A stretch of 63,207 nt of DNA from a virus. Lineage: Duplodnaviria; Caudoviricetes. The number at the start of each line of letters is the position of its first letter. Positions within the stretch are counted from its first letter, which is position 1. The stretch covers positions 1 through 63,207 of the IMG/VR virus record IMGVR_UViG_3300035670_000203; one strand, written 5' to 3'. Under the pieces are notes generated by a model. That model was not told the origin of the DNA and did no database searches. It saw nothing but the letters and a program-made list of their open reading frames with translations. A program made the translations under genes and the position numbers. This document shows positions 1-63,207 of the stretch, in pieces.

Positions 1-99
1 AGTCGCATAAAAAGTATTTTTATGGTTATACCAATACTGATAGACATACCATGCCCAGTTGCGATATTCGGTCAAGTTTCGGAGCAGTTGGTGCTTCAT
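1..99 (-). CDS. hypothetical protein, runs off left window edge
   Basis: Manual translation MKHQLLRNLTEYRNWAWYVYQYWYNHK...; directly downstream of promoter element 122-179. Confidence 0.6.
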   Translation of the reverse strand, partial: MKHQLLRNLTEYRNWAWYVYQYWYNHKNTFYAT

Positions 100-121
100 T
101 GGTGTCTGTGTGTATGAGAGT

Positions 122-179
122 ATTATAAGGCATCTGATGCCCCTGTGGAAGGGTCAGGGGTCAGTTTGGGAAGTGTCCT
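122..179 (-). promoter_or_regulatory. early composite promoter element copy 1
   Basis: Minus strand: AGGACACTT-N4-AACTGACCC, 30 nt, TATAAT (122-127); TTCCAC 17 nt upstream of -10. Confidence 0.8.
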
Positions 180-318
180 CCAATTCATCAAGTAAAGCAT
201 CCCAATCAGGATGAGGCATACCCGCAACTACCATTTCACCACATTCAGGGCAGTGGAACATACCGATGGGAGCATCCTTATAAATGTCTGCTGTTGGGTC
301 AAAAGAACATTTAGTCAT
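154..318 (-). CDS. small hypothetical protein with CPECG motif (54 aa)
   Basis: Manual translation MTKCSFDPTADIYKDAPIGMFHCPECGEMVVAGMPHPDW...; ATGA overlap with upstream ORF. Confidence 0.6.
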   Translation of the reverse strand: MTKCSFDPTADIYKDAPIGMFHCPECGEMVVAGMPHPDWDALLDELEDTSQTDP

Positions 319-554
319 TTGTAATCTTCTATGTAAGTTTGATAATCAAAATCTTCCTTATCAAATTGTTTAATCTCCTCATCCAAACAAGCAATAAGTT
401 TTACAATATGGTAGTATTGTTTGTAGTGCTCGTTGTTATACCATTCTTCGTAAGCATCTTCTATTGTAAGGTAAATGTTCTGATTGGTCTTATGTAAATC
501 AGCATAGACCTTACCATCCTGTCTTTTGAGCATTATGGTATAAAATTCAGTCAT
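315..554 (-). CDS. hypothetical protein
   Basis: ORF track, 79 aa, ATGA overlaps with both neighbours. Confidence 0.7.
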   Translation of the reverse strand: MTEFYTIMLKRQDGKVYADLHKTNQNIYLTIEDAYEEWYNNEHYKQYYHIVKLIACLDEEIKQFDKEDFDYQTYIEDYK

Positions 555-811
555 TCACTCCACCCCTCAAAGTATTCTGTGAAAAAACAAAAAGCAAGAG
601 ATTGTTTGTCGTTGTTCAGTTCTACACCAAAAAGAGAACTGGAAAGAAAAGAAAAAACGATATGGAACCCACCAGAAGACCAATGTTGGGAGGTTGGGTT
701 CTCATAATTCACCCACAAGAATGAACGATTTTTGAAGATACCGAACTGCCAAGTATAGGAAGTTTCAGCATTCTCCCATACCTTTTTATCGTATTGAAAG
801 AGTTTAGTCAT
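551..811 (-). CDS. hypothetical aromatic/beta-rich protein (probable paralogue of 3289-3552)
   Basis: ORF track; ATGA-coupled; similar pattern KLF..W..Y..G.F..W..S..F..SL. Confidence 0.7.
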   Translation of the reverse strand: MTKLFQYDKKVWENAETSYTWQFGIFKNRSFLWVNYENPTSQHWSSGGFHIVFSFLSSSLFGVELNNDKQSLAFCFFTEYFEGWSE

Positions 812-1020
812 TTAAGGTTCTCCAATTCATCAGCAAGTTCATAAAGCAACCGAGCATCAACTACCATATCTTCTACTCCTGCTTCTTCACAACACTGATA
901 GTATTGATGTTCATTCACAATCTCACGAATAGCAGTTGAAAGTGCTTCTCTCATATCATCGGTGGGTTCTACAATCAATTCACCTTTGAATGCTTCCCAG
1001 ATTTGTTGTGCTTTACTCAC
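808..1020 (-). CDS. hypothetical protein (probable paralogue of 1017-1202)
   Basis: ORF track; ATGA-coupled. Confidence 0.7.
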   Translation of the reverse strand: MSKAQQIWEAFKGELIVEPTDDMREALSTAIREIVNEHQYYQCCEEAGVEDMVVDARLLYELADELENLK

Positions 1021-1202
1021 GACTCAAGTTCCTCAATTACTTTCATAAGGTCTTTTACATTTATCACATCAATTCCGTGGTCTCCATCAATATGAAAGTT
1101 ATTGTAGGCATACTGTTTTACCAACTCACGAAGAGTAGCAGCAAGGACAACCTTATACTCTGCGGAGAGACCACTACAGATTTTTTGTGATTTTTCAGTC
1201 AT
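1017..1202 (-). CDS. hypothetical protein
   Basis: ORF track; ATGA-coupled. Confidence 0.7.
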   Translation of the reverse strand: MTEKSQKICSGLSAEYKVVLAATLRELVKQYAYNNFHIDGDHGIDVINVKDLMKVIEELES

Positions 1203-1357
1203 TTCTCCACCTTCTTTTCACACAAGGGAGTATCAGGAAGAACACCAAAGATATGTGAGGCAATAGTAATACCACCAAGCATCACGGTTGGAGCAAGAAA
1301 TAGCATTAGCATAATCGCAAAAGGAATAGCAAGGTATTCTTGGAAAAAATCTTTCAT
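1199..1357 (-). CDS. small membrane protein (52 aa)
   Basis: Manual translation MKDFFQEYLAIPFAIMLMLFLAPTVMLGGITIASHIFG...; fills the gap with ATGA overlaps on both sides. Confidence 0.6.
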   Translation of the reverse strand: MKDFFQEYLAIPFAIMLMLFLAPTVMLGGITIASHIFGVLPDTPLCEKKVEK

Positions 1358-1530
1358 CGGTCAAAGTATCCAGAAGGTTTGTAATCACTAATGTATTGAG
1401 TTTTTAGTTGAACTTCAAAGGGGTCAACATCAGGAAAATTTTTCCTGATGTATTCTTTACACTCTTCACGGGTAAAGAAGGCACAAAGAAGTTCTCCTTC
1501 GTAAAATGCTGCTTCAATTGCTTCAATCAT
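1354..1530 (-). CDS. hypothetical protein
   Basis: ORF track 1354-1584; start moved to MIEAIEAA to avoid overlap with 1532-1705. Confidence 0.6.
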   Translation of the reverse strand: MIEAIEAAFYEGELLCAFFTREECKEYIRKNFPDVDPFEVQLKTQYISDYKPSGYFDR

Positions 1531-1531
1531 T

Positions 1532-1705
1532 TCAGTTCTGGTGTTGTTTGAGGTGAAGTTTGATACATTCCATAGCATAGTCAAGAGTTAGAGCACTACC
1601 CTCATAGTAGTAATCCATATTCATTACATCTGTGACTTTGAGTTTGTAATAAAATCTATCATCAGAGGAATACTGGTGAATGTCGATGTAGGTTTCGTAG
1701 TCCAT
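1532..1705 (-). CDS. hypothetical protein (57 aa)
   Basis: Manual translation MDYETYIDIHQYSSDDRFYYKLKVTD...; first gene after promoter element copy 2. Confidence 0.6.
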   Translation of the reverse strand: MDYETYIDIHQYSSDDRFYYKLKVTDVMNMDYYYEGSALTLDYAMECIKLHLKQHQN

Positions 1706-1725
1706 CGGTTGTTGTGTATGAGAGT

Positions 1726-1783
1726 ATTATAGGGCATCTACAGGGTCTGTGGAGTGCCCCTGTGACGGTTTCTCAAGTGTCCT
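1726..1783 (-). promoter_or_regulatory. early composite promoter element copy 2
   Basis: AGGACACTT-N4-AACCGTCAC, 30 nt containing GGGCA..TGCCC stem, TATAAT; shares TATAATACTCTCATACAC with copy 1. Confidence 0.8.
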
Positions 1784-2133
1784 CAAATCCAAGTTCTTAC
1801 ACTTGCCTTTGGATGTTCTTTACAAGCACTCAAAACCTCCTCTACAAAGGGAACAAAGTGCTTGTACATACCCCAACCATTAGGTGAGTTGAACTTTTCA
1901 TAATGCTCTGGATTTTCTTTAAGTTTTTTCAATCCTTCTTCCAGAGGAGCAATCAGTTTATCCGCAGTTGGATTTTCCCAAAGTTCGTTGGGTCTCCACA
2001 GGAACATATAAATTCCTGCTTCTTCAGCCATCTTATTCAGGTTGTGAGTGATATTAGCAGAAAACAACTCAACTTTATGAAGTTCTTTTCCTCCAGTATC
2101 AACTTCAACTTCTAGATAAAAATCAAGAGACAT
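1783..2133 (-). CDS. conserved phage hypothetical protein
   Basis: ORF 116 aa with NITHNL..MA..AG and NGWG.Y motifs, recognised from memory as a phage hypothetical family. Confidence 0.75.
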   Translation of the reverse strand: MSLDFYLEVEVDTGGKELHKVELFSANITHNLNKMAEEAGIYMFLWRPNELWENPTADKLIAPLEEGLKKLKENPEHYEKFNSPNGWGMYKHFVPFVEEVLSACKEHPKASVRTWI

Positions 2134-2175
2134 AATGTTTTTCTGTGAGTATGAGTGTATTATTAAGTATAAATT

Positions 2176-2358
2176 TTAGAAGTCATTTTCATTATCAAAG
2201 GTGAAGTATTCGTAGATGGAAGACATTACTGCTTCCTCAATATGTTCGATAATAGCACCCTCACTTGGGTTCTCAATATGCTTATGTGCCCGTGAATATC
2301 CACGACGGACACCTTCTTCAATTGCCTGTTCTAGGATTACACGAACTTTGGGTCTCAT
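2176..2358 (-). CDS. hypothetical protein
   Basis: ORF track; first gene after promoter element copy 3. Confidence 0.7.
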   Translation of the reverse strand: MRPKVRVILEQAIEEGVRRGYSRAHKHIENPSEGAIIEHIEEAVMSSIYEYFTFDNENDF

Positions 2359-2380
2359 AGTTCTTTAAATTCATAAGGTC

Positions 2381-2439
2381 ATTATAAAGCAAAAACTCCC
2401 CCTTGTGAAGGGAGAGTGTGCCGGTTCTTCAGGTGTCCT
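2381..2439 (-). promoter_or_regulatory. early composite promoter/terminator element copy 3
   Basis: AGGACACCT-N4-AACCGGCAC, 31 nt; stem CTCTCCCTT..AAGGGGGAG + T-run; TTCACA-N17-TATAAT. Confidence 0.8.
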
Positions 2440-2800
2440 ATGGATTTCTAACTAAAACTCTATAATTTATGTTTTGAAAATAAGATATTTCTGAATTTTC
2501 AATTGGACAAAACAATGATGCCACTTCAGTCCAATTATAATTTCTATGCATATTCAAGTGAAAGTTAAATCCTTTAAATCCCCAATCTTGTAGTTCTAAA
2601 ACTGCAATCAAAGGATGTCTATCATAAAGCAATTTTGGAGTCTTTGCATAGTAAACATAAGTGCAATAAGAACCCGGTCTTGGAATATATTTTGCTTCTC
2701 CAAAAACATCAATAATGTTTTCCATTATTTTAGCAGGTCTACTTATTTTTTTAATTCTTTGTTTTAAAATATTAACTTTACTTGGTTTTACTGGTGGCAT
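2438..2800 (-). CDS. gp2-like DNA end-protector family protein (short)
   Basis: YYAKT...YDRHPLI...GFKGFNFH resembles T4 gp2-family motifs; late promoter upstream. Confidence 0.5.
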   Translation of the reverse strand: MPPVKPSKVNILKQRIKKISRPAKIMENIIDVFGEAKYIPRPGSYCTYVYYAKTPKLLYDRHPLIAVLELQDWGFKGFNFHLNMHRNYNWTEVASLFCPIENSEISYFQNINYRVLVRNP

Positions 2801-2823
2801 TAAATGAATAAAATTAAGTAAAT

Positions 2824-3036
2824 TTATTTATCCCAAGGAGCCTTGCGGGATAAAATTCTCCTTAAACTTTCTATTTGTTCTGGGTCTGGTGGTTCATTGA
2901 TTCGTCGCACAAGTTCATCATATGCCTCTTTGGAAACATACATCTTTTGCGGTTTCATTCCAAGATGTTTGATACACTTGCGTTCGTATTGATATTCTTT
3001 CCATCTATACCAGATGGACAATAGAAAGTTTTTCAT
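2824..3036 (-). CDS. hypothetical protein
   Basis: ORF track 2824-3183; start at MKNFLLS preferred because of ORF 3119-3289. Confidence 0.55.
   Translation of the reverse strand: MKNFLLSIWYRWKEYQYERKCIKHLGMKPQKMYVSKEAYDELVRRINEPPDPEQIESLRRILSRKAPWDK
2825..2832 (-). promoter_or_regulatory. T4-type late promoter (GATAAATA)
   Basis: NATAAATA box about 25 nt upstream of ATG at 2800. Confidence 0.55.
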
Positions 3037-3118
3037 TCTTTTGGTGGGGTAAGTAAAATCCATAACCATACAAACATCGTTATGAGAACAATAAGTTCTA
3101 CAATCACTGGAGGTATAT

Positions 3119-3289
3119 TCATTCGTCAAATCCTTCAAGATACATCTTTCTCCAACCGTAGCACATTTCTTCATAGAAAGCAAGTCGGTCTATTTCAAGG
3201 AAATATTCATCAGTACTGAAATCCAGACGAAACATAATCGCAAAGTAGATGCTATAAAATCCGTATATAAAATCCTTGAGTTTTTCCAT
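3119..3289 (-). CDS. hypothetical protein (56 aa)
   Basis: Manual translation MEKLKDFIYGFYSIYFAIMFRLDFS...; TAATG coupling to upstream gene. Confidence 0.5.
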   Translation of the reverse strand: MEKLKDFIYGFYSIYFAIMFRLDFSTDEYFLEIDRLAFYEEMCYGWRKMYLEGFDE

Positions 3290-3552
3290 TATCTCTCTCT
3301 ATAGTATGATAAGTTCATAGGGCACCGATAGTTTAGAAAATCTATATCCAAACTAATTGAAGAAATGTGAAAATTAAGTGAGAAAACACTACCATTAAAG
3401 ATACTAATACCAAATCTAATGTTCGGTTCCCAATCCCAGTATGAACTTGAATAAAATGTAGCTTCAAATAGGTTGAGTTTCCTGAATTGACCTATGGTAA
3501 GGTATGCGTCTCTTCCATAGTCCCATTCTGTATAAAAATCAAAGAGTTTCAT
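3289..3552 (-). CDS. hypothetical aromatic/beta-rich protein (probable paralogue of 551-811)
   Basis: ORF track; start MKLFDF gives ATGA coupling. Confidence 0.65.
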   Translation of the reverse strand: MKLFDFYTEWDYGRDAYLTIGQFRKLNLFEATFYSSSYWDWEPNIRFGISIFNGSVFSLNFHISSISLDIDFLNYRCPMNLSYYRER

Positions 3553-3794
3553 TTTTGAATTACCGAATGACGTTGTGAAGGACAATCAAGGAAGAACTTA
3601 TATTCCGCATAACTCCCACCATTCCACTTTACAACATTACAATTTCCATATTTATCCACAACTTCAAACCTGTTCTCAAGTTCCTCTGGTTCAACAGTAA
3701 TCGCAGTATTGATGAGAGTTAATACTGTCGCACTTGTAAAACCAAGAACAAACCCAAGTAGAATAAACCGATAATAAGTGAGTTTCTGGTCCAT
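3549..3794 (-). CDS. small membrane-anchored protein with Cys pair
   Basis: N-terminal hydrophobic helix, then FEVVDKYGNCNVV...FLDC. Confidence 0.7.
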   Translation of the reverse strand: MDQKLTYYRFILLGFVLGFTSATVLTLINTAITVEPEELENRFEVVDKYGNCNVVKWNGGSYAEYKFFLDCPSQRHSVIQK

Positions 3795-3952
3795 TAGGTT
3801 GTTTTCTCCTTTCTTTGAGTGTTAATGTATTCCCCAAGTTTAGTCAAAATCTCCCTACAATTCGTTTGAATGTATTGGTCTTGGAGTTGGCTTTCCTTAT
3901 ATCTTAGCACAGATTGAAAGACAATCTCTGCTTCTTGTTTAGTGAAGTTCAT
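3794..3952 (-). CDS. hypothetical protein (52 aa)
   Basis: Manual translation MNFTKQEAEIVFQSVLRYKE...; TAATG coupling on both sides. Confidence 0.55.
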   Translation of the reverse strand: MNFTKQEAEIVFQSVLRYKESQLQDQYIQTNCREILTKLGEYINTQRKEKTT

Positions 3953-4740
3953 TAGATTTCAATTTCAAAGTTTGGGTCAAAGTTAGGGTTAATTTCAGTC
4001 GGATAATACCCTCTGGGATTACAAATCACTCGACACTCTCCTATCATATAATCAAAACTTTCGTGTGTATGACCGTGATGCCAGTATTTGATTTGAGGAT
4101 GATTGAGGATAAAGTCATCAAGGTCACTTACATAAGCACCATTCGCAATACCACTTGTGCGATACTTTGGATGGACTGATTGATACGATGGTGCGTGATG
4201 TGTAAGAACCCAAACCTTATCGTTCTGGAATAACTCAAGGTTCTCTTGTAGATACTTCTTGGTATTCTGGTGAAAGGCATAAGTATCATCAGGGTTCATC
4301 TTGCGATACCTTGGAGTGATACGAATGGTCTTGTAATCATTCATACACTGTGCTGCCTCCATCATTTCCAGAGCATTTCCATTACGAAAGTCAGTCCAGA
4401 GTGTTCCCCCTATGAAAATCCAATCGTCAATTCTAACGAAATCGTTTTCAAATAGGTGAATACCTTTAGGCAGGTTCTCTTTAAGAACATCCCAAGTTCC
4501 TTCGTAATTATATCCGTATGCTTCGTGATTTCCCGTAACATACAATACTCGGTCGAAGTTGTCGGCACACTTCCTTAGAAAGTCCTGATAAACCTTGTTG
4601 AGAGGTCCGTTTTTCTTGAAGTGACGAGCACAGAGAATGTCTCCACCCAGAATGAGAACATCACCTTCTCCCAAGTCAGGAACTCCGTGCCCCTGTTCGC
4701 AACATTCAAGGTGTAGGTCTGATACTACTTTGACTTTCAT
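3952..4740 (-). CDS. calcineurin-like metallophosphoesterase
   Basis: Motifs SDLH, GD, GNHE, THH, HGHTH. Confidence 0.9.
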   Translation of the reverse strand: MKVKVVSDLHLECCEQGHGVPDLGEGDVLILGGDILCARHFKKNGPLNKVYQDFLRKCADNFDRVLYVTGNHEAYGYNYEGTWDVLKENLPKGIHLFENDFVRIDDWIFIGGTLWTDFRNGNALEMMEAAQCMNDYKTIRITPRYRKMNPDDTYAFHQNTKKYLQENLELFQNDKVWVLTHHAPSYQSVHPKYRTSGIANGAYVSDLDDFILNHPQIKYWHHGHTHESFDYMIGECRVICNPRGYYPTEINPNFDPNFEIEI

Positions 4741-4777
4741 TATAAAATCCCATAGAGGGTTTGATATTCATAAGGTC

Positions 4778-4836
4778 ATTATACATCAAAAAAGGGCATC
4801 TGTGAAGTGCCCTTGTGACAGTTTAGAAATTGCCCT
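4778..4836 (-). promoter_or_regulatory. early composite promoter/terminator element copy 4
   Basis: AGGGCAATT-N4-AACTGTCAC (overlaps stop of upstream gene), 31 nt; stem AAGGGCA..TGCCCTT + T-run; TTCACA-N17-TATAAT. Confidence 0.8.
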
Positions 4837-5275
4837 TTCCTTGACCCACATCAAACACAAATATACCACGATTTACCCACATATCAACCACCCTCTTGCG
4901 GTCATCAAATACCGCAAAGATCTTGTAGTCATTCTCAATCTCATCGGCAAGTTCCCCTTTTACAATGGCATCATCACGATGATCTTTATACTTTCGCATT
5001 AGAAGACCATTATAATCGTGCTCATAAATTCCGTGATTTTCAAACCACTGGATTGTCACATCACGATAATCATCAGAACGACCACTGACAAAGAAAATAG
5101 GAAACCGATCTTTAAGAGCATTGAATACTTCAAGAACAGGTTGATTAGGTGTATCGTTGATAATACCTGCGTTCCAAGCATCCCAGTTGCGGGGTTTGGT
5201 TGCTACATACTGCCGACGATGATAAACATTACATAAAGTTCCATCCAAATCAAAAACAACACAATTGGGTTTCAT
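4823..5275 (-). CDS. HAD-family 3'-phosphatase (PseT/Pnkp C-terminal domain-like)
   Basis: FDLDGTL, VSGR, LLMR..D.R.D...K, FDDR..VVDMW motifs. Confidence 0.85.
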   Translation of the reverse strand: MKPNCVVFDLDGTLCNVYHRRQYVATKPRNWDAWNAGIINDTPNQPVLEVFNALKDRFPIFFVSGRSDDYRDVTIQWFENHGIYEHDYNGLLMRKYKDHRDDAIVKGELADEIENDYKIFAVFDDRKRVVDMWVNRGIFVFDVGQGKGNF

Positions 5276-5499
5276 ACTTCCTCAAAATAATAAAAGGCAT
5301 CATTAAAAACTTCTTCATCATCACCCAAACTCATCCAACCTGCTGCCATACTATCAGAGAATTGTTCCCAAGCATAAACAGCATCAGTGTGGGAAATTTC
5401 ATAACCACGATCCGCAAAGATTTTTACAATGCGTTCAATGTCATTTTGATATTCAAAGTGATGATTGTAAGGTTGCTTGACTTTCAACTTTTTCAACAT
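5272..5499 (-). CDS. hypothetical protein
   Basis: ORF track 5272-5532; start at MLKKLK preferred; AW..FSDSMAAGW motif. Confidence 0.6.
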   Translation of the reverse strand: MLKKLKVKQPYNHHFEYQNDIERIVKIFADRGYEISHTDAVYAWEQFSDSMAAGWMSLGDDEEVFNDAFYYFEEV

Positions 5500-5950
5500 A
5501 ATCAAAACCCTCATTAATAGTAGGAACTTCAAACTGATGCCACATTCTTTTTAGAACACTTTCGGGAATGAACTTACCTTCACGATGTTTGTTTCGTTCC
5601 AGTGCCTCTTCCAGTGATATCTCAAAGTATACAGCACCTCTGGCATAAAAGGAAGGGACTTTAGAAAGTTTTTTCTTTCGTGCCTTGACTGATAAGTTTG
5701 TCTGATCCCAGATGATGTTCTTACCTTTATCTTTTGCCATAATCAACTCAAGTTCAAGTTCCCGAGTAGCATCATCAATCACATCATCAAAGATCTGATT
5801 ATAAGTCACTCCCATCCTTTGTGCAATTTTTTCAATGTAATTGTCTGTAGAAAGGACTACTGCATCACTCCAATAGTCCAGTTTCTTAAGTTTTTCAATA
5901 TAAGTGGTCTTTCCGGAAGTAGGAATACCACAGAGCATCAAAAGTTCCAT
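5453..5950 (-). CDS. P-loop polynucleotide kinase-like protein (AAA_33-type)
   Basis: GIPTSGKTT Walker A, STD, WDQTNL...R, RN..R lid motif. Confidence 0.85.
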   Translation of the reverse strand: MELLMLCGIPTSGKTTYIEKLKKLDYWSDAVVLSTDNYIEKIAQRMGVTYNQIFDDVIDDATRELELELIMAKDKGKNIIWDQTNLSVKARKKKLSKVPSFYARGAVYFEISLEEALERNKHREGKFIPESVLKRMWHQFEVPTINEGFDYVEKVESQATLQSSL

Positions 5951-7104
5951 TTTAGATTACCAAACAACCAACGATTTTGATCGATTTTAGTTTGAGAAGA
6001 TAATGATTTACCAATCATATCAGTAATTACTTCATAAGCATTTTTGCCTGATCGCATACTATACATAATTGGCATTAGACGTGAATCTTCTAGTTTTTGG
6101 ACAAACTCCACAGCAAAATCTTTTTTGTCTGGATATTTTTCATTTGCTGGGACAAACTGTATTGCTAGAGAAATAGCAACAGAATCAACATTACTCCGGA
6201 AAGAATGCTGAAATTCTTTTAATCGTTCAGCATCTTGTGGAGTAAGTAGTGGAACTAAATCATCTACAGCATCATCAAGAATAACCTGAATGACATTCTT
6301 TTCCTGACTGATACTGTCTTTGGTCTTATGACGGAGAACATAATCATCTGCCTTGACCTTGACCATATGACCCGTATCAAAACGGAGAACTACACCTTCC
6401 CCATCGTCCCATTCACGAACCTGTTTTACAAACAAGTTTATGTCTTGAACGGCAAGACCATCGACTGCTTTAACTACAGGAATGTTCCAAGTTTTGGCAT
6501 AAATTGTCATAGTCTTATAATCAATATAATGACCTGTATCATTATACCGAATACCAGTTAAGATAAGATTATCTTCAGGATAATCAACTACAATTCGATT
6601 TTTGCGAGAAACCCATTCAAAAATTGGAGTCATATTCATAAGAATACACTTACCAATAAGACGGGCATAATTTGGGTTATCAGCAATAAACACTTCTGCG
6701 TTCATTGCAACATCCGTAATACCTGCCTTTGTAGCAAGACGGAAACCTTCTTTGGTAGGAATCGGACGGATCATAGAACCATCCAGTTTCTCTAGAACTA
6801 CGTGAGGTTCATAAAGATTGATCTTGTTCAGTTGAGTTTCTTCTTTTTCTCCAATATTGAAGAATTTTTGATAAGGACGGGAAATAAGTTTTCCTTGATT
6901 ATCAAAGATCAATCCACGACATTCCCGACGAATCGAAGATGAATAAGGGTCTTCACAGTCCCATTCAAATGTGTCCTCAAGTGCTACAGCATAATTAATA
7001 ACTGTATACCACTCTTTTTCGATTACACGGATCTCATCATATCCATTGATAACATAAAGGACATCTTCAATGGTTTCAATTTTTGGAAACTGGTAGGTAT
7101 TCAT
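5938..7104 (-). CDS. rnlA: RNA ligase 1 (T4 RnlA-like)
   Basis: RECRGLIF, RPYQKFFN, EKLDGS adenylation motif, FEW, EGVV, KVK. Confidence 0.9.
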   Translation of the reverse strand: MNTYQFPKIETIEDVLYVINGYDEIRVIEKEWYTVINYAVALEDTFEWDCEDPYSSSIRRECRGLIFDNQGKLISRPYQKFFNIGEKEETQLNKINLYEPHVVLEKLDGSMIRPIPTKEGFRLATKAGITDVAMNAEVFIADNPNYARLIGKCILMNMTPIFEWVSRKNRIVVDYPEDNLILTGIRYNDTGHYIDYKTMTIYAKTWNIPVVKAVDGLAVQDINLFVKQVREWDDGEGVVLRFDTGHMVKVKADDYVLRHKTKDSISQEKNVIQVILDDAVDDLVPLLTPQDAERLKEFQHSFRSNVDSVAISLAIQFVPANEKYPDKKDFAVEFVQKLEDSRLMPIMYSMRSGKNAYEVITDMIGKSLSSQTKIDQNRWLFGNLKWNF

Positions 7105-7125
7105 CGGTCTTTGACTTATACTGTA

Positions 7126-7183
7126 ATTATAGCATAAAAAAGAGGGTAGTAAACCCTCCGTGTGTCAGTTTAAAAACTGGATT
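7126..7183 (-). promoter_or_regulatory. early composite promoter/terminator element copy 5
   Basis: AATCCAGTT-N4-AACTGACAC, 30 nt; stem GAGGGT..ACCCTC + T-run; TATAAT. Confidence 0.8.
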
Positions 7184-7381
7184 TTATTTGGAACTTACAA
7201 AATTATTAATTTTTTCGGCAAACTGTTCTACATCCTCATAAGAAGGAAATGGGGGCAAGTCCCACTTTTTTTCAGAAATTTCATTATGTGTTTCAACTAA
7301 TTCACGGGAAGCAGCATACTTATCGACAGCAAAATTGTATGCTTGCTTAAAAATTTCAAACCGTAATTCGTAGGGTGTCAT
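7184..7381 (-). CDS. conserved T4-like phage hypothetical protein
   Basis: MTPYELRFEIFKQA...FPS..DV...AEKINNFVS; AGGAG Shine-Dalgarno. Confidence 0.75.
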   Translation of the reverse strand: MTPYELRFEIFKQAYNFAVDKYAASRELVETHNEISEKKWDLPPFPSYEDVEQFAEKINNFVSSK

Positions 7382-7437
7382 AGTTTTCTCCTTGTGTGTT
7401 GTGTGTGAGTGTTAAACTCGTTATTATGTATAATATT

Positions 7438-7638
7438 TTATTCAATCTCTTTATGATAAGTCATAAACAAATATTCTTCTGGTTCTTCACCGTCCACAAC
7501 AAATTCTTCAAAAATTGAGTGAGCATCATTAAATTGTTCAAGTTCAACAAGATATTCCATTCGATTGCAATAGAACTCTTCAATCTGATAGATGCTCCAC
7601 TTTCGGTCAGTATCATTCATAAATTCAATCCCAATCAA
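7438..7638 (-). CDS. hypothetical protein
   Basis: ORF track. Confidence 0.6.
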   Translation of the reverse strand: MIGIEFMNDTDRKWSIYQIEEFYCNRMEYLVELEQFNDAHSIFEEFVVDGEEPEEYLFMTYHKEIE

Positions 7639-7877
7639 GTGGTAAAAGATTCGACTACAGAAGACTCGTAGTCATTATAACTCTCATCAAGTTTAAACCT
7701 TTGAGATTTTGTTACATATTCCATAATCCGATGATCGTGAGAATTTTCATATTCATCTCTCCAATCCATAAGAACTGAATGACAATCTTCATTGGATTCG
7801 GCAATGACATTTAGAATTCCACCATATTCAGATGAAGGAAATGGAACCCAATAATCAACGATGTAGAGATATTTCAT
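7635..7877 (-). CDS. conserved cyanophage hypothetical protein
   Basis: YLYIVDYWVPFPSSEYGG...VVESFTT; AGGAG upstream. Confidence 0.7.
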   Translation of the reverse strand: MKYLYIVDYWVPFPSSEYGGILNVIAESNEDCHSVLMDWRDEYENSHDHRIMEYVTKSQRFKLDESYNDYESSVVESFTT

Positions 7878-7900
7878 CTTTTGTTTTAAACTTCTCCTTA

Positions 7901-7929
7901 ATTTTAGAATGAAACTGAAAGATTGTCAA
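7901..7929 (-). promoter_or_regulatory. sigma70-type promoter
   Basis: TTGACA-N17-TAAAAT on minus strand. Confidence 0.7.
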
Positions 7930-7935
7930 CCGAAA

Positions 7936-8094
7936 TTAACGGTTGCAATCAGGGTGAAATGTGTATTCGGAACAAACGGGATGAGAAGCAGAATATGCTT
8001 TGAAAAGTCTATCATCACGTTGAGTTAACCAAATATTATAACCAATAATAAACCCCAAACCAATAGCACCAAAAAGAAAATAACGTTTAGACAT
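7936..8094 (-). CDS. small membrane protein (52 aa)
   Basis: Manual translation MSKRYFLFGAIGLGFIIGYNIWLTQRD...C...HPDC. Confidence 0.55.
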   Translation of the reverse strand: MSKRYFLFGAIGLGFIIGYNIWLTQRDDRLFKAYSASHPVCSEYTFHPDCNR

Positions 8095-8248
8095 TATGTT
8101 CAATTAGAAAATACTCAATGCGTTTTTGAATGTCAACAAGTTCATCCCAGTAGGGATGCTTGTTTTCATACTTTTCTTTATCTTGTGTGATGTTGGACAC
8201 TGCAGTAAGCAGTGCGATGTAATCGTGAGAATTGAATTGTAGGTTCAT
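8087..8248 (-). CDS. hypothetical protein (53 aa)
   Basis: Manual translation MNLQFNSHDYIALLTAVSNI... Confidence 0.5.
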   Translation of the reverse strand: MNLQFNSHDYIALLTAVSNITQDKEKYENKHPYWDELVDIQKRIEYFLIEHNV

Positions 8249-8249
8249 T

Positions 8250-8423
8250 TTAATTCACTTGAATACTTTCACGACAATAGACAAATCGATTCCATTCTTC
8301 ATCAGTAAAATTATCTGATGCGTATGGAATACCGACAACATAAGCACAGAAACGATTAACAGTTTCTGAATATTCTGCTGGTTGACTTTGTGAAATCAAA
8401 GCAGAAGCAATAAGTTCAATCAT
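8250..8423 (-). CDS. hypothetical protein with signal-like N-terminus and Cys pair
   Basis: ORF track; start moved to MIELIASAL because the first ATG abuts the -10 box. Confidence 0.65.
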   Translation of the reverse strand: MIELIASALISQSQPAEYSETVNRFCAYVVGIPYASDNFTDEEWNRFVYCRESIQVN

Positions 8424-8447
8424 TAGGTGAGGTTCCTTTACCTCCAT

Positions 8448-8506
8448 ATTATAAGGGGTTGCCTGCTTCCAAGCAACCCCCCTTGTGCCAGTTTGAGAAG
8501 TGGAAC
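8448..8506 (-). promoter_or_regulatory. early composite promoter element copy 6
   Basis: GTTCCACTT-N4-AACTGGCAC, 31 nt; stem GGGGTTGC..GCAACCCC; TTGCTT-N17-TATAAT. Confidence 0.8.
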
Positions 8507-8507
8507 A

Positions 8508-8984
8508 TCACTCAAACATATACTCTTTCCATTCTGGATTTTTTGTTCCATTTAGATAGAGCATTGCTTTATTGATGGGTGCTCTTGGTTTCTTAACCAG
8601 TCTCATATCAGTATTTTCAAGTAACTTATTACCTTTCTTGGTATTACAAGAAACGCAAGCAACTACAAGATTTTCCCAAGTATCACCCCCACCTTTTGAT
8701 TTTGGAATGACGTGATCAATTGTAAGATTGCGGGTTACTCCACAATACTGACACTTATTCTCATCACGAGTATACACCATACTTCGTGATGGTTTCTCAT
8801 TCATAATTTTGGATAAAGGAATACGAATGTAATTAAGCAATCTAATTACTCGTTTTGACAAAACCTGTGCCTTTTCTTTAAGTAGAAGAACTACTGCTCT
8901 TTTCCAATTTGTAAAATGAATTGGTTCATATGAAGCATTAAGAACAAGAATTGTTTGATGAGGTTCTATTTTTAGATAGTCCAT
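8508..8984 (-). CDS. HNH endonuclease (bacterial McrA-like type)
   Basis: LVLNASYEP..WKRA N-terminus; RD...CQYCG, TIDHVIPKSKGG, NLV.AC..CN..K. Confidence 0.9.
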   Translation of the reverse strand: MDYLKIEPHQTILVLNASYEPIHFTNWKRAVVLLLKEKAQVLSKRVIRLLNYIRIPLSKIMNEKPSRSMVYTRDENKCQYCGVTRNLTIDHVIPKSKGGGDTWENLVVACVSCNTKKGNKLLENTDMRLVKKPRAPINKAMLYLNGTKNPEWKEYMFE

Positions 8985-9006
8985 ACTTTTCTATGATCCA
9001 TAATAT

Positions 9007-9183
9007 CTATTCAAAGTCTCCATTGATCTGATGGGCAACTACTTCTTGAATTTTCTTTGATTTTCTTTCTAATTCTTCTAGATGAAGAATCAAAAGTGAT
9101 AAATTGTCTTCCGTTTTTCCCATTAAAGCATCATAAATTCTTTCAAATGCTGCTGCCGTTTGTAGTGTTAAATCTTTTTCCAT
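9007..9183 (-). CDS. small basic hypothetical protein
   Basis: Manual translation MEKDLTLQTAAAFERIYDALMGK...; TAATG coupling. Confidence 0.5.
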   Translation of the reverse strand: MEKDLTLQTAAAFERIYDALMGKTEDNLSLLILHLEELERKSKKIQEVVAHQINGDFE

Positions 9184-9692
9184 TAGTTTTGAGGTCGAAC
9201 TTCTTCTACTTTTGGTTGGTTTCCATCCAGATTGTACTCTTTATTTAAGTCTTTATTCCAAGCAGTGCCTTGAATAAAGCCAAGTCCACCGAAGAATAGA
9301 GCAGCAGCAAGAGTAATCATTGCTTTTGTATGATGACTATCAGTTGTCTCTTCATCCGAAGAATCTGCATATTCACTCACACTTTGTCCCGTAACTTTTT
9401 CCGCAACCCAAGTGGCAGCACCACCATAAACGGTCATTAGAACCCAAGGAGTAAAGTATAGAAGAAGGGCACCAGCACCAAGAAGACCTACAAGTGCCAT
9501 TCCACCCCCAGGACTCGATACACCACCTCCAGAAGAACTGCTACTTACTTCACGGAGATTGATAATCTGCTGTGCTCCATAAATGTTTTCAAGTTGTTCT
9601 TTTGCACCGTTTCTTGTGCTTGCAGAAACTTCCATATCAACATAACCGGAAGCACTACCCATCCAACATTTTGCGGTCCAACGACGAGACAT
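9183..9692 (-). CDS. membrane protein with soluble N-terminal domain
   Basis: ORF track; start moved to MSRRWTAK downstream of promoter copy 7; hydrophobic segments after a Ser/Gly linker. Confidence 0.7.
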   Translation of the reverse strand: MSRRWTAKCWMGSASGYVDMEVSASTRNGAKEQLENIYGAQQIINLREVSSSSSGGGVSSPGGGMALVGLLGAGALLLYFTPWVLMTVYGGAATWVAEKVTGQSVSEYADSSDEETTDSHHTKAMITLAAALFFGGLGFIQGTAWNKDLNKEYNLDGNQPKVEEVRPQN

Positions 9693-9714
9693 AGTGTAAT
9701 TTGAAACTATAGTA

Positions 9715-9772
9715 ATTATACAACAAAGGGGTCGGTTTGACGACCCCTGGTGGACAGTTTGATTAGTGTCAC
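9715..9772 (-). promoter_or_regulatory. early composite promoter element copy 7
   Basis: GTGACACTA-N4-AACTGTCCA, 30 nt; stem AGGGGTCG..CGACCCCT + TT; TATAAT. Confidence 0.8.
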
Positions 9773-9933
9773 CCCCCTCGTTCTTGAAGAGATCGAACCA
9801 TAAGTTCAGTAAACTTCTCCATTTTTTCATAATGAACAGATGCTGGATCGGTATTAATTGCATTTTTAAGAGCAACTAATTCTTTCCACTCTTCAGGAGA
9901 TAGATCTCCAGTTTTTTCTTTTATCAAGGACAT
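9769..9933 (-). CDS. hypothetical protein (54 aa)
   Basis: Manual translation MSLIKEKTGDLSPEEWKELVALKNAINTDPASVHYEKMEKFTELMVRSL... Confidence 0.6.
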   Translation of the reverse strand: MSLIKEKTGDLSPEEWKELVALKNAINTDPASVHYEKMEKFTELMVRSLQERGG

Positions 9934-10004
9934 ATTAGGATTTAAGAATGATATATTATATATTTGAAATGTGTTGGTTTCCTGACATTTCTCTTAAAAA
10001 AACT

Positions 10005-10232
10005 TCAAAAATCCCGAAAGAATGCCCCAAAAGAACCAGAATCTCCAAAGTTTCTTTCTTCAAGTTTATCCATAAGGTTTTCAGTTTTTTCAAGAGTATC
10101 AATCGAATTAATAAGGTCAGCAATCTGTTTGCAGATGTATGCCTTCTCATTCACAGCAGCATTCTTAAGTGCATTGCGAAGATGACTTTGTGCTTCTAGA
10201 AGATTTTCTTTTACGTTTTTAGAAAGTGCCAT
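10005..10232 (-). CDS. conserved cyanophage hypothetical helical protein
   Basis: MALSKNVKENLLEAQSHLRNAL...; GAGG upstream. Confidence 0.7.
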   Translation of the reverse strand: MALSKNVKENLLEAQSHLRNALKNAAVNEKAYICKQIADLINSIDTLEKTENLMDKLEERNFGDSGSFGAFFRDF

Positions 10233-10254
10233 TTAAATTTTCCTCAACATCAAA

Positions 10255-10449
10255 TTAATTTAGGTCAGATTGTGGTTCAATCAAAGTTCGGTAATCCTCC
10301 TCTGGAAGCATACACATAGCACAAGAAGCAATCTGATAAATGTCTTCTTTTGTAAGACCTTCAAGAGTCATCAAACGATTATCATCAAAACAAATTGAAA
10401 AACTATAACCCTCATCAGGGTGAAATGATCCACAAGTTTGTATTGTCAT
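10255..10449 (-). CDS. hypothetical protein
   Basis: ORF track; ATGA-coupled. Confidence 0.6.
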   Translation of the reverse strand: MTIQTCGSFHPDEGYSFSICFDDNRLMTLEGLTKEDIYQIASCAMCMLPEEDYRTLIEPQSDLN

Positions 10450-10781
10450 TCCTTAATCCAAAATCCGTCTGCTGTCATCGTATATCCTGCCTCAATCATT
10501 TGTGTGTAATTAAGAGGTTGCCCTTCATTGTCAACAACAGGTTGATTTTTAAATTCTACAACAGTTTCTTTCCAAGCAACCTTAAACTTCTCATCAAATT
10601 CTTGAAGGAAATACTGCAAAAACTCACTGGTTGCATACATCAGTGCTTCTGCTTTATCAAGTTTATGATTCTCAAGGGCATTAATTGCACTATCCAAAAT
10701 CTCACGGGCACTACAAACTTTTGTTGTCACCATTTCAAGTTCATTCATTGAGTCCCATACTTTCTTATACTCAACTGTCAT
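10446..10781 (-). CDS. hypothetical protein
   Basis: ORF track; ATGA-coupled; C-terminal AGYTMTADGFW. Confidence 0.7.
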   Translation of the reverse strand: MTVEYKKVWDSMNELEMVTTKVCSAREILDSAINALENHKLDKAEALMYATSEFLQYFLQEFDEKFKVAWKETVVEFKNQPVVDNEGQPLNYTQMIEAGYTMTADGFWIKE

Positions 10782-11026
10782 TGATTTTCTCCAAATAAAA
10801 TGTCAATACGATGATCTACTGCTTCAATACTATTCTGCAACTCATAGTTGCAGTTTGTCAACTCAATATTTTCTTCTTCTAATCGTTTAATGTCAACCAA
10901 AGCATCCCGATACTTTTCTTCAAGAACTAACACTCGTTTTTGAAGTTCTTCAATCATCATATAAAGATTTGGTTCATAGTTTTCTTTCCCATACCGAGAA
11001 ATCAAATAATCATAAACGTTTTTCAT
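10778..11026 (-). CDS. coiled-coil hypothetical protein
   Basis: ORF track; start at MKNVYD gives ATGA coupling. Confidence 0.6.
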   Translation of the reverse strand: MKNVYDYLISRYGKENYEPNLYMMIEELQKRVLVLEEKYRDALVDIKRLEEENIELTNCNYELQNSIEAVDHRIDILFGENQ

Positions 11027-11331
11027 TTTGGGACTTTGATTTGTTGAAATGGAATATTCAGGGTATCCGCATAAGATACAGGACAATTTTCAGATGACCC
11101 GTGGGTGGCAACCCAAGAATTCAGGAGCATTATAGCACAGTTCCTGCGGAAGGCAAATGCTTCTTTTCTTTTATCAAAGGATTCCCAAGATTTTGGAGGA
11201 AGTGCGTGAGCATCCACAAGAAGAGAATACTCTTGTCGATTTACAAATTGAAAATAGTTTTCTTTATTTTCTTCTGTTGGATAATTTACAAGATTTTCAA
11301 TTAGTTCTTGAATCATTTTAGATTTACACAC
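11023..11331 (-). CDS. hypothetical protein
   Basis: ORF track. Confidence 0.6.
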   Translation of the reverse strand: MCKSKMIQELIENLVNYPTEENKENYFQFVNRQEYSLLVDAHALPPKSWESFDKRKEAFAFRRNCAIMLLNSWVATHGSSENCPVSYADTLNIPFQQIKVPK

Positions 11332-11531
11332 TCGACTTTTTGAACATAATCACGAGGAACAATATGAGTCCTGATTGCATTAAACACAATAAAACAATTC
11401 GTAATCAAAATTGAAAGAAACATCAGGAGACGAATGATAGCAATTTTATCTGCTTCCTTATCGTCTTTACCTGATTTCTCTCCAAGGGACTTTGCGATCA
11501 ATCTCCAAAGAGTATTATGCTTCTTCTTCAT
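11313..11531 (-). CDS. small membrane protein
   Basis: WRLIAKSLGEK..DDKEAD.IA.IR followed by a TM helix; start MKKKHN. Confidence 0.65.
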   Translation of the reverse strand: MKKKHNTLWRLIAKSLGEKSGKDDKEADKIAIIRLLMFLSILITNCFIVFNAIRTHIVPRDYVQKVECVNLK

Positions 11532-11787
11532 TTCTTGGTTGTGTTTGACTGATCTTGTATGTTCCTTTTTTGAGTTTGTATCGTTTGATGTAACTATCGC
11601 AGTGCTCCTGACAAACAAAGTAACACTTCTTGCTTTCCTTATTATCCTTATGTTCTAGAGTAACAGGAAATGCTTCGTGAAATGGAGGAGTTGAAATTGA
11701 AAGATCTTCTTTTACAACTTTAGGTGGACTTACTGTTTTTTTCTTGACAGTTCGTTTCTTGACTGGTGCAGAAGATTTACGTTTCAT
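11515..11787 (-). CDS. basic hypothetical protein
   Basis: ORF track; KCYF.C.EH..Y..RYKL. Confidence 0.65.
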   Translation of the reverse strand: MKRKSSAPVKKRTVKKKTVSPPKVVKEDLSISTPPFHEAFPVTLEHKDNKESKKCYFVCQEHCDSYIKRYKLKKGTYKISQTQPRNEEEA

Positions 11788-11987
11788 TGTTCGGCAAAGA
11801 GTTCCTTGTAGTAAGCATTATACCTCACAAAGGAGGTCACTGACGGTTTTCTGTCCAAAGAGTTACAGGACTCAACATACAAGTTGAAATTATACCACGG
11901 GGTCGTTTGATCCAGTGCTGGGAACTGACTGTTGCTGATGTAGTTGTTTAAGTGCTTCCAGAACTTCAGGTGTTTCATCCCACTCAT
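11784..11987 (-). CDS. hypothetical protein
   Basis: ORF track; GGAG upstream. Confidence 0.6.
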   Translation of the reverse strand: MSGMKHLKFWKHLNNYISNSQFPALDQTTPWYNFNLYVESCNSLDRKPSVTSFVRYNAYYKELFAEQ

Positions 11988-12023
11988 AGGTATCTCCGGA
12001 TTTTGAAATGTAAGTGCGTTTTG

Positions 12024-12233
12024 TCATAGTTTACCCCCTACTACTGATTTATAAGTGTGTGCGTCATCAAATCCTTCTTGCTTCATTTTTAAGTAAGCAC
12101 GAGTTGCATTGATACATTCTTGTTCGGTTAAGGAAGTAATAATACCTTTTCCTTCCTTATCAAAGGAATCCCAAGTTCCCCATTTTTTCTGCTCTACACG
12201 AAAGCAATCATCAATCCATTCAATTTCACTCAT
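12024..12233 (-). CDS. conserved cyanophage hypothetical protein
   Basis: WIDDCFRVEQKKWGTW...VVGGKL; start at MSEIEW. Confidence 0.65.
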   Translation of the reverse strand: MSEIEWIDDCFRVEQKKWGTWDSFDKEGKGIITSLTEQECINATRAYLKMKQEGFDDAHTYKSVVGGKL

Positions 12234-12468
12234 TCTTTTTTTGAAATTCCTTTTCAAGTTCTCTAGCAATTTTAGCATACTCCATCCTCATCATCAAGTT
12301 AGTGATGGGATTTTTTGGATGAAGACGTATCATCCAGTATGCTCTTTCAATGTTAATTTTAATCATCTTAAAAACCAAAGTAAGATATTCGCTTACATTT
12401 GGATCAAGTATCATCATATATGCTATGACTCCAAATAGTAGGAGTATTATGGAATTAAAAGGAGTCAT
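12226..12468 (-). CDS. membrane-anchored hypothetical protein
   Basis: N-terminal TM helix; LHPKNPITN motif. Confidence 0.65.
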   Translation of the reverse strand: MTPFNSIILLLFGVIAYMMILDPNVSEYLTLVFKMIKINIERAYWMIRLHPKNPITNLMMRMEYAKIARELEKEFQKKNE

Positions 12469-12494
12469 AGTTTTGTCCTATTGTATGAGGGTAT

Positions 12495-12860
12495 TTAGTC
12501 CTCATCTTCTTCAAGATCTATAAGATCGGATAATCTTTTCATTTGGTCCCAATCCATAGGGACAGTTTTAACTTTTCCAGTGGCAACATCGTGAGACATT
12601 TGTAGCAAACTATCAAGAAAATGTTTAGGGTAGATTTCATCTTCTAAACTATCCCAGAAGTATAGAATACACTGCTCTAATGGATCATCATTCTTTAGAA
12701 GAGCATAACCCTCATAGTTGTTTCCCATTAGGTCTGCCCAGTTTCTGAAAGCATACCAGCAATTATACCATCCCTGAATGAGGCAGGACTGCCAGATATA
12801 CTCAAACCAAGTCATTTTGACTTTATCGATTTGTGTTCCTAGAAGTGGTTTTGAGAACAT
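12495..12860 (-). CDS. hypothetical protein
   Basis: ORF track, 121 aa, Trp/Cys-rich. Confidence 0.7.
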   Translation of the reverse strand: MFSKPLLGTQIDKVKMTWFEYIWQSCLIQGWYNCWYAFRNWADLMGNNYEGYALLKNDDPLEQCILYFWDSLEDEIYPKHFLDSLLQMSHDVATGKVKTVPMDWDQMKRLSDLIDLEEDED

Positions 12861-12862
12861 TG

Positions 12863-13072
12863 TTATAAGGGATTGTCATCAAGGTCTTTCAAGTATTCTA
12901 CCCACCACTGGGGATCTTTGTCAACCCACCAGTCAGGTTCCGGTAACCCTCTTTCAAAGTACCAATCACGAATGGCACCTTTAATGGTTTCACCAATCTC
13001 GATCTGCTTCTTCCTTTGCATCAATGTCTTCATATACGTCTGCCATATAGGGTCCGTGGGGTCGTTTTGCAT
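12863..13072 (-). CDS. hypothetical protein (start uncertain)
   Basis: ORF track; overlaps 12990-13190. Confidence 0.5.
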   Translation of the reverse strand: MQNDPTDPIWQTYMKTLMQRKKQIEIGETIKGAIRDWYFERGLPEPDWWVDKDPQWWVEYLKDLDDNPL

Positions 13073-13190
13073 CTTCTTTTACATATTTAACTTCAGAAGC
13101 ACTTGAGGACAACCATAATGATATTTTAGTTATAATAAAAATAATTGCAAGGGGAAGGAAACATAAAGAAACTAATATTGGGTATTTCAT
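12990..13190 (-). CDS. small membrane protein
   Basis: N-terminal TM helix; abuts upstream stop. Confidence 0.6.
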   Translation of the reverse strand: MKYPILVSLCFLPLAIIFIITKISLWLSSSASEVKYVKEDAKRPHGPYMADVYEDIDAKEEADRDW

Positions 13191-13511
13191 TTAGTCACGT
13201 TGCCTCCAATCCTCTGGTCTATCTTGAGTAAAGAAATCAACAATATCATCTACACTTTCAAATCTACGAATCCCTTTTCCTTCGTGCCCTACACCACCAA
13301 TATCAAGAGCATTTAGAAATCCATCCATAGTATCTTGTGTCATATCAGGATTTTCTGCTTTTCTTCGTGCCTGTCGAAGCATTGTAGCAGCAGAACGATT
13401 TGCTTTTGCAAGTTTTTCTGCCCATATCATCTCTTCAAGTTCAACAGATTCTCTGTCGATAATTTTTTTACAAATACCTTCAAGTTTGAGTCGATACTGT
13501 GTTGATAGCAT
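13191..13511 (-). CDS. conserved cyanophage hypothetical protein
   Basis: MLSTQYRLKLEGIC...DWRQRD. Confidence 0.75.
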   Translation of the reverse strand: MLSTQYRLKLEGICKKIIDRESVELEEMIWAEKLAKANRSAATMLRQARRKAENPDMTQDTMDGFLNALDIGGVGHEGKGIRRFESVDDIVDFFTQDRPEDWRQRD

Positions 13512-13576
13512 AATTTTAATTCTTTTGAATGATAATGGAACAGAAAGGAACTATCGTTCCCGAAGATTAATGTTAT

Positions 13577-13771
13577 TTATTTAACAATTTTCCAGTGCTC
13601 ATTACCTCCTTTTTGAAGATGAAACTCATACATTCCATTTAGAGATAGTAGATGATAAAGTTTCTCGTCTTCCTCAAGAATTAAACACGAATGAAAGTTA
13701 TCCATAAGGTCATCAAATCGATGTTTTGCTTGAGGAGTTAGAGGAACTACATTCACAAATTTCTTTTTCAT
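13577..13771 (-). CDS. hypothetical protein
   Basis: ORF track. Confidence 0.6.
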   Translation of the reverse strand: MKKKFVNVVPLTPQAKHRFDDLMDNFHSCLILEEDEKLYHLLSLNGMYEFHLQKGGNEHWKIVK

Positions 13772-13817
13772 TTTAGAGTTTAGTTGATGGGATCATCCTA
13801 GCAGGTTTTAAGTCTTA

Positions 13818-14000
13818 TCACACGAACACTGTTCCACTTTGAGAAGTGGTCTCTCGGTGATCTTGAATGAACTTCTGTGCCTGACGAACAGTGTTCGTTT
13901 CTCCAATCTGACTTCCATTAAAGATAATGACAAGTTTCTTTCCCCAAGGCACAGCAGCATAATTATCCTGGGTTATAAATCCCTCTGTTTTATTAGGCAT
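13818..14000 (-). CDS. hypothetical protein
   Basis: ORF track; follows a sigma70 promoter. Confidence 0.65.
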   Translation of the reverse strand: MPNKTEGFITQDNYAAVPWGKKLVIIFNGSQIGETNTVRQAQKFIQDHRETTSQSGTVFV

Positions 14001-14027
14001 AATATGATCTTCAACGGGAACAAACCT

Positions 14028-14057
14028 ATTCTAATCATATTCTAGGGGTATTGTCAA
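14028..14057 (-). promoter_or_regulatory. sigma70-type promoter marking the boundary of the early/middle region
   Basis: TTGACA-N18-TAGAAT on minus strand. Confidence 0.65.
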
Positions 14058-14078
14058 GAGTTATTTTTTATGTTAGGA

Positions 14079-14435
14079 TCAATATAGTTTGATTTCCTTA
14101 TATTCTGAATTAAACTTCTCGTTAATATCTTTTTTTATTCTTGCTCTCTCATCATTAGTAATATAAACACTACGAGCAAGTTCTATAAACTCTTGATCGA
14201 ATCTTTGTTCTTTTTCTAAAAGTCTTAATTTGTCTTCAATCTCCCATAATTTTTCATTTACATCAAGTAAATTTTGCAAATCATCATAATTAAAAACATT
14301 ATGATTAGTTGCGATTTCTATTAAATGATTTAGTTCCTTACGAACGTATTCATTATCAGTATACTTTGATTTAATTTGGAGAATTGATATCTTATCAATC
14401 AATTCTCCAACAGATACTGGAATATCTACTCTCAT
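14079..14435 (-). CDS. DUF6165-like protein
   Basis: PVSVGELIDKISILQIK...N..LWEIED..R...FIELARSVY.TNDERA.IK..IN; family recalled as a glycosyltransferase neighbour. Confidence 0.75.
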   Translation of the reverse strand: MRVDIPVSVGELIDKISILQIKSKYTDNEYVRKELNHLIEIATNHNVFNYDDLQNLLDVNEKLWEIEDKLRLLEKEQRFDQEFIELARSVYITNDERARIKKDINEKFNSEYKEIKLY

Positions 14436-16579
14436 TTGGGGCAGTTATTTTGAATATGACTTAGAATTACTGCATTCTTACAAGCAACACCTAGACCAAA
14501 TGAATGCTCTATGTTAAACTTTGGAAGATCTAATTCTTCAAAGAATTTCTTCACTCCATATTCTTTACCATCATAGTTTTCAATTGCGGTGTCGTGGAAC
14601 AGTATAACTGCCTCATCACTTAGAAACTCACTCCAAGTTTCAAAGTCTTTCTTTACATCTTCATAGTGATGACTTCCATCAATGTGAAGTATATCAATTT
14701 TATTATCCCAAGTCTTTGCTATTTCATTAAAATCACCTTTAATAAAAGTGATATTGTCTTGAAGATGTAGTTTTTCACGTTTCATCATCACATATTCATA
14801 TTTACCTGGAGAATCATTTCCTACAAAGTCATCACCGACAAAATTATCAATACCGTAAACATGACCAATTCTTGGAAGGGCAAAACAGAAAGTGGAAAAT
14901 CCATAATCAACTCCTAGGTCAACCACAACTTTTGGATTCATAAATCTCACCAACCACTCAGCAAAATTGCGATGTCCAAACCAAGCTGTTGTTGGAGTAT
15001 CATCAATATTATTTAAGAAAAGTCTATCAATAGAATCAGTTCTTTCTTTGAGTCTTAGAGTTCCTGAATTAAATGCTGTGGCAAAGATAATAATATTCGG
15101 ATTTCTTACAAGTTTTCCAATTTCAAGCAGATGAGTAAATGCTTTACCCATAGCATCACCACCCATATTCATTGCTTCACTGACGGCATGGAAAGCATAA
15201 TTTGATGCTTGCTGAATATTTCTTAGTTGAATTAAAGCAATGCTACTCATAATGAATACATCAATTCTTGAAGAATCGAAGTATGCTTTAGAAATATTGA
15301 GATACTCTTGGCCAAGTTCTAATGCTTTTTCAAAGTTCTTGACTTCAAAATAATGTTTGAAAATGAACCACAGATAGTAAGTATTGTTTGGATCATTCTT
15401 ATATTCTCTTTCGCAAATGGAAAGATAGAATAGTTGCTTATCAATATTTGGTTGAACAGTCTTTGTGATTTTAATAGTTGTATCAACAGTAGACTCATTT
15501 AGATGATCTTGTGTAGGAATAAACAGTGGAGTTTCGTGAACTGAATTTATCCAGGTATAATTTTTAGTTCTATGAAAACGGACATGCGCTGTATTGGATA
15601 GAGTTGGTTCATTTTCACCAACCTTATCATAACGTTCATGATTAAATGCAGTGAATTCACCAGAGATTACATCGAGACCATCTGGGAAAAACTCTTCAAC
15701 ATCCTCATTGAAATCGAGTGAAAATGCCCAATCAGTTTTTACATAAGATAGTGCTTGATTTCTTGCCTTAGAGAAATCAAATTCTTCTCTTGTCTGTGGA
15801 TGTTCGTAGACTTCAATTCCTGCTTCTTTGAGAAGTTCTACTGTTTTATCTGTGCTTCCAGTATCAACTACAACAGTGTGAGAAAATTTCTTTGAGTTTT
15901 CAATAAATTTTTCAACATTCTTTTCTTCATTTTTAGCAATAGCATAAAGCGTCAAATCCATGTTAGTCAGTCCTCCAGGTTTAATATGAAACCAAACTTT
16001 TCCAATATTGTCTGGTCGATTATGATAATTTGTAATAAGTAAATTTTTACCTTGAAAGTATTTATTCACTGCTTGAATGACACCATCCCAGCAAGGAACA
16101 TAATCATCTCCACTGATAATTCCCCCTTGCTTTACTTTTGGATACCATGCAATAATATCTTCAAGAACACTCTCATAATCATGAGAAGCATCTATATGAA
16201 CAAAGTCTAAACTATTATCTTCAAACTGTTTTGCTGCTTCTATACTTTTTAGTCTTAATGGTATAACATAGTCTGATACTTCACATAATTGAATATTATT
16301 TTTGAAATCATCAAACAAAGTTTTACCTTGTAGACTTAATTCTTCTATATGATCTTTATGTTCATCACTTCCTTCCCAAGTATCTACAGCATAAAATTTT
16401 ACTGTTTTATTTGAGTTCTTGATGATGGAACCCATACACGAAGTAGATCTACCTCTCCATGATCCTACTTCTACCAATGTTCCGTTGTCTGGAACTTTAT
16501 CAAACCAAAATTTATAAACATCTGGGTAATCAAAAAACCCAGGAATTTCTTTCCAAGTGGTCATAGATACTGTTTCCAA
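14432..16579 (-). CDS. fusion: class I methyltransferase + GT2-like glycosyltransferase + TPR-like helices + class I methyltransferase
   Basis: VEVGSWRGRS and HIDASHDYE; IAKNEEKN..VVVDTGSTD.T..DFS.ARN; VDLGVDYGFS and HIDGSHHYE..FHD. Confidence 0.85.
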   Translation of the reverse strand: METVSMTTWKEIPGFFDYPDVYKFWFDKVPDNGTLVEVGSWRGRSTSCMGSIIKNSNKTVKFYAVDTWEGSDEHKDHIEELSLQGKTLFDDFKNNIQLCEVSDYVIPLRLKSIEAAKQFEDNSLDFVHIDASHDYESVLEDIIAWYPKVKQGGIISGDDYVPCWDGVIQAVNKYFQGKNLLITNYHNRPDNIGKVWFHIKPGGLTNMDLTLYAIAKNEEKNVEKFIENSKKFSHTVVVDTGSTDKTVELLKEAGIEVYEHPQTREEFDFSKARNQALSYVKTDWAFSLDFNEDVEEFFPDGLDVISGEFTAFNHERYDKVGENEPTLSNTAHVRFHRTKNYTWINSVHETPLFIPTQDHLNESTVDTTIKITKTVQPNIDKQLFYLSICEREYKNDPNNTYYLWFIFKHYFEVKNFEKALELGQEYLNISKAYFDSSRIDVFIMSSIALIQLRNIQQASNYAFHAVSEAMNMGGDAMGKAFTHLLEIGKLVRNPNIIIFATAFNSGTLRLKERTDSIDRLFLNNIDDTPTTAWFGHRNFAEWLVRFMNPKVVVDLGVDYGFSTFCFALPRIGHVYGIDNFVGDDFVGNDSPGKYEYVMMKREKLHLQDNITFIKGDFNEIAKTWDNKIDILHIDGSHHYEDVKKDFETWSEFLSDEAVILFHDTAIENYDGKEYGVKKFFEELDLPKFNIEHSFGLGVACKNAVILSHIQNNCPK

Positions 16580-17259
16580 TCAATACAAGGTGATAATAAA
16601 TCTGCTTGACAATGTGTAGAATAACCAGGAATTGCTGATATTAGAACTTTACCTCTTTGTGATAATTCCAAAAACTTATAATGATCTGCTGATGGTTCAA
16701 CTCCTGTAGAGTATTTAATGTGATACTCAAGATCATTTATAAGAGTTGAATATTTTGTAGCAAATGTATTGGTGGTGGAAGGTGTTGCCATCCAATGAGA
16801 AGATTCAGTATGCAAAACTTTTGTTCTGAACTCTGCATAATACTCACCATACTTGTCTCTGTGGTCGTATAAGGTCGCATAAGAGACTGGAAGGGTAAAT
16901 CCCTCGATTAAGATCTTATCCCACCCTGGACGGTGTACATAGTCATCCTCAAGAAAATAGATAATATCTTCGGAAGAATGATTTTGGGTTTGAATGTAAT
17001 CTAGAGTCTTAAGAAAACTCTTTGCTTCTCCTCCACAATTTATAGTATAAACATTAGTTTCTTGAGACAAGAAAGTGTCTTCTATTTTTCCGTAATGTTC
17101 GTCGTAAATAATTGTATAGGATGTATTTTCTGAATTTAATGTATTCTTAAAATTCTGAAATACTTTTTCTTTATCCCACCAATCTGGCCTTTGTTTTCCT
17201 GGTGCCTCTTGTATTTTAGAATAATAACATTGTCTTAAATAAACATGAATTTTTTTCAT
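16561..17259 (-). CDS. putative GT-A fold glycosyltransferase
   Basis: IIYFLEDDYVH DxD-like motif; island context. Confidence 0.65.
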   Translation of the reverse strand: MKKIHVYLRQCYYSKIQEAPGKQRPDWWDKEKVFQNFKNTLNSENTSYTIIYDEHYGKIEDTFLSQETNVYTINCGGEAKSFLKTLDYIQTQNHSSEDIIYFLEDDYVHRPGWDKILIEGFTLPVSYATLYDHRDKYGEYYAEFRTKVLHTESSHWMATPSTTNTFATKYSTLINDLEYHIKYSTGVEPSADHYKFLELSQRGKVLISAIPGYSTHCQADLLSPCIDWKQYL

Positions 17260-17864
17260 ACTAGATTGCCTGAGATAGAAATTCTATAATCATCACTTGT
17301 CGTGAATGGATAAACACAATGAGATAAGTGTGCTGGGAATAATACTATTCTTCTTTCCCAGTCATGATCAACATATAATGTTTCAAGAGTTAGATTACCC
17401 AGAATGTTTGGATAGAGAAACTGGAATGCTGATGCTGCTTTATTTTTTGATTCTTTTACGTGTGGTGCATTTAATTCATCTTGTACTTTATACGGAACCT
17501 TTAACCAACAAACGAAACTAAATGTTCCTCCGTGATGATGAATTGGATTAAATTCATTTTTCTTCTGAAAATTAACCCAAACATTGCCTTGTTCAAAATG
17601 AAAATCTCCATGCTTTCTTAAAAAATTCCAATGCTCTCCATAAGACTTACACATTTCACTCATGAAAGGTTCAAGATATGGAAGAGATTTTGGAAGTCCG
17701 TATTGCATTTCTATATTTCCTGCGAGACCATCATTCCACTTTTGATGATTGCTCCAATCAGATTGAATTTCTTCAACCTCACTCATAACTATTTCATATA
17801 GTTCGTCTGGAAGAATTCCTGTAGTAACTCCAGGATTTGGTAATGAAATGTGTGTAAAATTCAT
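17256..17864 (-). CDS. putative 2OG-Fe(II) oxygenase
   Basis: WVNFQKKNEFNPIHHH, FSFV.WL, LFPA.L.H.V.PF, RISISGN; start MNFTHI gives ATGA coupling. Confidence 0.85.
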   Translation of the reverse strand: MNFTHISLPNPGVTTGILPDELYEIVMSEVEEIQSDWSNHQKWNDGLAGNIEMQYGLPKSLPYLEPFMSEMCKSYGEHWNFLRKHGDFHFEQGNVWVNFQKKNEFNPIHHHGGTFSFVCWLKVPYKVQDELNAPHVKESKNKAASAFQFLYPNILGNLTLETLYVDHDWERRIVLFPAHLSHCVYPFTTSDDYRISISGNLV

Positions 17865-18652
17865 AGTTTTAATAAATCGTATTTGTTCCACCAGGATTTC
17901 CAATCAATAAAAAAGTCTTTGTCCCATTCTGTTTGCATATGAAGAGTTAAAGAAGGAATGGGGGTAAAACAATAGTAACCTCTTTCATAATAGATTCTAC
18001 AAATACTCTCCATTTCCATTTTTTCACTTACTTCACTAGTTCCCATTTTGTAAAACAAGTCCCAGTTTTGATTAATAATACTTATATGAGTCATCAAAGT
18101 AACTGCTGGATGAATATTAGTTCTCCAATACCTATCTTTTCCCACAACAATATTACATTTAACAGCAGTATTTTCTGGATCGTGATATTCAGCAGGTTTA
18201 TTGAAAGGAAAAATACTAGCAGGCATTCCTAAATTGCAACTAAACTGATTAATTGCATGTATCATTAACTCGATAGAATTTTGTTCATGTAAAAAATCAT
18301 CTTGAACAAAATAAACCCAATCCTTTCCATGCTCTTTTCCATACTTATAACATTGAAGTATGGATGGCATTATTCCATAGGTTTCAAGATGTGTTAGATT
18401 AATCTTGAACTTTGCAATATTAATCATTCGCTGAAGAATATTTAAAAATTCTTGACTTGAATGATCATCAAAAATTTGCAATTCTATTTCATAATCTGGA
18501 TAATTTTTTTGAGCATAATTAAGACTATCAATTAAAGAAAATATACATCTTGAAGATACTTCTATTTTTGGAGCATTACAATATCTTTGATGTCTATCAT
18601 CACGGTTTCCTTTTGAATGAGACTGAAGAACTACTAACAAATGAGGTTTCAT
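17861..18652 (-). CDS. putative GT-A fold glycosyltransferase
   Basis: IFDDHSS and VYFVQDDFLH motifs; C-terminal P.PSL.LH. Confidence 0.65.
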   Translation of the reverse strand: MKPHLLVVLQSHSKGNRDDRHQRYCNAPKIEVSSRCIFSLIDSLNYAQKNYPDYEIELQIFDDHSSQEFLNILQRMINIAKFKINLTHLETYGIMPSILQCYKYGKEHGKDWVYFVQDDFLHEQNSIELMIHAINQFSCNLGMPASIFPFNKPAEYHDPENTAVKCNIVVGKDRYWRTNIHPAVTLMTHISIINQNWDLFYKMGTSEVSEKMEMESICRIYYERGYYCFTPIPSLTLHMQTEWDKDFFIDWKSWWNKYDLLKL

Positions 18653-19431
18653 AAATCAAATTTAGAATAAAGTTTTACATTTTCTTCTCCTATTACATCA
18701 ATAGGATTTTGTGAAATTTTAGATAGTTTTGGACGAATATCGTGAAGACCTTTTAATCCCCAAGCATCATCTTTTTGCTCTCCACAAGCATTTTCTATTT
18801 GATTAAAATTATTACTTTCTGGACTAATTTCTAAAAATTCATAAATCTTATTTAATTCTTCTTGGGGATTAGAAACAAGTTGATTGTATTCAACTAGATA
18901 AACCCATTCTGGATATTTTGTGAGACCATAAACCATAGACTCATAAGAGGGAGAAACATAATATCTCCAAATACATTCTGCTCGATTATTATTTGTAATT
19001 GGAAGATTCTTTTTTCTCAAGTGATTATCAATAAAATTATTTTCGTGATTGGTTCTTTCTATCAGTGAAATATAAGAAGTAATAACTTCTGGAATAGAAC
19101 GATAAGTTGCTACAATTTTTGGTTTATTAGAAAGAAACATCTGAACTGTATCAAGGTTCTTTCCCCAAAATCTATGCTTGTCTAGTATTGTTGATTTTGG
19201 AATATGATTATAAAAATTAGCAAGGACTGCCTTATAGACATTATATGAGATTGTTTTTCGATCAAAAGTAAATTGTATATCTACTTTATTAAATGACTTT
19301 TCAATATCAGTTACTATGTCACCTAGAGGAGAAGTAGGTGAAACATAAATGTCTGAATGTTGATTCAGAAGTGATCCAAGTAATGTAGAACCACTTCTTG
19401 GAAGTCCTCCAAGAAAATATAATGTCTTCAT
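18649..19431 (-). CDS. sulfotransferase family protein
   Basis: GLPRSGSTLL 5'-PAPS-binding loop, DK, R......S 3'-motif, VEYNQLV.NP. Confidence 0.9.
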   Translation of the reverse strand: MKTLYFLGGLPRSGSTLLGSLLNQHSDIYVSPTSPLGDIVTDIEKSFNKVDIQFTFDRKTISYNVYKAVLANFYNHIPKSTILDKHRFWGKNLDTVQMFLSNKPKIVATYRSIPEVITSYISLIERTNHENNFIDNHLRKKNLPITNNNRAECIWRYYVSPSYESMVYGLTKYPEWVYLVEYNQLVSNPQEELNKIYEFLEISPESNNFNQIENACGEQKDDAWGLKGLHDIRPKLSKISQNPIDVIGEENVKLYSKFDL

Positions 19432-19458
19432 AAAATTATTTGATTTGTTTATTATATA

Positions 19459-20637
19459 TTATATTAATAGATCGTTATAATTTACTGCTGCTGTGTGTGA
19501 ATCTCCACAAGATACTTGTCTCCAATTAGTTCTACCAGCGAATGTTGTGATTGGAGTGGATATACTTGTTGGATTATTATTTCCATTTCCTGTAGTAAAT
19601 TCATTACCCCAAATCCAAAGGGTTCCATCAGCCTTGATTGCTGCTGTATGAATACCTCCAGAACTCACTTGTTTCCAGTTGTTTCCCCCAGCAAATGTTG
19701 TGACTGGAGTAGATCTATTGGTTGTATCTGCATTTCCAAGTTGCCCAGAAGATCCAATCCCCCAAGTCCATAAGGTTCCATCAGTTTTGATTGCTGCAAC
19801 ATTATTAGATCCAACATTTACTTGTTTCCAATTAGTTCCCCCAGCGAATGTTGTGATTGGAGTAGATCTAGTTTGATTGCTTGTTTCTGTGTTACCAAGA
19901 TATCCTGCACCACCCGCAAATCCCCAAGTCCATAAGGTTCCATCAGTTTTGATTGCTGCCACATGAAAACCTCCAGAACTCACTTGTTTCCAGTTATTTC
20001 CCCCAGCAAAGGTGGTAACTGGAGTGGATCTATTGGTTGTATCTGCATTTCCAAGATATCCTCCGGCACCCCAAGTCCATAAGGTTCCATCAGTTTTGAT
20101 TGCTGATGTAAAATATTGACCACAAGACACTTGTTTCCAATTAGTTCCTCCAGCAAATGTTGTGACTGGAGTACTTTTAGTAGTAGTTAATACTGAATCC
20201 CCAAGTTTACCATAAGTTGGGGTTCCCCAAATCCAAAGAGTTCCATCAGTCTTGATTGCTGCTGTGTGTTGAACTGCAGCACTTACTTGTTTCCAATCTG
20301 TTCCTCCGGCAAATGTGGTTGCTGGAGTAGACGTATCTACTGATATATTGCCAGTTCCAAGTCTTCCTGAAGAAGATTCCCCCCAAATCCATAAGGTTCC
20401 ATCAGTTTTGATTGCTGCTATATGTTGGGATCCGGAAATTAATTGTTTCCAGTTTATTCCTCCAGAAAAGGTCGTAACTGGAGTTAATTTGTCAGTAAAT
20501 GATGCCTCCCCAAGTCGTCCACTAAATGCTTCTCCCCAAGTCCATAAGTTTCCATCACGAAATAAATCTGCAGGAATAAAAACATCATCAAAACTATAAT
20601 CAACTCCGTTTTGTCTAAAGTTATAAAAGGTGGGCAT
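19459..20637 (-). CDS. RCC1-repeat protein C, single 7-blade propeller
   Basis: 7 copies of TP.TTF.G..(N/D)W.Q with AAIKTDGTLW.WG...LG between them. Confidence 0.9.
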   Translation of the reverse strand: MPTFYNFRQNGVDYSFDDVFIPADLFRDGNLWTWGEAFSGRLGEASFTDKLTPVTTFSGGINWKQLISGSQHIAAIKTDGTLWIWGESSSGRLGTGNISVDTSTPATTFAGGTDWKQVSAAVQHTAAIKTDGTLWIWGTPTYGKLGDSVLTTTKSTPVTTFAGGTNWKQVSCGQYFTSAIKTDGTLWTWGAGGYLGNADTTNRSTPVTTFAGGNNWKQVSSGGFHVAAIKTDGTLWTWGFAGGAGYLGNTETSNQTRSTPITTFAGGTNWKQVNVGSNNVAAIKTDGTLWTWGIGSSGQLGNADTTNRSTPVTTFAGGNNWKQVSSGGIHTAAIKADGTLWIWGNEFTTGNGNNNPTSISTPITTFAGRTNWRQVSCGDSHTAAVNYNDLLI

Positions 20638-20658
20638 CTGGAAAACTTGTAAACGACT

Positions 20659-21012
20659 TTACTCTACAAAAATCACAGGAGTATTCATTTTTTCACTCCA
20701 TTCTTTTAAATATTGTTTAATTTCACTTTTTATTTCTTTATTATTTATTGCGATTGCTTTTAGATATTGACCGTTCTCATTATTCTCCACAGAAACTAAT
20801 ACACTAGACTTATCAGGTCTCATTTCTTCTGGAAGTAAATACTGACTCCAAGCACATTGATAGTTTCTACAACATTCTGGCCTTGCTTTATGAACTCCAC
20901 AACCAGTACATTCTAAAAACTTACAAGACTTTCCTGCGCCAAATTCCCATCCAAAAGAATCTCCAATTAACCAAGTGCAGCAAGCAGTGCATTCTCCACA
21001 TTCACGAAACAT
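20659..21012 (-). CDS. CxxCxxCC (YkgJ-like) Zn/Fe-S cluster protein
   Basis: CGECTACC...CKFL...CGVH..RP..CR.Y.CAW. Confidence 0.75.
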   Translation of the reverse strand: MFRECGECTACCTWLIGDSFGWEFGAGKSCKFLECTGCGVHKARPECCRNYQCAWSQYLLPEEMRPDKSSVLVSVENNENGQYLKAIAINNKEIKSEIKQYLKEWSEKMNTPVIFVE

Positions 21013-21655
21013 AGTCTTCCTCTCTATAAAAATATTTGTAAGGTTCATAATCTTCTGGTTGATATAAGGATTTCATTTTTCCATTTCCAGTACCAATCCA
21101 GAATTCACGATCTAATCTAAAATTACTTTCTAAAAAAGTATTATCTAATTGATTTATATAAGAAGCATTTGCCCACCAAAAATTCCCAACAAAATGTTTT
21201 GTTCCTACCTTTTCCCAAGTTTGAGTTCCATCACTCCAGGTTGTTGGCCCAAGAATCTTAAGATTACTACCAACAGCATCATAATCATTTAGGTATTCCA
21301 CACATTCTTTCCACCGATCAATTACAAAATATTCCATCATCAATCTCCAAGATTCTCCATTCATACTTTGATGAGTCAATCCTTTCATGTGAAAATAAAG
21401 AACCTTGTAATCTAGATTTTCTTTACAAAAATCTCTTAATGAAATTAAAGTTTCTGTTTCTTCTTTCCAATCTTGATTTCTTTTTATGATTGCATTTCTT
21501 GGAACATTGAATAAGTCTTTATCTCCATTTACTCCTAAATGAATATGAGATGCTTGTCTGATTAAACCAGAAGTATATAATCTATGAATTTGTGCTTGAT
21601 ATAAAAAGGCACTTATGCCTAGTTGCGAAACGTGATAAAAAATTGCTAATTTCAT
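21002..21655 (-). CDS. putative glycosyltransferase-like protein
   Basis: LYFHMKG, GNFWWANASYI, R...EFWI motifs; island context. Confidence 0.5.
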   Translation of the reverse strand: MKLAIFYHVSQLGISAFLYQAQIHRLYTSGLIRQASHIHLGVNGDKDLFNVPRNAIIKRNQDWKEETETLISLRDFCKENLDYKVLYFHMKGLTHQSMNGESWRLMMEYFVIDRWKECVEYLNDYDAVGSNLKILGPTTWSDGTQTWEKVGTKHFVGNFWWANASYINQLDNTFLESNFRLDREFWIGTGNGKMKSLYQPEDYEPYKYFYREEDYVS

Positions 21656-22440
21656 GTATTATACACTCCACCATTTTCTCCTCGCATTCCTTTAATCATT
21701 GTAAGACCAAGATTGGGAATGCTGATAATATTTTTTTTATTAATAAATCTATAAAGAGAATGTTCTACGTCAGTTCCAGCAGTATATTGAATCATTCTTT
21801 CCATATACTTAAATGCCTTTTCAAGTGCCTCTACGATCTCATTGAATAACATTCGATCAAAAGACCACAATCCAGTAACCATTGTTCCTTTTGCACCATA
21901 AAGATATGCATATACATTTGCTAGTTCTATCTCATCATAATTTTCAGATTCTTCTGGAAGATATTCATACTTTTTAAGAACATATCTTCCTTCTAAAAAC
22001 TTACTTTCATAATCTTGAATATTAAAATCATCATTTAGTAAATATCTTCCAGTCATTTTAAAGACTCTTTGACTATCACTGAATAGATTATGCTGCTTAA
22101 TTGTATACAGAGCATTTAACAATCCTCTGGTTTCCAACAATGATTTTCCGTATGTAATTAACTCTGGTCTTTTTTCAAGATTTTGGTATATCTGCTGAAG
22201 AACAGGTTCATTATAAAACTCTAGAAATAAATCACACTTTTCTCTTAAAACTTCTTTGTATTTCTCATCTATTGGATGATAAGAACATTCAAACAAAACA
22301 ACGTAAGATTTTGGAACTTTTTCACGAATACATTTAATAGTTTCTAATGTTTGATTAAATCTTTGTTCTTCACCATGAGCACTAAAATTTTCTTCTTGAA
22401 AATGCTTAAGTGCTGATCCAACTAAAAATAAAAATTTCAT
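21652..22440 (-). CDS. putative glycosyltransferase-like protein
   Basis: R..QTLETI..IREKVP, VFKMTGRY.L, DVEH motifs; context. Confidence 0.45.
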   Translation of the reverse strand: MKFLFLVGSALKHFQEENFSAHGEEQRFNQTLETIKCIREKVPKSYVVLFECSYHPIDEKYKEVLREKCDLFLEFYNEPVLQQIYQNLEKRPELITYGKSLLETRGLLNALYTIKQHNLFSDSQRVFKMTGRYLLNDDFNIQDYESKFLEGRYVLKKYEYLPEESENYDEIELANVYAYLYGAKGTMVTGLWSFDRMLFNEIVEALEKAFKYMERMIQYTAGTDVEHSLYRFINKKNIISIPNLGLTMIKGMRGENGGVYNT

Positions 22441-23159
22441 AGTAGTCCCCTCTTCCATGCCCATAGTTGATCCTCTATTTGATTCTCTTCTTTATATGAA
22501 CCTTTTTCAATCTTATCAGTCCACATTTCCAAAAGTCTAATCTTATCATCATCACTGACACAGAATTCATGATTAAACCAATAGTTCATTTTTCCATCTT
22601 GCGGAATTAACTTATAAAAACTTTCAACTTTTAATCCATACTTTGCAATATTACGACTTACAATATAATCATCAAGAATATGTTGAGATTCATATCCAAA
22701 GTTTTTTTCTAGATCCATTGGATTTATTTGATCTATGAATTGCTCTGGATCCTTATGTGGTTTCCATGCGTGTCTAGTCCAATCACTGAAAATACAAACC
22801 CATGTCGTAGCACCGATATTTCTACCATCTCTTCTTACATAATTGTTATGCATAAACCGAAATGGATAGTAATCGTGACGATTAAAGATTACATATTCTT
22901 TCGGAAAAAGTTCTGTAAGATCAGGGCAATTTGGATGAACTAAAGCATCAGCATCTAAAAATATTGTCCAATCATAATTTGCTCCAATTTCATACAATTG
23001 AAACTTTTCCATATTACACGAAAGATGCGGGAACTTTCTTTCGTTGATAATAACAAAATCAGCACCAATCTTTTCAGCATACTTCCTCATATAAGGATAT
23101 GTAAACTTAGTGATTTCTTTGTTATAATTAATGTCCAGTGTAACGAGTGCTTTCTTCAT
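22437..23159 (-). CDS. GT-A fold glycosyltransferase (GT8/GT34-like)
   Basis: M..YA.KIGADF, YDWTIFLDADAL DxD motif. Confidence 0.7.
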   Translation of the reverse strand: MKKALVTLDINYNKEITKFTYPYMRKYAEKIGADFVIINERKFPHLSCNMEKFQLYEIGANYDWTIFLDADALVHPNCPDLTELFPKEYVIFNRHDYYPFRFMHNNYVRRDGRNIGATTWVCIFSDWTRHAWKPHKDPEQFIDQINPMDLEKNFGYESQHILDDYIVSRNIAKYGLKVESFYKLIPQDGKMNYWFNHEFCVSDDDKIRLLEMWTDKIEKGSYKEENQIEDQLWAWKRGLL

Positions 23160-23625
23160 AATCTGTGTTAAAACTAATAACGATTCTTTGTTCTTGTTCT
23201 TCTTCCGTATAATGAATTAAATCACTTGAAAAAATAACTAGCAGTCCAGAGTAAGGTTTGATCCTTCTATCTATATCAGGAAATATTAGGGGAACTGAAT
23301 TATCTCCCACAGAAACATAAAATGCTCCACTTAAAATACTTTGCTCATTCTCATTACTATGATTATGTGCTTTTAATTTATTTCCTGGTTCAACAACATT
23401 AAACCAACTGTTGATAAATTTAAGGTTTTTATCGTAGCACAGATTGATATGTTGTTTTATAATTTTATTCAATCCTTGCAATTCTGGATACATTAAGACT
23501 GGCATTCCAAAATTAAAAGTTGATTTACCTTTTGTAATTAATCCGTGCTCGTTTCCTTGAATTGCAAGTAAAGTCTTTTGAATTGATTTGAGGTTCAAAA
23601 ATGATAAATTATATTCCTCTACCAT
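23128..23625 (-). CDS. putative 2OG-Fe(II) oxygenase
   Basis: SWFNV, HNH, LSGAFYV, IFSS.L.H, RIVISFN. Confidence 0.8.
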   Translation of the reverse strand: MVEEYNLSFLNLKSIQKTLLAIQGNEHGLITKGKSTFNFGMPVLMYPELQGLNKIIKQHINLCYDKNLKFINSWFNVVEPGNKLKAHNHSNENEQSILSGAFYVSVGDNSVPLIFPDIDRRIKPYSGLLVIFSSDLIHYTEEEQEQRIVISFNTDYEESTRYTGH

Positions 23626-24949
23626 TTAAAAACTCCTTGAGTTGTTTTAAAGGTTCTTCCCAGGTTCTTGGTTTCTTTTGCTTGAACAAATGAACATTAT
23701 CTCCATACCACCAAGATTTTCCTGTTGAACTTGTCCATACATAATATTCCATAATCGGAACAAATACACAGACTTCTTTTCCTTGTGATGCTGCGATGTG
23801 AGCAATAGAAGTGCAAGAAGTAATGACTAGATCCATTTGAGATACAATTGAAAATGTATCAGTAAAATCACGACCAGGAATGTTAAAAGTTTTTACATCA
23901 TAACCTTCTGGTGGTAATTGGTCTGGAAGTTGAAGTGAATATAAAGATGCTGAAGTTTCAGAAAGAATATCAAAAAGTGGTTCTGGTTGAATCGAACGGA
24001 AATGTGCCTGCTCAAATCCAGAACCAGAGTTCCAAAATACACCAATCTTATATTTCTGGTCTTCTTGAATATATGAGTATTCAGATTCTTTTTCAGGGAG
24101 TGGGTTTAGATAGGGTGTTTGACCTAGATCTTCTACTTTTAGATTGAGATAATAAGGAAGTGCAAGAGCATAAACCCAGCAAGGATCTCCTGAAAATTCT
24201 GGATTATCCCAAACAAGTTCAGTTTCAAATCCATTATATCTAAAAATCTTTTGAATATCCTTTCGGGTTGTTGTCCAAATTGGATTCATTCCGAGGTCTT
24301 TTAGATGCTTCATAAAACGGACGTGAATTATTTCATCCCCCGCACCACATTGACTGTCTATGATAATACTTCTTTCTTTTTGTGGTGTTCCATCCCATTT
24401 TTCAAATGGTGGAAGTTTTCTATTTTTATATGCTTCTACTTCTCCTGCTTTGAGAAAATGTTGAAGTCCTGTATGAATATCATCTTTTCTGAAATAATGC
24501 CCAGAAAGATTGTGATATGCCTTACGATCAATTTCAGCAGGTAATGGTTTTTTAATCAGATCAAATAAAAGTTTTTCTGCTTTTTGTTTTTGATTAATTG
24601 CAGAATAAGAAAAAGTTTCTTCTAAAAGAAGTTCAGTATCTTGCGGATTTTTTGATTTAATTTTTGAAATTTGAGTTAATGCTTTTTCTGGATAGTTATT
24701 TTGATTATAAGCATTAATTAAATTTTTTGTTGTGATGTAGTTTTCTTCAGGAGTTCTTGTGAGTTTAAGTGCTTTCTCCCCATAATGCATAGCATTTGAG
24801 AAGTCTTTAATCTCAAAGAAAATCTTTGCCACATCATTATATTGCTCAAAAGTCTCTGCTCTTTTGCCGAATGCTTCTAGAACTTGTGTTGTAAGTTCTT
24901 TTTCTTCAAAAGAATATAGTGTTTTTGTGACCAACTCAAGGGGGTTCAT
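23609..24949 (-). CDS. TPR repeat + GT9-like (GT-B) glycosyltransferase
   Basis: N-terminal TPR-like helices; WDG..Q.G.GD.I..RF; KIG..W; SLQ; DLVIT..TS.AH.AA..GK; WY.....F.Q. Confidence 0.8.
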   Translation of the reverse strand: MNPLELVTKTLYSFEEKELTTQVLEAFGKRAETFEQYNDVAKIFFEIKDFSNAMHYGEKALKLTRTPEENYITTKNLINAYNQNNYPEKALTQISKIKSKNPQDTELLLEETFSYSAINQKQKAEKLLFDLIKKPLPAEIDRKAYHNLSGHYFRKDDIHTGLQHFLKAGEVEAYKNRKLPPFEKWDGTPQKERSIIIDSQCGAGDEIIHVRFMKHLKDLGMNPIWTTTRKDIQKIFRYNGFETELVWDNPEFSGDPCWVYALALPYYLNLKVEDLGQTPYLNPLPEKESEYSYIQEDQKYKIGVFWNSGSGFEQAHFRSIQPEPLFDILSETSASLYSLQLPDQLPPEGYDVKTFNIPGRDFTDTFSIVSQMDLVITSCTSIAHIAASQGKEVCVFVPIMEYYVWTSSTGKSWWYGDNVHLFKQKKPRTWEEPLKQLKEFLNGRGI

Positions 24950-24973
24950 AAGAAATATTGAATGTATTTTGAT

Positions 24974-24981
24974 TATTTATT
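24974..24981 (-). promoter_or_regulatory. T4-type late promoter (AATAAATA)
   Basis: NATAAATA box about 25 nt upstream of the TPR-GT start. Confidence 0.6.
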
Positions 24982-26224
24982 AGAAGTCTACAGACTTTAT
25001 TGCTACTGAGTGTCTATTTCCAGCACTTACTTGCTTCCAATTATTTCCTCCAGCAAATGTTGTTACTGGAGTGGATTTGCTAGGTGTTTCATTATTTCCA
25101 AGAGTTCCAGAAAATCCATTACCCCAAGACCAAAGAGATCCATCAGTTTTGATTGCTAATGTAAATCTATTATCAGCACAACTTACTTGTTTCCAATTAT
25201 TACCTCCAGCAAATGTGGTAACTGGAGTGGATGTATTGGTTGTTGATGCATTTCCAAGTTGTCCATTATTTCCATTACCCCAAACCCAAAGAGTTCCATC
25301 AGTTTTTATTGCTGCCATATGAACTTGCCCACAACTTACTTGTTTCCAGTCAGTTCCCCCAGCAAAGGTGGTAATTGGAGTAGATGAATTACCTGATGTG
25401 GGATCTCCATTTCCAAGTTGTCCATTTGTCTTTAATCCCCAAGTCCAAAGAGTTCCATCTGTTTTGATTGCTGCACCAAATAGACTACCTCCACTAATTT
25501 GTTTCCAATTAGTTCCCCCAGCAAAAGTAGTGACTGGAGTAGATCTATCAGTTATATCGGCATTTCCAAGTTGTCCACTACTGCCTCTACCCCAACTCCA
25601 AAGAGTTCCATCTGTTTTGATTGCATATGTACAATATCCACCACAAGAAACTTGTTTCCAGTCAGTTCCTCCAGCAAATGTGGTGATTGGAGTAGATCTA
25701 TTTCCTACTATAAGTAGATTTGCAAGTCTTCCATTACTACTACTTCCCCATAACCATAATGTTCCATCAGTTTTGATTGCTGCTGTATGCTCAGAATTTA
25801 AAGCAAAGGAACAACTAACTTGTTTCCAATTAGTTCCCCCAGCAAATGTGGTAATTGGAGTGGATATAATAGTAAGAACTGATGATAATGTATTTCCAAG
25901 TTGCCCACTAGCAGCAAGTCCCCAAGTCCAAAGAGTTCCATCAGTTTTAATTGCTGCTATTTGATCATCTCCAGCACTTACTTGTTTCCAATCAGTTCCC
26001 CCAGCAAATGTGGTGACTGGAGTGGATCTGTTTGGAGTTATATCGTTAGTTCCGAGGTTCCCATCAGAAGAAAGTCCCCAAACCCATAATTCTGGTGGAA
26101 TACCAATTTGTTGACCGATTTCAGGATAAACGCTCAGTAAATAATCTTTACGGATTAACTTACTTCCTAAGTCAACTCCATTACTATCTTTAAAATTAGT
26201 AGTAATATTTTGATTAGAACTCAT
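24980..26224 (-). CDS. RCC1-repeat protein B, single 7-blade propeller
   Basis: 7 copies of STP(V/I)TTFAGG..WKQ. Confidence 0.9.
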   Translation of the reverse strand: MSSNQNITTNFKDSNGVDLGSKLIRKDYLLSVYPEIGQQIGIPPELWVWGLSSDGNLGTNDITPNRSTPVTTFAGGTDWKQVSAGDDQIAAIKTDGTLWTWGLAASGQLGNTLSSVLTIISTPITTFAGGTNWKQVSCSFALNSEHTAAIKTDGTLWLWGSSSNGRLANLLIVGNRSTPITTFAGGTDWKQVSCGGYCTYAIKTDGTLWSWGRGSSGQLGNADITDRSTPVTTFAGGTNWKQISGGSLFGAAIKTDGTLWTWGLKTNGQLGNGDPTSGNSSTPITTFAGGTDWKQVSCGQVHMAAIKTDGTLWVWGNGNNGQLGNASTTNTSTPVTTFAGGNNWKQVSCADNRFTLAIKTDGSLWSWGNGFSGTLGNNETPSKSTPVTTFAGGNNWKQVSAGNRHSVAIKSVDF

Positions 26225-26225
26225 T

Positions 26226-26897
26226 TTACTCTTCTATTGGTTGTTCTGATAATTGAGGGTTTTCTCTAATAACGACATTATAAACATCATCAATTGTTGT
26301 ACAAGCATCAATCTCTTGTAATTTTGCTAACTCCCAATCAAATGCTTCTTGAACTTTTATATCAATTTGAGTAAGAACATATTGCAATTCTTCTGAAGTA
26401 ATTTGTAACCAAGTATTATCAAATTTAAAATTATGAGGCCCTGGAGATGCAGAAAGTTTTGCAGATAAAAGAATTCTTTCCTCTCTTGAGGTTGAAATTT
26501 TTACTGCATTTCCATTCAAATTTATAGAAATCTTAGTATTTTCTTTTTCTCTTCTGAGTGGAGAAACTTCTTGTTTACGAAGTTCTTTAACTTCTTCTAA
26601 AGTCTTGTCGGATATTGGATAAGTAAATAAAACCTTAATTGGAATATTATTTTCTTCAATGATTGACCAAGTAAAATTACCAACATTATGGTATCTTGGA
26701 TCATGATTTGGAATAACTTTTTCTATTGGTATAAGATGAGTTTGGTCATCACTAAAATGAATTGGAAGATCAGAGTAACTTTGAGGAGAAATTCTTTCTT
26801 CAATCTCAAGATCTTCCAATTCAGAATTAATCATTCTGACATTGAAACCCATAGGGCCAAGTATTAATGAATTATTGTTGATCAGTGCTATTTCCAT
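26226..26897 (-). CDS. DUF4376-like / tail fibre assembly chaperone
   Basis: C-terminal K.LEE.K..RK.E....R...E, then V...FDWE......ID...T.D.V pattern; position between fibre-tip genes. Confidence 0.6.
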   Translation of the reverse strand: MEIALINNNSLILGPMGFNVRMINSELEDLEIEERISPQSYSDLPIHFSDDQTHLIPIEKVIPNHDPRYHNVGNFTWSIIEENNIPIKVLFTYPISDKTLEEVKELRKQEVSPLRREKENTKISINLNGNAVKISTSREERILLSAKLSASPGPHNFKFDNTWLQITSEELQYVLTQIDIKVQEAFDWELAKLQEIDACTTIDDVYNVVIRENPQLSEQPIEE

Positions 26898-26911
26898 TGG
26901 TGTTTTTTATC

Positions 26912-26919
26912 TATTTATG
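26912..26919 (-). promoter_or_regulatory. T4-type late promoter (CATAAATA)
   Basis: NATAAATA overlapping the stop of RCC1-A, about 15 nt upstream of ATG 26897. Confidence 0.55.
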
Positions 26920-29900
26920 AGAGTGGGAGGTCTGGTGAGATTCCTGATTGTATTGCTGCCGCATGTATTCTTCCAAAAAATACCTGTTTCCAGTTATTGC
27001 CCCCTGCAAAGGTAGTTACTGGACTATAAAACCTATTAGAATAATTTTGTTCAAAATTATTTCCAACTTGCCCAAAAGAATTATATCCCCAAGTCCACAA
27101 TGTTCCGTCAGTTTTAACTGCTATTGTATTACCATAACCAGCACCTACTTGCTTCCAATTAGTAGCATTTCCATCGACTTCTTTAGGAGACCAATTTTGA
27201 GGTGTTCCAAGTGCAAGGTCAGTATCATCTTCATTTTGTCCAAAAACATATAATTCATTATTAATTCCATCTCCTCTCAATGCAAAAGAACTTGAATTGT
27301 TAGTAAATACCTGCCTCCAATTAGTTCCTCCAGCAAATGTTGTAACTGGCGTACTTATATTTGGATTAGAAATTGATGCATATAAAGTTTTATTTCCAAG
27401 AAAACCATATCCATTATAACCCCAAGTCCATAATGTTCCATCAGTTTTAATAGATATTAAATTATTTGATTGTGAGCATACTTGCTTCCAATTAGTTCCT
27501 CCAGCAAAGGTGGTGACAGGAGTAGATACATTAGTTAATGATGCATTTCCAAGTTGTCCATAATTTCCACTACCCCAAGTCCATAAGGTTCCATCAGTTT
27601 TGATTGCTGCTGTAATAGAATCTCCAGCACTCACTTGTTTCCAATTAGTTCCTCCAGCAAAAGTAGTGACTGGAGTGGATTTATTGGTCGTATCTGCATT
27701 TCCAAGATGTCCAGAAGATCCAATACCCCAAACCCAAAGAGTTCCATCAGTTTTGATTGCTGCTGTGTGAACAGCTCCATTACTCACATGTTTCCAGTTG
27801 GTTCCTCCAGCAAATGTGGTGACTGGAGTGGATACAACACTATTAACTGTTACGCCATTTCCTAATTGTCCGTTTGTTGTTACTCCCCAAGTCCACAAGG
27901 TTCCATCAGTTTTGACTGCTACACCACAGTTAAATTGTGAACTAACTTGCTTCCAATTAGTTCCTCCAGCAAAAGTGGTTGTTGGAGTGAAAACTGCTTT
28001 TCTTCTACTTGTGAATCCATTTCCAATTTTTCCAGAATATTCATTTCCCCAAACAAAAAGTTCTTTATTGACTCCATTATCTTTTAGTGCCACAGTATGT
28101 TCTCGTCCTGAACTAACTTGTTTCCAATCAGTTCCTCCTGCAAATGTAGTAACTGGAGTAGAACTATTTGCAGTAAGCACGTTTCCAAGTTGCCCTAAAA
28201 GTCCATTACCCCAACCCCACAAAGTTCCATCAGTTTTAACAGCCATAGTATGAGCGTATCCACTACTTACTTGTTTCCAATCAGTTCCTCCAGCAAAAGT
28301 AGTAATTGGTGTAGATCTATTACCTACTATTAATGTATTTCCCAATCTTCCGTTGGATGTTGTTCCCCAAACCCAAAGAGTTCCATCAGTTTTGATTGCT
28401 GCTGTATGTCTGTTTCCGCTACTTACTTGTTTCCAATTAGTTCCTCCAGCAAATGTTGTAACTGGAGTAGATCTAGTACCTGTTATTAATGCATTTCCAA
28501 GTGACCCATAAGACATTCTTCCCCAAACCCAAAGAGTTCCATCAGTTTTGATTGCTGCTGTATGAAAACCTCCAGCACTTACCTGTTTCCAGTCGGTTCC
28601 TCCAGCAAATGTGGTAAGGGGAGTTGAAGTAACTGATAAATTATTTACAGCATTTCCAAGTTGTGAATTAGTGCCCAATCCCCAAGTCCATAAAGTTCCA
28701 TCAGTTTTGATTGCTGCAATATGAAACCTTCCGGAACTTGTTTGTTTCCAGTTGGTTCCTCCGGCAAATGTGGTGATTGGAGTAGATCTATCGGTTGTAT
28801 CTGCATTTCCAAGTAATCCAAAACGTCCATCTCCCCAAGTCCAAAGAGTACCATCAGTTTTGATTGCTGAATTGGTAGCAAAATTATCAAAAGTACTAGT
28901 TATTGAAACAGAAGATGATACTTGTTTCCAGTTAGTTCCTCCAGCGAATGTTGTAATTGGAGTAGAAATAGCACTTGTGGTAGTCAATCCATTTCCAAGT
29001 CTACCATTTTTTCCATTTCCCCAAACCCAAAGAGTTCCATCAGTTTTGATTGCTATAGTATGTTCATTGCTTGCACTTAAAGTGTAAAGATCTTCTGGTT
29101 CTGCAGTTAAAGTATCTGCCCAATTAGTTCCTCCAGCAAAGGTGGTGACTGGAGTAAATGGTATATTAGAAGTAAAAAATCCAAGTTGAGAATTGCTATT
29201 ATTTCCAAATGCCCATAAAGTTCCGTCAGTTTTTATTGCTAAAGTTGATGAAATAGAAGAATGCACTTGTTTCCAATTAGTTCCTCCGGCAAATGTTGTA
29301 ACTGGAGTATAAATTACAGTTGTAGGTGTAGAATTGGTTCCTAGTTTTTCTCCAAACCCCCAAGTCCATAAAGTTCCATCAGTTTTGATTGCTGATCCAC
29401 TAGATATTGTATAAAGATCTTCTGGTTCTGTAGTTAAAGTATCTGCCCAATTAGTTCCTCCAGCAAAGGTGGTGACTGGAGTATATCTTATTCTTAGTGG
29501 ACCATTCCCTAATTGACCATATACAGAATTTCCCCAAGACCACAAAGTACCATTGGTTTTAATTCCTAACATGTGATTTGCACCACATACAACTTGCTTC
29601 CAATCAGTTCCTCCTACAAATGTAGTAACTGGAGTAGATGTAGGTTCACCATTATTATTTCCAAGAGATCCATCTGGATTAAATCCATTAAATCCCCAAG
29701 TCCATAAAGTACCATCTGTTTTAACTGCAGCAGTGTTTCCTCTTCCAGCACTTACTTGTTTCCAATCAGTTCCTCCAGCAAAAGTAGTGATTGGCGTATA
29801 TGCATCTACATCAGTAGTTCCATTTCCAAGTTCTCCTGAAAATGCAGCTCCCCAAGTCCAAAGAGTTCCATCTGTTTTAATTGCAGCGACATGAAAAAAA

Positions 29901-30427
29901 CCACCTTCAACTTGTTTCCAATTGTTTCCTCCAGCAAAAGTAGTGACTGGTGTGGATCTATTTCCATTAACTGTATCATTAATTCCAATGTTAATATTAT
30001 CTCCCCAACACCACAAACTTCCATCAGTTTTGATTGCAAAGGTAGAAAATCCAGACAATGCTATTTGTCTCCAGTCATTCCCTCCAGCAAATGTAGTAAT
30101 TGGAGTTGATCTGACAGCCGGAGAAGATGTTATTCCATGTCCAAGTTGTCCATTAAATCCATAACCCCACATCCATAAGGTTCCATCAGTTTTAATACCT
30201 CCAGAATGACCATTCCCTAAAGAAATTTGTTTCCAGTTACTTCCTCCAGAAAAAGTGGTAACTGGAGTAATTACAGATGTTACTGCAGTATTATTACCAA
30301 TTTCTCCACCATATCCTTGATGTCCCCATAACCACAATTGATCTCCAATATACTGATCAATTAACCAGTATTCGGTTACAAAATAATTTTCTAAGTCTCC
30401 TTCTGGGGATAAAAACTGATTAGGCAT
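26915..30427 (-). CDS. RCC1-repeat protein A, 21 blades (3 x 7)
   Basis: 21 repeat units counted by hand; abuts the stop of the collagen fibre gene. Confidence 0.9.
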   Translation of the reverse strand: MPNQFLSPEGDLENYFVTEYWLIDQYIGDQLWLWGHQGYGGEIGNNTAVTSVITPVTTFSGGSNWKQISLGNGHSGGIKTDGTLWMWGYGFNGQLGHGITSSPAVRSTPITTFAGGNDWRQIALSGFSTFAIKTDGSLWCWGDNINIGINDTVNGNRSTPVTTFAGGNNWKQVEGGFFHVAAIKTDGTLWTWGAAFSGELGNGTTDVDAYTPITTFAGGTDWKQVSAGRGNTAAVKTDGTLWTWGFNGFNPDGSLGNNNGEPTSTPVTTFVGGTDWKQVVCGANHMLGIKTNGTLWSWGNSVYGQLGNGPLRIRYTPVTTFAGGTNWADTLTTEPEDLYTISSGSAIKTDGTLWTWGFGEKLGTNSTPTTVIYTPVTTFAGGTNWKQVHSSISSTLAIKTDGTLWAFGNNSNSQLGFFTSNIPFTPVTTFAGGTNWADTLTAEPEDLYTLSASNEHTIAIKTDGTLWVWGNGKNGRLGNGLTTTSAISTPITTFAGGTNWKQVSSSVSITSTFDNFATNSAIKTDGTLWTWGDGRFGLLGNADTTDRSTPITTFAGGTNWKQTSSGRFHIAAIKTDGTLWTWGLGTNSQLGNAVNNLSVTSTPLTTFAGGTDWKQVSAGGFHTAAIKTDGTLWVWGRMSYGSLGNALITGTRSTPVTTFAGGTNWKQVSSGNRHTAAIKTDGTLWVWGTTSNGRLGNTLIVGNRSTPITTFAGGTDWKQVSSGYAHTMAVKTDGTLWGWGNGLLGQLGNVLTANSSTPVTTFAGGTDWKQVSSGREHTVALKDNGVNKELFVWGNEYSGKIGNGFTSRRKAVFTPTTTFAGGTNWKQVSSQFNCGVAVKTDGTLWTWGVTTNGQLGNGVTVNSVVSTPVTTFAGGTNWKHVSNGAVHTAAIKTDGTLWVWGIGSSGHLGNADTTNKSTPVTTFAGGTNWKQVSAGDSITAAIKTDGTLWTWGSGNYGQLGNASLTNVSTPVTTFAGGTNWKQVCSQSNNLISIKTDGTLWTWGYNGYGFLGNKTLYASISNPNISTPVTTFAGGTNWRQVFTNNSSSFALRGDGINNELYVFGQNEDDTDLALGTPQNWSPKEVDGNATNWKQVGAGYGNTIAVKTDGTLWTWGYNSFGQVGNNFEQNYSNRFYSPVTTFAGGNNWKQVFFGRIHAAAIQSGISPDLPLS
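29085..29483. repeat. 72-bp direct repeat (29085-29156 and 29412-29483), 1 mismatch
   Basis: Encodes TPVTTFAGGTNWADTLT(A/T)EPEDL in blades 8 and 6. Confidence 0.9.
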
Positions 30428-33124
30428 TTACTTTCCTCCAGCAATTTCTTTGATTGCTTCAATTAATACAGCAATTAAGTTTCCGTAAGAAACTGTTTTT
30501 AATCCTTTATCATTTGTGGTAACAACTTCTGGAAGTATCTTTTCCATTTCTTGAGCAATGACACCAATAGATGACTGATTATGGCCGTCCTTCCAATCAT
30601 ATTTAACACCATTCATTTGCATTACAAGTTCAAGAGCATTTTCAATTGGTCTAATGTTAGTTTTCTGTGATTCATCAGATAGTGAATTGAATACAGTTGC
30701 AGATAAAGTTCCAGAGGAAGGATTATAAGTTAATTTATTTTCTGAAACTTTTAACTCAGAAAAGACCCCAGAAGTTACAGTAGAATATCCAACATAATAA
30801 GTTTCATTAGTTGATTCATCATTTACTACAGTTAAAGAAGCAGAACTCCCTTGAGTTCCTTGGATTCCTTGATTTGATAATCCCTGCAATCCCTGTAATC
30901 CTTGTCTTCCTTGAACACCTTGAGAACCCTGAACACCCTGATCTCCTTGTGCTCCAACTCCACCAAAGGTTCCTTGTGATCCTTGAATTCCTTGTCTTCC
31001 TTGAGTTCCTTGAACCCCTTGGTCTCCTTGTGCTCCAACTCCACCAAAAGTTCCTTGGGATCCTTGAATTCCTTGTCTTCCTTGAGAACCCTGAACACCC
31101 TGATCTCCTTGTGCTCCAACTCCACCAAAGGTTCCTTGTGATCCTTGAATTCCTTGTCTTCCTTGAGTTCCTTGGACTCCTTGATTACCTTGATTACCTT
31201 GCAATCCTTGAGTTCCCTGAGGACCACTTATATTTCCTATATTAATCCAATTACCACTTCCAACATATACCCAAAGGTCATTTAATGCATCATCAAGAAC
31301 AGCATTACCAAGTTCTGCAGATGGGAAAGCAGCATTTAAAGTAGTTTCTGGATCATTAGGAGGTGCTACATTTACATCAGGAACGGATCCAATAATAATA
31401 GTTGCTTGTCCATTAGCACCTTGAACCCCTTGAAGTCCCTGTCTTCCTTGATTTCCTTGAGTTCCTTGAATTCCTTGAACACCTTGATCCCCTTGTAAAC
31501 CAACGGCACCAAAAAGACCTTGAACACCTTGAACACCTTGAACACCTTGATTTCCTTGATTTCCTTGATTGCCTTGTAATCCTTGATTTCCTTGAACTCC
31601 TTGGTTTCCTTGATTGCCTTGAATTCCTTGGTTACTTAATCCTTGAACACCCTGATTTCCTTGAACTCCTTGGTTTCCTTGGGTTCCTTGTATACCTTGA
31701 TCCCCTTGTAAACCAACGGCACCAAAAAGACCTTGAACACCTTGAACACCTTGATTGCCTTGATTACCTTGAACTCCTTGATTACTTAAACCTTGAAGAC
31801 CTTGAACCCCTTGGTTTCCTTGATTACCCTGGTTTCCTTGAAGACCCTGATTACCTTGATTACCTTGAACACCTTGATTGCCTTGGTTTCCCTGGAGTCC
31901 TTGATTACCTTGGAGTCCTTGATTACCTTGAACACCTTGGTTTCCTTGATTGCCTTGAACACCTTGGTTGCTTAATCCCTGAAGACCTTGATTTCCTTGA
32001 ACCCCTTGAGATCCTTGATCTCCCTGAATACCTTGGGATCCTTGTAAACCAACTGCTCCAAAAGTTCCTTGGTTTCCTTGATTACCTTGCAAACCTTGGT
32101 TACCTTGATTACCTTGGACTCCTTGATTACTTAAACCTTGAAGTCCTTGATTGCCTTGATTCCCTTGAAGTCCCTGGTTTCCTTGGACACCTTGGTTTCC
32201 TTGATTGCCCTGTAAACCTTGGTTTCCTTGATTTCCTTGGACCCCTTGATTGCCTTGATTTCCTTGTAATCCTTGGGTTCCCTGAGGACCACTTATATTT
32301 CCAATGTTGGTCCAATTGCCACTTCCAAGATAAACCCAAAGATCATTTAATGCATCATCTAAGACTGCATTGCCAAGTTCTGCAGATGGGAAAGCAGTGT
32401 TTAAAGTAGTTTCTGGATCATTAGGAGGCGCTACATTTACATCAGGAACGGATCCAATAATAATAGTTGCTTGCCCAGTAGTTCCCTGAGTACCTTGAAC
32501 ACCAAAAGGACCTTGATTTCCTTGATTACCTTGAACACCTTGATTACTTAAACCTTGAAGACCTTGAACACCCTGAACACCTTGGTCTCCCTGAACACCT
32601 TGATTACCTTGAACACCTTGATTACTTAAACCTTGTAATCCTTGAACTCCTTGATCACCTTGTAATCCTTGAACACCCTGAACACCTTGGTCTCCCTGAA
32701 GACCTTGATTACCTTGTAATCCTTGGTTGCCTTGCAATCCTTGGTTGCCTTGAACACCCTGGTTTCCTTGATGTCCCTGAAGACCCTGATTACCTTGTAG
32801 ACCTTGATTACCTTGTAATCCTTGGACTCCCTGGTTACCTTGTAGACCCTGAATACCTTGCGTTACAACATCTCTAGATGGAACCCAGAATCTTTCTCCC
32901 TCATACCCATCAGCAGCAATTAGAACATAATGCTCTACTGGAACTTTAATAGGACTTTCTGGAGTTCCTGGTGTAAAAGGATTAGTTCCAACAGAAGAAA
33001 CACCAACATTAGGATCACCTAAATCAGGTTCTGCCTGTTCCAATCCAAGGAATTCATATCTATCAGATGTAATTCCTGATTGAGGTAATCTTTGTACTCT
33101 TCCTGTTGTATATTTCTTAGTCAT
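30428..33124 (-). CDS. collagen-like (Gly-X-Gln) tail fibre with C-terminal S74 intramolecular chaperone
   Basis: Three long QGN/QGL/QGV tracts, two duplicated globular knobs, C-terminal SD...K.NI..I.NAL...GVIAQE. Confidence 0.85.
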   Translation of the reverse strand: MTKKYTTGRVQRLPQSGITSDRYEFLGLEQAEPDLGDPNVGVSSVGTNPFTPGTPESPIKVPVEHYVLIAADGYEGERFWVPSRDVVTQGIQGLQGNQGVQGLQGNQGLQGNQGLQGHQGNQGVQGNQGLQGNQGLQGNQGLQGDQGVQGVQGLQGDQGVQGLQGLSNQGVQGNQGVQGDQGVQGVQGLQGLSNQGVQGNQGNQGPFGVQGTQGTTGQATIIIGSVPDVNVAPPNDPETTLNTAFPSAELGNAVLDDALNDLWVYLGSGNWTNIGNISGPQGTQGLQGNQGNQGVQGNQGNQGLQGNQGNQGVQGNQGLQGNQGNQGLQGLSNQGVQGNQGNQGLQGNQGNQGTFGAVGLQGSQGIQGDQGSQGVQGNQGLQGLSNQGVQGNQGNQGVQGNQGLQGNQGLQGNQGNQGVQGNQGNQGLQGNQGNQGNQGVQGLQGLSNQGVQGNQGNQGVQGVQGLFGAVGLQGDQGIQGTQGNQGVQGNQGVQGLSNQGIQGNQGNQGVQGNQGLQGNQGNQGNQGVQGVQGVQGLFGAVGLQGDQGVQGIQGTQGNQGRQGLQGVQGANGQATIIIGSVPDVNVAPPNDPETTLNAAFPSAELGNAVLDDALNDLWVYVGSGNWINIGNISGPQGTQGLQGNQGNQGVQGTQGRQGIQGSQGTFGGVGAQGDQGVQGSQGRQGIQGSQGTFGGVGAQGDQGVQGTQGRQGIQGSQGTFGGVGAQGDQGVQGSQGVQGRQGLQGLQGLSNQGIQGTQGSSASLTVVNDESTNETYYVGYSTVTSGVFSELKVSENKLTYNPSSGTLSATVFNSLSDESQKTNIRPIENALELVMQMNGVKYDWKDGHNQSSIGVIAQEMEKILPEVVTTNDKGLKTVSYGNLIAVLIEAIKEIAGGK
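30925..31170. repeat. 81-bp tandem repeat x3 in collagen tract
   Basis: tctccttgtgctccaactccaccaaa at 30942, 31023 and 31104. Confidence 0.85.
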
Positions 33125-33129
33125 TTACT

Positions 33130-33489
33130 TTACTGTTTTGCAGTTTCTAAAACGCTTAAAATTAATTCTAATGTATTATTTTCATCAGCTTGCATTTTTA
33201 TTACATCATTAGTTTCTAATGCCAATCTTCCATCAGGAATTAAGTTCAATCCATCATAAGGGGGGATGGAAATTTCATTTGCAAACTTAAAATCAGCACG
33301 AGGTTCAACTGATCTTGAATGAACTGCAGTAACTTTATATGTTCCCTCAGAACTTCCAGTTGAAACATTAGTAACTTGGGAAAGTATTACAATAGATGCA
33401 ACACCAATCGGACAAGTATAGATTCCTACCATTTCAGTAGTTAATCCTACTCTTATTGTTCTAAATTTATTTAATGCAATTTTTGCCAT
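33130..33489 (-). CDS. small virion structural protein
   Basis: IYTCPIGV.SIV...QVTN, G.L.LET.D.I, LS.LET; position among fibre genes. Confidence 0.6.
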   Translation of the reverse strand: MAKIALNKFRTIRVGLTTEMVGIYTCPIGVASIVILSQVTNVSTGSSEGTYKVTAVHSRSVEPRADFKFANEISIPPYDGLNLIPDGRLALETNDVIKMQADENNTLELILSVLETAKQ

Positions 33490-33490
33490 T

Positions 33491-36400
33491 TTACTTACTT
33501 ATTCCTAGAATTAATGGTGTTACTGTATTTAACAAACTTTGGCTAAATGCCCTACCACTAATAGTTCCAGTAATCTGGTTAATAACAATGTCATCTCCAA
33601 TTTTAAAGTTGCCTGCCTGATCAGTACTGGTATAAACAACTTCACCACCATTGAGTTTTACAACCTCATTTTCTGGAATTAGTACACCACCCAAAGCAGG
33701 TTTTGCGGTGTTGATGTTATTTCCAGTTCCAACCCATTCAAATGAGTGAGAAGAAGTGATTTGTAAACTTAAACGACTAAAGTAAACAGTTGTTCCTGCA
33801 CTTACTGTATTATTTAGATTCTGTTGAAGAACGATTGTAGAAATACCGGCAACAGGTAGTGTCGCACTTTCGATTGTATAATATGTTGGGTATATTGTAG
33901 TATGAGCAGTTGCTTGAACTGCATTTGGTCCAGGTGGTGGGGGAGCAATTGTAACTGAAGGTGCAGTTCTATACTGACTTCCTGTTGCAATTACATCAAT
34001 AGAAACAACTTTTCCATCAACAATATTTGGTGATGCTTCCGCACGAATTCCAAATGCATCTTCTGGAGGTGCTTCTATTGTTACAAGTGGAGGATTAAGT
34101 TCAGAATATCCACTACCAACATTATCCATTTCAATTGTCTGAACAATATAGAATAGTTCTCCAAAGTATAGTGCCTGACCATCATAAGGACGATAAGAAC
34201 CTATACCTGATACTATGACCGTATCTTGTTCGACAGGAGCATTTTGTTCTACTACACCAGTATATCTGTAGATTGATTTTGAAGTTCTATCACCAACACC
34301 ATCAGCAACAAGTCCAAGTCTTCCGAAAGAAGAGTTGGAGTTTGTAAGGTCGCATTGTCCACCAGATGCAGTAAAGATTGCAATGTCATTACAAATTGTG
34401 AAGATAGAAACTAACTGAGAATATGCACCATTAGTAATGGAAACACCAATTCCCCCCTGATTATACTGAGTATAAGAGTCAACACTCATAGAACCAGTAA
34501 CACCAATATCTACTTGGTCTCCAGGTTCTGCTTCAAATCCATCAACTTTCATTCCAATACTATTGGGAACAAAGTTAGTGCAGTTTCTCACATAAGGACC
34601 TTGTGTAATTGGTCCGACTCCTGGAGAATAAGGTGGTTTTACATAACCTCCTTGAACATATTCGTGAGGTATTGTTGAAGGTCCAACTCTAACCACAAAT
34701 GTTGTTCCTGCACCTATAACATCAGTAACTCTGAATTTATAACCTTCACTTCCAGTTGGATATATTGTAGTTGTTCCTGCACCACTTGTGCAACTAAATT
34801 CCAAATCTCTAATAGTGACTACATCATTAACTCTTACATAAGCACCAGGAGCAGTAATGGTGGTAATTCCAGTTGTATGATCATAAATTGCATCATCAAT
34901 AGCAACTGAACGATCTACAACATATCCTGTTCCAAAAACATATTCACGAACAATTGTTGATATTCCAGTATTAATAACAACTGAACCATCTTCATTTACT
35001 CTATCAATATAATAATTGTATCCGAATTGATCATTAGTATAAGATTCTATAAAGATTGAATCAGAAAAGAAAATATAAAAAAGATCTCTTACTTCAATTA
35101 AATCTCCTTTTTTAGCGTTTAATGGAGATGCTGTTGTAATAGTTATTTCTCCATTTTGTGGATTATAAGGAGCATCAATAATTTCTACTTTTCCTTCAAA
35201 TCCAACCCCACTATTTCCAGGATAAGAAGTTGTGATTCCAGATTCTGATCCAAGTCCAACGATTGTAGTAACAACTCCAACACAAGACCTTATTGCAGAA
35301 ATTACATTTGAACATCCGTTAATTGCATTATTAAATCCAGTTTCAAAATCTGGCTGCATTCCCAAATCTTTTACTTGATAAAATTCATTTTGGAAACTTG
35401 TGTATTTTTGAACAGTTCCTCCAGAAACATAATTGTGAGGTAGTGTTGATTGTCCTACAACGACTTCAAAGTTATCGTCATCTATTACATCTAAAACATT
35501 AAATACATATCCATAAGCACCAGTTGGATAAGTTAGTGTAAGAACTCCACCATCAGAAGGACAAGTAAATCCTAATCCAACAATTTTTACTGCATCATTT
35601 TGATTTAAATTATGATTTTCTGCGGTAATCGTTACAATACCTGTAACATTATCATACTCAGCAAATGTTACATCAGTAGCAACTCCTACAGGATAACCTC
35701 CCCAAGTGCAGTTATTAACTACTGAACGAGCAACATTAAAAGAATAATCTAATGTTGCAATTGTTTGCTCGACTTCTCCAGGATTTTTTAGAATTTCTGG
35801 AATTAAATTCCAATTTTCATCATAATAAGTTTCTCCTGCCATCACACAACGAGAATTTCCACCTCTTGTAATATCAAAACAAATTGCTCTCCAAATATCT
35901 TTTACATCATCTGCACAGTCTTGACTCTCAAGAGTAACTCCAAATTCAATTGCTGGTGCTTGTTCAGTCCCTAATCCAACAATACTTGTAACAATTCCAG
36001 AAAGAGTTTCAATTCTTACAATTGTATCTCCACATCCACCAGGAACTAGAATTGGAGAATAACTACTAGTATCTTGACTTAAAGAAGTATATTGATCTGG
36101 ATAAGACTCATTATTAATAACGTAAGTTACAATACCAACTGCGTGTTGAATCGCATCTACAGTTGCTTCACGAACACTATAACCATTTACATCAGTTCCT
36201 GTAATATGTTGTAGTGCTCCCGCATTATCATAATAAGATAATCCAGCACCGACAGATTTCTTATTACTTCCTGCTTTTAAGTCATAAGAAATTGAGCGAA
36301 GAATATCTTTAATATCATCCTCACAATCTTCAGGAACAGTGGGAACTACAAATGCAGGAGACTTGTAATCTGTAGAAGTAAGGAATCCAATTGTTTCTGA

Positions 36401-37408
36401 TGCAATATAATCAAGATTTAAGTCTATAAGTCTAGCAGCATCTTGTTCTCTATGACTTCCAGCAAAACCACTGAATCCACTTGTTAAGAAACCAACTGCT
36501 TCTTTTGCAATATAATCAAGATTCAAACGAAGCATTCTTGCTCCATCAAAAAATCTATCAACCTGAACACCTTCAAGGGGTTCAAATGATACAATAGCAG
36601 CACCATTAGTCATTTCAGGACCAATGAAACTTATATCAGTAATATGACAACCATTGTTTACATAAAATAAATCTAGATCAGGGAATCTTGGAGTGACTAC
36701 ACAGTTTCTTAATTCTGTTCCTTCTACGGAAACTGTTTTCTTTAAAACTATGGGATTATCTTCTACATAAACTCCAGGATAAACTTTAATAGTATCACCA
36801 AAGTTTGCTATTTGTGCTGCTGCTTTAATTGTTCTTTTTGAATGATTTTCAGTTAATCCAGTATTATTATCATCACCATTTTGAGTGACGAAGATTGTTT
36901 TCCCAGTAGGTTTATATGCGTCTATTGTAACTATACCTTTTCCTGGATTTTGAGTAGCATCAATTTGAATGCCTATTCCAGGAACAATTTGAGTTACAAT
37001 ACCTACAAGATTTACACCATCACCAAAGTATTCAATGGCAGTTACATCACCAGAAACAGTTACATCATCTCCAAATGTTCCAGTGGATCCAACATCTAAA
37101 GTACTGCCAACTACAAGTTCCTGTCCAATATCGGCAGAACCAGAAGCATTTATATTTCCATCTATACCGACACCACCTTCAACTACAAGAGATCCAGTGC
37201 TTACTGAAGTAGACTCTGTAGTATTTGTGAAATTAACTAGTCCTGTTGCGGTTAAAGGACCATCAAATGTTCCACCACCTACAACATCTAAGGTTCTTTG
37301 GGGATCGGTGGTTCCAATACCAACTCTATCCCTAACACCATCAGCATAAATTAGATTTTCATCAACTTCAAGACCATTTTTTACGACGAAATTTTTGTTT
37401 ATGCCCAT
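33491..37408 (-). CDS. tail fibre-like structural protein
   Basis: NKNFVVKNGLEV and VGIGT fibre motifs; pectin-lyase-like G.D.N.G..KRTIKAA..DTI.V.PG.Y.E; repeated YD..TG..TIT..C.S..YPTG..ST.PH.YV.GG domains. Confidence 0.75.
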   Translation of the reverse strand: MGINKNFVVKNGLEVDENLIYADGVRDRVGIGTTDPQRTLDVVGGGTFDGPLTATGLVNFTNTTESTSVSTGSLVVEGGVGIDGNINASGSADIGQELVVGSTLDVGSTGTFGDDVTVSGDVTAIEYFGDGVNLVGIVTQIVPGIGIQIDATQNPGKGIVTIDAYKPTGKTIFVTQNGDDNNTGLTENHSKRTIKAAAQIANFGDTIKVYPGVYVEDNPIVLKKTVSVEGTELRNCVVTPRFPDLDLFYVNNGCHITDISFIGPEMTNGAAIVSFEPLEGVQVDRFFDGARMLRLNLDYIAKEAVGFLTSGFSGFAGSHREQDAARLIDLNLDYIASETIGFLTSTDYKSPAFVVPTVPEDCEDDIKDILRSISYDLKAGSNKKSVGAGLSYYDNAGALQHITGTDVNGYSVREATVDAIQHAVGIVTYVINNESYPDQYTSLSQDTSSYSPILVPGGCGDTIVRIETLSGIVTSIVGLGTEQAPAIEFGVTLESQDCADDVKDIWRAICFDITRGGNSRCVMAGETYYDENWNLIPEILKNPGEVEQTIATLDYSFNVARSVVNNCTWGGYPVGVATDVTFAEYDNVTGIVTITAENHNLNQNDAVKIVGLGFTCPSDGGVLTLTYPTGAYGYVFNVLDVIDDDNFEVVVGQSTLPHNYVSGGTVQKYTSFQNEFYQVKDLGMQPDFETGFNNAINGCSNVISAIRSCVGVVTTIVGLGSESGITTSYPGNSGVGFEGKVEIIDAPYNPQNGEITITTASPLNAKKGDLIEVRDLFYIFFSDSIFIESYTNDQFGYNYYIDRVNEDGSVVINTGISTIVREYVFGTGYVVDRSVAIDDAIYDHTTGITTITAPGAYVRVNDVVTIRDLEFSCTSGAGTTTIYPTGSEGYKFRVTDVIGAGTTFVVRVGPSTIPHEYVQGGYVKPPYSPGVGPITQGPYVRNCTNFVPNSIGMKVDGFEAEPGDQVDIGVTGSMSVDSYTQYNQGGIGVSITNGAYSQLVSIFTICNDIAIFTASGGQCDLTNSNSSFGRLGLVADGVGDRTSKSIYRYTGVVEQNAPVEQDTVIVSGIGSYRPYDGQALYFGELFYIVQTIEMDNVGSGYSELNPPLVTIEAPPEDAFGIRAEASPNIVDGKVVSIDVIATGSQYRTAPSVTIAPPPPGPNAVQATAHTTIYPTYYTIESATLPVAGISTIVLQQNLNNTVSAGTTVYFSRLSLQITSSHSFEWVGTGNNINTAKPALGGVLIPENEVVKLNGGEVVYTSTDQAGNFKIGDDIVINQITGTISGRAFSQSLLNTVTPLILGISK

Positions 37409-37460
37409 TTTTTTAAAGGTTCACTATCCCCTTTTTTTATTATTTAGAATAGTTATATTT

Positions 37461-38681
37461 TTATGCTCTAAATGTTAAATTCAAACTAGTAGAATGTCTA
37501 GTATTGCTTCCAAAAATTAAATATTTCCAAGTCGTATCAGGATTACCATTTCTTCTTATAACATTTGCATTTGGATCGGAATTAACATCTCCCATATTAT
37601 CTAATATAGTTGAGGATCTATATCTAACAATAACAACTCCAGTTCCACCTACCCCGGCACCATTTATTCCTTCAAACCCATTAGCAGCATATCTAGATCC
37701 TCCACCTCCACCTCCTCCAGTTCTGTTATATCCATCTCGATTTAATTGAGAATCTTCTGAAATAGGATTTGTTCCATCACCTCCACCATTTCTTCCTGGA
37801 TTTTGAGTTGCTGTATCAGTAACTGAACTTCCACCTCCACCACCTCCTCCAAATCCATCAACTGCTTTTATTCGGTTAGATTCACTTCTTACATTAAAAC
37901 TAGCACCATTAAGAAATCCAACACCAATCCCAGCACCTCCGTCACCTGAAGAATCTGGTTCTGGCCTACCAGCAGTAAACCAACCTCTTCCACCTACACC
38001 AGTAGTACCTCCTCCACCCCCAGCTTCTGAACTATTAGCTCTCACAAACACTGCACCACCTCCACGATTTCCAATACAAGTATCTCCAGCTTGACAAGTA
38101 TTTCCATTAACTGCTAATCCATACCTATTGTCTGGTTCATCAACCCTAGCATTTCCTTGTCCTCCACCATTTCCACCATTTCTACCTCTGCGATCATTCG
38201 CATTAGTTTTAGAACCACCTCCACCACCTCCACCACCTAAGGAGAGATATGTCACATTATTATGAGTAAAAGAACTACTTTTCCCATCTTGTCCTGGTCT
38301 ACCATCTTGAATAACTCCATCAACACCTCCAACTGTAATGGCATAATCTACTCCAGGTATTACAAATAAATTATTTACAATTTGTGCAAATCCACCACCA
38401 CCTCCACCACCACAATTTCCATTATCATTACCATCAGGGGTTCCTCCTCCACCACCAGAACCAACAATAAGAACATCAATAAAATAGCCAGCACTAACAC
38501 CTCTAAAATCTGAATATGCTATAGAATTAGGTGCTGCTGGTAGAGTGTAAAGAGCACCATCTTTTGATGCTCTTTGTCCTCTATACTCACTAAGTTTCAT
38601 AGGTCTTCCACCATCAATAGAATCGGGAAACTCCTTATCAATATCATCTCCACTTAATTCTCCATCAATTGGTAATGCCAT
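37461..38681 (-). CDS. glycine-rich fibre-tip adhesin (gp38-like)
   Basis: MALP..G.LS..DI..EF...LSEYRG...I.YSDFRG N-terminus; poly-Gly tracts; GG.GVVIVRY; follows an S74 fibre. Confidence 0.65.
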   Translation of the reverse strand: MALPIDGELSGDDIDKEFPDSIDGGRPMKLSEYRGQRASKDGALYTLPAAPNSIAYSDFRGVSAGYFIDVLIVGSGGGGGTPDGNDNGNCGGGGGGGFAQIVNNLFVIPGVDYAITVGGVDGVIQDGRPGQDGKSSSFTHNNVTYLSLGGGGGGGGSKTNANDRRGRNGGNGGGQGNARVDEPDNRYGLAVNGNTCQAGDTCIGNRGGGAVFVRANSSEAGGGGGTTGVGGRGWFTAGRPEPDSSGDGGAGIGVGFLNGASFNVRSESNRIKAVDGFGGGGGGGSSVTDTATQNPGRNGGGDGTNPISEDSQLNRDGYNRTGGGGGGGSRYAANGFEGINGAGVGGTGVVIVRYRSSTILDNMGDVNSDPNANVIRRNGNPDTTWKYLIFGSNTRHSTSLNLTFRA

Positions 38682-38685
38682 TGAA

Positions 38686-41600
38686 TTAACCTCCTAATTC
38701 TTGAATTCTTTTTTCTAATGATCCAATTTTTTGATTTTGCTCTTTAATTGCTTCAATTAAAAGTGGGACAAGTTTTTCATATTGAACTGTTAGATAATCA
38801 GAATTTACTGGTGCTGACTTAACTGCCTCTGGAAGAATTTCTTGAACATCTTGAGCAGAAACTCCAACGTGAAAACCTTGTTTATGAATTCCTACTTCTT
38901 TTGCAAGTTCATTAAATTCATATGTAAATCCATTCAACTTGCAAACTTTATCTAATGCATTTTCAATGGGTTCAATATTTGTTTTGAGTCTAATGTCAGA
39001 AACGAATGCAACAATATCTCCAGTTGCATTAACAACACCTGCTTCAAGGTATATATCATCATTTGAATCATTAAGATTTGCAATATGCAATCTAGTATTT
39101 TCTCCAGATTCTACATAATAACGAATAAATGCTTCATCCCCACCACCTCCACCGGGATTTGTGGGCCAATATATTCCTCTATCTGAAGCATTTCCTACTG
39201 AAGGAGTAATAGCACCTGAAAATGTTTTAGTTCCTCCTATAGTTTGATTCCCAGTAGTTCTTACTACAGTAGTATCAACCTGAATAGAATCAGCATTAAC
39301 TTGAATTCCACCACCTTGAGCACCAACAATATCTAATTCTACACTTTGTCCATTTAAAGATCCTCCTCCACTCAATCCATCACCAGCAGTTACACTTCTA
39401 TCTAAATTAGAAGCAAGAGATGCAGTTCCACTTAAGTTGGTGTTTAATGTATTAGTGCTTGGATTATAAGTAATGCCTGCATCAGTATATAAAGATTCAT
39501 TCGTTGCAGTGGCATTATCAGAGTCTACAAAAATTAAGAAGTGATTTGCATCGGTTGATCTAGTTTGAGTCTTAATTAAATCAGCACTTGTTGCATTACC
39601 ACTCAAATTAGTAGTTAATACATTCGTGCTTGGATTATAAGTAATGCCTGCATCAGTATATAAAGATTCATTCGTTGCAGTAGCATTATTAGAATCTACG
39701 AAAGTTAACCAATGAGTTGCATCAGTTGCTCTAGATTGGGTCTTAATTAAATCAGCACTTGTTGCATTACCAAATAAATTACCAGTTACGTTTCCAGTCA
39801 CATTTCCAGTTAGATCGCCAGTTAATCCTCCAGGAGTGACAATTGATCCAGATAAAATTAAATTACCAGTTCCATCTAAAGAAGCAATTTCAGTTTGCCC
39901 TGCATACCACTTAAAGAATAATGATGGTGTATTACTTGGAATAGAATTCCATAGAGAGTTGCCAGTAACTCCAGTAGCATAATCTACATTAGTTCCATTC
40001 AAAGTTTCTTCATAAACAAATCTAGAACCAACACTTCGGGTTGTAAATGTTGGGGTATTCTTTCCTAATTCATTTCTAAAGTTAATAATATCAATTGGAT
40101 TTCTGAAAATAATAGTTGCAAATCCAACAGTTGTATCTAATGCAATATCAACATCAATACCAAATCCATCAGGGTCTCCAATAAATTTAATTTGGTCTAC
40201 AATTCCCTCAAAAACATTTGGTCCATTTTCAACTCCAGAGTAAATATAAACTAAGGTTCCAAGATCACCAACATAACCCCACGTTCTCCAACGATCACTC
40301 GTAGTATAAACCCATCCAATGTTTTCCCCTTCATTTGGAGAAGCACGATAGATTATATCACCGTAATTTCCTGCAACAGTGGGAATGTCGGAAGAAATTG
40401 AATATCTTCTAGAAATTTCTAGATCACCTTGTAGGAATATAGATGGTGCTTCAATCCCTTCTGGGGAATAAGAAGTTAACTTCTCATTTAAAATAACAGG
40501 TCCATTAAATTCAGAGGTTACATCATTATTTTTTCCTCCGCCAATTCTGATAGATCTATCAACTACAACATCATTTGTTTTTACTATCTCATTAGTAATG
40601 TTTTCATCACCAGTGAAGGTTTGAATTGGGGTATCAAAGATTTCTTCCTTTCCTGTAGCAGAAGTCGTCTTTTTATTTCCTGCGTAGAAATCTCCAGAAT
40701 CATCAGTTCCAGAATAGTAAACAACACCACCGTTATACTTTGATGCTTGTGAAAGTATCTTTTCAGATTCTGATAGTTTTCTATCTTGCTTTTCTGGGAA
40801 GGCAGTTGAATAATTACCTGGACCAAATCCAACATATTCAAAAGTATGTCCAGAAGCACGAATGATTGTGTTTCTTCTAAACTCAACTGGAATTGGTTTG
40901 ATTCTTTGAATTACGGAACCAACTGGATGAGTTTTTCTAATTGATGCAAACTGTGCTCTATAAACCTCAACGTTATCATTTATGATAGGAGATCTGACTC
41001 TCATCACTTCTCCATTTACGATAAAGTAATCTCCTATCTTAAGTCCACTACTTGCAGCATTAGTAATAACAATTGGAATACTTGCATCATTTGCAGTAGA
41101 TAAGTATTGAACACTGTTTGATAAAACAAGTTTATCATAAATGTATCTACCTCTATCAGATCCTCTTTGAGAGGTATTATATCCGTATGGATATAATCTT
41201 CTTGTTCCTGCAGTTGATGGTGTTGTAGTTGAAGTTCCAATTCCTACAACTTCAAATGAAGTTGATGAAATTACCCTGCTGACAGAAACATCTTTATTAT
41301 AAAGAGATTGTGTAAATCCATCAAGTTTAACCTTTTGATTAAAACTTAAATCGTGAGCAGATGATGTAGTAACAGTTGCAATTCCAAATGCTCTATCATA
41401 AGTAAATGCTGAAATGCTCAAAGATTTACCAGTTATAACAGCAATTGAATTTTGTGTTGTAAATGTAGTGCTAAAATTAGTAACTATTCCAGCGGAGGCA
41501 ACAACTATTCTGTTGTTTGCCGGAATAGATGTAATTCTATAAAGATTATTATATCCTGTACTAACTCCAGTATAACCAGAAAGACTAATAACATCACCAA

Positions 41601-44600
41601 CATTATTACTAATGGTTGATACAGTTACTGTTGCGGGAACAAATCCTGTAGTAGTTCCAATTCCAACAGGAGGTATTAGAGATAAAGTATTTCCAACAAC
41701 ATATCTACTACCTCCATCCATAATCTGGACAGATTCAACATTACCAGTAGCATTAACATCAATTGATACTCTTGCATTTACACCAGTTGTAGTTCCTTGT
41801 AAATTAACTCCATAATAAGTACCAGGAACATAACTTGATCCAGTGCTTACAATAGAAAGTGAAGTAATTTCAGAAAGACCGTGATCTATAGTAGTATAGA
41901 TTGTATGAGAAGTTCCAACTGAATTTGAAACAATTGCTGTTACACCAAAACCAATATTAAAATCATCAAAGAATTTATTTAAAGTTTCTTTTGTAATACT
42001 GCTTTCAGGACTATCAGTAGTGACTTCTCCAATTGTATCTAACTTAGCAAATGATACTGCTTCTTTAGGATCTGCAATTGGATTGTCTCTATCTATTTGA
42101 GGATAAAGTCTTTTAATTGGTTGAGATAATTTAATATTTGTAAATGGTGCAGCAATAGGAGAAACTGAATTATTTAAAATAGTTAATTCATAAATTCCAT
42201 CTTGCTTTTCTGGAATATAATCTTGAACTGTTTCAATTTTATATAACTTATATGTGTTAACAGTTTCTTTTGGTTGGAAGTATGGAAGATCTAAATTACG
42301 AATAGAAGTATCATTAGAAAATGCTCCTGGATTATTTGCAAGATCGTATACAAATTGCTTTGAATTAATAATTCTCTTTACGGAATAAGTTCCATTATAT
42401 TCATTTGGTATTACATTTCTTATTCTTACTTCTGTTCCAACATTTAAATCATGATCTAATTCGCAAGTAACTGTTGCCTCGTTTAAAGTCCAAGTTATTG
42501 TAGAAATATATTTTGGACTTCTTAGATCATTTACACTCTGTAGTGAATCGTCTTCAAATCCAAAATAAGTATCAATTTCATTTTCTCCAAGTAATGTCTT
42601 ATTACTCTTTTGCAATACATATCCATCAAGAGGAGGTCTTGCAATAATAGAAGAGTCTTTTGGAATGACATACTCAAATTTATAAATTGTGTCATCTATG
42701 TTTCTTCTATCTGGTGTTCTTTGAATGTAAGTTCTATTAGTTGTCGGAACACCATCCTTAGATAAAACATAATCATATAAAGTGCTATTTGGAGCAACTG
42801 TAATATACCAGTTAGATCTAACTGAATCCCACTGAACAGGGTGTCCAATTTCACCAGCATTTTTGTCAGAAACTCTACTGACAACTTTTAGTCTTCCTCC
42901 TTTTGTGTTTATATCAATAGCAAGACCATTTAAGGCAGAATCAAAAGTATCTGCTATTTTAATTTGATTATTTCCACCTGTAGTAACATCAATAGCATAG
43001 TATATTTTGTCTTCTATTCCATCAGGCAAATAACCATTATCAGAGATAATTCTTATTTTTTCTCCGGTTTCAAAATTGTCTGTTTGAGTGAAGTTTATAA
43101 TTGATGAAAAAATATTATTTTCAGTATCCCCATTTATTCTATCAACATTAAAAGATTTTTCGTAAGAGTTATTAGTATTTGGTATTAAAACTCTTGCTGT
43201 TGTATCTTCAAGATAAAGAATTTCGTTTTTTGCAGCACCGATTCTATATCCATCCAGTAATATTCTTGGAGGGTGATTAATGTCATTTTCATCATATAAG
43301 TAAAGTTTATCTGTTGTCGCTGCTCCCGCTGCTCCAGCAATCGTTAAAGCAACATCAATAGAATTAAATTCAATTGTAATATCATTAGATTCAATGTCTC
43401 TTGGAGGTATGATTTTAGTAATAAATCCTACGTCATCTCTAGGAAATGCTTCTCTACTAAATCCCTCAGATACTAATGCCTTAGCACCAAAGTTTGAGTT
43501 TGAGTTGGTAATTGAATAATCACCACCACTTTCTGCAAGGAATTGATTTGCAAATCCAATTGCGAAAATACTTACAAGTTGACAGAAACCACCTTCAGAT
43601 ACTTTTATATGATAGTTTTCATATTCAGGTTTAAATCTTGCTCTTGAATTCTTATAGAGATTTGGAACTGCAACAGAATCTCGATAAGCACCAATATTCT
43701 TATCATATAATACAAAAGCATTATCATCTTTTTGGATGCCAATTCCAGTGAATTGAGCAACAACCATACTCTTAAATCCATCTGCTTTGCTTCCATCTGC
43801 GTGAAGACCGCACATTCCATAAACAGATCTTAATGATACGTTAAAGACATATGGAGAAGCAGATGATACAGTATCGGTTACAATACTGAAGTTTGCTCCA
43901 AATACTTGAGGAGCAGCAACTTGAGGTAAAATTTTAGATCTATATTGTAGTTGATTAGTTCCCAGAACTCTGAACACTACAAACTGACCATCATATCCTT
44001 CTACATCAACACCAGAAACTTGAATTGGAGTATCAACACTAATTCCTTCAAGAGGTTCTGTAGTTGTAACTGTAATTGTAGTTGTAGGAGTAAATCCATT
44101 TCCTGCTCTGATTTCAGATATTTGGAAATCTTTTCCTCTTGAACCTACAATTCTAAATTCATCTACAACTGGTTGAATATCTACAGCAGCACCTGTTGAA
44201 TAAACAACATCATCAATTGGTCTACCAGATGAATCTCCATATACTAATGAGATCTTTTCATAATACATTTCAAGATCAGTTCTTGAAGTTGTTATATTAT
44301 TAACAACATCATTAATTACAACATTATTAACTCCATCAGCATACTCAAAACAAGTTAATTTATGGTGTGAAAAAGTTGGTGTTTCTCTTAATGAAGTATA
44401 ATCCTTATAAGCAATTCCATTTGGATCTGCATCAAGAATAGAAAATCCATATAAAAATGATGCACCAGTAAGTCTGAATATAGCAGATCTTTCTATATTA
44501 TTATTGGTTGGATCTGGAACATATAAGGGTCTTATGACAGTTTTTCTAAGATCTTTTGCAACAATACTTACACCACGAGGAAGAATTAATCCTCCGTGAA

Positions 44601-44982
44601 CTGAATTCAATTTGTAGAGATCGTTAGTTGGTGATGTTAAATCATATACAGTTTCTAAAGACCATTGATTTATTGAGGAATCTACCCCACTTCTAAGTTT
44701 AATATTACCATCATCTTCGATTACTGCTCCAGGACGATTATCTACTATGTGCTGTCCTGGGTAAATTAATATTGTAGTTCTTCCAAATCTATCGTTATCT
44801 AATCCTGCCTGATATGAAAATCTTGCTGCTTCTGCGAGTGCTCTGTTTAATGATTTAAACGGAACCATTTGACTGCTTCCGTCATTTTCTATGCTATCTG
44901 TAGAATCTAGAGCATTTGGATCTACGTGAAGTAAATTACCACGAACAGACTTCAAAAATGCTTCTAATCTTGAAAGACCCAT
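38686..44982 (-). CDS. large tail fibre/structural protein with C-terminal S74 chaperone
   Basis: MGLSRLE.FLK...D.TDSIEN cyanophage-type N-terminus; TGNVTG repeats; SD.RLKTNI...GVSAQ...YEKLVPLLIEAIKE. Confidence 0.85.
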   Translation of the reverse strand: MGLSRLEAFLKSVRGNLLHVDPNALDSTDSIENDGSSQMVPFKSLNRALAEAARFSYQAGLDNDRFGRTTILIYPGQHIVDNRPGAVIEDDGNIKLRSGVDSSINQWSLETVYDLTSPTNDLYKLNSVHGGLILPRGVSIVAKDLRKTVIRPLYVPDPTNNNIERSAIFRLTGASFLYGFSILDADPNGIAYKDYTSLRETPTFSHHKLTCFEYADGVNNVVINDVVNNITTSRTDLEMYYEKISLVYGDSSGRPIDDVVYSTGAAVDIQPVVDEFRIVGSRGKDFQISEIRAGNGFTPTTTITVTTTEPLEGISVDTPIQVSGVDVEGYDGQFVVFRVLGTNQLQYRSKILPQVAAPQVFGANFSIVTDTVSSASPYVFNVSLRSVYGMCGLHADGSKADGFKSMVVAQFTGIGIQKDDNAFVLYDKNIGAYRDSVAVPNLYKNSRARFKPEYENYHIKVSEGGFCQLVSIFAIGFANQFLAESGGDYSITNSNSNFGAKALVSEGFSREAFPRDDVGFITKIIPPRDIESNDITIEFNSIDVALTIAGAAGAATTDKLYLYDENDINHPPRILLDGYRIGAAKNEILYLEDTTARVLIPNTNNSYEKSFNVDRINGDTENNIFSSIINFTQTDNFETGEKIRIISDNGYLPDGIEDKIYYAIDVTTGGNNQIKIADTFDSALNGLAIDINTKGGRLKVVSRVSDKNAGEIGHPVQWDSVRSNWYITVAPNSTLYDYVLSKDGVPTTNRTYIQRTPDRRNIDDTIYKFEYVIPKDSSIIARPPLDGYVLQKSNKTLLGENEIDTYFGFEDDSLQSVNDLRSPKYISTITWTLNEATVTCELDHDLNVGTEVRIRNVIPNEYNGTYSVKRIINSKQFVYDLANNPGAFSNDTSIRNLDLPYFQPKETVNTYKLYKIETVQDYIPEKQDGIYELTILNNSVSPIAAPFTNIKLSQPIKRLYPQIDRDNPIADPKEAVSFAKLDTIGEVTTDSPESSITKETLNKFFDDFNIGFGVTAIVSNSVGTSHTIYTTIDHGLSEITSLSIVSTGSSYVPGTYYGVNLQGTTTGVNARVSIDVNATGNVESVQIMDGGSRYVVGNTLSLIPPVGIGTTTGFVPATVTVSTISNNVGDVISLSGYTGVSTGYNNLYRITSIPANNRIVVASAGIVTNFSTTFTTQNSIAVITGKSLSISAFTYDRAFGIATVTTSSAHDLSFNQKVKLDGFTQSLYNKDVSVSRVISSTSFEVVGIGTSTTTPSTAGTRRLYPYGYNTSQRGSDRGRYIYDKLVLSNSVQYLSTANDASIPIVITNAASSGLKIGDYFIVNGEVMRVRSPIINDNVEVYRAQFASIRKTHPVGSVIQRIKPIPVEFRRNTIIRASGHTFEYVGFGPGNYSTAFPEKQDRKLSESEKILSQASKYNGGVVYYSGTDDSGDFYAGNKKTTSATGKEEIFDTPIQTFTGDENITNEIVKTNDVVVDRSIRIGGGKNNDVTSEFNGPVILNEKLTSYSPEGIEAPSIFLQGDLEISRRYSISSDIPTVAGNYGDIIYRASPNEGENIGWVYTTSDRWRTWGYVGDLGTLVYIYSGVENGPNVFEGIVDQIKFIGDPDGFGIDVDIALDTTVGFATIIFRNPIDIINFRNELGKNTPTFTTRSVGSRFVYEETLNGTNVDYATGVTGNSLWNSIPSNTPSLFFKWYAGQTEIASLDGTGNLILSGSIVTPGGLTGDLTGNVTGNVTGNLFGNATSADLIKTQSRATDATHWLTFVDSNNATATNESLYTDAGITYNPSTNVLTTNLSGNATSADLIKTQTRSTDANHFLIFVDSDNATATNESLYTDAGITYNPSTNTLNTNLSGTASLASNLDRSVTAGDGLSGGGSLNGQSVELDIVGAQGGGIQVNADSIQVDTTVVRTTGNQTIGGTKTFSGAITPSVGNASDRGIYWPTNPGGGGGDEAFIRYYVESGENTRLHIANLNDSNDDIYLEAGVVNATGDIVAFVSDIRLKTNIEPIENALDKVCKLNGFTYEFNELAKEVGIHKQGFHVGVSAQDVQEILPEAVKSAPVNSDYLTVQYEKLVPLLIEAIKEQNQKIGSLEKRIQELGG
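39427..39771. repeat. 171-bp (57-aa) tandem duplication in fibre shaft
   Basis: gtaatgcctgcatcagtatataaagattcattcgttgcagt at 39470 and 39641. Confidence 0.85.
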
Positions 44983-45012
44983 CTTATTATTTTATAGATT
45001 TCCGTTAATGAT

Positions 45013-45020
45013 TATTTATC
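45013..45020 (-). promoter_or_regulatory. T4-type late promoter (GATAAATA)
   Basis: NATAAATA about 30 nt upstream of the 2098-aa gene. Confidence 0.65.
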
Positions 45021-45031
45021 ATAGATGAAAT

Positions 45032-45196
45032 CTACTTCTTCCCTATAAGATATTCAACTGTATTTGCAATATCATTCATTGCGTCTCTAAGTTCAGGTCT
45101 TTGTCCTGACTCTTGTTTTATTATTGGTCGGTGATCGTCTGTGAGAGTCCATCTCCATTGCTTCATAGACTCACACCACCAGAGATTAATTTTCAT
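45032..45196 (-). CDS. hypothetical protein (54 aa)
   Basis: Manual translation MKINLWWCESMKQWRWTLTDD...QESGQRPELRDAM.D.ANTVEY. Confidence 0.6.
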   Translation of the reverse strand: MKINLWWCESMKQWRWTLTDDHRPIIKQESGQRPELRDAMNDIANTVEYLIGKK

Positions 45197-45341
45197 GCTT
45201 ATATTTTTCCAGTTTAATCCAATTTAAAAGTGCATTTAGTTGCATTCTTTTTTCTTCAGTTAAATCAAATTTTTTATTGAATAGATAAAAATCAATTGAT
45301 TCGATTGCAAGATCTCTATCTGATTGGGAAATTAATGACAT
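45186..45341 (-). CDS. hypothetical protein (51 aa)
   Basis: Manual translation MSLISQSDRDLAIESIDFY...LLNWIKLE. Confidence 0.55.
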   Translation of the reverse strand: MSLISQSDRDLAIESIDFYLFNKKFDLTEEKRMQLNALLNWIKLEKYKHEN

Positions 45342-45364
45342 ATAAAATAATAAGTATAGGGCAT

Positions 45365-45643
45365 TTAAAGAATTTCGTCAAGAACCTCTGGATTTTCCAA
45401 CTCAACTTCAAACAAACAAGGATGAACCTCTTCATCAATTAAATAAAATGATTTGTGATAAAATATCTCAGGTGTCATTGTAAGTTGCTCATTTGCTTTT
45501 TGAATTATCTCAGGATCATCTTGAGCAATGTCTGGAATTTCATCAAAAGTAAAAGGTATATTGTTTATATAATAAGTCTTTATAATATACTTTTCATATG
45601 AAGTTTTATACCAATTATAAGATGTAGTAATCTTATACTTCAT
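45365..45643 (-). CDS. hypothetical protein
   Basis: ORF track; AATAAATA at 45665-45672 upstream. Confidence 0.65.
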   Translation of the reverse strand: MKYKITTSYNWYKTSYEKYIIKTYYINNIPFTFDEIPDIAQDDPEIIQKANEQLTMTPEIFYHKSFYLIDEEVHPCLFEVELENPEVLDEIL

Positions 45644-45659
45644 TTAACTTGAGGTTAGA

Positions 45660-45878
45660 TTAACTATTTATTGGATTTTTATATGTTGGTGGGTGATATT
45701 TGAGATACTCAAAAAAAGTAAGTTTCATTTCTTTTTGAGTCATTCCACAATGCTTTGCTGCTGCTGGAAGAGTCATCGCACAAGAAAAGAGTGCTTCGTT
45801 TGCTTCCTTTACGTTTTCTGGAGTTGTTTTCACTGGAGGTTCGTATAACATATTGTAATTAATTTTGTATGGGTTCAT
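45660..45878 (-). CDS. hypothetical protein, possible HTH
   Basis: KTTPENVKEAN..LF...M.LP.AA.HCGMT..EMKLTF. Confidence 0.65.
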   Translation of the reverse strand: MNPYKINYNMLYEPPVKTTPENVKEANEALFSCAMTLPAAAKHCGMTQKEMKLTFFEYLKYHPPTYKNPINS

Positions 45879-46057
45879 AGTGGATTCTTATATTCGATTA
45901 AGTCTTCTTTAATTTTAGTTCTAACAACCTCAAGAACTTTTATAAATTGATTGATAGTTTTACAATATACTTCTTTTTTTGTTCCTAGATTAGAATAAAG
46001 ATAAAACATCTTATTCATAGGATCTACAATACAACGAATAAGATATTCATTATCCAT
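45875..46057 (-). CDS. hypothetical protein
   Basis: ORF track. Confidence 0.6.
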   Translation of the reverse strand: MDNEYLIRCIVDPMNKMFYLYSNLGTKKEVYCKTINQFIKVLEVVRTKIKEDLIEYKNPL

Positions 46058-46058
46058 C

Positions 46059-46355
46059 TTAAGATTGTAAACTTGTTAAAATTGCTGCAATTTCACCTTG
46101 CAATCCTCCGATAGCAGCATTTAGATTTTCAATTTCTTGTAAAATATCCACTCCTTGAACAGTTAATATTCCATCAATTGTAACATCATCGTCAAACTTT
46201 GCTCTTTTAGTTACATCTAGTTTACCACTTAAATCTAAATCAACACTTCCATCCTCATTGAAAACGAATGGATCATTAGTTTCTGGCATTTCTGGTGGTT
46301 CTTGAGGGGTAAACTCAGGACCAATAATTTCAGTTGATGCAATACCTACAACCAT
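46059..46355 (-). CDS. small structural protein with C-terminal coiled coil
   Basis: beta-repeat-like segment then heptad helix. Confidence 0.55.
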   Translation of the reverse strand: MVVGIASTEIIGPEFTPQEPPEMPETNDPFVFNEDGSVDLDLSGKLDVTKRAKFDDDVTIDGILTVQGVDILQEIENLNAAIGGLQGEIAAILTSLQS

Positions 46356-46365
46356 TTTAACACTC

Positions 46366-47034
46366 CTATAATGATAACCAAAGACTTGGATGGGGCATAG
46401 ACTGATGATGTAAATTATATTCTGGTTTTAAACATAATTTAACATCACCAGCAATTACATATCTATCACTTAAATTTTCTTTTTTTAAAGTTGAGTGTGA
46501 TAGATTACTTGGAAATATAACAACGGTTCCTTCATGAGGTGTTATTGTATAGTTTCCACAATTATACTTATTAAACTTTTTAATCAAATTATATTTGTTG
46601 CTCGGTTCAAAGATATTTCCAGATACTTCATTTAAATTATTTGAACTATGAACACAGAACTTATCCGAAGTATTATCAGAAGACAGATAATAACAAAAAG
46701 AAATATCTGAACCATTATGTATGTGAGGTTTCAATTGAGGAATATCTTTATTATGATATCCAACCCAGGATTTTATGAAGTTAATGTTTAATTTATTATG
46801 ATCTACTTCTAATAGATCCAAGTAATTGCATATATTATCTTTTAAAGATTTGAAAAGAATGTGATAATTAGAATTCAAATGTAAAGAACATCTTCCAGAA
46901 TTTTCTGGAGTTTCATTTTCATAACCATTAAACCATAAAGTTTTTAATTCTTCAAAATATTGGTCTTTAAATTCTCGATGTGTTTTTACCTCATCTTGAG
47001 CAACTAATATTGGAAAGACCTCATGAACCTTCAT
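46366..47034 (-). CDS. putative 2OG-Fe(II) oxygenase
   Basis: SWV, PHIH, ISFCYY, P.EG.VVIFPS.L.H, R.VIAGD. Confidence 0.8.
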   Translation of the reverse strand: MKVHEVFPILVAQDEVKTHREFKDQYFEELKTLWFNGYENETPENSGRCSLHLNSNYHILFKSLKDNICNYLDLLEVDHNKLNINFIKSWVGYHNKDIPQLKPHIHNGSDISFCYYLSSDNTSDKFCVHSSNNLNEVSGNIFEPSNKYNLIKKFNKYNCGNYTITPHEGTVVIFPSNLSHSTLKKENLSDRYVIAGDVKLCLKPEYNLHHQSMPHPSLWLSL

Positions 47035-47035
47035 A

Positions 47036-47827
47036 CTATGTGTTTATGCTATACTCACTATTATCACCTGGATAGTCGTCTGGTGTCAAGCCTTGATACT
47101 CAGGGATAAGGTCTTCCCCATCAGTTCTTGTTCCATAAACATGGTAAAAACAATCAATAGGCATTCCACCTTTTGCTTGAAGATGTATTTGAGTCTTATC
47201 AATTCTTTTTACGATTACATCCTGATGAGCACCAACAGGTGTTAAAGACACTGTAATTGATTGAGTGTCAACAAAAGTTTTCCAATACTCTGGAAGTTGA
47301 ATAACATTCTTATTTGTAATTCTTCCACGCACATATACATCATTAGAAGGTGCCTCTGGGCACGTATGCCTTAATCTCCATCCCTCTTTTGTTGGATGAG
47401 GAATATCAAAGTTTTTCTTTGAAGATAATCTATGAGCACCACAAAATGCCCATACATCTCCTTGAGAAACAACAATTGCTCCTGCTCTTACAGCAAGACC
47501 AGCATTGACACTTAGATTGGCGTCTAAGTTATTGAAAATAGCAGCATCTCCTATTACTGCAAGAGAATATGGAGAATTATTTGTAGGAATACATGCTTGA
47601 AGAACACCTGGAATAACTGCAGGAGGAGAATCACTATTTGTTAAAGGGGCAATCATACACGATGCCCACACACTTGGAAATGTTGCATGATTTCCAATAA
47701 TTGCTGGACCTTGAGTATATGAAGATCCTTGTATTTTTAATGGCCCTCTTCCTAATATTTCTGGTCCTACTGGATCCTTAACATTAAAAAACTGTCCTTT
47801 TACATAGATATCATCATAAGATGCCAT
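47036..47827 (-). CDS. virion structural protein (spike/fibre-associated)
   Basis: KNFDIPHPTK.GWRLRH.C.E.P..DVY.RG C-terminal domain typical of cyanophage tail proteins. Confidence 0.6.
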   Translation of the reverse strand: MASYDDIYVKGQFFNVKDPVGPEILGRGPLKIQGSSYTQGPAIIGNHATFPSVWASCMIAPLTNSDSPPAVIPGVLQACIPTNNSPYSLAVIGDAAIFNNLDANLSVNAGLAVRAGAIVVSQGDVWAFCGAHRLSSKKNFDIPHPTKEGWRLRHTCPEAPSNDVYVRGRITNKNVIQLPEYWKTFVDTQSITVSLTPVGAHQDVIVKRIDKTQIHLQAKGGMPIDCFYHVYGTRTDGEDLIPEYQGLTPDDYPGDNSEYSINT

Positions 47828-47842
47828 AAATTTTCCTCTTTA

Positions 47843-48421
47843 TTAAAATATGTTAAATGATGGTAATGCTCTTTCCCAAATACTATTCTCAAATTCAATT
47901 GGAGGTTTGATAGCACTTGCTGATGTTACATTTTGAACTTCACCAGCATACATTTTCATTATATTAGTAGCAGTAAGTTGCATTGACCCATTGGTATATA
48001 AACTTGCTGACTGTTTTCCATTAAATTCTACTTGTTTACCCTCCACATTTATTTTTGCAGAAGCCTTTATATTCACGTTACCATTATTATTATCGGGCCC
48101 ATATGCAATCATGTCAATGTTTTCTGCTTCCATTCTAATTCTGCCACGGGTAGAAATTACAATATCCCCATTAGCAGCATCTAACCAAAATGCAGGTTGT
48201 CCTTTTTCAATGTTATCTCCACACTTAATTTGATATCTTCCTCTACATCTATTTGTAATCCAACCAGATCTTGGATCTGTTTGATCTATGGTGATGTATT
48301 CAAGTCCTCCTTGACCTTGTAAGAGAATTGATGACTTAACTTGATCTTTATGTATATGACCAAATCTTAAGGCACCGTCTTTAGTTCTTATGTCTTTAGT
48401 TTCGTAATTTTTTGATGTCAT
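47843..48421 (-). CDS. putative gp5 C-terminal beta-helix-like protein
   Basis: A.NGDI.I...GRI..EAENI..A short beta repeats; directly after gp5-like gene. Confidence 0.5.
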   Translation of the reverse strand: MTSKNYETKDIRTKDGALRFGHIHKDQVKSSILLQGQGGLEYITIDQTDPRSGWITNRCRGRYQIKCGDNIEKGQPAFWLDAANGDIVISTRGRIRMEAENIDMIAYGPDNNNGNVNIKASAKINVEGKQVEFNGKQSASLYTNGSMQLTATNIMKMYAGEVQNVTSASAIKPPIEFENSIWERALPSFNIF

Positions 48422-48425
48422 TTTA

Positions 48426-51236
48426 TCATTTACCTCCTAAACATTTTATACATCCAGTACAATCAACTACATTAATAACTTTTGAATCTTTTGGAACATC
48501 AAACTCTTCATCCTTAGACAATCTCTTCACTTTAAGTATTGGAGCAAGTAAAGCATTAAATCCTGTAGAAGAATTTGTTTTGATTTCTGGAATATCATCA
48601 AAACCACAACCACTATTTAACACTCTAACACCAGTGATTTGTCCATACTCATTAATTATGGGTTTTGCAACAACACCATTGCTAGGTGTAATAATAAGTT
48701 CATCTTCTGGTCTGTATCCGTATCCACTTTGAAGAACCTCAATCTCCTCTACGCATAATACTACATTATAAGATACTCTTCCTCCACCTTCTCCAGAAGA
48801 ATCTGTGAGTGCAAAGTCATTTACAACTGGTATATTTGGTGGTTTTACTGGAAGAAGTGGAAGATTAATAGTCTTTCTGTCAGTTCCTATTCCTGAAGTA
48901 TCAGTTGATATTCCTAGATTGTTTCCAGTGGTTCCTATACCTAGATTTCCGGTGGTTCCTATACCTAGATTTCCGGTGGTTCCTATGCCCACACTTTGAT
49001 CTAAAACTATAATTGTTCCTTCGACAACATCTTCTCCAACAACTGTAGATCCTCCTCTAGCAATTCTATTTGGAACAGTATTCAAAGATAACTGATTATT
49101 AGAAATAAATCCATAATATTTTTTAGATTCTCCTTCAAGATTAGTAATTGTCATCTGAATTGGTTCTTCTTCAGATGCTACTGTTTGCTCTATATTTACT
49201 TCAAACTTATTAAACTGAAGAGGTACAGTTTCTGGAGGACCAATTGGTGGGTAGTAAGTATCCCCAGGTTCTAGGACTGCTGGTTTATTAATTCCGACAA
49301 TTCTATATCTACCATCTCTGGTTCTAATATATCCTTCATCAGGTTCTTTCCAAGTAAATCCATCACCTCCCATACTACCATCAGGTTTCTGTAAATATCC
49401 TGTTCCAGGAGATTCTACTGCAATACTTTTTAGTTTTAACTTTCCAGGATTTTCTTCATCAGGTTCCATTATTGCTTTAAAAGAACCTCCTGATCCATTG
49501 CCACAAGCATCCTGAAGACTAACTGTAGGAGTTGAGGTAAATGATCCAGGATTAATAATATCAAATCCAATAATCGAAGAATTTGACCCTACAATTGGAT
49601 TTGCGATTGCACCAGAATTTTCTCCTCCCAAGAAGTTAACTGTAGGTGGACCGCAAAGAACTGGACCGACTTCACAATTTACTGCTCTAGCTGGTGTTTT
49701 TCCTGGAGGAGCAAGAGTCTTAACGATTTCAGAAGAAAAATCTCCGACTTGTATTCCAGGGGTTGCTGGTCCTGCCAAATCAATCTCATCATATCCTGGG
49801 CAACTTTGATCTTCATCGCAAAGAAAGAACTTTAATATTCCAGATAAAATATCAAAAGCAGAAGCAACTATGGAAGCAATATTACCAATTGCACCAAGAA
49901 CACCGGAAAGAGCAGAAGTTATTTCTCCTAAAATTGGATTTAAAAAATCAGAAAGTAATTGTTGAACTGCACAAACTGGACCACTAACTAGTTTTTCAAT
50001 TGAATCAGTAAGCAACTTTACAAATGTAGGAACAAGAGATGAAATTATTTTTTTAAATAAGCAAGAAAGAATTTCAAGTGCCTCAGATACAATGTTATTA
50101 TATGTTGGTCTTTCACTTGGAAAAAGAAATGGAATTACTTCTTTTTGTAAAAGATTTGTAATTTCAACTTCCAATTTTTCCAAAATAAGACCAAGTAAAT
50201 TGGTCATATATGAGGAAATAAAACTAGATGCAGTTTGAATAATATTATTTAATTGTGATTGTATAGAAGCTGCTGCTAAAGAAACTTCTCCGGCAGTTCT
50301 CTTAATTTGATCTGCTTGTGTTATTAAATTATTAAGAACTTTTGCAATTCCTTGAACATCAGAATCATCTTTTTTACAAGCATTTCTTAAAGGTCGTTTT
50401 ACCTTTTTATCTTGATCCTGAGTATCCCAAGCTAATGTAGTGACGTGAAGTCCCTCAGTAACTTGTAAAGGAACATTAAAAATATTTAAATTATCAGGAA
50501 CATATGCTGGTGCTTTGTTTGAATCACTAAATGTATTATTAAACTGTTGATATCCTTGATTACAATTTCCTGGTGGTTGAGTTGCTGCTTGTCTTGAAGC
50601 TTTTGCAGTAGCAACTAAGACTTGTCTTTCTACTTCTTGTGGAGGAAGTCCTTTTGCTTTTGCTTCAGATCTTGCTTTAGAAGCAGCATCAAATTCTTCT
50701 CTGGTTGGAGTTCTTGCGGGATTAAGAAGTCTTGATAATTGTTGCGTGGATAATTTATCAACATCTGGAGGTAACGCAGTGTTTGATAAACTTCCAGGAC
50801 CATTAGGTGGAGGTGGTGGAGGTGGAGGAACAACTCCTCTTTCCTTTGGAACATTATTATTTGAATTTCCTACAACACCAACAATATAACCTTCCTGTCC
50901 TGCCATTCCATCCATAAAGAATCCAAAGACCACAGATCCTGGTTCTATGGATGGAGTTACTGATGCTCCACCGTGCCCAGAACCAGCAGTGACAGGCATT
51001 ATCACCTGACAGAATGCCATCTGTTCTGGTGGAAGTTTATCCAACTCCCCAGTGTGCCAATTAAAAACTCTTACTTTATATCTATGTCCCCATCCCTTAA
51101 TGGAAGCAATATTCGTAAATGTTCCTGCTTCAATGTTGTCTTGCCAAGATTCTTTTGTTTCTACTCTGCCTAACCACCAAGGGGGATTGACAAAAAATTG
51201 AGGATTAAAAGTAGAACCAGTAGTTACATCAGACAT
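48426..51236 (-). CDS. gp5: baseplate hub gp5-like protein (N-terminal OB fold)
   Basis: WWLGRV...RYKVR...H...LP...PVT.GSG...G..VFGFFMDG..Q...I.G. Confidence 0.7.
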   Translation of the reverse strand: MSDVTTGSTFNPQFFVNPPWWLGRVETKESWQDNIEAGTFTNIASIKGWGHRYKVRVFNWHTGELDKLPPEQMAFCQVIMPVTAGSGHGGASVTPSIEPGSVVFGFFMDGMAGQEGYIVGVVGNSNNNVPKERGVVPPPPPPPPNGPGSLSNTALPPDVDKLSTQQLSRLLNPARTPTREEFDAASKARSEAKAKGLPPQEVERQVLVATAKASRQAATQPPGNCNQGYQQFNNTFSDSNKAPAYVPDNLNIFNVPLQVTEGLHVTTLAWDTQDQDKKVKRPLRNACKKDDSDVQGIAKVLNNLITQADQIKRTAGEVSLAAASIQSQLNNIIQTASSFISSYMTNLLGLILEKLEVEITNLLQKEVIPFLFPSERPTYNNIVSEALEILSCLFKKIISSLVPTFVKLLTDSIEKLVSGPVCAVQQLLSDFLNPILGEITSALSGVLGAIGNIASIVASAFDILSGILKFFLCDEDQSCPGYDEIDLAGPATPGIQVGDFSSEIVKTLAPPGKTPARAVNCEVGPVLCGPPTVNFLGGENSGAIANPIVGSNSSIIGFDIINPGSFTSTPTVSLQDACGNGSGGSFKAIMEPDEENPGKLKLKSIAVESPGTGYLQKPDGSMGGDGFTWKEPDEGYIRTRDGRYRIVGINKPAVLEPGDTYYPPIGPPETVPLQFNKFEVNIEQTVASEEEPIQMTITNLEGESKKYYGFISNNQLSLNTVPNRIARGGSTVVGEDVVEGTIIVLDQSVGIGTTGNLGIGTTGNLGIGTTGNNLGISTDTSGIGTDRKTINLPLLPVKPPNIPVVNDFALTDSSGEGGGRVSYNVVLCVEEIEVLQSGYGYRPEDELIITPSNGVVAKPIINEYGQITGVRVLNSGCGFDDIPEIKTNSSTGFNALLAPILKVKRLSKDEEFDVPKDSKVINVVDCTGCIKCLGGK
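48905..48990. repeat. 24-bp tandem repeat (GIGTTGNL) x3
   Basis: gtggttcctat recurs at 24-nt period. Confidence 0.8.
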
Positions 51237-51238
51237 AA

Positions 51239-51454
51239 TTAATCTTCATAAATTCTGCACTCTAAAGCATCTGGATTTAAATCGCAGTAAACTTCAAGTG
51301 GGGTTGGATCGTGATTATCCCCAGGATGATTCTCTTGATATTTTTCAAGATTTTGTATTTCATCATTTAGATGTCTTCTTCTTTGACTGCTGACATTGGG
51401 ATTATCTAATTCATTTCGATCATCCTCAATGTGCTGTTGGAGTGTTCTATTCAT
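51239..51454 (-). CDS. cp12: CP12 Calvin-cycle inhibitor (cyanophage type)
   Basis: C-terminal LEVYCDLNPDALECRIYED CP12 signature; no N-terminal Cys pair. Confidence 0.9.
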   Translation of the reverse strand: MNRTLQQHIEDDRNELDNPNVSSQRRRHLNDEIQNLEKYQENHPGDNHDPTPLEVYCDLNPDALECRIYED

Positions 51455-51476
51455 AGAACGAAAAATATACTTGATT

Positions 51477-51484
51477 TATTTATT
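51477..51484 (-). promoter_or_regulatory. T4-type late promoter (AATAAATA)
   Basis: NATAAATA about 23 nt upstream of cp12. Confidence 0.6.
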
Positions 51485-52781
51485 ACATTTTCATCGGTTT
51501 TCTTCCGTATGTTTCACGAATCAACTCCAAAGAAGTATAACATTGACTACTAGGGTCTATTCTATGACACAAACTTGATATGAGATATACTCCACTCATT
51601 CTTGGATCATATGTTGGATTTGGTTTTGTTGACTGTTCTGGAAAATCACAAAATATTAATTGCCCTGCTTCTAGACTAAAATCTCCATAAATTGTTATCT
51701 GTATTCTTAATGTAAATGCTTGATTGTATCTAGAAGATGCAGCAGAAAGATAATCTTTCTTTTCAGTATCTAATTCTTTTGATTGTTCTATGGGTTTTAA
51801 GTTTCCAACAGACTCAAGACTTGTAAAAAATCTAGAAGGACTATCAATGAATTCAGTATTCATATTTGTTCCAAACTCAGTAGCCTGAGAACTTGTCACT
51901 GGTGCTTGTTGGGTAATGCTTAATGGGTTACAGTTGTATACACTTTCTTGAGAATTAAACAAGTTCACTGATGAATTATAAGTTCCCATTTGCAATTGAT
52001 CTTTGAGATCATTATCACTTACAACTTCAAAGTTTAATATTTTTCCTGTATATCCTGGAGGAGGAACTGATACTGTATTGTTGTAAATAAACTTCTTAGT
52101 ATATTCTTGTTCAAACAATCCATCTACAGACTTAAATTTATATCCACTTTTTGTTTCAAAAAAGAAGTACCCAGCAAGTAATCCAAGAGCACTTGTTCCT
52201 TCTTTGATTGCTTGTGATGCCAACCACATTATAAACCAAAAGGGTTTCTTAGTAGTTCCGATAAAAGACCTTTCATTTTTAGTAGGTTCTATATCAAAAT
52301 CTTTTGGTGTTTTTAAATCTTCTAGTAATATTTTAACCACAGAATCTGATATTTTTCCATCATATCTTTTTACTATTCTTACACTTTCATTTTTTAAATA
52401 TTCTTTTGAAACTAATTCTATAATTTCAAATTCTTTTAACTTATCACTTCCTTTATCTTTTGATGTAATGTGTAATGGATTTATTTCACTCTTAAAAGGT
52501 ATCTTCTGTTTATTTGCATCTTCAATTTCAATATAAACTTTTTCACCTCTAGAAATTCTAACGGCATTTGATGCGGTAACTTTTCCCCCAGTTCCATCAT
52601 TTCCTCCTGCGGCATTTCCTGTATCAACAAATGCTATCGTCATTCTTACAGTCTCTGATAATATATTTTCATAATAATACAATTCAACTAAACCCTTGTT
52701 GAATGCGAGTGGTTCTCCCCCCGCATTTGGGTAAATATCAAAAACTGGAACGTTGCCTTTTGATTGATCTAAAGAAGTCAT
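51483..52781 (-). CDS. baseplate hub protein (gp27-like)
   Basis: YYENI.S, FFFET..GY.FKS.D.L, I.GD.SL.AG..I, SG.YLI..LCH; synteny between tape-measure-like genes and gp5. Confidence 0.6.
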   Translation of the reverse strand: MTSLDQSKGNVPVFDIYPNAGGEPLAFNKGLVELYYYENILSETVRMTIAFVDTGNAAGGNDGTGGKVTASNAVRISRGEKVYIEIEDANKQKIPFKSEINPLHITSKDKGSDKLKEFEIIELVSKEYLKNESVRIVKRYDGKISDSVVKILLEDLKTPKDFDIEPTKNERSFIGTTKKPFWFIMWLASQAIKEGTSALGLLAGYFFFETKSGYKFKSVDGLFEQEYTKKFIYNNTVSVPPPGYTGKILNFEVVSDNDLKDQLQMGTYNSSVNLFNSQESVYNCNPLSITQQAPVTSSQATEFGTNMNTEFIDSPSRFFTSLESVGNLKPIEQSKELDTEKKDYLSAASSRYNQAFTLRIQITIYGDFSLEAGQLIFCDFPEQSTKPNPTYDPRMSGVYLISSLCHRIDPSSQCYTSLELIRETYGRKPMKM

Positions 52782-52782
52782 A

Positions 52783-55700
52783 TTAACCTATTGCGTCTAA
52801 AATATCCATTCCTGGAACACTATTATCTATATCACGCATCATTGAAATAGAAGTTCCACCTTCACCTCCAAGTGGGACAGGAACTTCTATTTCAATAGGG
52901 ACTTCAACAATTTCAGGTTCAGCATATGGTTGCTCATAGTCCATATATGTATTTAAAGAATTTATAATTGAAGGCATATATTTTTTCAATGAATTTCTAT
53001 CGTGAATATCATAATTTAATATATCAAGAAGTCCTGGCGCAACTTTTTCAGTTTCTTTGTAAGAATCTGCATCAATTACATATTCAGTTCCTTCTTCTCC
53101 TATCATTGCCATATGTGGGCCATCTAGAGTTTCACCACCTCTTGCATAAGCAACGTGAACGTGATCATTATGATCAGCTTGATATGATCCAATATTTTTA
53201 TATCTAGGGGAATGGTGTATAAGTTCAGCTGGACTATATCCATTTTTTCTATTCCATTCTAATATTGCTTTTATAACAGGAGCTTGTTCGTCTCTACCAC
53301 CACTACTTGGATGGGATGGAGCCCAACCACCTAAATCAATCGCTCTTCCTTGATAATGCAATGATCCAGAACTATGTCCAGATTTTGCCCAAGGAGGATG
53401 TCTTGGATGTCTATGAATAGACCCAGTAACAGGAAGTTTGGATCTATTTGCTTTCATAAAATCTCCAAGATCTCCTGCAATTTTTTGACCACCTTTTCCA
53501 TAACCTTTCCCCATTTTTATATTTTGATCTTTACTTGAAGATAATTCAGATTTAGAATATCCTCCTTGTTTGACTTTTGATAATGCTTTTAAAACTTTAT
53601 CAAAAGTAGTGTGAGCCTTATTCCTACCATCTCCGTGAAAATAAGATAAATTATCATTTCCTCTAGGCAATCCTGCCCATTCCATAGAAAGATATTTTGC
53701 AAATTCTGGATCCGATATTTTCCCAGCTAACCAATCTCTACCATATCTCTTCTTTTCAATAAGAGCTATAGCCATTTTATCCTGATTTTCTGGACTAAAA
53801 AGATCATTCGGTTTTAATCCAGCATAAGCAGCTTGTGCTGCAATATTCATAAATTGATATTTTCCAGATGCTGCTGATCCCCATTTTCTATAATTTGCCA
53901 GTTGAACAGCATTAGCTTGAGCAATTGTTAATTTTGAATAACCAGGATAAATTCCTCCATATCTACTATCATATGAACCTCCTGCAGATTCTACAGATGA
54001 TATTAAATCTAATAATGGACCCCATTTTCCAGAAGTTAATCCACCCCCTTCAACACCTTCATCCATTCCTTCATCAGATGGTTCATTATTTTTTTCAAGC
54101 ATCTCTTCTCTACCAACAGGTCTTAAAGATAATTCTTTACTCAAATTATGAATAGTAGTATTAACCTCTTTAGATACAGAATCTTCAACAGACTTTGCTA
54201 TTACATTTGTATAGTCTTCTCCACCAAAATATTTTTGTGCATCAACTTCTCCTCCTCCAGAAAATCCAAGAGGACTTGATTTGAATGTAGTTTGAATCCA
54301 AGAATTTAATCCTCTACCTGCATTTTTATAATCAAGCAAATCAGGTTTTTGTCCTAAAACACTCTTTAAAGCAATGGTAAAGAATGGACCAAAGAAGTCT
54401 GCCTTTCCTAAATTATCATTACTTTTGACTAAAAATTCTTGAGGATTTGTTGTTTTTTGTGTTGGTTTTTTAGTCTCTTGAGGTTGTTCTTTACTTTTTC
54501 CAGTAAATAAGCCAAAAGGATCCCACCAAGCTTTTTCAGGATTTGGAAATACCTTTCTTACTTTCTTTTCTCCGCCAGTATCAGCACCGGGTTTTATTTT
54601 TCTAGGAATAAAAGATACAGTTCTTTTTGGTTTCTTTTTCTTTAATGTTCTTCTTACTGTTTTTGATCTAGAAGTTTTTGGAATTCCTCCTCCAGCAAGT
54701 TTATTTACCTTACCTTTTTTAGGAGTTTTTCCTCCAAAAAATAAATCATATAAAGCACCACCAGCTAAATCCCCAGCAACTCCTCCAATCATACCCCCAA
54801 TAAAATTTCCAGCAACTGGAACTACAGATCCTATAACTGCTCCAAGAGCACCTAAGAGACCTGCACCAATTGCTCTAAATGCTGCTCTACCAAGATTTTC
54901 ACCAAGAGCAACAGACAATCCAAAATCAATTAATGCACCAACTACTGGCAATGGTATTCTTTTTAAAAATGGTCTAACTGAGGATAAAAGTGCTCTTTTC
55001 CCACCACCACTTGTAGTTATCGTAGGTCTTTGACGAAGTGGATTTCTTATATCAGGTCTACCTGCTGCACCACCACCACTTGTAGTTATTGTAGGTCTTT
55101 GACGAAGTGGATTTCTTATATCAGGTCTACCTGCTGCACCACCACCACTTGTGGTTACTTTAGGTGTTCCAGAAATTTTTGGAGATGCTCCTTTTCCTCC
55201 TCCACCAAATCCACCAGAACCAGCAGCAACCATCCCAGCAATGATTGCCAGATTTAAAAATTTATTTAATACTCCAGACAATTCATCAAATTTTTTTACT
55301 CCACCATCACCAAAAAGATTCTTTACAAATCCTCTAGTTGCATCATACGTTTTATATCCCCAATCAATAAAAGTTACTAAACTATCTAATAATTTTCCTC
55401 CCCAATCAATAATAAAATCACTTACATTAATAATAACAGGAAGTATCTTTAATAATTGAGGAAGAAATCCGATCAACCTAACTGCAAGAAATCCAAGAAC
55501 AGTTTGAGTAATAAAGTTTTTAATCCATCCAAAAAAACCAAGTTTTGGAGCAGATGGTAGTTTAACTTCTTTTTCAGGTTTTGGAAGTTTTTTTTCTAAA
55601 TCCTTTTCTCTTTTAGAAAATTCTTCTCCTTCCTTTTTAATTCTTGTTTTTTTATCTTCTTTTTTTGAAAGAAGTAAAGAATCTTTTAGTAATTTATCAA

Positions 55701-55851
55701 CCTTAATAACCTTATTCTCAATCTTCTTTACAGTATCTGTTATAGAAGATGTCTTTGTTATTTTAGCAGAAGGTTTACTAAAATTTAAAAACTTATCTGC
55801 TTTAACTATAGAAGATTTTGAAGATTTTGATGGAGGAAGTAGTTTTGCCAT
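52783..55851 (-). CDS. tape-measure-like protein with lysozyme-like and M15-type peptidase domains
   Basis: LLDLI..VES, SAASGKYQF, FSPENQD, EWAGLP; H...SLHY.GRAID and HNDHVHV; ARGG...GEEG.EYVI. Confidence 0.7.
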   Translation of the reverse strand: MAKLLPPSKSSKSSIVKADKFLNFSKPSAKITKTSSITDTVKKIENKVIKVDKLLKDSLLLSKKEDKKTRIKKEGEEFSKREKDLEKKLPKPEKEVKLPSAPKLGFFGWIKNFITQTVLGFLAVRLIGFLPQLLKILPVIINVSDFIIDWGGKLLDSLVTFIDWGYKTYDATRGFVKNLFGDGGVKKFDELSGVLNKFLNLAIIAGMVAAGSGGFGGGGKGASPKISGTPKVTTSGGGAAGRPDIRNPLRQRPTITTSGGGAAGRPDIRNPLRQRPTITTSGGGKRALLSSVRPFLKRIPLPVVGALIDFGLSVALGENLGRAAFRAIGAGLLGALGAVIGSVVPVAGNFIGGMIGGVAGDLAGGALYDLFFGGKTPKKGKVNKLAGGGIPKTSRSKTVRRTLKKKKPKRTVSFIPRKIKPGADTGGEKKVRKVFPNPEKAWWDPFGLFTGKSKEQPQETKKPTQKTTNPQEFLVKSNDNLGKADFFGPFFTIALKSVLGQKPDLLDYKNAGRGLNSWIQTTFKSSPLGFSGGGEVDAQKYFGGEDYTNVIAKSVEDSVSKEVNTTIHNLSKELSLRPVGREEMLEKNNEPSDEGMDEGVEGGGLTSGKWGPLLDLISSVESAGGSYDSRYGGIYPGYSKLTIAQANAVQLANYRKWGSAASGKYQFMNIAAQAAYAGLKPNDLFSPENQDKMAIALIEKKRYGRDWLAGKISDPEFAKYLSMEWAGLPRGNDNLSYFHGDGRNKAHTTFDKVLKALSKVKQGGYSKSELSSSKDQNIKMGKGYGKGGQKIAGDLGDFMKANRSKLPVTGSIHRHPRHPPWAKSGHSSGSLHYQGRAIDLGGWAPSHPSSGGRDEQAPVIKAILEWNRKNGYSPAELIHHSPRYKNIGSYQADHNDHVHVAYARGGETLDGPHMAMIGEEGTEYVIDADSYKETEKVAPGLLDILNYDIHDRNSLKKYMPSIINSLNTYMDYEQPYAEPEIVEVPIEIEVPVPLGGEGGTSISMMRDIDNSVPGMDILDAIG
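55002..55157. repeat. 69-bp tandem repeat (TTSGGGAAGRPDIRNPLRQRPTI), about 2.3 copies
   Basis: caccaccacttgt recurs at 69-nt period. Confidence 0.85.
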
Positions 55852-55856
55852 TGATC

Positions 55857-58800
55857 TTATTTCTTAACTCCATAAGTACTTCTTGCAGTTTTTGTAGATT
55901 TAGCGCTATGGTTTGGAGAAAATGAAGGTGGTTTACTTGATTTAGTAGATCCTTTTGATTTACTAGATCTTTGACCTCCTTTATATTGAGATGTTTTTTT
56001 ATTTGCTGCTGGCTTTGGTATAGGTTTTACCGGAGTTTTGGTTGCTGTTTTTGGTCTAGTAAATCTAGATTTAGTAGGTTGTTTTGTATTTTTTTGTGGT
56101 TTATCATAAAGTTTTGCTGATTTATTTTTCTTCAAAAATTCTTTTTTCTTTTTCTCTTCCTCTTTTACTTTTGCAGATCCTCCACCAAACCATCCCATCT
56201 TATCCCACCAAGGTCTTTTTTCTTCTAATTTACGTTGGTTTTCTTGTTGTTTTTTAATTTTTTTCTGTTCGGCAATTGCTTTTTGTTGATCTTTTTTCAA
56301 TTGTTCTGGTGTTTTTTGTTTTCCTGTTGAAGGATCTATTTTACTCCTATCAATTTTCCCAATTTTAATTTCACTACCAAGGGCTCTTTGATTTAACCAT
56401 CCAATATCTTGAGCAAATCTTCCCAACATAGAAGCACCAAAATAAGTTGCATCACTAAAAGATCCTTTCAATAAACCTTCTTTTGCTAATTGAGCATATT
56501 CTCCAACAGTTCTATTAAAATTATACCTATCATCACTGTAAAGAACATCTCCCCCAGGTTTTGTAGAAGCAGTAAATCTTCCTAAGATAGAATTAGCTGC
56601 TGATCCTCCAGATACTTTATCGCTATATGCACCTCCACCTTTAGCACCCTTATTAATATCTTCTTGATTCCAATTCATAGTTACTTTACCAGTTTTTGGA
56701 TCAACTTTCAATCCGTTTTTGCCCATAGTTTGTTCTATAGTTTGCATTCTCATTTTATCAACTTGAGGATTTGATAAAATTTTAAATGGTCTCCCTAAAG
56801 GTCCTAATATGGATTTTAGGAAAGTTAAATTTCTCATCGTGGTAGCATTCCCAGATGGAATAGGAATTAATCCTTTATCAGCAATTTCTTTAAATGGACC
56901 ATCAGGAAGTTTTCTAATAAAACTATCACCAAAAGTAATCTGTCTATCTTGAATCTTTTCCATTCCTTTAGAAAGATCATTATATCTCTTAGAAGATGAT
57001 ACATTCTTCATAGTATCAAAAAATTTAGCCCCAGTATTTTTTGGTATTTGAGAAATTTGGTTTACTGTTTGAGAAGCCTTATCTTGAATTTTTCCAGATT
57101 TAATATCGGATAAAACTTTATTGCCATAGTTTAAAGATTGACTATACAATCCTGATCCAAATTTTGCACTAGAGTCTATCAAAGATGAAACATCTTTTTT
57201 TAATTGATCACCTTGCAAATATTTTTGTGCTTGAACACCAGCATTCATTCCAATATTCCCAATTTGATTGGGATCTAATTTAATATTCCCAATTTGACCA
57301 GCTGTCCTATTGATAAAATTAGCAGAATTAGAAGCAAATTCATTAGTTGTAGGTCCCCAAGTTTGCGGTTCCTGAAGATTAATTCCTTTACTAAGGAACC
57401 ACTTATTCATAGCATATAATAATTTTTCAAAATCATTACCTCCACCAGAATCACGTCTAATTTCTCCTCCACCATAAGCATAAGTTTTTCCTCCAACTAC
57501 TTGAGGTTGGTTTGTACCACCTCCTGCAGCATTCATTGCTTCTAAGGTCTCTACTCCATACTTATTGACAGCACCAACTGACATAACAAATTCACCATCA
57601 GTAAGCATTGCAGGAACTCTATCTCTTCCCTTTGGTCCATTTACTAATCCACTACCTAATCCTCCAGAAAATCCTCCACCACTAAATCCATATTGTTTTG
57701 TCTTTCCTGTTTGTAAGAAATAAATCTGCTCATCAATTTCAGATCCCTTTCCTTGTAATCTTTCAAAAACATTAAGATTTGCTTTTTGTGTTTGAAGTTG
57801 TTTTATCTTATCATCTTTGCTTCCAGGTGCTTTTTCAGTTTTTCTTTCCTGCTCATTTACAGTTTGAGGAAACATTGCAGGGATTGTTGCCCCAGCAGTA
57901 AATAGAGCAATTCCTTTTCCTAAAGGAGTTCTTATAAACTTTAAAAGTTGTGGTATGGCAACCTTACCAATTTGGAAGATAAATCTTCCAAGCATACCAA
58001 CAGTTCCTCTGACAAATTTGCCAAAGGTTGTTCCAAATAGAACATAAGATCCAAGTAATGCTGGCCACCAATCTTTAAAAAATCTTATAATACTTTTTAT
58101 TTTTCCTTGATTTTTTGGATCTGCAATCCAATTTACAAGTTTAATTAATATTCTTCCAAGAATTATATTACCAATAAAATTAAGTATCTTATCCCAAATA
58201 GATTGAAATGGTTTAGTAATTGCAGATATTGCTTTCTTGATTCCATCAAAAGTTTTAGATTCTAATTCACCCTCTCTTGACTTTCTTTTTTTATTTTCTT
58301 CTTCTTTTCTTTTCTCTTCTAATTGATTCCTATTTCGATCATTAATATCTGTTAGAGTATTGACAATTGAATCAAGAGTTTTATTAATATTATCTAAAGA
58401 AGTTTTTAATGATTCAGAATTATCAGATGATGTTCTAGAAATTTTAGCAGACTTTTCTGTAATGTCTCTAACTTTTACTGGATCAATATACTGTTGGAAA
58501 AAAGAATTATTTGCTGTTATTTTCCCAGAAGGAGATTTAGCAATTTTTCCTCCTCTTGGTCGATTCCCTCCTCCAGATGAAGGGGAAGGAGGTGCAGATG
58601 GAGGAGGAGAAACTGATACTTTTGCTTTTGAGGTCTTTACTTTAAATCTACCTTTCTTATTTTTAACTCTCTTAAATTCATTTCTTAAGAGCTCATCTTC
58701 TTCTCTAGGAAGTTCTTTTCCTATTAATCTAGCAGATGCTAATTTTTTCTTTATAATTTCATAGTAAGTCTGGTAATCAAGTTCCAATCCAGAATTGATC

Positions 58801-58862
58801 TTCAGTAATCTTAAAATTACTTCATTGATATTTTCTGTAGTAACTTTTTGATTACCAGCCAT
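55857..58862 (-). CDS. tape-measure-like tail protein
   Basis: coiled coil + amphipathic helices; GLV.GP.G.D.VPAMLTDGEFVM...AV..YG motif; Lys-rich C-terminus. Confidence 0.6.
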   Translation of the reverse strand: MAGNQKVTTENINEVILRLLKINSGLELDYQTYYEIIKKKLASARLIGKELPREEDELLRNEFKRVKNKKGRFKVKTSKAKVSVSPPPSAPPSPSSGGGNRPRGGKIAKSPSGKITANNSFFQQYIDPVKVRDITEKSAKISRTSSDNSESLKTSLDNINKTLDSIVNTLTDINDRNRNQLEEKRKEEENKKRKSREGELESKTFDGIKKAISAITKPFQSIWDKILNFIGNIILGRILIKLVNWIADPKNQGKIKSIIRFFKDWWPALLGSYVLFGTTFGKFVRGTVGMLGRFIFQIGKVAIPQLLKFIRTPLGKGIALFTAGATIPAMFPQTVNEQERKTEKAPGSKDDKIKQLQTQKANLNVFERLQGKGSEIDEQIYFLQTGKTKQYGFSGGGFSGGLGSGLVNGPKGRDRVPAMLTDGEFVMSVGAVNKYGVETLEAMNAAGGGTNQPQVVGGKTYAYGGGEIRRDSGGGNDFEKLLYAMNKWFLSKGINLQEPQTWGPTTNEFASNSANFINRTAGQIGNIKLDPNQIGNIGMNAGVQAQKYLQGDQLKKDVSSLIDSSAKFGSGLYSQSLNYGNKVLSDIKSGKIQDKASQTVNQISQIPKNTGAKFFDTMKNVSSSKRYNDLSKGMEKIQDRQITFGDSFIRKLPDGPFKEIADKGLIPIPSGNATTMRNLTFLKSILGPLGRPFKILSNPQVDKMRMQTIEQTMGKNGLKVDPKTGKVTMNWNQEDINKGAKGGGAYSDKVSGGSAANSILGRFTASTKPGGDVLYSDDRYNFNRTVGEYAQLAKEGLLKGSFSDATYFGASMLGRFAQDIGWLNQRALGSEIKIGKIDRSKIDPSTGKQKTPEQLKKDQQKAIAEQKKIKKQQENQRKLEEKRPWWDKMGWFGGGSAKVKEEEKKKKEFLKKNKSAKLYDKPQKNTKQPTKSRFTRPKTATKTPVKPIPKPAANKKTSQYKGGQRSSKSKGSTKSSKPPSFSPNHSAKSTKTARSTYGVKK

Positions 58863-59034
58863 TACTTTGTTGCTTCTGTTTAGATTCTTCTTCTTCTATA
58901 TGTTGCTTTAATAATTCAACGTAAATATCCCTTTCCCAAGGAATCATATTTTCAATTTCAGTCAATGAATATTTATGATATTGCATTAACGAAAAATTTA
59001 ATTTGAAATATGATTCAAGATCCATATGAATCAT
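58852..59034 (-). CDS. gp51: baseplate hub assembly protein gp51
   Basis: NF.LMQ.HKYSL.EIENMIPWERDIYV.LL. Confidence 0.85.
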   Translation of the reverse strand: MIHMDLESYFKLNFSLMQYHKYSLTEIENMIPWERDIYVELLKQHIEEEESKQKQQSNGW

Positions 59035-59036
59035 TG

Positions 59037-59756
59037 CTATGCGAAAAAACTTGATAACCCTTCAAGAATGACTTCACTTTCAACCTTGGTGTTAGGATTT
59101 GTAACATTAATTGTATGAGAAAGTTTTGGCATAGTCTCAAAGAACTTTTCAATTTCTTTGAATTGAGATGAATTCATTTGATCAAGAAAATCCATCAGTT
59201 CTTTTTTAGTCACATCAGCAGCAGACCAAACTTCTTCTTCATTATAGATTTTATCCACACAAGATGCAACAAGTTCAAATGATTGTTCCATCGCATTATT
59301 ACTAGACATATCAAAGTTATTTTTAATGAACTGATCTAGAGAAGGATACTTCATTTCCATCATCAAAGAATCATCTAACTTAATTTTGTTAGTATGATCT
59401 GGATTAGTTTTAACTTTAATATCATCGACATCTATTTTAACAGTCACATTTGTCTCTTCGTCATCTGGACAAATAACATTTAACTCTATTTCTTCACCGA
59501 CTGATTTTGCACGAATATTTAAGAACAAATATTCAATGTCAAAGGTAGGTAAAGATTCTACTTTAATTCCTTTTGTTTCAACACAGTTTTTAATGACTGT
59601 TTTAATTGCAGTAGTAATTTGTTTAGTATCTTCAGACTCTAAAGCAATGACCAAAAGTTTTTCTTCTTTAACTAAGAAAGGTCTATACTTAATTGTCTGT
59701 CCAGTTGAAGGCAATTCAAGTTCATAAGTTGGTGTGGCAATTTTTGGTAAAGGCAT
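59037..59756 (-). CDS. gp26: baseplate hub subunit gp26
   Basis: MPLPKI.TP.Y.L.LPSTG..IKYRPFLVKEEK.L, FDIEYLFL.IRAKSVGE, LEGL.SFF. Confidence 0.9.
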   Translation of the reverse strand: MPLPKIATPTYELELPSTGQTIKYRPFLVKEEKLLVIALESEDTKQITTAIKTVIKNCVETKGIKVESLPTFDIEYLFLNIRAKSVGEEIELNVICPDDEETNVTVKIDVDDIKVKTNPDHTNKIKLDDSLMMEMKYPSLDQFIKNNFDMSSNNAMEQSFELVASCVDKIYNEEEVWSAADVTKKELMDFLDQMNSSQFKEIEKFFETMPKLSHTINVTNPNTKVESEVILEGLSSFFA

Positions 59757-59784
59757 AATCTCCTTACAATAAACTCAGGTATTT

Positions 59785-59792
59785 TATTTATG
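59785..59792 (-). promoter_or_regulatory. T4-type late promoter (CATAAATA)
   Basis: NATAAATA about 29 nt upstream of gp26; AGGAG Shine-Dalgarno. Confidence 0.7.
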
Positions 59793-59798
59793 AGGGTT

Positions 59799-59855
59799 GT
59801 GCCAGATTACAAAGTGTCTCCTAATCAGACTTTTTTGGAGAGTATGCCCTATAAT
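59799..59855 (+). promoter_or_regulatory. early composite promoter element copy 8 (plus strand)
   Basis: GTGCCAGAT-N4-AAGTGTCTC, 29 nt, then TATAAT (context ATGCCCTATAAT as in copy 2). Confidence 0.7.
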
Positions 59856-59879
59856 TAAATGGTAAACCATCAAAACGAA

Positions 59880-60119
59880 ATGCGAAAACTTTTTTTCACC
59901 CTAGTATTTTTCTATGGAGTTGGTCTATCCACCTACTTTGCTCATTGGGGAATTAGGGACATGGCAGCTCTAGAAAAAGCAGTTTCAGTTGGAGCACATC
60001 ACGAAGAGATGAGGCATAGGATGAATGTTTCTGCTGAGGGGAATTGGTTTCTTCTTTCAAATCTAATTGCAGTAACAGGTGCTCTAGGTGTTGTCGGAGG
60101 ATCTAAAAAAAATGCTTAA
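59880..60119 (+). CDS. small two-TM membrane protein
   Basis: ORF track 59859-60119; start moved to MRKLFF; two hydrophobic helices. Confidence 0.7.
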   Translation: MRKLFFTLVFFYGVGLSTYFAHWGIRDMAALEKAVSVGAHHEEMRHRMNVSAEGNWFLLSNLIAVTGALGVVGGSKKNA

Positions 60120-60243
60120 GGTTCTAAAGTATCTTATTATTGGATACGGAATATTATTAGGGTCTATTTATTTTCTTGCGGCAATTGTTCCTGCACCATC
60201 TGCTGATATTAGGGAAGGATTTTCCTCTAAGTTTTCAAAATAA
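60112..60243 (+). CDS. small single-TM protein (43 aa)
   Basis: Manual translation MLKVLKYLIIGYGILLGSIYFLAAIVPAPS...; GGAGG upstream; ends at the terminator. Confidence 0.55.
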   Translation: MLKVLKYLIIGYGILLGSIYFLAAIVPAPSADIREGFSSKFSK

Positions 60244-60244
60244 T

Positions 60245-60277
60245 AAAAAAGAGAGGAGATATCTCCTCTCTTTTTTT
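60245..60277. terminator. bidirectional intrinsic terminator
   Basis: Perfect palindrome AAAAAAGAGAGGAGAT-ATCTCCTCTCTTTTTT between convergent genes. Confidence 0.85.
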
Positions 60278-60279
60278 AT

Positions 60280-61134
60280 CTAAAATAATCGAGTATTGAG
60301 TGCATTATTATTTCCAGAGAAAGGATTGGATAATGCACTATCACTAAAATTAGTAAAATTAGTATTAGTAAGAGTTCCTGGAGAAAAGTTTCCAAGATTA
60401 AGACCTTGCTGAAAAGCATTTGTATTAATTTTAGCTTGATCTGCTTGAGTTAAATCAAATGGATTTCTAGGAGCAGTCTTTGAAGTAGTTTGACCAGGCT
60501 CAGAAACTCCAGGATTTTCTTTTATATTACCTGCAACATAACGATCAAAAGAAAATCCAACTGTAACCTTAAGTAACTGAGAAGATTCATAAGAAACTGG
60601 CATAGAATTTATAGATACAGGAAATGCATTAATAAAATCATATACCATAGTTTTTGAAGATTCTCTTGTTCCAAGATTTCTTTCAAACTTTGTAATACTT
60701 ATAAACTCAGACTTATAATCTTTTGGGTATCTAATCCTATAAAAATTATTAATATCTTTTGATCCAGTAACTTGTTCTCCAGAAATCCATCTTAACCAAG
60801 CTTCAAAGTAACGAATTTGATCATAAGATTGATTTACATAAAAAGTAAAGTCTGCCCTATCATCATAAATTCTTCTATATGCGTGTCTTTGAGTAACCCC
60901 AGTATAATCATTATTCAATTCGTGAGTAGTAAGAGTAGATCCAGGGAGACTTGCATCAGAACAAGTTAATGTAAGAATATCTGTTATTTCTCCAGGAAAT
61001 CCACTTTGTCTAATAAATGATTCTGCTTCATCAGGTGGTTTTATGTAAACCTCATAATGAGAAGTTAATGCGGGTTGCATTATGATTCTCTTAATATCCA
61101 ATATCTTCCTAGTTCTTGGAGTTGGCGCTGCCAT
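60280..61134 (-). CDS. tail tube/tube-initiator family protein (gp19/gp54-like)
   Basis: L.C..ASLPG, FTFYV, FE.W, Y.F.NAFP.SI.S..VSY....LLKVTV.F.FDRY. Confidence 0.7.
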   Translation of the reverse strand: MAAPTPRTRKILDIKRIIMQPALTSHYEVYIKPPDEAESFIRQSGFPGEITDILTLTCSDASLPGSTLTTHELNNDYTGVTQRHAYRRIYDDRADFTFYVNQSYDQIRYFEAWLRWISGEQVTGSKDINNFYRIRYPKDYKSEFISITKFERNLGTRESSKTMVYDFINAFPVSINSMPVSYESSQLLKVTVGFSFDRYVAGNIKENPGVSEPGQTTSKTAPRNPFDLTQADQAKINTNAFQQGLNLGNFSPGTLTNTNFTNFSDSALSNPFSGNNNALNTRLF

Positions 61135-61136
61135 CG

Positions 61137-61168
61137 AATAAATATTCTTTGTTTATATTGTATTTATG
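61137..61168. promoter_or_regulatory. face-to-face divergent late promoters
   Basis: AATAAATA (+, 61137-61144) and CATAAATA (-, 61161-61168). Confidence 0.65.
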
Positions 61169-61633
61169 AGAAGAGAAGAAAAATATCATCAAGGTAAATT
61201 TAGACCACAAAATCCAGAAAAATACAAGGGAGATATTAACAATATAATTTACAGAAGTTCTTGGGAGTTGGTTGCACTTCAATGGTGTGATAGAAATCCA
61301 GATGTATTAGAATATGGATCCGAGGAATTTTTTATTCCATATTTTGATGAAACTACAAGAAGAGTCAGAAGATATTTTCCAGATCTTTTCATAAAAGTAA
61401 AAGATAATCAAGGATCTATTAAAAACTATGTGGTAGAAATAAAACCAAAAAAACAAACAAAACCACCAGAACAGACTTCAAGAAAAAGACAAAAAACTTA
61501 TATTAATGAAATGATCACTTATGAAAAAAATTTAAGTAAGTGGAGATATGCAGAAGAGTGGTGTAAAGATAGAGGATTGATATTTAAAATACTTACAGAA
61601 GATGATTTAGGGATTAAGTATCGTAATAAATAA
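61166..61633 (+). CDS. gp4: head completion nuclease gp4
   Basis: G.F.P.NP.KY.GD...I.YRSSWE, SEE..IPY, RYFPD, EIKP..QT, N..KW..A..WC...G..F..LTE. Confidence 0.9.
   Translation: MRREEKYHQGKFRPQNPEKYKGDINNIIYRSSWELVALQWCDRNPDVLEYGSEEFFIPYFDETTRRVRRYFPDLFIKVKDNQGSIKNYVVEIKPKKQTKPPEQTSRKRQKTYINEMITYEKNLSKWRYAEEWCKDRGLIFKILTEDDLGIKYRNK
61625..61632 (+). promoter_or_regulatory. T4-type late promoter (AATAAATA)
   Basis: Overlaps the gp4 stop, upstream of gp48. Confidence 0.55.
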
Positions 61634-61714
61634 ATTATAAAGAACTTCTATTCTAATGCAATATAAAAAGAATCCAACTTACATTCTCGGGTTCCTTGTT
61701 AGGGAGGAGTTCTA

Positions 61715-63070
61715 ATGGCTGAAGAAAAAAAAGCTGGACAAGGGTGGGAAAAAAATACAGATAATACTTTTAAAGCAACTTTAAGTGTTCCAAAAAAACC
61801 ATCGGCAGTAGTTCAAACAGCATCCTCTTCAGGAACAAGTCAAAATACAAATCAAAGAGTAAGAGTAATAGTAAATAATGAAACTGGTGCAATACAACTA
61901 TATGAAACTAGGGAACCTTTAGGTGATAGATTATTCAATACCTTTAATCCATCTACAGGTAAATGGGAATCTCCATCTAATGATCCTCAAGCATTTAATG
62001 AAATACAAAATAGAATAGGAACTGATGGAATTCAAAAATTACAAAATCAAGCAAAACAAGGAGCAATAAATGGAGTAATAAATCCAACTTCAACAAATGA
62101 AAATAAGGTAAAAATATCATCTACAGAAGGATATAAATCTTTATCAAATACAATTAAACAAGATCCAAATTCTGGACAAGTAGGACCAGAATCATTTAAT
62201 CAAGGCGAAATTAGTCAAGCAGTAGGACAAGGAAAACTTAGAAGTAGTTATGGGGATACTAGATATCCACTAAATATGAAATCTGACCAAGATTATATTA
62301 AATTTACAATGTATACTTATGTACCAAAAACATTTGGACTTACATCTGGACTTGGTGCATTTAGTGGTTCAAATAAAGGATCTAAACTTGGAACAGTCAC
62401 TCTTCCTATTCAACCACAAATTTCAGATTCTAATTCAGTTACCTGGGGAGAAGATACAATAAATTCTGTAGAAGCAGCGGCTGCAGCGACTGCCTATGCA
62501 TCAATAACAAGAGGTGTTGAAGGAGCAGAGGAATCTGTCAACCAAGCAGCAACAGGTATTGCTGAACAAAAAGGAAGCATAACTACAACTTTAGCAGCAG
62601 GTCTTGCTGGAAAGGCTGTTGGTGCAAATGAAAATTTCTTAAGCAGAGTAACTGGAGGAATCTTAAACAATAATGTAGAGTTATTATTTCAAGGACCAGC
62701 TTTAAGATCATTTTCTTTTACTTTTATAATGTCAGCAAGAGAGCCAAGAGAAAGTGAAGCAATAAGAAATATCATAAGATTTTTCAAGCAAGGAATGAGT
62801 GTTAAAAGAACAGAATCAAATCTTTTCCTAAAAGCACCTAATGTTTTTGATATTGAATATTATCATAAAAATGCTCCTCACAAATATATAAACAAAATCA
62901 AAACCTGCGCTCTTCAAAATTGTTCAGTAAATTACACTCCTGATGGAAATTATGCAACTTATGAAGATGGAGCTATGACACAATATAGTTTAACTCTATC
63001 ATTTGGTGAGATTGATCCATTATATGATGATGAATATGATGCACTTGGACTCGATCACATAGGTTACTAA
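61715..63070 (+). CDS. gp48: baseplate tail-tube cap gp48
   Basis: RYPL, V.LPI...ISDSN.V.W, N.N.ELLF.GP.LR.F.F.F, IIRFFK, C.L....VNYTPDG, L.F.EI.P. Confidence 0.85.
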   Translation: MAEEKKAGQGWEKNTDNTFKATLSVPKKPSAVVQTASSSGTSQNTNQRVRVIVNNETGAIQLYETREPLGDRLFNTFNPSTGKWESPSNDPQAFNEIQNRIGTDGIQKLQNQAKQGAINGVINPTSTNENKVKISSTEGYKSLSNTIKQDPNSGQVGPESFNQGEISQAVGQGKLRSSYGDTRYPLNMKSDQDYIKFTMYTYVPKTFGLTSGLGAFSGSNKGSKLGTVTLPIQPQISDSNSVTWGEDTINSVEAAAAATAYASITRGVEGAEESVNQAATGIAEQKGSITTTLAAGLAGKAVGANENFLSRVTGGILNNNVELLFQGPALRSFSFTFIMSAREPRESEAIRNIIRFFKQGMSVKRTESNLFLKAPNVFDIEYYHKNAPHKYINKIKTCALQNCSVNYTPDGNYATYEDGAMTQYSLTLSFGEIDPLYDDEYDALGLDHIGY

Positions 63071-63071
63071 A

Positions 63072-63207
63072 ATGGCATCGTACTTCAGACAAGTTCCAAA
63101 TTTTGAATATATATCAAGAAACTCCGATGAAAAAAATCTATCGGATTATGTTCCAGTAAAAAATCTTTTTAAAAAAGGAAAATTAAGAGAAGATATTTTT
63201 CAAGATC
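63072..63207 (+). CDS. gp53: baseplate wedge gp53, truncated by right window edge
   Basis: Manual translation MASYFRQVPNFEYISR...VKNLFKKGKLREDIFQD; synteny after gp48. Confidence 0.75.
   Translation, partial: MASYFRQVPNFEYISRNSDEKNLSDYVPVKNLFKKGKLREDIFQD

Follow-up and report, generated by a model that had tools for sequence, protein, structure and literature searches.

Trm734, which has been likened to DDB1, contains three WD40 propellers; in the accessible text of its report, BPB is finished before BPA receives its final strand and BPC comes last, with the N-terminus supplying the final BPC strand (PMC6847430). As far as that text describes them, DDB1 and Trm734 carry several seven-bladed propellers per chain that are not simply consecutive, and the closing order of Trm734 (BPB, then BPA, then BPC) implies nested closures. 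The RCC1-like seven-bladed ring of UBR5 is presented, in the available part of its preprint, as discontinuous in sequence, with domains inserted in its blades (bioRxiv 10.1101/2023.06.06.543850). A literature search returned no description of an RCC1 propeller inserted in a propeller or of recursive RCC1 nesting, and reports mentioning insertion between blades concerned other kinds of insert only. The first-pass annotation of the present locus had proposed three mutually nested rings as an architecture not yet described; in the literature searched, this holds for recursive RCC1 nesting, whereas DDB1/Trm734 and UBR5, within the accessible accounts, provide partial precedents.

Within the window (the whole stretch of viral DNA analysed, 63,207 nt), an open reading frame with an ATG start encodes P0001, a 21-blade RCC1 protein of 1170 aa (Table 1). 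Its tandem repeats of ~51 residues score above the curated Pfam cut-offs for WD40_RLD (E 1.5e-177; 590.9 bits, cut-off 150), RCC1 (E 3.5e-117 over 15 stretches; 383.3 bits, cut-off 21.7) and RCC1_2 (E 3.7e-117; 380 bits, cut-off 22), making it an RCC1-like protein (PF00415 / PF13540 / PF25390). Blades were called by cutting at the PVTTF motif and by scanning with a blade HMM. Together these give 20 full repeats between an N-terminal half repeat (n, LWLWG, residues 31–50) and a C-terminal half repeat (c, residues 1136–1160), in agreement with the 21 repeats counted initially. Blade 20 is without the usual PVTTF strand; unit 20 and unit c each have a reciprocal best match in the relative P0016. 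The N-terminal segment is kept in relatives irrespective of blade number, is modelled as two short helices in the homologue, and may serve for attachment. We consider it most likely, with a probability of roughly three in four, that P0001 consists of three seven-bladed RCC1-type β-propellers nested by domain insertion and belongs to a branched multi-ring family.

Table 1. Features of the P0001 gene in window coordinates.
Feature	Residues	Position	Strand	Basis
Whole gene, 21 RCC1 blades		26915..30427	-	ORF, Pfam, blade HMM
N-terminal segment, MPNQF.SPEGD.ENYFV.EYWLIDQY.G	1-28	30344..30427	-	conservation, homologue model
Predicted outer ring, N-terminal part (n, blades 1-5, first strand of repeat 6)	29-327	29447..30343	-	grammar, homologue model
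Entry linker A of blade 6, ADTLTTEPEDLYT, putatively outer to middle ring	328-340	29408..29446	-	marker calls
Predicted middle ring, N-terminal part (post-linker blade 6, blade 7, first strand of repeat 8)	328-436	29120..29446	-	grammar
Entry linker A of blade 8, ADTLTAEPEDLYT, putatively middle to inner ring	437-449	29081..29119	-	marker calls
Predicted inner ring, contiguous 7-blade cassette (8-14), C-terminal edge approximate	437-814	27986..29119	-	grammar; P0084 314..686
Marker L of blade 14, ALKDNGVNKELFVWG, lengthened B-C hairpin	780-794	28046..28090	-	translation, homologous modelled hairpin
Predicted middle ring, C-terminal part (blades 15-19, degenerate segment after 19)	815-1084	27176..27985	-	grammar
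Marker L of blade 19, ALRGDGINNELYVFG	1049-1063	27239..27283	-	translation, marker calls
Predicted outer ring, C-terminal part (blade 20, c)	1085-1170	26918..27175	-	repeat split; P0016 matching
72-bp repeat copy 1, blade 6		29412..29483	-	nucleotide comparison
72-bp repeat copy 2, blade 8		29085..29156	-	nucleotide comparison; 1 mismatch to copy 1

Two kinds of atypical segment punctuate the repeat array. Blades 6 and 8 carry the entry marker A, and a 72-bp DNA repeat encoding ...PVTTFAGGTNWADTLT(T/A)EPEDLY lies in both; recomputation returned the coordinates reported earlier and the same single difference in 72 bases. An extended hairpin, marker L, is common to blades 14 and 19, and its recomputed limits fall within a base of those first given. 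P0001 displays the features of the A/L-type family as defined in this analysis, namely the WADT..EPE(D/E)LY linker between repeat strands 1 and 2, the lengthened B–C hairpin, a single n and a single c half repeat, and the MPNQF...IDQY segment. Its marker string, n.....A.A.....L....L.c, has A–L spacings of 6 and 13, both 6 mod 7.

Read as brackets, the markers suggest a chain path. After the conserved 28-residue segment, the chain would form 5.5 blades of the outer ring, leave it through the ADTLT.EPEDLYT linker and contribute two blades to the middle ring, before a second copy of the linker leads into a complete inner ring (blades 8–14). Blades 15–19 would then finish the middle ring, and blade 20 with the C-terminal half blade would finish the outer ring, c closing on the N-terminal LWLWG strand. 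The first blade of each inserted ring would carry an entry linker as its mark, and the last blade a longer hairpin with a degenerate strand after it. This grouping (8–14 within 6–7 + 15–19 within 1–5 + 20–21), put forward initially in place of 1–7/8–14/15–21, draws strong but indirect support from two independent lines, the grammar of relatives and the model of one of them, P0084, and from these we infer the three-level nesting of P0001 itself.

The family has roughly 7,400 members; the comparison set comprised 152 relatives after a second search, with 14, 21, 28 or 35 blades. Their sizes are quantised: 95 of 120 first-search relatives give 15, 22, 29 or 36 blade-HMM matches, that is, 7N blades plus one split blade, and quantised blade numbers occur in 113/152 after the second search. 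The positions of A and L vary among relatives. In 14-blade members the A–L distance is always 6, and the pair occupies five different positions relative to the termini, ranging from nA.....L......c to n.....A.....L.c. When A and L were matched as a stack, 132 of 144 pairs had spacings of 6, 13, 20 or 27 (6 mod 7); the remaining 12 had other spacings. Rule-based calls yielded balanced brackets with seven blades per level in 58/85 A-bearing proteins. With rule or HMM calls, 72 of 102 marker-bearing proteins parse, whereas 23 fail and the end calls of 7 are irregular; many of the 30 non-parsing relatives are fragments or are without one detectable marker. The parsing proteins comprise 21 distinct topologies, serial (such as n...A.....L..A.....L.c) and nested, with nesting depths of 1 (48 proteins), 2 (20), 3 (2) and 4 (2, P0005 being one). 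Random marker placement obeys the grammar in 4.5%, 0.25%, 0.014% and 0.0009% of cases for one, two, three and four cassettes, respectively, and HMMs whose training was limited to 14-blade proteins recover the same parse for P0001 and for 27 other held-out proteins. A representative-library search with P0084 retrieved giant multi-RCC1 proteins, the A marker being present in 2 of 136 new ones, and a scan of IMG/VR found 108 distinct RCC1 ORFs in 75 loci, 10 of them with A (4 parse, 4 fail, 2 irregular); the scan served synteny rather than statistics.

AlphaFold2 modelling of whole P0001 from a 4-row alignment of same-topology relatives was unusable (mean pLDDT 33, pTM 0.35). P0084 (768 aa, 14 blades, n.....A.....L.c, 59% identical to P0001) was modelled with moderate confidence from a 72-row alignment (mean pLDDT 67.9, pTM 0.58; range of the five models, 59 to 68). 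In that alignment, A generally coincides with A and L with L, a pairing that may favour the cassette reading. The model contains a complete inner RCC1 ring (residues 314–686) and a complete outer ring composed of residues 28–~300 plus ~690–759 (5.5 + 1.5 blades). In VIA-align comparisons, 28..759 matched HERC2 RLD2 (7q40_A; Z 42.5, rmsd 2.1, 349/369 residues aligned) and 314..686 matched UVR8 (4dnv_A; Z 42.1, rmsd 2.4, 344 aligned); a wide search of 48,161 solved representatives recovered the same two ring classes. No single chain in this set covered the two rings at once (426–446 residues at rmsd 13–16.5 for the best two-propeller chains), nor did any BFVD model (best query-normalised TM-score 0.43). 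As one ring spans 28..759 and the other 314..686, contiguous rings are ruled out for this model: as modelled, P0084 has one propeller set within another rather than two in succession. Its entry and exit strands are only approximate, since the junction segments 299–316 and 671–688 fall below pLDDT 50.

The model also altered the role of L, which had been read as a closing segment. The homologous segment is the lengthened B–C hairpin of the last inner blade, with longer strands at 647–653 and 658–665, and the chain leaves the inner ring via the degenerate segment after it; segment L is thus probably not where the chain exits an inserted ring. A complex prediction of P0001 residues 1–436 against 815–1170, without the inner cassette and with their own alignments, counts neither way (score 0.01, mark 0.32).

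An unlikely alternative, which survives best, is that P0001 is a string of contiguous propellers (1–7, 8–14 and 15–21) whose markers are copy-and-paste scars or ordinary surface loops. Copying and pasting of seven blades alone would yield the bracket grammar as history, whatever the fold, but the marker sequences are conserved among relatives that are ~55–65% identical overall, which speaks for a structural function and against scars. Some more distant relatives are contiguous: P0043 (n......cn......cn......c), P0065 and P0019 have the same RCC1 repeat, 21 or 28 blades and 41–45% identity to P0001. Each seventh blade in them carries either a c–n junction or a long hairpin linker, and the A linker is absent, the pattern that a beads-on-a-string arrangement predicts. 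A-bearing proteins, in contrast, have no linker at blade 7, and 95 of 102 bear just one half repeat at each terminus; blade 7 of P0001, the boundary that contiguous rings require, has a tight, normal TDGT hairpin. Blades 8–14 would be a single ring under either model, and the direct P0001 model is of very low confidence; the two ring ranges of the P0084 model are nevertheless incompatible with a contiguous order.

Insertion of the module into itself, as first suggested, found no clear copying evidence, blade similarities showing only junction blades resembling junction blades. These fall into four classes (pre-A, A, L and post-L) that are alike within a protein, and blade-level nucleotide and protein identities, computed within P0001 and within three relatives of the same topology, trace the colinear signal between middle and inner rings to A~A and L~L similarity. 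Blade-by-blade matching of P0001 with 14-blade relatives did not locate the indel edges. MAFFT alignment of 14-blade relatives on P0001, used to place the 7-blade gap, was set aside: it put A..L on blades 8–14 and left 900–1170 uncovered, and such placement is arbitrary because the repeats are near-identical. Seven-blade proteins of related contigs were likewise rejected as blade references, since they are orthologous to the third RCC1 gene, whose product has the N-terminus MPTFYNF..., and match consensus-like P0001 blades only.

A mixed fold, in which 8–14 are inserted and the other 14 blades are grouped differently, into two rings that are contiguous or strand-swapped, is improbable. The four markers of P0001 parse exactly, an outcome reached in 0.25% of 2,000,000 trials that distributed two entry and two exit markers over 20 internal repeats; the same string recurs in P0032, P0018 and P0021, and its outer pattern n.....A.....L.c in seventeen 14-blade relatives. 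P0036 and P0045 (n...A.........L......c) do seem to have both a cassette insertion and a long hairpin linker of the bead type, and the junction strands of P0084 are poorly modelled, but this modelled n.....A.....L.c member has the 5.5 + 1.5 blade outer ring. It is very improbable that the nested model is a prediction artefact of near-identical repeats and the real protein an open solenoid or disordered between blades: repeat proteins can mislead predictors, and the pTM of just 0.58 and the spread of the five models leave some room for this, but both P0084 rings fit solved RCC1-like domains (rmsd 2.1–2.4, ~345 residues, Z ~42) and the strict 7N blade numbers imply closed seven-bladed rings.

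Beyond the nesting of P0001, we lean towards recursive insertion, in which a self-contained seven-blade RCC1 cassette would fit the inter-blade loop of any ring, inserts included, to give tree-like cyanophage receptor-binding proteins. Already under the main reading, the seven-per-ring rule would act as a foldability filter on a freely recombining repeat array, and the outcome would be a branched protein family of 2 to 5 rings, serial or nested. If recursive insertion is true, the cassettes can give 2 to 5 or more rings with seven blades at every level, and the family would be the first natural one with a recursive (context-free) architecture rule; it would also let nature's own variants show how a fold constrains the evolution of repeats. 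The usual reading of tandem-repeat proteins is as linear domain strings; here the sequence alone carries a bracket syntax that predicts ring partners and agrees with the structure model of P0084. Confirmation would make this a clear case of recursive same-fold domain insertion, with a folding rule filtering the products of repeat recombination. Protein designers would gain a naturally occurring pair of linkers with which to plug one propeller into another.

The P0001 gene lies in a block annotated as baseplate and tail fibre, between the gene for a collagen-like fibre that bears an S74 chaperone domain and one for a DUF4376 protein. This order is conserved in 5 of 7 related viral contigs (IMG/VR loci with collagen-fibre and DUF4376 flanks) and in Synechococcus phage S-SRM01, placing the gene in a tail-fibre module. 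P0001 occupies one of the two RCC1 slots of this cyanomyovirus module; both are hypervariable (about 390 to 2559 aa), hold 7-blade versions in S-SRM01, and are likely host-range determinants. The gene context makes a host-binding role for P0001 likely, and the protein may be present in the virion as a putative variable module for binding the host surface. The stacking of the rings and the adhesin function proposed in the first-pass annotation are likewise putative, the latter resting on gene context. The PHROG label of the gene, 'regulator of chromosome condensation / DNA, RNA and nucleotide metabolism', is a transferred name and misleading, and the present analysis corrects it for these genes. 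RCC1 proper is a Ran guanine-nucleotide exchange factor that associates with chromatin, and there is no reason to expect its activity in a phage of cyanobacteria.

Taken singly, the rings most resemble the RCC1-like domains of HERC2 and HERC1 and UVR8, which are the best structural matches per ring (Z 40–42.5, rmsd 2.1–2.4) and the best PDB sequence matches (UVR8, E 5.5e-54); HERC2, however, has separate RCC1-like domains (first, second and third, by entry titles), and UVR8 is a single ring. The C-terminal domain of phiKZ gp131 (4gbf_A, by entry title) matches the inner ring of P0084 (Z 17.0, rmsd 4.5, 274 aligned), but it is a single ring and its sequence is not RCC1-type. The gp131 propeller domain is positioned at the phiKZ tail. 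UBR5 (8p83_A) matches the P0084 outer ring over 28..768 (Z 18.9, rmsd 4.3, 287 aligned); its inserts, in the accessible description, are UBA and small β-barrel domains rather than a propeller, and the protein is eukaryotic and its arrangement non-recursive. A DDB1-like triple cluster, with its three rings in the fixed BPA-BPB-BPC order, was rejected as a class for P0001, whose repeats are RCC1 and not WD40 and whose family has varying insertion sites, so that the likeness is one of topology only. Where the available text describes DDB1 and Trm734, a single closing strand of WD40 blades is displaced at a fixed position. In the RCC1-type P0001 family, the host ring would instead be split between whole blades at variable sites (e.g. 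5.5 + 1.5), and the inserted ring would bring its own entry and exit signatures, in serial arrays or up to 4 deep, across at least 21 topologies.

A single ORF fills the P0001 interval (see table) of the linear virus record (63,207 bases; CheckV-estimated completeness 25%), and Pfam assigns its 1170-aa product firmly to the family of RCC1-like repeat proteins (WD40_RLD, 590.9 bits; RCC1, 383.3 bits; RCC1_2, 380 bits). When the sequence was cut at PVTTF and scanned with an HMM of the blade, made from the protein's own regular repeats, it resolved into 20 full repeats and two half repeats, an N-terminal one (n) comprising only the LWLWG strand onward and a C-terminal one (c) ending after the AAIQ strand, bearing out the 21 blades of the first-pass annotation. 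The two halves supply what one closing blade needs; RCC1 rings close by 2+2 strands. The irregularities reported for this gene were likewise recovered: the copies of the 72-bp repeat differ at 1 of 72 bases, ADTLT(T/A)EPEDLYT separates the first strand from the second in blades 6 and 8 (entry linker, A), and the atypical segment of blades 14 and 19 is a hairpin that exceeds the usual KTDGTLW by three residues (L). The N-terminal 28-residue segment is almost invariant among relatives, irrespective of blade number, and may serve for attachment. A 9-residue insert (SSSVSITSTFDNFATNS region) separates the second and third strands of blade 9; it falls outside the A/L grammar, and relatives have comparable private loop inserts.

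Features of the P0001 region (nucleotide positions in the window unless marked as residues)
Feature	Position	Strand	Remark
ORF with two PHROG matches, 715 aa	14432-16579	-	
Third RCC1 gene, 7 blades, 392 aa	19459-20637	-	Different N-terminus, MPTFYNF...
Second RCC1 gene, 7 blades, 414 aa	24980-26224	-	After DUF4376 gene; second hypervariable slot
DUF4376 gene, 223 aa	26226-26897	-	After P0001 gene; weak PHROG 'tail fiber protein' matches
P0001 gene	26915-30427	-	
Blade 9 insert region	28877-28960	-	Residues ~490-517
72-bp repeat copies	29412-29483; 29085-29156		
Collagen-like fibre gene, 898 aa	30428-33124	-	C-terminal Peptidase_S74 intramolecular chaperone domain
Proposed outer ring of P0001	Residues 29-327 + 1085-1162		
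Proposed middle ring of P0001	Residues 328-436 + 815-1084		
Proposed inner ring of P0001	Residues 437-814		

A first homologue search retained 7,422 proteins at E <= 0.001 out of 7,998 scored candidates. The 120 listed relatives group in length near 770, 1145, 1520 and 1880 aa, and 95 of them have 15, 22, 29 or 36 blade-HMM matches, corresponding to 7N blades plus a split one. Their repeats were coded as A (WADT..EPEDLY linker), L (lengthened hairpin), n or c, or regular (dot). Among the matches listed, A and L of 14-blade relatives always lie six repeats apart, while the pair itself moves from nA.....L......c to n.....A.....L.c. Larger relatives are serial (n...A.....L..A.....L.c) or nested, as in P0001 (n.....A.A.....L....L.c) and P0005 (n.....A..A..A..A.....L...L...L...L.c), and reading A and L as brackets gives exactly seven blades at every level of both kinds of string. 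With rule-based calls on the first 120 proteins, 85 were A-bearing, of which 58 parse, 22 fail and 5 have irregular end calls; for all 152 after a second search, with calls by rule or by an HMM trained on 14-blade proteins only, these numbers are 102, 72, 23 and 7. The 72 parsing proteins represent 21 distinct topologies, with nesting depths of 1 (n=48), 2 (n=20), 3 (n=2) and 4 (n=2). Spacing was 6, 13, 20 or 27 in 132/144 stack-matched A-L pairs against a chance expectation of one in seven, a statistic valid even with some markers missed, and markers placed at random obeyed the full grammar in 4.5% (one cassette), 0.25% (two), 0.014% (three) and 0.0009% (four) of trials. Many non-parsing relatives are fragments or have one marker too divergent for calling, such as P0016, read by eye as n.....A.....LA.....L.c; a minority have other A-L spacings. 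In P0036 and P0045, which share the string n...A.........L......c, an inserted cassette and a long hairpin linker of the bead type seem to occur together, so that some family members may mix nesting with contiguous rings. Two very large members of ~50 blades, P0153 (2936 aa) and locus L004 7956-15635, have internal c-n junctions plus A/L cassettes and are, as their repeats read, chains of nested clusters.

Whole-protein AF2 modelling of P0001, with only four same-topology alignment rows, gave no usable model (mean pLDDT 33). The 14-blade relative P0084 (768 aa, 59% identity to P0001), whose string n.....A.....L.c equals the outer pattern of P0001 without its innermost cassette, was modelled from 72 rows of A/L-type relatives (mean pLDDT 67.9, pTM 0.58; strands 80-87; junction segments 299-316 and 671-688 below 50). 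Comparison with solved structures (VIA-align) gave two classes of full-length seven-blade match, both recurring in a wide search: HERC2 RLD2 (7q40_A; Z 42.5, rmsd 2.1, 349/369 residues aligned) covers 28..759, as do RCC1, HERC1, WBSCR16 and BLIP-II, and UVR8 (4dnv_A; Z 42.1, rmsd 2.4, 344 residues aligned) covers 314..686. With ~349 residues of one ring drawn from a 732-residue span and a second ring mid-span, the model shows a propeller inserted in a propeller, and its ranges are incompatible with two contiguous rings. The L hairpin forms longer strands (647-653 and 658-665), and the first strand is unformed in the A repeat and in the repeat after L; the chain would thus most likely, albeit with low confidence, enter at the A linker and exit via the degenerate segment behind the L blade.

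For P0001 itself, the alternative is a simple 1-7/8-14/15-21 succession of rings. Contiguous propellers do occur in more distant relatives: P0043 has c-n junctions (n......cn......cn......c), and in P0065 and P0019 each 7th blade has a hairpin with a long linker. Blade 7 of P0001, a required boundary under that split, has a normal tight hairpin, and in 95/102 A-bearing proteins n and c each occur just once. The four markers of P0001 parse exactly, its string recurs in three relatives (P0032, P0018 and P0021), and its outer pattern is present in seventeen 14-blade relatives. Outer units n, 4, 5, 18, 19, 20 and c are reciprocal best matches to their counterparts in P0016, which, unlike P0001, has two cassettes in series; pre-A, A, L and post-L blades each resemble their own counterparts within P0001 and the relatives compared, as expected if the junctions have conserved structure. 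Together these observations lead us to infer three rings, one inside another, with a probability of about three in four. The nesting put forward by the first-pass annotation thus gains two independent lines from relatives, the marker grammar and the P0084 model, and for P0001 stands as the best explanation.

The collagen-like fibre gene directly precedes P0001, abutting its start codon with zero gap, and tail-fibre, baseplate-hub and tail genes surround P0001, DUF4376 and the second RCC1 gene. Synechococcus phage S-SRM01 (Kyanoviridae) has identical gene order, with 7-blade RCC1 genes in both slots. Among seven related IMG/VR loci with A-type proteins, five run collagen-fibre end, RCC1 slot 1, DUF4376, RCC1 slot 2, p446, and two contain only p446 onward. 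DUF4376 is 66-67% identical in five related loci, always between both variable slots, and genes beyond p446 are 65-86% identical in the three loci reaching that far; proteins in the slots measure from about 390 to 2559 aa, the maximum in slot 2 of related contigs. Where a conserved tail-fibre module contains hypervariable genes, these typically mark host-recognition parts, so from gene context P0001 is probably a virion component that attaches to the host surface; the DUF4376 protein may act in assembly or as an adaptor. Many viral contigs carry a close 7-blade orthologue of the third RCC1 gene. The 715-aa ORF matches PHROGs for DNA methyltransferase (N-terminal part) and beta-1,4-glycosyltransferase (residues 207-471); the matching S-SRM01 region holds sulfotransferase, glycosyltransferase and sugar epimerase genes beside the third RCC1 gene. 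The phage RCC1 families phrog_7220, phrog_4219 and phrog_16766 are labelled 'regulator of chromosome condensation' (category 'DNA, RNA and nucleotide metabolism'), a transferred name that is misleading for RCC1 genes of a tail-fibre module.

Nested RCC1 rings would matter for work on the architecture of proteins, the evolution of repeats and the recognition of hosts by phages. A search of mostly open-access literature found no description of a whole propeller, RCC1 or any other, inserted between another's blades at variable sites and recursively, and no such insertion appeared among 48,161 solved representative chains or in BFVD. The architecture, which the first-pass annotation did not know to have been described, may be new as recursive whole-propeller insertion, but simpler elements of it are known: the UBR5 RCC1-like domain is a ring interrupted by UBA and small-barrel inserts (bioRxiv 10.1101/2023.06.06.543850), phage and mosquito propellers carry Ig-like or lid inserts between blades, and the three-propeller WD40 protein Trm734, which is compared there with DDB1, is described as having nested propeller closure by single strands (PMC6847430). 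Taken singly, the rings are ordinary RCC1-like domains, and the known kinds behind P0001 are RCC1-like multi-propeller proteins and domain insertion in propellers.
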